The translations under genes and the position numbers were made by a program. This document shows positions 1-64,000 of a DNA stretch of 64,000 nucleotides, piece after piece. The stretch's first letter is position 1. Every line of letters starts with the position of its first letter. The notes below the pieces were generated by a model. It was not told the origin of the DNA. It worked only from the letters and a program-made list of their open reading frames with translations, and searched no databases. The DNA comes from Octopus bimaculoides (Eukaryota). Where the stretch lies: contig NC_068989.1 in the NCBI RefSeq assembly GCF_001194135.2, forward strand, positions 88,514,984 to 88,578,983. The letters run 5' to 3'.

Positions 1-37270: not shown

Positions 37271-38173
37271 CACTATAGGTTAAGTACCAGTTGTGTACTG
37301 GGGTCGATCTCAAAAATTTCAGGCCTTGTGCCTAGAGTATAAAAGAATATTGAGGGTAAGGTATTTGTCAATTTGAGAACCACTGCACTGGACAGTTCAT
37401 GTTTGGGACTGACCACATAAATATAGATGTTGGAAGATGTGTAAGTATTGCATCATCTCTAAAGTTGAAATTAACCTTTAGCATGCTGAAGGCACATCAT
37501 GTCACCATATGAGTTGTCTCCCTTCTCAGTGCAACACAATATACCTACAGTTACAGGGGAGAAAACTCATATAGCAAGATGATGCACCTAAGCATGTTAA
37601 AGGTTACATATTGGGTAAACTGTAATTGTATAAAGATGACTGTATTTTCATATTGTGTAATTTTTATGGTAAGCCACCTCTGGTTGAAGATACCTGCTTT
37701 TTCAACAACCAGATGTCCATTCTGTTGCCAACTCTCACCTCTTTCCATGCAATGTAATATTTCCCCATTGTCAGACATGTTTTTCATGAAAGATCAGAAA
37801 CAAAGGACACTGCATGATAATGGCACTTGTTCCTCTTAGCTTCAACCTACCAAATCTACTCATAAGGTTTTGGCAAATATGAGCTATAGAAGAAGACGCT
37901 TGCCTAAAGTTGAATTTGAACTCAGAACATAGAGAATCAGGAGAAACAAGGATGATATTATTGATACCCCATGATACAGGATATCATTCATATGAATGCA
38001 GCTCTGTTCAACCCATTACTTCACCAGAAACAATTCAGGAAATGAATGTGAAAATAAACAAGAGAAATACAATCACACTAATGATAGTGCCTCAGCATGG
38101 CCACAGCCTCTGGCTGAAACCAATAAAAGTAAAAGTCTGATTCATTTATACGAAAAGAATAAATATCTGTTGC

Positions 38174-38179
38174 TTTATT
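38174..38179 (-). terminator. Possible polyadenylation signal of the tubulin mRNA
   Basis: AATAAA on the minus strand about 340 nt past the stop codon. Confidence 0.3.
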
Positions 38180-38367
38180 TTTTTCTTGTTTAAATTACAC
38201 TTCAAATTTTTTGCGGAAAAAATATACTTACATCAGATGTATAACAACAGGAACACTAGCAAATAGGTGCAGATGTGTAGAATGAAAAATGTTACACTGA
38301 TGTGAGAGATAAATGTTGAAAAGAGAGAGTGTATATTTCAGAAGCTATGTGTAAATACAATGTTGAA

Positions 38368-38472
38368 ATTGTTCCTACTTTCACTTTCAAGTGAAATAAC
38401 AAATGATTGTTCCTACTTTCACTTTCAGTGAAATAACAAATGAAAATTGTTCCTGTTCTCACATTCAGTGAG
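38368..38472. repeat. Two full and one partial ~37-bp tandem units in the tubulin 3' UTR
   Basis: ATTGTTCCTACTTTCACTTTCA(A)GTGAAATAACAAATG twice, then a diverged third copy. Confidence 0.85.
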
Positions 38473-38517
38473 TGCAATGTAATCAGACAGTCTAGAAGTG
38501 ATTTTGTTTTAATATGT

Positions 38518-39476
38518 TCAATATTCTTCCACTCCAGGTTCCTCTTCATCCACAAATACTGTTTCAGCACCAGCCTCTTTGTAGTCTTCTTCCAGTGCAG
38601 CCATATTTTCTCGTGTCTCAAGAAATTCATCTAATGTCATGCCTTCAGAAATATACCAATGAACAAAAGCTTTTTTGCGAAACATTAAATCAAATTTGTA
38701 ATCAAGACGTGCCCAGGCTTCACGAATTGCTGTTGTATTACTAAGCATGCAAACAGCTCGAATAGAATTCCCTATGTCACTACCAGGAACTGCAAATGGG
38801 GGTTGACTGTTGATGCCTATTTTGAATCCAGTCGGACACCAGTCAACAAAATGTATCTTGCTTGATCGCTTGATGTTTTGCAATGCGTAGTTAACCTTAC
38901 TTGGGCTAACATCTCCTCTGTAGAGGAGGCAACATGCCATATATTTAGCAGATTGAGGTGAACAATTAACCATTTGATTGTGAGGTGCAAAACACTGGTT
39001 GGTTAAATGTTGAATGCTTACCACTGAGCGTAAAATATTCACATCTGTCATTAGTGGAGAGTAAGTGGCCAGGGGAAAGTGAATTCGAGGATAAGGTACC
39101 AGGTTGGTCTGAAATGCACTAAGGTTTACTTGAAGGGAACCTTCAAAACGTAGTGGGGTTGTGATTGAGCTGAGTACATGAGAAATGACCTGGTTCAGGT
39201 TTTTATACATTGGACGTGAAACTTTAAGCTTGTTATGACAGATTTTATAAATAGCTTCATTGTCAAGAAGGAAACTGCAGTCGGAATGGTCCATAGTGCA
39301 GTGTGTGGTGAGCAGTGAGTTGTATGGTTCCACCATGCTTGTCGATAAATGAGGTGACGGGTAAACAATGAAATTTATCTTTGATTTCTTTGGAAAGAGC
39401 TGACTAAGAGCTTGTGCTAGGATTGCTGTGAAACCAGAACCGGTACCGCCACCTAAACTGTGAGAAAGAAGGAAAC
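38518..39476 (-). CDS. TUBA: Alpha-tubulin last coding exon, residues 134-452 (959 nt)
   Basis: Acceptor atttcag|GTTTCC. Uninterrupted ORF from (G)[14 protein letters not shown] to EEEPGVEEY, with TGA at 38520-38518. Confidence 0.97.
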
Positions 39477-42400
39477 CTGAAATGACAGCAATGTATATTG
39501 TCACTAGTGACAGAAATGATGTTCTTTATAGAAATACTGACATTGGAACATTGGTATATTGCCATTGTAGTTGTTGTTTAGTCCCAGGTCAACCTTGACC
39601 AAGCAGGTTTAGGATCATAGATATCCAAATCTTGACCATTACACTGATTTTTGCCTTCTTTTTTCAGATAGCGTATTCAAGATTATATTATCCAATGTGT
39701 TGGTCTTCCTTTTAAGACAGTAGGGTGTATTTTGAGGGGAAATTTGGTTGCTATTTATAGCTGGTTGAGGGACCACATAGAAGCTCCTTTGCTGTTTCAT
39801 TAATCTATAGCGGATACAGGAGAAGTTCACCTTAGCACTGCAAGTTATTGAAACACTCAGCAATTACAGAATACTTCCACTACATCCAGCAGTGTACTTC
39901 TCTACCTCACGTATTGACCACGGGCTGGAATGTTAAGAGAAGAGTGTCATTACGAGAGACACGGAACAATACAAGAGGCAGGTAAAACATCAAAGAATTC
40001 TTTCTAAACAAACATTATCAACAGCGGAGAAAGCAAACCAATGAGAGAGTCACTGTGGAGTCATTTGAGATGCTGGATAAAACAGCCAGTTCTTCCTCAG
40101 ATCATACTTCACCTTACTGTCTTAGGGAGGGCACATTGGATAATGTTGTCCTGGATATGTTATGCCTGAATAAAAGACAGGATGGTCATGGCAGGTACAT
40201 ATGGCTATCCTAGACTAAACAACAACTCTTCAATATACTATATAAACTCTTTATCATATTTAGGATAAACTACATATTACTATACACCTGATATACATAC
40301 ACATCCAGACACATGCACACACACACATATATAAATATATATATATTTGTATATATACATATATATATATGTATATATAATTATATATATGTATATATAC
40401 ATATATTTGGGATTTGGTTTGCGAGATTCTTTATGTGAGTTTGTGTGTTGAAGCATATTTTGTTGTATCTGGGCAAAGTCATTCTCCTTTAGTGCCTTAT
40501 TTAATACACTCACTGGTAAAGTTTCCACTCATTTACTTATTTATTTTTCCTAAAAGAGTCAACGATTATTGAAAAGGTTGCAAGACGCAACGAAAGTTTT
40601 AGGAAAAATAAATAAGTAAATGAGTGGAAACTTTACCAGTGAGTGTGTTAAATAATAAGGCACTAAAAAAGAATGGCTCTCCCCAGACAACAAAATATAT
40701 ATATATAATATTTATATATATATGACTAGAGCAGATAAGAGAGCTGAGGTGAGGGAGTACATGTTTATTCCATTCTTATCTGCTCTGTTCATACACATTC
40801 TCTCCGTTCCTGTATCTACTGGATTTTCAGAATCAAGCAAAGATTTACCTTAACCCCAACCACAGTCATTCTTGTTAATCACACACTCAGCAGAGTGCTT
40901 AATGTGAGGTCTGTTTGATTCTCTCAAATCCCCATTACTACTCTGTGTGTGTGTGTGTGTTGAATTGGTGGGGACTATTTAGTCTTGCTACGTTCAACCT
41001 CTTGGGTGCCAGGAACACAATAAATTCACTTAGTCCATGTAGTAAAATTATTGATAATTGGAAAGGCGTCTATCCACAAAAAAAAAAATTGAAAACACAT
41101 TGAAAAGAATGACATATTAAAGGTAGATTGGCCATTATTGTTAATCAGATCCAGGTGGAACTTTTAATGAGAAGATCTTCATATTTTCAGGTACTGTATG
41201 TCTTGGATGGCATTCTTCCAATATCTTCCTTTCTTTGAAATGCTAGAGAATGATTTGAGGGAATTTAGCCACTATTTCCTGATAGTTGAGCAACTGCATA
41301 GGGGCTCCTTCATCGGCTTCTATAAATTTGCAAGATGCTGTCCTGGGACAGACTTAACCAGCCCTTGCTAGCAAGGGAAAAATGGTTATAAGACGATGAT
41401 GGTGATGGGGGGAGGGGGGTATATACTAAACTGATAAACAGAGACAGTGGGAGAGGAGCTCGTCCACCTAGAAAACCAAGCCATCACCACTCCTCAAATG
41501 ACCACCTTCTGTCTTAAAAGGAATGAAGAACACATTAGTTAATGTAATCCTAGATACACTATCTTCTGAAAGAAAAATGGCATTGTCATGATGGAAATGT
41601 TATTGGTCATTGGTCTTCTGGATCAAGACTGACCTGAATCTAAACAGCAACAACAACAACAACTACAACTAATACAATATTAGAAAATGTTTTATTTTCC
41701 TTCTTTCTTTACTTCTTTTTTGATCCACGCCATCTTTCATGTTTTCCATTGAATTTCTTCTATGAAGAAAATGGTTTTCAATTGTGAAGCTCTCTCCATA
41801 ACTTTCTCCCTGTACATTGGTTTCATTGGCTGTGATGATGACTATTAAAATAGCCATCTATGTATCATATTTAATGTATTCACACAGTTGATAGGCTGTC
41901 TACTGCAGTATTTAACCTGAAGTAATATCTCTCGTGGACTTGCTGTGTTAAAAACAAAAGTATCAAAGAGAAGCGAAAATTCCTCCCAATAGCGACCAGT
42001 GGGAGCACCAGATGTATTTTGACCATTTTGGACCTTTTCAATGGTACATACAGCCAGATGAAAAAATGAAGAAAACTTTCGCTGATGTTACAAATCGTTT
42101 CCCGGCTGATTAAAACTTTGGTTATATGCAACTGAGACAGTATCAGATTAAAATAGCCATCTATGTATCATAGTTAATGTATACACGCTGTCAATAGGCC
42201 AGTTACTGCAGTATTTGTCCTAAGACATTATCTCTTATGCACATGCTGTGTTAAAAAAAAAAAAAAAATACAGGCATCATAGAAAGCATGAGAGACAAAA
42301 ACCCATTCAGCAAAAGCACCAGAGACATTTCAACATTTTTAGGCCCTCAGCCATCCACATTTTCAGCTGAATAATCATCATCCCTGATATAGAGAAAAAT

Positions 42401-45400
42401 AAATAAAACACTCACTGTTTGGTTAACTAAATTCATTGAAATTGTGTCTAAGTGACTAGATCAGCACAGTGACCATCCTGTATTTTTAAGGATACACAAA
42501 ACTACATTATCTAATGGATCCTTTCTTTCTTTAAGGTGGTATGGTGTGATTTGGGGGAAATTTTGCTGCTATTTCTAGTAGGTTGATCAAGCAGTAGTGT
42601 AGCTGGTGGGGTGTGTGGCACTTTTGGTTACGCTGTATAAATCTGTATAGGCTTGAGTGATGGTGGGGGTGGAGAGGGGAGGTTGAGTCAACTCTGCTTA
42701 TCTCACTCATTCACACATAATCGCAAAAGCTGTCCAACCAAGGTGCTACTATGAACAGAACTTTCTGATATTACTCTGTTGTTTTTCATTGGACCATCAT
42801 GTCCAATACAAGCTTTAAGCAATAAACATATGATGAATTATCAACAAGACTTTCCCATTCATCTCATTCTTGATAGCATAACACATTCATTTCATCTTAT
42901 TGTTAAATGTTAAATGTTTAAATAAACAGGGTAGGATTAAAGAGCCACAGATACTTATAGATACTTATGTAGGATCTCAAATTTTACAGAGAAGTGCAAG
43001 GTTTTGAGTGTAACAACTACATGCTAACAATTTAACTCTTTTGATCCCAGCCTAACTGAAACTACCTCTGACTCTGTAGTACAAATGTCTTGTTTTCATA
43101 AGTTGTGAATTAAAATCTCCCACCAAACCTTAGTCACAATTTATGTTCCTAACACTAGCTTAATAATAACTAAGTTATTGTACTAAATTCTTTGTTATAT
43201 TTAAAATCAATTGAAAGAAACACAGAGCATCTCAACAGAAATATGGTAACAAAAGGGTTAACAAATGATACCAACCCGGCTGAAACTGCCTCTGGCTCTG
43301 TTGTACAAATGTCTTGTTTTGAAAAGTTCTGAATTAAAATCGGAAAGAAACCAAAAACAAAAGAACTATACACATGCATACACACACACTCATACACATT
43401 CGCACACAAACACTCACACATACACATGTAATTGTTTAGCCCAAAGCGACCCTTGCTTTTGCTGAGATATAATCAGAGACAGTTTAGCTGTGACCATTCC
43501 ATCATTTGTTCAGACATAGTATATCTAGGAATACATTACCTGATGTGTTCTCTTTGATTTTTTTTTTCTTTTTAAGGGGATAAGGTATGACTTATGGGAG
43601 GTTTGGCTGTGAACTCTTGCAAGGTAAGTCAACTATGCAGAGGCTCTTTCATTGACTCAACAAGAAAATATTTGCCAATCAGTTATTTAGCCTTCATTTA
43701 ACTATCATCTCTGTGTGTGTATGTATAACAGCTACATGGTCCCAAATGTTTGAGCAGTACTTCAGATTAGATCTTACTTAAGCTTCAACTAACTCTATAA
43801 AGTCATACCACTGTGCAATAACAAGTACAATTGATAATATAAACATTACCAGTTGCACCTACATAGTGCATGTGCTTTGTTAATGCACCAAATTTGCTGC
43901 AGGACAGAATTTGGATAAAGCTCCTGAAATGATGCTGAGTGTTCAAGAACACCTGAATGTCGCAGGCCAGGCAAAGCAACTCACCTCAGAATGAGTGAGA
44001 ATGGTAGATACTGATATTTTGCATTGTTGTGTCGATGCCCCCAGGCGAAGAAGTAGGATCTCCCAAGACATATAAATAGAGGTAGTCTGGCCGTGGTAGG
44101 AGTGTTGAGTAGCAGTTGAGTAGCGATCATCCGAAGGTGCTAGATAGCAGTGGCATTGAGACATAACAAGCATATAAGTCATAAACCAGCAATTCAATTC
44201 ATTTCAAGATGATCTGAGTACTTGGTATTGATAAACCTAATGGCAAAATATTGGTATCTACCATCCTCAGTGATTCCAAGGTAAGATGTCTCACTTTGTC
44301 TGTGACATCCAGGTATTCTTTAAGACTTAACATATGGGGTGCTTTCCCCAGATGCTATTCTGCAGCAAATTTGGCATCTAAGCAAAACACATGCACTGCA
44401 GATGTATGACCCACAATGTTTACATTACAAGAGCTGCTTTTAATTTGTAATTTGATAATCAATAATAATATAGTTAAAATTATCCAGAGATATCTCACAA
44501 CTCATCATCAATCCCTGGACATTATTTTCTTAAGCCCTCAGACCCTTTGGGCCAGTTACCTGGTTTTCATGACATGTGAGTGACCAAGATCACAATGCTC
44601 CTCTTGAACAGAATATCAGTCTGTCACAGGGTTACACATTTACAACTGGATGAACTGGAACAACATGAAACGAAGAGTTTTGCTCTGGAGCACAACACAC
44701 CACCCAGTCTGGGAATAGAAACCACGATCTTGCAACAATGACTACAACGCCGTAACCACTTGGTTACATGCCTTCACACCTTACAATTGATCTTTTTATA
44801 ATATAGGTAGCATTATCAACAGATACCTCACAACTGATGTTGTATATGATCTGATAATAATACAATTAGAATTACAGACAGATATTTTGGAACTGATTTT
44901 GTAATTAATATAGTTAGAATTATCAACAGATACCTTGTAACTGATCACAGTCCTCAGCAAGTTTTTCTATTCTCTCAACAGCAACCTCTAACGCTTCTCG
45001 GCCAACCCCGTAGTAACCACGGGCAAAGTTATTGGCAGCATCTTCTTTCCCAGACAGAAAAGTGTTTGGATGAAAGAGGCTCTTGTATTTTCCGGACCGT
45101 ACAACATCTGAAATCATGATGGTATGGTTAAAAAACAGACAGAAGATTACAAAAAAAAATGTTAAATAATAAAAAGAAATAATAGTAGGAGACAAGAGTA
45201 TTGACCATGTTTTGAGTGAGTGCTATATACTAACGCAAAAGGAGTACAAGCACAGACATAGGCATGACTGTGTTGGCAAAAGAGTGCATTGGGATGTCAG
45301 CCAAGGGTGTGGCTTCAAAACAACTGGAAAGTGGTGTGAATATGAACCAAAGGCTGTGATAGAAAATGAGAATTACAAGAACTTGTGGGACTTTGTTATA

Positions 45401-48400
45401 AAGACTGACTGTACTATTGAAGCAATAAGACCAGATAGAGGAAGAAATAAAGAAACGGTGCAAGATCGACGATTTTGCAATTCCCTGGTAGCAGAGTTGA
45501 TACCAAAGAAATTGAAAAAAATCGAGAAATAGCAGGAGCTGACCAGAGAGCTGAAAAGACTGTGGAGGACCAAACCAACAATTATTCCTGCAGTAATTGG
45601 TACACTTGGTACAACACCCAAAATGCTATCGGGAAACTGGAATTGAAACTTGCATTGTTGACCTGTAGAAAAGTGCCATCTTACATTCTGCAATAATTCT
45701 AAGAAAGATTCTTGAGATTTGAGGAGACTTGTTGTCAGCAAAGATAAAATACCTGCTAACTAAATTAGCATGCACTAGCATAATAATGATGTTGTTGTTG
45801 TTGATGATGATGATGATTCTTTCTAATTTTTGCCACAAGACCAGCAATTTTGAGGGGAGGGGAAAGTTGATTACATCAGCTCCAGTGATCAACTTGGACT
45901 TATTTTATTGACCTCATAAGCATGAAAGACAAAATCATTCTCAGTGGTATTTGAACTCAGAATGTAAAGAGCTGGTAGAAGTGCTGCTGAGTATTTTGTC
46001 CAGGGCAGCAGCAGCAGCAGCAGCAGAAGAAGAAGAAGAAGAAGAAGAAGAAGAAGAATTCATTTATTGGCCACAAGGGCTTACATAAAATTACAATAAA
46101 TCACATACAACAACATAAAAGACAAAAGCAGGACGATTCAATGGGTTTTACAACGTGTAAACAAAATAATAACAATTAAAATTAAACAATTTAAAACTCC
46201 CAATAAGAGAGGTGCATTAAGGACCTCGTGAAAAAAACCCCACAAAAGTCACGGGTGCCTGATCAACAGAGCAAGAGCCCTTCTTTTGTTTACAGGTACA
46301 TGTTCAGAATTGGTCCTTTCACACTGGCCATTCTTCCAACATTCATCCATCTTTCAACAAACTTGTTACAAGGCAACACTTCCCTCTCTCCATCCTCAAC
46401 TTCCTTTTCAAGTGAAACTTGAAAGAGTTGATGAGGGCTTGGCTAAAGAGGAAAGTGCCTGTCTTTAGCCCTTTCAAACGGGTCCACCATACTACCTAAC
46501 AATAATAATAATAATAACCAGAAAAGTACTCGGAGAGCGCAGACCTCCGCCAAGCACCTCATTTCCACCCATATACACACATGCTGAAAATCGCTCAATT
46601 TCCCAAACCAACGCTGGCAAAAACATAACCTCCTTGATGGGGGTTAAAAAAAAAATAACACACCCATATGATTTTAAGAAAAAGAAACCCCTTTAAAAAC
46701 AGGAATCATCTGAAGCAGTTCACAACCACCAGCATCATCATCACCATTGTCATTGCGTCCACTTCACCCACATACTGCGCCGTCAATGTTATCCTGACGG
46801 TTACCTTGACAGTCACTTTCACCACCACAACCAGTATAACCACTGCAATACCACCATCACACAACTAACACTATCATCCACACCACTATTACCACCATCA
46901 CCTCAGCATCACACATCACACCGCTCCTGTCGCCATTATAACCACCGATACTATTTTATCCTCCTCCCATACTTATCTCAACCATCAATACTGTCTCTAA
47001 ACAGCAATGCCACCATAGGTTATGTGGAAACGATGTGTTTTCAAGGGAGATAATCAAAGAACGTAACATTGTAATACTTCATGTAAAGTAAATATAACAA
47101 ATGAAAAATCCTTCAAGATTCCATAAAAATTCCCGGATCACTACCAAAATTTCATCATCTGTTCTTTGTGCCATTACCAACTTTTCCTGCAAGCTTCATC
47201 AAATACCATTCACAACTTTTTGAGTTATTCAGTCCCACTGCGTGTCACCTTGGGCAAGTGTCTTCTCCTATAGTCTCAAACTGACCAAAGCCTTCTGAGT
47301 GGATTTGGTTGGTGGAAACTGAAAGAAGCCTGTTGTGTATATATAAGTGCATATATGTTTGTGTATCTGTGTTTGCCCCCCCCCCCTCACCATTGCTTGA
47401 CAACTGATGCTGTTATGTTTACATCCCTGTATCTTAGCGGTTCGGCAAAAGAGACCGATAGAATAAGTACTAGGCTTACAAAGAATAACTCCTGGGGTCA
47501 ATTTGTTCAACTAAAGGCGGTGCTCCAGCATGGGACTGAACCCGGAACCGTGTAGTTGGTAAGCAAGCTTCTTACCACACAGCTATTGCTCATAAATTTT
47601 AACAAGAAAATCTTCTGTGGATCCCCAAGGGCCGCATGGACCCTGGTTGTTGAGAACCCCTTCTAGGTGATGCCCCAGCATGGTCACAGCCAAATGACTG
47701 AAATAAGTAAAAGAACAAAAGAAAAACAATCACAAAAAAAATGAAACAAATAAAAAACAAAAGAAGATAAACCTCATTACAGTAGAAAGTGATTAATTCT
47801 ATTATATTAGTTAATGTCATTTGGTTATATTGTGTTTGTTAACGATCAATATTGTGTATTTATTTGCTGCTTAGCAATTACTGATTATTGATATACTCAA
47901 CAATAAAACAATAACGATCTCTTTTATTGGACACAAAAGGGGAAACATGGCTGTGTGGTTTAGAAGCTTGCTTTGCTTCTATAGGCTTTCAAGTTCAGTC
48001 CCAATGCGGGGCACTCTGGGCAATCACCTTCAGTTGAAATCCATAGGCTAACTAATGCCTTGTGAGTGCATTTGGTAGATGGAAAATGTATATATGTGTA
48101 TGTATATATATTCTTTTATTCTTTTAATTATTTCAGTCATTTGACTGCGGCCATGCTGGGGCACTCCCTTTAGTCGAATAAATCAACCCCCAGGACTTAT
48201 TCTTTGTAAGCTTAGTACTTATTCTATCAGTCACTTTTGCTGAATCGCTAAGTTACAGGGTATGTAAACACACCAATATTGGTTGTCAAGCAATGGTGTG
48301 GGGGAAAACACAGACACACAAACATATACACACACATCATCATCATTTAATGTCCGCTTTCCATACTGGCATGGATTGGATGGTTTGACTGAGGACTGGC

Positions 48401-49466
48401 AAGCCAGGAGGCTGCACCAGGAGGCTGCACCAGGCTCTAATCTGATCTGGTAAGGCTTCTACAGCTGGATGCCCTTCCTATCGCCAACCACTCCAAAAGT
48501 GTAGTGGGTGCTTTTTACGTGCCACCAGCATGGGAGCCAGTCATGCAGCACTGGCATCAGCCATGTTCGGATGGTGCTTTTTACGGGTTACTGGCACAGC
48601 AGCCAGTCGGGGCAGTGGCAGCTGGTATTGACCACCTTCATATGGTGCTTTTTATGTGCTATTGGTACAGCAGCCAGTCGGAGCAGGGGGGTTGGTATCA
48701 ACCATGTTCAGATGATACTTTTTACGTGTCACTGGCATGGGGAGCCAGTCTGGCAGCACTGGCAACGACCCACGCATGAATGGTGCTTACTGCGTGCCAC
48801 CAGCACAGGAGCCAGCCAGGCAGCACTGGTATTGGTCACAACTACAATTTCCATTTTGTTTTCAATTCGATTGAGATTCTGAATTTCAGTTTCTGTCTAA
48901 CAAATCCATTCACAAGGCTTTGGTCGGCCTGAGGCTATAGTAGAAGACGCTTGGCTGAGGTGCCATGCAATGGGACTGAACCCAGAACCATGTAGTTGAT
49001 AAGCAAGCTACTTACTACACAAACACTCCTGTGCCTGTATATGGACTCCAAGCACTAGGTTGCTATTTAGTTAGATAATTTAGGAGCTAGTTATAGGTTT
49101 ATTTATACAAGGGGGAGATGCAGGCTTAGCTAAGTGGAGGTGCTTGTCTCCTCCTTGTAAACATAAGGACACAGGTAATGTGTCAAGGGCGAGAGGAAGC
49201 AGTGCAGCTTCCTAGGTCTAACCAACAGTAGTATTATTCCCTTCATGGGACTGTCACATTAAGCTGACAGCATACAACTACTTCATTGTATCACTATTGC
49301 ATAAATCTCTCTGAGAGATTTAGAAATGCATTATTTCTTAAAAAGGGTATTTAGTCCAACTTTTTGCAGTCCTGGAAGTCTGTAACAGTAGGGGTGGTCC
49401 TTTTTTTTTTATCAAGGAAAAGTTGATCTTGGGTGGATTTGAACTCAGAGCTTAGAGAGTTGTCAC

Positions 49467-49505
<39 letters not shown>

Positions 49506-50390
49506 ATTTGTTCTCACCATCCTCCTCCTCCTCCTCCTCATCATCATCATTCAATGTTCATTTTCCATGCTGGCATAGGTTGGACAGTTTGACAGGGTTT
49601 GGTGATCTGGCAGTCTACAACTGGATGCCATTCCTAATATGCCAACCACTTTTACAGAGTGTACTGAGTGCCTTTTTTTTCTTTTTTTTTTTTTTTCTTG
49701 TGCCAACAGCACCAGTGAGGTGGCAAAGTAACTTGCAAGACAGAAAAAGAAGTGAAAAAAAAATGGTAAGGGAAAAGCTCCTAAGCTCCTGCTCCTAAGA
49801 ATTGGTGGGGAATTATTTGAGTTGAGAGGACGTGGCTTTATGCCAAGTGTCAAAAGGTTAAAGTATGACAGAGGAAAAAATATCAGTGTCTCATTACAGA
49901 GGGAGGTGGTACTTGGTTCGTACACATTATATAAGAGCGATTGGGAGCAGTTGGGAAGGTAAATATGATAATGATAAGGTGCCAGAGCAAACTCTCAGAG
50001 TACAGGAAGGTGAGTATATAGGAACAAATAGTGTAAGGTAATGTATCCCATGCTCTAACAACTATGCCAATTTGCTGGCTAATAAATCAAACCAAAAACA
50101 ATCAGTAAGTCGTTAATAAATGAGTTAATCATCTGAACATAATTTCACATAACATTTCGTTACATACCAATTACGGTTGGCTCAAGATCAATAAACATAG
50201 CACGAGGAACAATTACAGATTTCTCCGTTTCATAAAATATCGAGTTGAAACGATTGTTTTTGTGTTCATGAAAACAGCTACATTTCATTCTGCCATCAGG
50301 CTCGACTCCATGTTCAAGACAATACAATTCCCAACAGGATTCAGCAAACTGAACACCAGCTTGTCCAATATTGATGCTCACAATTTCTCC
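38518..50390 (-). CDS. TUBA: Divergent alpha-tubulin, spliced: join of 50390-50168, 45107-44934 and 39476-38518; first (ATG) exon not fixed
   Basis: Three exons with canonical AG/GT ends join in frame (phases 0, 1, 1). With a lone Met from exon 1 they give 452 aa, colinear with canonical alpha-tubulin numbering through the folded domain: [104 protein letters not shown]-terminal EEY. The symbol is family-level only. Confidence 0.96.
40456..40697. repeat. Near-perfect inverted repeat with ~100-bp arms in tubulin intron
   Basis: 40456-40555 is the reverse complement of 40597-40697, with a loop of about 41 nt. Confidence 0.9.
41844..42262. repeat. Diverged direct repeat of about 110 bp
   Basis: ATTAAAATAGCCATCTATGTATCATA...GCTGTGTTAAAAA at about 41844 and 42148. 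Confidence 0.75.
43840..44425. mobile_element. Old element bounded by diverged ~80-bp inverted repeats
   Basis: AGTGCATGTGCTTTG...CCAAATTTGCTGCAG (about 43865-43900) is inverted at about 44360-44400. An internal part resembles 25215-25320. Confidence 0.45.
44934..45107 (-). CDS. TUBA: Alpha-tubulin coding exon, residues 76-134 (174 nt)
   Basis: Acceptor tttcag|ATGTTG, donor CAAG|gtatct. Encodes (D)[35 protein letters not shown]...DCDQLQ(G). Confidence 0.95.
45295..45725 (+). mobile_element. R4/Dong-like retrotransposon restriction-like endonuclease fragment (degenerate)
   Basis: [36 protein letters not shown]...[15 protein letters not shown]...[14 protein letters not shown], with stops and frameshifts. 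Confidence 0.8.
46005..46490 (-). mobile_element. Tx1/L1-like LINE 3' fragment with (CTT)n tail
   Basis: Minus-strand [18 protein letters not shown]...KFVERWMNV..., followed by a UTR and (CTT)n(CTG)n. Confidence 0.45.
48335..48870 (-). mobile_element. SINE-like family C copy with about 6 tandem units, nested in a family A copy
   Basis: Family A 3' part at 48105-48330 and head at 48880-49040 flank it. Confidence 0.75.
50168..50390 (-). CDS. TUBA: Alpha-tubulin coding exon, residues 2-76 (223 nt)
   Basis: Acceptor tttcag|GGAGAA, donor ATTG|gtatgt. Encodes [12 protein letters not shown]...DLEPTVI(D). Same boundaries as the classical 223-nt alpha-tubulin exon 2 (intron after codon 1 and within codon 76). 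Confidence 0.95.
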
Positions 50391-50678
50391 CTGAAACATC
50401 AAACAATAAAACAAAATATTATTATATATTATATATACATATTTTCATACACCCCCCCCCCACCACACACACAAATACACACACACACACATATATATGG
50501 TTGAATGAATGAATGTCTAAAGTTAAATTTGGTTTGGTGTTTCTTTTTGTCAGCATTTTTAACAGCTAAAATCTTTTTCAGATGGTGCTTATATATATAT
50601 GTATGTATATATATACCTCTGTGTGTGTGTGTGTGTGTGTAAAATAAAGATATGATTTTCATCATACATATTGATTGT

Positions 50679-50752
<74 letters not shown>

Positions 50753-53042
50753 CACACATACACAAGGTATACATTTTGCTAGTTCATGGGTAGGCTGCGC
50801 TTATAGGACTCTGATGACTTGTCCATCTCATGGATGGATTGCAGATATAAAATGAAGCTGATAGTGATGATGATGACGATGATGATGACAACGATGACAA
50901 TAGTAATGGTTATATGTATATGAGTGAAAAATAATATTCCATCTGATTGCACCAAGGACATTCTAAATAGTAAATTCAAAATGTTACAAATTGGAATTAT
51001 ATGAGGTTGGCTCTTTTGAAACCACTCTAAGGTGAAAAATTAGATAAATTCAAAACGATTTACTCAGCATCTGCAACAGGTTCCAAATTAACATCTCAGG
51101 ATATTGTATTTTCTATTAGATGTAACTTTAAATTTTGGGATAAATATCTTACCAATCGTATTGTAAACCTAATTAAAATTTCATGTACATGAATAAGAAA
51201 TCTAACCACTCTCCTACCACTTCAAAATCTAGTTAATAACATAAGCAAAAGAATCTCTAAATTATCATTGAGTAAATAAATATTTGAATATTACAATAAA
51301 GCTATAAAGAAAAGCTGATCCATTGATAAAACCTTCAGCCATTACAATAATGTGCTAAAGAGTTACAGATTCATTGATAAGCTTCACTTTAGTCCCAAGC
51401 TCTTTGAATGTCAAACTAATCTCTGATAAGCAATTCCCAATCAACCACATGTATAGCTAATTACTTAATAACAAAGATAAAAAGAATTATGCAATTACTT
51501 AGGTGTAATATGAAAAATATTTTACCAAAATAGCAAACTAATTATGTCGAACCTCCTCAAACAAAATTGCACTGAAGTCAGTCTGCATACATTCATTTAA
51601 TAGTATTAGCACTACTATAAAGCACTAAAGAGGATTGACTGGTAAAACTTTCAAAAGCTGCTACAATAATCACACTTCATCTTTTTGAAGCAAAAGACAA
51701 AAAAGGGAAATGTTACAGTCTATTTGAACTAATGATAATTTTAGCATCTTTTTGGATATCCTGAGCTAACATAACAACAACGACAATAATGGTTTCTAAT
51801 TTAGACACAGAGCCAGCAGTTTTGAGGGGAGGTGTTTCACCAATTCCATCAGCCCTACTATTTGACAAATAATTTGTTTTATTGATTCTGAAAGTATGGC
51901 CTTGATTGGATTTGAACTCAGGATGTTAAGATCCAGAACAAATTCTGCTAGGCATTTTCCTGACTCTATCAATTCTACCAATCCCTACTTTCGGTCAAAA
52001 CATTTAATCAGGACCCGTAAGATGCTTGTTAAGTAGTTTATTACATTGTCTCAATGAGAGGAAAACTATTTTAACCTTCAAAGTACAACAAAGCCAAAGA
52101 CAAAAAGTAGAAAGAAAAACCCCAAACCATAACCTGTCTCCCAAACAATCTACAAAGCCTTAATTGCAATAATATTGTGGAAAGTAAACAAATACCTTAT
52201 AGGAATAATTTGTGTTATTTAAGGGTGAGTGGGAGCAGCAGGAAAGAAGATAGGGACAGCAGTGCTGACGAAATGCTGACATACATTGTTTCAGATTTAC
52301 TCTCTCGCTGCCTAATTAAGCACCGTACTGCATACTATGAAATGTAGTTAACGGTATAACATGCCGTGTTGCAATTTGGATTGAAGCAGTTTATTTGATC
52401 TACTAGAAATAACAGCTGAATCTCCTTTTTTTTTTTTTTTTACTCAGGTGACTTAATTAATAGATGAAATGACTGGATAAAGTAGTACAACAGAAAAGAT
52501 AACGAAGGCGGCGAGCTGGCAGAATCGTTAGCATGCCGGGCAAAANNNNNNNNNNNNNNNNNNNNNNNNNNNNNNNNNNNNNNNNNNNNNNNNNNNNNNN
52601 NNNNNNNNNNNNNNNNNNNNNNNNNNNNNNNNNNNNNNNNNNNNNNNNNNNNNNNNNNNNNNNNNNNNNNNNNNNNNNNNNNNNNNNNNNNNNNNNNNNN
52701 NNNNNNNNNNNNNNNNNNNNNNNNNNNNNNNNNNNNNNNNNNNNNNNNNNNNNNNNNNNNNNNNNNNNNNNNNNNNNNNNNNNNNNNNNNNNNNNNNNNN
52801 NNNNNNNNNNNNNNNNNNNNNNNNNNNNNNNNNNNNNNNNNNNNNNNNNNNNNNNNNNNNNNNNNNNNNNNNNNNNNNNNNNNNNNNNNNNNNNNNNNNN
52901 NNNNNNNNNNNNNNNNNNNNNNNNNNNNNNNNNNNNNNNAAAAAAAAAAAAAAAAGATAAAATAAGTAAAGAATTCTATGAAATCGTTAATTATTTTGTA
53001 GTCATGTTGTAAAAAGTAGGATTCTAAAATAACACCACTTAC

Positions 53043-53048
53043 GGTCAT
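53043..53048 (-). CDS. Candidate first coding exon B of the tubulin (ATG ACC)
   Basis: ATGACC|gtaagt with a perfect phase-0 donor and an in-frame TAA upstream; would give M-T-G-E-I-V. Speculative. Confidence 0.25.
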
Positions 53049-53269
53049 CAAGAGTTAATATCGAAACTGCTAATTAATTAATTAATTTCGAAACTTCTCT
53101 TCGAAACTTCACGAAAAAAATCAAACTTTTTATTCAAGTTTGTTCTGTCTGCGAAATCATTGTTATTCATTTCAGAAATGGCTGGGTTGTCTGTCCGACT
53201 GACAGACTGTATGACATCACAAAGATGGCAGCATTTTATGATGACAATGCTGTTTTGTTGTTTCCTTAC

Positions 53270-53311
53270 CAACACTTTCCTCCATGAGGAAATCTCATCT
53301 GATGATGTCAT
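53270..53311 (-). CDS. Candidate first coding exon A of the tubulin (MTSSDEISSWRKVL)
   Basis: ATG at 53311 with an in-frame stop just upstream, 14 codons, then phase-0 donor TTG|gtaagg, compatible with the phase-0 acceptor at 50390. Lies in non-repetitive DNA. No homology support. Confidence 0.25.
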
Positions 53312-53394
53312 TCGTCATTCTTATGACATCATCAGATAACGTTTGGTGGGTAATGACATTATAAGCTTTCAGAATATCAAGCTCATCTTGCTTC

Positions 53395-53740
53395 AGACAT
53401 TTTGACTGTGGCCATGCTGGGGCACCACCTTGAAGGTTTTAGTCAAACAAATCGACCGCTGGACTTTTTTTCTTTTTAAACCTGGTATTTATTCTATTAG
53501 TCTCTTTTGCTGACCTGCTAAGTAAACACACCAACAGTGATTGTCAAGTGATGGGGGTGGGGAGAAAACACACACACAAAGACACACACATAAATATATA
53601 CATATATACTATGGGCTTCTTTCAGTTTCTGTCTACCAAATCCACTCACAAGGCTTTGGTCAGCTCAAGGCTATAGTAGATCCCAGAATCATGTGATTGC
53701 GAAATAAGGATCTCACCACACAACCATGCCTGCACCTATA
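53395..53740 (-). mobile_element. SINE family A copy
   Basis: Reverse-complement 3' part and head. Confidence 0.75.
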
Positions 53741-53744
53741 TTTT

Positions 53745-53945
53745 TAATTTTTTAAAATAAATATTTAAATTTTAAAATTTCTTTTTATTATTTTATATTT
53801 TATATTTTTAATTTTAAATTTCTTTTTTATATTTTAAATTTTAAATTTTATATTCTAAATTCTAAATTTATTTTTATATTTTATATTTGAAATAAAAAAT
53901 TTTTTTTATATTTTATATTTAAAATTTGAAATTTTATATTTTTAG
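53745..53945. repeat. Extremely AT-rich low-complexity tract
   Basis: Reiterated TTTAAATTTT / TATTTTATAT motifs. Confidence 0.8.
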
Positions 53946-54552
53946 GTGAGTGAAGTGTGTGACCTAGTGGATCGGGTGTTGTGCTCATGATTGCTAGATG
54001 GTTGGTTCAATTCCCAGATTGGGTGGTGTATTGTGTTCTTGACCAAAACACTTCGTTTCACATTGCTCTGCAGGTGGGAGAGTAGCAGAATCAGTGCATT
54101 GGCAGAAATGCTTTATGGTATATCTTCTGGCTCTCTACATTCTGAGTTCAAATCCCACCTGTCTGAAGAATGCAAAGGAAACCACTCCAGTACTCATCCC
54201 AAGTCTAGTCATGGGAGCTGAAGTTCTCATAATCAACATAATGGGCAGCAGGGTGGGGTGGGGTGGCATGGGCCCAACCTGGTTGTATAGAGAGTGCTGG
54301 AGAAGGTTCACATGCACAGGTTCTGCCCAAGGGCAGACCACTGCTGGATAGGTGCAGTCGTGGCTGCGTGGTAAGAAGTATGATTCTTGACCACATAGTT
54401 TTGTTTTCACTCCCATTGCATTCAACTTTGGGCAAGTGTCTTCTGTTATAATCCCCAGGCTGACCAACACCTTGTGAGTGGACTTGGTAGCTAGAAACTG
54501 AAAGAAGCCCATCGTATGTGTGTGTGAATAAAAATATACATACATACATGCA

Positions 54553-54598
<46 letters not shown>

Positions 54599-54616
54599 GT
54601 TGTTATTGTCATTGCA

Positions 54617-55045
54617 AGGCGGTGAGCTGGCAGAATCGTTAGCACACTGGACGGAATGCTTAGCGGTATTTCGCCTGTCGTTATGTTCTGAGTTCAAATT
54701 CTACTGAGGTCAACTTTGCCTTTCATCCTTTTGGGGTTGATAAATTAAGTACCAGTGAAACACTGGGGTCGATGTAATTATCTGGTCCCCTCCCCCAAAA
54801 TTTCAGGCCTTGTGCATTCAGCAGAAAGGATTATTATTATCATTATTGCAAGGCAGCAAGCTGGATGGAATGCTTAGCAGTATTTCATCTATCACTACGT
54901 TCTGAGTTCAAATTCCACCGAGGTCGACTTTGCCTTTCATCCCTTTGGAATCAATAAATTAAGTACCAGTTGCATACTGAGGTTGATTTAATTGACTTGC
55001 CTTCTTCCCCACAAACTTTCAGGCCCCGTGCCTATAGTAGAAAGG

Positions 55046-55123
<78 letters not shown>

Positions 55124-55372
55124 GCAAGGCAGCAAGCTGGCAGAACCATTAGCATGCTGATTGGAAGGCTTTGTAGTATTTTGCCTGTTGCTACGTTCTG
55201 AGTTCAAATTCCACTGAAGTCAGCTTTGTCTGTCTTCCTTTTGGGGTCAATAAATTAAGTACCAGTTGAACACTGGCGTTGATGTAATCAACTACCCCCT
55301 TCCCCAAATTTTAGACCTTGTGCCTATAGTAGAAAGGATTATTATTATTATTATTATTATTATCATTATTAT
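54617..55372 (+). mobile_element. Three head-to-tail SINE family B copies separated by (ATT)n/(ACT)n
   Basis: Heads at about 54617, 54850 and 55133; each ends GAAAGGATTATT(ATT)n. Confidence 0.85.
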
Positions 55373-55589
55373 TTTAAAACAGTGTGATTTGGTCCCACAC
55401 AGCTTTAAACATTTTTTATGTTATAGCAGAGAAGCTGATCTTAGTGTCTGTCTGTCACAACATCTTTCAGATGGGGAGAAGGGGAGGAAACAAATGGGGA
55501 GTTAACTCCTGTCACAATGTATATTAAGAAGAGGGGTGGGGGGCAGAAACGTTGTTGAAAGAGAAATTCACTGAGAGAGAGAGAGTGAA

Positions 55590-55626
<37 letters not shown>

Positions 55627-55636
55627 NNNNNNNNNN

Positions 55637-55682
<46 letters not shown>

Positions 55683-56196
55683 ACCCAATATTTACATGCT
55701 ATTATTTATAGTTTTATGTGTTTCAAGATCCACTATTGCAATTTATATATATGTGTGTGAGTGTTTGTATGTGTGCATATATTTGTGTGTGTGTGTATTT
55801 TTATGTGTGAGTGTGTTTGTGTCCCCTTATCACATGACAATTGTAACCAAGTGTCACTGTCATACAAGCAACATCATTCATTTCTAACATCCTGCAAAAA
55901 CACATCTGTTCATTTCTAGTCTTCCATGAAACACATGTTTGACCATGGGGAAGTATTACCTAGTTTGGAAACAGGCGAGGGTTGGTGACAGGAAGAGCAT
56001 CTAGTCATAGAAAATCTTCCTTAATAAAATTCATCCAACCTATGCAAGCATAGAAAAGTGGATGTTAAAATGATGATGATGATTTAGAATTTATTCTCTA
56101 ACTCTTCAACAGATTCCACTACAGTTGATCATCAGTTATAGTTGGAATTGCATTGATATTAATCATAGGTCATGACCTGAACAATAAGGTATGTTG

Positions 56197-56503
56197 AGGA
56201 CTCACCTGAATCATAGGTCTGTTATGTAAGGACTCACCTGAATCAAACACTGGTTTATTAAGGACTCACCGGAATCATAGCTCTGTTATTACATCAGGAC
56301 TCACCTGAGTCATAAGTCTTAAGCAAGGATACAATTGAATAATACATCCGTTAAGTAAGGACTCACCTGGATCATAAGTTTAAGGTCTCACCTGAACCAT
56401 AAGTCTTAAGCAAGGATTCAACTGAATCATATATCAGTTAAGTAAGAACTCACTTGAATCATAAGTCTTAAGCAAGGACTCACATGAATCACAAGGGCTC
56501 ACC
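56197..56503. repeat. Minisatellite, about 11 units of 20-35 bp, core AGGACTCACCTGAATCA
   Basis: Core directly visible, with variable linkers. Confidence 0.9.
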
Positions 56504-58067
56504 CAAATTTAAACAACAAGACTTCACCCCCAATAACAACAAAATCCAAAATAATTTTTTTTTGCAGGTTAAAATTTTATTTCACAATAATATTTCCTTC
56601 ACTTCTATTATTTTGTGTTATTTTTTAAAATCATTTTTCATTTTATTTTTACATAGATAATAATTAGTTTTTGATTTTCAAATTTTTTTCAAGTACATTT
56701 TGTTTATATTTCATTTACTAATTAGATCATTTATTTCATTACTAATTAGATAATTTATTTCAACACAACAAGAAAGTATATAAAAACAATATTCACATTG
56801 AACAAATGTAAACACAATGATTTTTATTAAAAAATATATTTTTTGATTTTAGTTCATATAAAAATGTCATTTTCATTGTTAAAAGAAATCAATATTATTA
56901 TTATTATCATTATCAACATAAATATTGTCATATTACAACAATTCAAATATATACTGGAATATTATATGGGCACAATGCCTGAGCTTGTCTTTTGTTTTAG
57001 AGAAAAATGAAAAACTGAGACAATCATACTTTGTCAATGACATTGGAAATGTACAGAAAGTGAATGTGTTCCAAGTGAGAATTGAAACCCAAATGTTTGA
57101 AGTTGGCAGATGAAAAGCTTTCTTAATCACCCACTTCTGGATACAGTGTACAATAAAGATACCCTTTAACATAGCACAGAGCCAGGAGTTTGTAAGAAAG
57201 ACTAGATACAGTTTATTGAGCAAAACCCAGTATATTACAGGTATTTGACTTAGTAACCATAGAAGCAAGGAAAAATGAAGTTGACCAGAAGAACAAAGTT
57301 CAATATTCTAAGAAGTGTAATTTGAAGAGGCTACCAATTCTACCAACCTGCTGACCTAATAAGGGAACCTCTAAGTGGTCAGGTAATGTGCTAGAGATAA
57401 AAAACAAATCTCACTCAAATTATACTATATTATATAAAAAAAAAGAAGAAGCAACACATAGAATATGTAACCAAAAAACATACAAAAAGGGACAAAGCAT
57501 CCAGCTGGAAGCGTTTGATCAGGTAGGGGCTAAACAACAATCCACAAGAAATCGGGGACAAATCTCCCTCAATCCCTTAGCATACAAAAAAAGAAAATGA
57601 AGGACAAAATGGATAATGTAGCTTTAAATATATGATGTCTGAAACACAATAAATGGAAAAATAAAAATAAAAACCTGAGACAGAATCATCCTAGAGATAT
57701 GATTTCTGAATAAAAGACAGAATGGTCCTAGATTTATTATTTTTAAAAACAAGACAGGATGGTCATGTCAGAAACACTTTTCATCATAAGTTTGATAAGA
57801 GCTTAAATGGGGATAATTATAAACTAAAGCATTATAATTTTTCACAGTGATGACACCAAGTTAGAGAAGAGTACATTAATTGAATATACAACATATATAT
57901 ATATATTTAATATTCAATGTATATTGTATATTCATATATATGTCTATGTATGTATATATATATGTGTGTATGTATGTATATATGCACACACACACACACA
58001 TATATATATACACACACATATACATACATATATATATATACATACTTACNNNNNNNNNNTACATACT

Positions 58068-58139
<72 letters not shown>

Positions 58140-59062
58140 TATATATAAATACACACACACATATACATATATGTATATACATACATACATAGATATATTT
58201 ATATATATACAATATACATTGAATATTAAATAAATATACACTGCATCACCCTGTATATGTTCTTGGTATATGCTACTGAGATAGTTATATGATTGCCGCA
58301 TTCACAAAGAAGGGTCTTTGGATTCCCTTATTATTGCCCTATTCCTGATAATATTATCTGTTAATCCTCCCCTGTCCCTGTTGCTTCATCCTTGGCCCAA
58401 ACTCCCTCATCTGCATTTAGGAATCTTATAGGGTTAATGGATGCCATTTTTTTTTTCACCCTTTCTCCCCATGTTTCAGAACATGAACTTATTACAAGAG
58501 AAAAATATCAACCTACGGTTTCATGACATTCAGGTTCTCAACAGTGGACACATAATACCAACACAACTGAAAAAATTATTAGGGATGTCAATGAACTGTG
58601 GAGCTCAAACTTAGCTTCCTGCCAACCAATACTGTGACCTGGTTTCAACTCACTCTAGCTTGCTGCATTAACATTCACAATTAATATATTTAATTATTCA
58701 TTTTAAAAGAAAAGTTTCATATAACCACCCCAAAACACACACACACACAAAAAAAAGAAAGACACCATGTTACAAAGTTTCTAGGAGAGATGTGGGGTAT
58801 ATTAATAGAGTTAGTATTGTATCACAAAAGGACAGGGGTAATAATGAAAATTACGATAATAATAAAGTAATTAAATAAACTATTTGATTTAACACAGCAA
58901 TCTCGGTGGTCCATAAACCATTTGATATCCAGGGTTTTTCAAAATAAAATTTTCATACACAGAAAGTTCTTGAAAAGTTTTTTGAGAAAACCATTATAAC
59001 ATCAAGATGTGGAATATAGTAAAAAAACAAAGCAACTATAAAATCATAAAATATGTGTGTGA

Positions 59063-59097
<35 letters not shown>

Positions 59098-59140
59098 CAT
59101 ATATAGATACACACATATAGAAAAAATTAAGGACAATTGA

Positions 59141-59358
59141 CCTTTTAGCATTCAGATTACCCTGTCAAATGTAATTCTTATTTGTTCTTCATTGTTTTGA
59201 ATTAATCATGCATTATCTTGTAGCTTCTAAATTTCAATGATCCTGATTATTCTTAGAATGACATTGCAGGGTAGGTGTGAGAGGTCAGATCTGGCCAGTT
59301 TGAACATAAAACAGGTAGAATATTTTGGCTTAATGTGACTGGTTTAAATGCTAATGGG
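59141..59358. mobile_element. piggyBac-like MITE
   Basis: TT(G)A|CCTTTTAGCATT ... AATGCTAATGGG|TTAA termini. Confidence 0.6.
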
Positions 59359-59519
59359 TTAATGGTATGGCCAAGAAAAACAAGCATCAATACAGACTCA
59401 TGCTGGAAAAAAATACAAACCATTCACATTGAACAATCAGTTTAGTAGATGTGAAAAAACCCCATTTAATGTTAATAATATAATCTCTAACTTAAAACAT
59501 ATTTATTCTTGCTGCAGAA

Positions 59520-59775
59520 CAATGGTTCTCGACCCTTTTTTTTTTATTCATGGGCCCCTTTGGTTCCTATTTTATTCTACTGGACCCCTGTAGCTATTTG
59601 AAGTTTAAAAAAATTCTTTATATTTTTGACTAAATATAATTAGGAATTGTGTAAAAATATTGTTAAAGGATTTTGTGTATTATAGAAGTATTTCCAATTT
59701 ATTGCACTTAGATTTTAACAACAAAATCTTACATAGACCCTTAAGGGTCATATGGGCCCAGATTGAGAACCACTG
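59520..59775. mobile_element. hAT-type MITE (256 bp)
   Basis: TIRs CAATGGTTCTCGAC / ATTGAGAACCACTG with an 8-bp TSD CTGCAGAA / CTGTAGAA (7/8 match). Confidence 0.8.
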
Positions 59776-60689
59776 CTGTAGAATAAAAGATGTTTTATTT
59801 TCCGAAATTTGTAGTGTTAAATCTGTTCTACTTGCATACAGAACAAAATGATTTCAGTAGAAAAAAAAGAAAATGGAGATGATCACAGAGATTTGAACCC
59901 AGGAACCTTGGGCAATGAACACATTGTTTGGGTATTTCAAATTATGCAAATACTAGTGTAATGTCAGATGCTGCACTAGTAATATGCTTCAAGTGAAACA
60001 ACAGTGTTATGCACATAAATTATGTTGCATAAATGCATGTACCGTTTTTAAAGTGCAACAGAAGATAAAAAAAAACTTGAGTGAAATGAAAAATATATAA
60101 ATAAAGAAAATATATAAAAAGTGCAAAAAAGACAAAAAAAATTCTTCCCCCAAAAAACAAAAATAAATTTTAACCATGTTTTCCTTTGCATTATCATCAT
60201 TGTTATTCGGTCGCCAGACATCCCCTACTCTTCCACTCATTTCTACCCTCCCCCTATTTTGAAGCTATCTCGTAATACCTCATTACCACTAATTTTAATT
60301 ACTTTCCTGCTCAACCCAAACACTCCTCATTCTCTCTTCTAAAATACGAGCAGTCATGTAGACCTAGGACAGCAAGAAATTTATTCTGATCTACTCCCTC
60401 TTTTTCTCTCATAGTTTACCTCTCTCTCCATTTCACATCTTCTCACATAAAGTTGCCCTTCTTGGGGTTCATAGTCTCCCAAACTGCATCGCAGCTAAGA
60501 ATGATCTTTAATAATAAGTAAATTGATCTCCCTGATGTATGTAAGACTTTAGTAATAGGGGGATTTAAAAGCTCTGTCTCAATAAACCCCTAAAAAGAAA
60601 ACTCAGTCTATGAAGAAATTCCAACACAGGAGTGAAATATCTTTTTCTATTTTATTTGTGTCAGAGCTAATTTTTCTGTTAAACCTAAT

Positions 60690-61030
60690 ACTTCATCATC
60701 ATCACCATCATCGTTTAATGTCCACTTTCCATGCTGGCATGGGTTGGACAGTTTGACTGAGGACTGGCAAGCCAGAAGGCTGCTGTAGGCTCCAATCTCA
60801 TCTGGCAAGGTGTCTACAGCTGGATGCCCTTCCTAATGCCATCCACTCCGAGAGTGGAACAGGTGCTTTTTATGTGCCACCAGCATTGGGGCCAGTCAGG
60901 TGGCACTGGCATCTACCACACTTGAATGGTGCTTTTTACGTGCCACTGGCACTGGCATCGGCCACGCTTGAATGATGCTTTTTACATGCCACCAGCACAG
61001 GTGCCAGTCAGTCAGTACTGGCATCAGTCA
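60690..61030 (-). mobile_element. SINE-like family C copy
   Basis: (CAT)n tail, body and tandem units in reverse orientation. Confidence 0.75.
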
Positions 61031-62024
61031 CCAGAGGAGTATAAACACACCAACACTGGTTCTCAAGTGGTGATGGGACACACACACACACACACACACA
61101 CAAAGCCATGGATTTGATTCTCCAAGAAATTTCCCACCACAACAAACTATATAATTAATTCTATTGACATTAAGCCCCCTACCTACAATCAGGAGATGAC
61201 AGGTTATGATTTAAATGCATCGAATATTTTTTTCCCTGAATACAGAAAAAAAAAATGTGTAACAATCATAAGTCTATTCATCCATCCATCTTATCCGTCC
61301 ACTAACCCTGTGAGAGCAGAATCCTCAGGCACCTCTTTCACAGGGTCCTATCAAAAGCAACCATCATTAAATTTTCCTACTCAATCATTAATGGTTGCTC
61401 CTTCCTTGGACCAGCTTTGGGGTCCTGGGACATGCATCCTTTATTTTCCCGCTCCTACATCTCCCAGAACAAGTTACAGGGTTATTGCTGGTTGTACTGG
61501 CATTGGGTGGAGACTACAATATATTTTTCAAACAGACTCCTCTACTTAAGATCCAAACAGGTCCCTTGTTAACACATGCAACAGGCAGTAGGGTTCTTCC
61601 TCTGGAACCGTTTCATATTGCAGTTTTTGGGAGTCTTATTCGTGCCAGGCAGTTAGTATTTGTATTTGATCCACAAAAATAATGACAAAAGAAATAAATT
61701 ACAAAATAGGAAAAAATAAAAGAAACCAGAAAAAAATATATTATAATAATAATAATAATCTCAATAGATTTTTAAAAAAAATATCAAGAAATGTGATGTA
61801 ATATTGTTGAAAATTACTTTTGAATAAAAGACTATGGTTTTATGGTTATTATTAGTTTATCACAGAAAAAATATAAGGATTTTAAACAGTAAACATTTCT
61901 AACTGGGACTAAAATATACTAAAATTAAAAAAAAAAAATAATTGTGGACTTTCACCAAAGCACTCATTACTACTACTACTACTACTACTACTATTCCTAA
62001 TCCTACTACTACTACTACTACTAC

Positions 62025-62066
<42 letters not shown>

Positions 62067-62079
62067 ATAATAATAATAA

Positions 62080-62620
62080 TTTCTACAAAAGGCACAAGGC
62101 CTGAAATTTGGAGGAGGGAAACAGTTGATTACATTGACTTCCATATTTGACTGGTATTTATTTTATTGACCCCGAAAGGATGAAAGACGAAGTCGACCTC
62201 GGCGGAATTTGAACTCAGAATGTGAAGACGGACGAAATGCCGCTAAGCATTTTGGTAGAGTGTGCTGACGATTCTACCAGTTCGCTGGCATTGGCCACGT
62301 TCGGATGGTGCTTCTTACGTGCCACCGGCACGGAAGCAGCGCTGGCATCGGCCACATTCAGATGGTGCTTTTTATGTGCCAGTGGCACGGGGATCACAAC
62401 TACAATTTCCATTTGATTTTGACTTTGATGTACTTGACTCAATAAGTCTCCTCAAGCACAGCATGTTGCCCTACGATCCAAGGTACTTTTGAATGGGCTG
62501 GGGCTGGTTATGCAACACTGGTGTAGATTTCAGCTGTGAACTCGCTTTATTTGCAGGGTCTTTGCAGTCACAGCATATCTCCAGAGGTCTCGGTCTTTTA
62601 TCATTGCCTCTGTGAAAATG
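62080..62620 (-). mobile_element. SINE family B copy adjacent to a family C fragment
   Basis: Family B at about 62080-62285, family C tandem units from about 62285 onward. Confidence 0.7.
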
Positions 62621-63439
62621 GTTTGACTCCTACATGAATAAATATGGTGGACCCCTTGGCATTCTGAACTGCAATTCCATATGGGGGTCAATGGAAGGTA
62701 GCATCCTGGTTGATCTCATCTTTCATCCTTCAAGAAGGATTTTTACAAAGAGACCTTCAAACCAGACCCTGCCCCCTGCCAATAGTGATATACCCTGATA
62801 TGCTTAAATATAATGACATTAGGAAAGGCATCAAGCTGTAGAACACAGCTGGATGCTCTTCATGCCAAAAGCAAACATTGGAGCATGCTGTAGTCTACTG
62901 GTCTGCTGGCTCCCGTCAAACCATCCAACTCATGAAAAACAGATGTTAAATGGTGATGATGATGATCTTTTAAGGGCCAATTGTTAGGCTGTGGTTTTGT
63001 AGCATCAAACACAAAACACAAGACATTAACATTCAATAGACACCAGCCTTTCATAGGCAACATACCCAAGTGATCTTGTACCTATTTCAAGAGACAGCAA
63101 AATGTAAACTGAGGTAATAAGGATCAAAGGGTTTTGCCCAAACAAAACACAACAAAGCACCAGAACTGGAGTTGAAAATGCAACAATGATTTCATCTCAT
63201 TATATGTATAAAGACATCACTCACACTGTCTTTACCACAGGCAGAACTGTTTTATTTGTATGAGCCCCAGGTAGAGGAAGTTTGGAGGGAATGGACAAAG
63301 TTTATTCATTTCACAAGAGTGAGGACCTAAGACAAGACTGAAAAACAGGGTTTTGGGTCACATGATTGTGTTAACAACATGAGCAACATAGATGGTTTCC
63401 AGCATAGGCAAAAGACCACAAATTTCTGTGAGGATGGAA

Positions 63440-64000
63440 CGGTTAATTGAATCAATCACAGTATATAACTGGTAGTATCTTACCAACTCCAGAATTTGAA
63501 GTCAGAATGTAAAGATGAAAGAAATGCCAATAAATATTTTATCCAGTGTTCTAATGATTCTGCCAGCTCACCACATAATAATAATAATAATAATAATAAT
63601 GGTTTCAAATTTTGCCACCAGGGCAGCAATTATGGGTGAGGGGATGAGTCGATTCCGTTGATCCCAATGTTCAACTGGTACTTATTTTATTGACCCAGAA
63701 AGGATGAAAGGCAAAGTCGACCTTGGTAGAATTTGAACTCAGAACATAGAGACGGGCAAAATACTGCCAAGCATTTCACACAGCGTGCTAACGATCCTGC
63801 CAGCTCACTGCCTGTTAATAACAATAATAATAATAATAATCCTTTCTAGTGGAATCACAAGGCCTGAAATTTTGGGGAAGTGATTAAGTCGATTACATCA
63901 ACCCTAGTGCATAACTGGTACTTATTTTATCGACCTCGGAAACATGAAAGGCAAAGTCAACATTGGCAGAGTTTGAAGTCAGAATGTAACGATGAATGAA
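63440..64000 (-). mobile_element. Chain of SINE family B copies with (TAA)n spacers
   Basis: Repeated GAAAGGCAAAGTCGACC...GAATTTGAACTCAGAAC units. Confidence 0.75.

Follow-up and report, generated by a model that had tools for sequence, protein, structure and literature searches.

An intact octopod alpha-tubulin gene lacking the canonical NxDxxE triad of the T7 loop

An alpha-tubulin gene and its promoter block

We examined a segment that an initial annotation had placed in an intact alpha-tubulin gene, within a 64-kb window of Octopus bimaculoides DNA (the window being the whole stretch analysed). The segment belongs to a minus-strand gene of four exons, whose product is the 453-aa protein XP_014774949.1 (Table 1). 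All introns are GT..AG, the open reading frame is unbroken, and the spliced translation of the four exons matches XP_014774949.1 at 100%, which bears out the claim of an intact gene. The start was misjudged, however: the true N-terminus is MTGE in place of MRE, an extension by one residue. Exon 1 has an equivalent in Argonauta hians, where ATGACA is followed by the donor GTAAGT at L001:8659. Three independent genome annotations give the same octopus alpha-tubulin. The three GT-AG introns are kept at identical positions across three octopod genomes, and a convergent DUF4773 gene is the neighbour common to the octopod orthologue loci; in A. hians the gene is flanked by this neighbour and by a gene of the inositol-monophosphatase family. 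A retrogene was ruled out by the presence of introns.

Table 1. Features of the alpha-tubulin locus, in window positions
Feature	Position	Strand	Description
Perfect palindrome	53297..53337	(-)	Arms ATCTGATGATGTCAT (53337..53323) and ATGACATCATCAGAT (53311..53297)
Third TGATGTCAT copy	53211..53219	(-)	Within conserved block CTTTGTGATGTCATA
Proximal promoter / 5' leader block	53049..53337	(-)	Conserved, directly upstream of ATG
CDS exon 1	53043..53048	(-)	ATGACC (Met-Thr), then donor GTAAGT; placed by direct reading and by comparison with the homologous start annotated in O. sinensis (L002:10001)
CDS exon 2	50168..50390	(-)	223 nt, canonical residues 2-76, phase-1 end; holds T1, H1-S2 loop and T2; from tblastn and splice reconstruction
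H1-S2 luminal 'K40' loop, codons 35-60	50214..50291	(-)	K40 replaced by Cys; C40, H42 and H44 conserved in all octopod orthologues
CDS exon 3	44934..45107	(-)	174 nt, residues 76-134; holds T3
CDS exon 4	38518..39476	(-)	Residues 134-452 and stop TGA (38520..38518)
T7 loop and start of H8, codons 244-257	39106..39147	(-)	N249/D251/E254 catalytic/co-catalytic triad replaced by Q/N/A
Segment reported by the initial annotation	39115..39132	(-)	CAA (Q249), GTA, AAC (N251), CTT, AGT, GCA (A254)
M-loop, codons 274-288	39013..39057	(-)	Canonical PVISAEKAYHEQLSV; A281I and H283R common to Argonauta; Y282L read directly from aligned sequences
40-bp tandem repeat, 2.8 copies	38364..38471	(-)	Just 3' of the stop codon, presumably 3'UTR

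Exons aside, the loci of O. bimaculoides and A. hians match collinearly in just one stretch, 53337 to 53025, which contains the promoter block. Together with exon 1, this block (~300 bp) is 72.7% identical over 315 bp between the two species, as against 75% for the exons, despite a dS above 1. Both arms of its palindrome are 100% identical in the alignment of O. bimaculoides, O. sinensis and A. hians, and 3 of the 4 TGATGTCAT sites in the 64-kb window fall in the block. At the other end of the gene, the 40-bp repeat is present in two copies in O. sinensis and in a Logan-assembled octopod, and is not recognisable in Argonauta. Of the 11 assembly gaps in the window, one falls within intron 1; Rfam and tRNA scans of the window gave no matches.

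The T7/H8 motif and the remodelled surfaces

The predicted protein is an alpha-tubulin throughout its sequence. Pfam domains PF00091 (Tubulin, 198.5 bits) and PF03953 (Tubulin_C, 147.1 bits) score far over the curated cut-offs, the PDB matches listed are all alpha chains (60/60, E ~1e-190), and so are all named database matches listed. It is ~59% identical to canonical alpha-tubulins, with ~41% of positions differing, and aligns to them without gaps from residue 3 to ~437, a span that takes in residues 359-372 and thus the alpha-specific S9-S10 insertion. As references we used a TUBA1A sequence and, independently, the HMMER alignment to PDB alpha-1B chains, leaving aside their engineered internal His-tag. 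Both confirm the gap-free numbering by which the initial annotation had arrived at residue 254; in the protein's own numbering, with its one extra N-terminal residue, this alanine is A255. The best-scoring PDB sequence is 7sj9_A, which aligns as DLTAFQ and has alanine at residue 254.

Across T7 and H8, a 17-residue segment of the octopus protein departs from the canonical RFDGALNVDLTEFQTNL, and all three residues of the NxDxxE motif are replaced: N249Q (39132..39130), D251N (39126..39124) and E254A (39117..39115). The minus-strand reading of these codons agrees exactly with the one originally given. Among the other top database matches listed, the motif reads N/D/E in 133 of 133 cases, and conservation at the triad columns reaches 97% across a set of 17 canonical alpha-tubulins from animals. 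The octopod pattern is QxNxxA in O. bimaculoides, O. sinensis, O. vulgaris and the Logan-assembled octopod, and QxNxxT in A. hians. No orthologue carries Glu at 254: all four genomes of the Octopus lineage encode Ala there, and Argonauta encodes Thr. O. sinensis likewise has GCA at this codon, as do independent Logan assemblies (L003; SRR11869391 and sibling runs), so the possibility that reads would show GAA at this position, raised in the initial annotation, is answered by independent read assemblies. Residues 252-256 read LSAFQ in Octopus and FHTLM in Argonauta, with no new acidic residue in any species. The Argonauta H8 has drifted further (L252F, S253H, F255L, Q256M), and identity to canonical sequences over T7 and the start of H8 is 57% in Octopus and 36% in Argonauta. 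As these sequences read, the whole triad had already been lost in the Octopus-Argonauta ancestor. The central observation of the initial annotation, an intact and conserved alpha-tubulin without the catalytic Glu, is thus real and stronger than claimed.

The nucleotide-binding side of the protein is kept. Every N-site residue that had been listed as retained is present in Octopus (Q11, E71, D98, N101, GGGTGSG, T179, E183, N206, Y224 and N228), and the T1-T4 loops are 83-91% identical to canonical sequences. Two Argonauta replacements, N101S and Y224L, touch the N-site. From the end of H8 to S7 identity reaches 94%, WCPTGFK is kept in the octopod orthologues, and so is the structural core of the longitudinal interface, including P325 and residue 329.

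Other surfaces are strongly altered. The H1-S2 loop is 23% identical to the canonical consensus and 38% identical between Octopus and Argonauta, and the M-loop is 13% identical to canonical sequences, with NILR invariant inside the octopod family. H10, part of the inter-dimer face, has 43% (Octopus) and 36% (Argonauta) identity to canonical alpha-tubulins, and the H2-S3 loop 44%. Part of H12 is remodelled, with E414T and E415L on its motor/MAP surface common to both lineages. The N-terminus is MTGEIV, replacing the MREC/MREI motif with one extra residue. The C-terminal tail is acidic, though less so than in canonical alpha-tubulins, and closes with -EY in each of the five species. The -EEY ending that had been described as kept holds for O. 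bimaculoides and the Logan-assembled octopod, whereas O. sinensis and O. vulgaris end in -AEY and Argonauta in -KEY, leaving only the terminal -EY conserved. An AlphaFold2 run on the four-sequence family alignment gave a mean pLDDT of 30.6 and an unusable model.

Conservation and selection across octopods

We measured selection by the NG86 method, which gave a dN/dS of 0.158 for the pair O. bimaculoides and O. sinensis; the two differ by 15 nonsynonymous and 25 synonymous changes, and neutrality is rejected at a binomial p of 3.1e-8. Over all exon-4 pairs the ratio is 0.15-0.25, the Octopus-Argonauta values being approximate because dS is near saturation (about 1.2). The neutral ratio that the initial annotation had proposed to look for is therefore not what we find; the values are significantly below 1. 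Octopus and Argonauta differ at 17% of canonically conserved columns and at 45% of variable ones (Fisher p = 5e-10). Both lineages have changed at 46 canonical-invariant positions, and at 33 of these 46 they carry the same derived residue. The protein is nevertheless fast-evolving, with 29% amino-acid divergence within octopods, as against a mean column conservation of 91% among canonical sequences of distant animal groups. Four genome assemblies carry its open reading frame unbroken, and a fifth octopod yielded two exons, likewise intact. The gene is thus intact, syntenic and under purifying selection, a fast-evolving yet selectively maintained octopod isotype, and the selection on this triad-less paralogue spans at least two distant octopod lineages. 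A processed or decaying pseudogene was ruled out by the intact reading frame, the conserved introns and the non-neutral dN/dS.

Searches for further orthologues covered several kinds of query. Among the best 120 matches of a full-length search, in which squid, cuttlefish and nautilus were sought and which were mostly fused two-domain models, no single-domain protein scored between Argonauta (786 bits) and the canonical sequences (~640 bits). A 42-aa family profile of the M-loop and H9 returned zero matches, with the query's own protein missing too. A 206-aa query across two internal exon junctions listed nothing longer than 361 aa or above 61% identity; its own protein was absent, so this search says nothing on a decapodiform orthologue. 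In the representative library (50% identity) the octopod proteins are not their own representatives, and that search served only the survey of residue 254.

A putative hydrolysis-dead isotype and its known counterparts

Dynamic instability depends on alpha E254, with D251, completing the GTPase site of beta-tubulin, and it is mainly with engineered E254 mutants that the GTP cap is studied. Engineered alphaE254A, E254N and E254Q give stable, GTP-containing microtubules with zero catastrophes (PMC11893814, PMC7018511). The GTPase-activating (GAP) residues are D251 and E254, and yeast mutants there are dominant-lethal (Anders & Botstein 2001, as cited in PMC10056924). The octopod gene may best be read, with a probability of about one half, as a lineage-specific, fast-evolving and selectively maintained alpha isotype that has lost its GTPase-activating function. 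Such a protein probably builds or seeds unusually stable microtubules, and we infer a GTP-locked role, stabilising or capping a specialised array.

How this might work can be outlined. The octopod protein would fold, bind structural GTP and pair with a beta-tubulin. When the dimer docks on a plus end, the octopod alpha subunit would leave the catalytic site incomplete where it covers the E-site GTP of the underlying beta-tubulin; the longitudinal interface would therefore stay in the GTP state, expanded, EB-attracting and resistant to depolymerisation. The outcome, in a restricted cell type, would be set by the fraction incorporated, from GTP islands and rescue sites to microtubules that undergo no catastrophe at all. 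The changes in the M-loop, H1-S2 loop (without K40), H12 surface and tail suggest lateral contacts and partners of its own, and the MTGE N-terminus suggests escape from TTC5-type autoregulation. Loss of the residues may be the selected function itself, or may just be tolerated where arrays never disassemble. More tentative, and in our judgement possible rather than probable, is the fuller proposal that octopods keep a dedicated alpha-tubulin unable to trigger E-site hydrolysis so that one kind of cell can have microtubules or segments held permanently in the GTP-state, expanded lattice; such a protein would be the equivalent, occurring naturally in an animal, of engineered E254A, but with lateral contacts, a luminal loop and a motor/MAP surface all its own. 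If true, this would be a natural case of an animal safely deploying a hydrolysis-dead subunit, from which one could learn where, at what dose and with which compensating lateral, tail and autoregulation changes this is done, and anyone assembling GTP-state lattices in vitro would have sequences that nature had already co-adapted.

Other explanations have to be weighed against this one. The heavy remodelling of the M-loop, H1-S2 loop and H10 keeps in consideration a non-canonical or non-polymerising role, in which a functional protein would be no canonical lattice subunit. It might pair with beta-tubulin without polymerising, in a sequestering or regulatory capacity; it might be confined to an end, as a cap or as the alpha layer that starts off a template; or it might belong to a non-microtubule polymer or some special junction. 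Its minus-end face would then no longer meet E-site GTP, and for that reason the GAP residues would have become dispensable. Relaxation of the whole alpha minus-end face, beyond residue 254 (57%/36% at T7 and the H8 start, 43%/36% in H10), is consistent with this, as are lateral elements that are remodelled yet family-conserved (M-loop 13% with NILR invariant; H1-S2 23%) and the H12 motor/MAP changes E414T and E415L shared by both lineages. We nevertheless hold such a role to be unlikely, if well worth considering, since the longitudinal-interface core is kept (residue 329, P325), the acidic tail and terminal Tyr, features that matter only on a polymer surface, are kept too, and divergence within the family tracks the canonical constraint pattern. 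An artefact of assembly, sequencing or annotation at codon 254 might be suspected from the 11 gaps in the window, one in intron 1, but it is effectively refuted by the recurrence of GCA in O. sinensis and in independent Logan assemblies and by the agreement of three independent annotations.

Compensation is another way in which the missing triad could mislead: hydrolysis might be kept or restored by another carboxylate residue or by cephalopod A-to-I RNA editing at the site. Coleoids recode RNA extensively, and the AAC codon of N251 is editable to GAC (Asp). A-to-G changes, however, can turn neither GCA (Ala) nor the Thr codon of Argonauta into a Glu codon, no acidic neighbour has been gained at 252-256 in any species, and even the minimal E254Q abolishes hydrolysis in human tubulin (PMC11893814), all of which makes compensation very improbable. 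An unexpressed or decaying duplicate, a relic with a fortuitously intact reading frame, would fit two observations. One is a rate far above that of canonical alpha-tubulin (29% within octopods). The other is that transcript evidence was not found in the database: apart from two unspliced Logan fragments, every member of the 90% cluster is a genome-derived model, and a junction-spanning search of shorter database proteins gave no spliced fragment (nor was the query's own protein listed). A relic is hard to reconcile with reading frames intact in four assemblies and in two exons of a fifth octopod, with conserved GT-AG introns, with an omega of 0.15-0.25 (p = 3e-8), with 33 derived residues in common and with a promoter conserved though dS exceeds 1, and we give it scarcely any credence. 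Were the gene unexpressed, or its protein non-polymerising, the finding would shrink to a curious fast-evolving paralogue.

Natural loss of GAP residues in alpha-tubulin has a precedent, although none that we found in animals. Coccidian alpha3-tubulin, which lacks them, has been described bioinformatically in Toxoplasma (TGME49_231400), with homologues in Hammondia, Neospora, Besnoitia and Cystoisospora and in Eimeria (ETH2_0609600), and its authors offer the same two readings as here, stable microtubules or decay (PMC10056924). The question left by the initial annotation, whether such a gene is already known, thus has a divided answer: it is for coccidia, whereas our literature search, including tubulin-evolution papers, found no account of the octopod gene, of a cephalopod equivalent or of any animal alpha-tubulin naturally lacking E254. 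Like the octopod gene, alpha3 is a natural isotype without D251 and E254, conserved among related species, with an extra residue in the N-terminal autoregulatory motif (MPREI/MPGEV, against octopod MTGEI) and unconserved M-loop and H1-S2 loop. Its replacements differ, however (T plus Q/H, or C plus S), and in the Toxoplasma protein a Glu survives one position away and the tail runs to 40-48 residues, whereas the octopod protein, at 453 aa, has a tail of ordinary length; the loss of N249 is additional in the octopod gene. As the two lie in different kingdoms, the losses are presumably, going by taxonomy, independent in origin, and the likeness is one of functional kind, not clade.

The engineered human E254A/N/Q proteins (e.g. 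PDB 7sj9) concern the same residue, and in Octopus the same Ala substitution; according to PMC11893814 they show the expected phenotype, a GTP lattice with no catastrophes and EB binding along the lattice. They are point changes in an otherwise wild-type alpha-1B, whereas the octopod protein also differs at D251, N249, the M-loop, H10 and H12. Because ~41% of positions differ, the behaviour of these mutants is not simply transferable to it. Beta-tubulin itself has a non-catalytic residue: its T7/H8 reads GQLNADLRK, with Lys254 at the intradimer interface, and for this reason the N-site GTP that it covers is never hydrolysed. This beta-type motif is visible in the beta-like representatives of the representative-library survey. 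Beta-tubulin is thus, like the octopod alpha, a natural subunit with a non-catalytic residue 254, but it keeps N249 and D251 and covers the structural site, whereas the octopod alpha would cover the exchangeable one.

Human TUBA4A variants at the same residue of an animal alpha-tubulin (p.Glu254Ala/Gly/Lys/Gln, including E254A) incorporate with little visible cytoskeletal disruption and are dominantly harmful (PMC12262762). They are de novo or sporadic heterozygous changes in a conventional isotype and cause severe myopathy, whereas the octopod gene is a dedicated paralogue, long fixed and kept by selection. Because heterozygous TUBA4A E254 substitutions cause severe disease (PMC12262762), a lattice-incorporating GAP-dead alpha would need tight restriction.

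Divergent alpha-like tubulins without the triad occur in Paragonimus westermani (KAF8569058.1, S/N/A) and Ranatra chinensis (KAL1117271.1, K/S/D). Both keep an alpha-like H8-S7 motif and have lost N/D/E as in the octopod protein, but they are single hypothetical gene models with 39-42% identity to canonical alpha-tubulin and are not octopod orthologues. Together with coccidian alpha3 and the octopod gene, these scattered proteins suggest that loss of the alpha GAP residues may be a recurrent route of isotype specialisation.

Gene structure and loss of the T7 triad

Using tblastn with a canonical alpha-tubulin query, we found one alpha-tubulin gene in the window, on the minus strand and in three large pieces. 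Splice reconstruction, with AG and GT at the boundaries of exons 2, 3 and 4, yields a translation 100% identical to XP_014774949.1, the Octopus bimaculoides 'tubulin alpha-4 chain' of 453 aa. The Pfam tubulin GTPase and C-terminal domains are both present, and the alignment to alpha-tubulin is gap-free from residue 3 to ~437 (pairwise against TUBA1A; HMMER against PDB chains). All 60 PDB matches listed are alpha-tubulin chains; the top one among them, 7sj9_A (human alpha-1B), reads ...DLTAFQ..., with alanine at residue 254. The window has a GC content of 37.5%, is rich in TA/CA microsatellites and dispersed repeats, and contains 11 assembly gaps totalling 4,228 N, of which one falls within intron 1 of the tubulin gene.

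The T7 motif NxDxxE, common to the tubulin/FtsZ superfamily, has three conserved positions: N249, D251 and E254. The initial annotation had described E254A with D251N and N249Q; the codons read directly are indeed CAA, AAC and GCA, and the observation is stronger than first stated, the whole triad being replaced. The canonical counterpart of the T7-H8 segment is RFDGALNVDLTEFQTNL, and conservation of the T7 and H8-start columns is 97% across 17 canonical animal alpha-tubulins.

Features of the O. bimaculoides window
Feature	Position	Strand	Remarks
CDS exon 1	53048..53043	-	two codons ATGACC, then GTAAGT; homology to annotated O. sinensis start
CDS exon 2	50390..50168	-	tblastn and splice reconstruction
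CDS exon 3	45107..44934	-	tblastn and splice reconstruction
CDS exon 4	39476..38518	-	tblastn and splice reconstruction
Codon 249	39132..39130	-	CAA
Codon 251	39126..39124	-	AAC
Codon 254	39117..39115	-	GCA
C-x-C-x-H-x-H run	50274..50282, 50262..50270		codons 38-40 and 42-44; luminal H1-S2 loop
315-bp block	53337..53025		ends at exon 1
Perfect palindrome	53297..53337	-	15-bp arms ATCTGATGATGTCAT / ATGACATCATCAGAT; identical in O. bimaculoides, O. sinensis, A. hians
Third TGATGTCAT copy	53211..53219	-	identical in the same three species
40-bp tandem repeat	38364..38471		2.8 copies, consensus containing CACTGAAAGTGAAAGTAGGAACAAT; just 3' of stop codon
ORF with weak DUF4773 match	10370..11113	+	24.2 bits, under Pfam cut-off of 27
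Larger assembly gaps	5695..6522, 23116..23699, 29701..30478, 33081..33978, 52546..52939		plus six shorter runs
Dispersed repeats (examples)	~53614..53680, 47228..47343		recur many times in O. sinensis locus

Orthologues, selection and a conserved promoter block

Q/N/A is retained by the orthologues of O. sinensis (97% identity) and O. vulgaris (96%); that of Argonauta hians (71%) retains Q249 and N251 with Thr at 254, alongside L252F, S253H, F255L and Q256M. The loss shared by Octopus and Argonauta is therefore older than their split. CAA, AAC and GCA are likewise present in Logan contigs from three independent read sets (SRR11869391, SRR11869394 and SRR11869384) of an octopod distinct from both O. 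bimaculoides (91% DNA identity) and O. sinensis (89%). Neither GAA in read assemblies nor Glu254 in an orthologue was encountered. Intron positions and phases are identical in the O. bimaculoides, O. sinensis and A. hians genomes, and the three loci have a DUF4773 gene as tail-to-tail neighbour, making the orthology positional; the ORF with the weak match probably represents this convergent gene's first coding exon.

Neutral evolution of a decaying duplicate, a concern of the initial annotation, does not fit the substitution pattern. Between O. bimaculoides and O. sinensis the NG86 dN/dS is 0.158 (dN 0.014, dS 0.090). There are 15 differences at 1059.5 nonsynonymous sites and 25 at 293.5 synonymous sites, a departure from neutrality with binomial p = 3.1e-8. 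Exon-4 dN/dS is 0.15-0.25 in comparisons among four lineages, the Octopus-Argonauta values being approximate because dS is ~1.15-1.2, near saturation. Of the columns with at least 95% conservation among canonical alpha-tubulins, 17.4% differ between Octopus and Argonauta, versus 44.6% of the others (Fisher p = 4.9e-10); within-family divergence follows the tubulin constraint landscape. Both lineages have changed at 46 of 260 canonical-conserved columns, 33 of these to an identical derived residue, suggesting an early burst of change followed by retention.

Over 20 kb of the O. bimaculoides locus, collinear A. hians matches comprise only the three large exons (75%) and the 315-bp block (72.7%). 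That the promoter is as conserved as the coding sequence despite saturated synonymous sites argues for transcription under specific control. The palindrome lies ~250-290 bp 5' of the tubulin ATG, three of the four TGATGTCAT copies in the 64-kb window fall within the block, and counterparts lie at ~9700..9880 of the O. sinensis locus (L002) and ~8393..8530 of the A. hians locus (L001). The palindrome and third copy are probably a transcription-factor site with bZIP- or TALE-like half-sites. The 90% cluster of the protein consists of genome-derived models and unspliced Logan fragments only, and a junction-spanning protein search found no spliced transcript fragment, a weak negative because no protein in its output exceeded 361 aa.

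Through the block we also located the first exon missing from the A. hians model GAB1603556.1 (ATGACA then GTAAGT, L001 8659..8664). In the O. vulgaris model CAI9727751.1 the N-terminus differs and is 11 residues longer (MIQESHYLRFMIQ...), perhaps through a mis-called first exon. The tandem repeat, presumably in the 3'UTR, has two copies in O. sinensis and the Logan octopod and is not recognisable in Argonauta.

Regions kept and remodelled

Identity of the Octopus protein to the canonical alpha-tubulin consensus is 83% in T1, T2 and S10-H11, 91% in T3, 89% in T4 (GGGTGSG), 94% in H8 end-S7 and 75% in S9, where a ten-residue stretch is kept. It is 57% in T7 and H8 start, 44% in the H2-S3 loop, 43% in H10 and in the S9-S10 insert, 23% in the H1-S2 loop (K40C) and 13% in the M-loop (A281I, Y282L, H283R), where NILR is invariant in the family; in H12, E414T and E415L are derived changes common to Octopus and Argonauta. 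The N-site residues described as retained are all present on direct reading of the O. bimaculoides protein. In the Argonauta orthologue, N101S and Y224L lie in this structural GTP pocket, and in that lineage the capacity to bind nucleotide may itself be drifting.

Of the -EEY tail claimed initially, -EY is conserved and -EEY is not kept in the sister species; the Logan octopod tail ends ...VDESGKETEEY. The start had been read as MRE, whereas the protein begins MTGE, one residue longer, and the alanine is therefore A255 when numbered on the protein itself. MTGE replaces MREC, which, according to Lin et al. 2020 as cited in PMC10056924, is the motif that TTC5 recognises in tubulin autoregulation. 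The C-x-C-x-H-x-H run (C38, C40, H42, H44) replaces the K40 acetylation site and is a possible metal-binding or redox site; Argonauta and the Logan octopod both keep C40, H42 and H44.

Predicted effect on microtubules and known relatives

Alpha-E254, with D251, activates E-site GTP hydrolysis in the beta-tubulin below. Yeast mutants at D251/E254 are dominant-lethal and depolymerisation-defective (Anders & Botstein 2001, as cited in PMC10056924), and human alphaE254A, E254N and E254Q give stable GTP-containing microtubules with zero catastrophes and an expanded lattice (PMC11893814). Severe early-onset myopathy results from heterozygous E254A/G/K/Q in TUBA4A (PMC12262762). In an octopod dimer with the GAP-less alpha subunit, the GTP beneath would stay unhydrolysed, and the subunit could, in a restricted setting, stabilise microtubules, serve as a rescue site or build a stable array. 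Of the proposed GAP-dead, stabilising isotype, the GAP loss in a conserved gene under selection is well supported by sequence, and we infer the microtubule effect. This effect is a sharp prediction, within direct reach of existing recombinant-tubulin assays.

Chance or sequencing error as the source of the motif loss is contradicted by the T7 motifs outside the octopod family, 133 of 133 of which read N/D/E (120 best database matches), and by the identical codons in independent assemblies. Restoration of the catalytic residue is also rejected: A-to-I editing could change AAC (N251) to GAC but cannot make a Glu codon from GCA or Argonauta's Thr codon, and the orthologues compared have no newly arisen acidic residue near 254. 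Conservation of the nucleotide loops, the core longitudinal elements, the acidic tail and the terminal Tyr speaks for a protein that forms polymers; given the divergence of M-loop, H10 and H12 from canonical, the protein may have a non-canonical role.

Among natural proteins the nearest analogue is coccidian alpha3-tubulin, which has lost D251 and E254, has an extra residue in its N-terminal motif (MPREI, MPGEV) and M and H1-S2 loops that are not conserved, and is proposed to form stable microtubules or to be decaying (PMC10056924). The octopod gene has a matching set of changes but is animal and lacks the long tail. The literature searched contained no functional test of coccidian alpha3 or the octopod protein, and no paper on the octopod gene or on an animal alpha-tubulin naturally without E254; the gene is the first animal example found of a kind already noted in coccidia. 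Among the 150 best 50%-identity cluster representatives, 111 non-beta ones cover residue 254 (E 71, D 13, other 27). The whole triad is lost in 11 of the alpha-like representatives (P0163, P0165, P0178, P0202, P0211, P0218-P0221, P0223 and P0227), the majority from metagenome or read-archive contigs and the only species-labelled ones from the trematode Paragonimus westermani and the bug Ranatra chinensis. Being mostly single unverified models, they show recurrence at best, and possibly represent an unrecognised class of GAP-less alpha-tubulins across eukaryotes.
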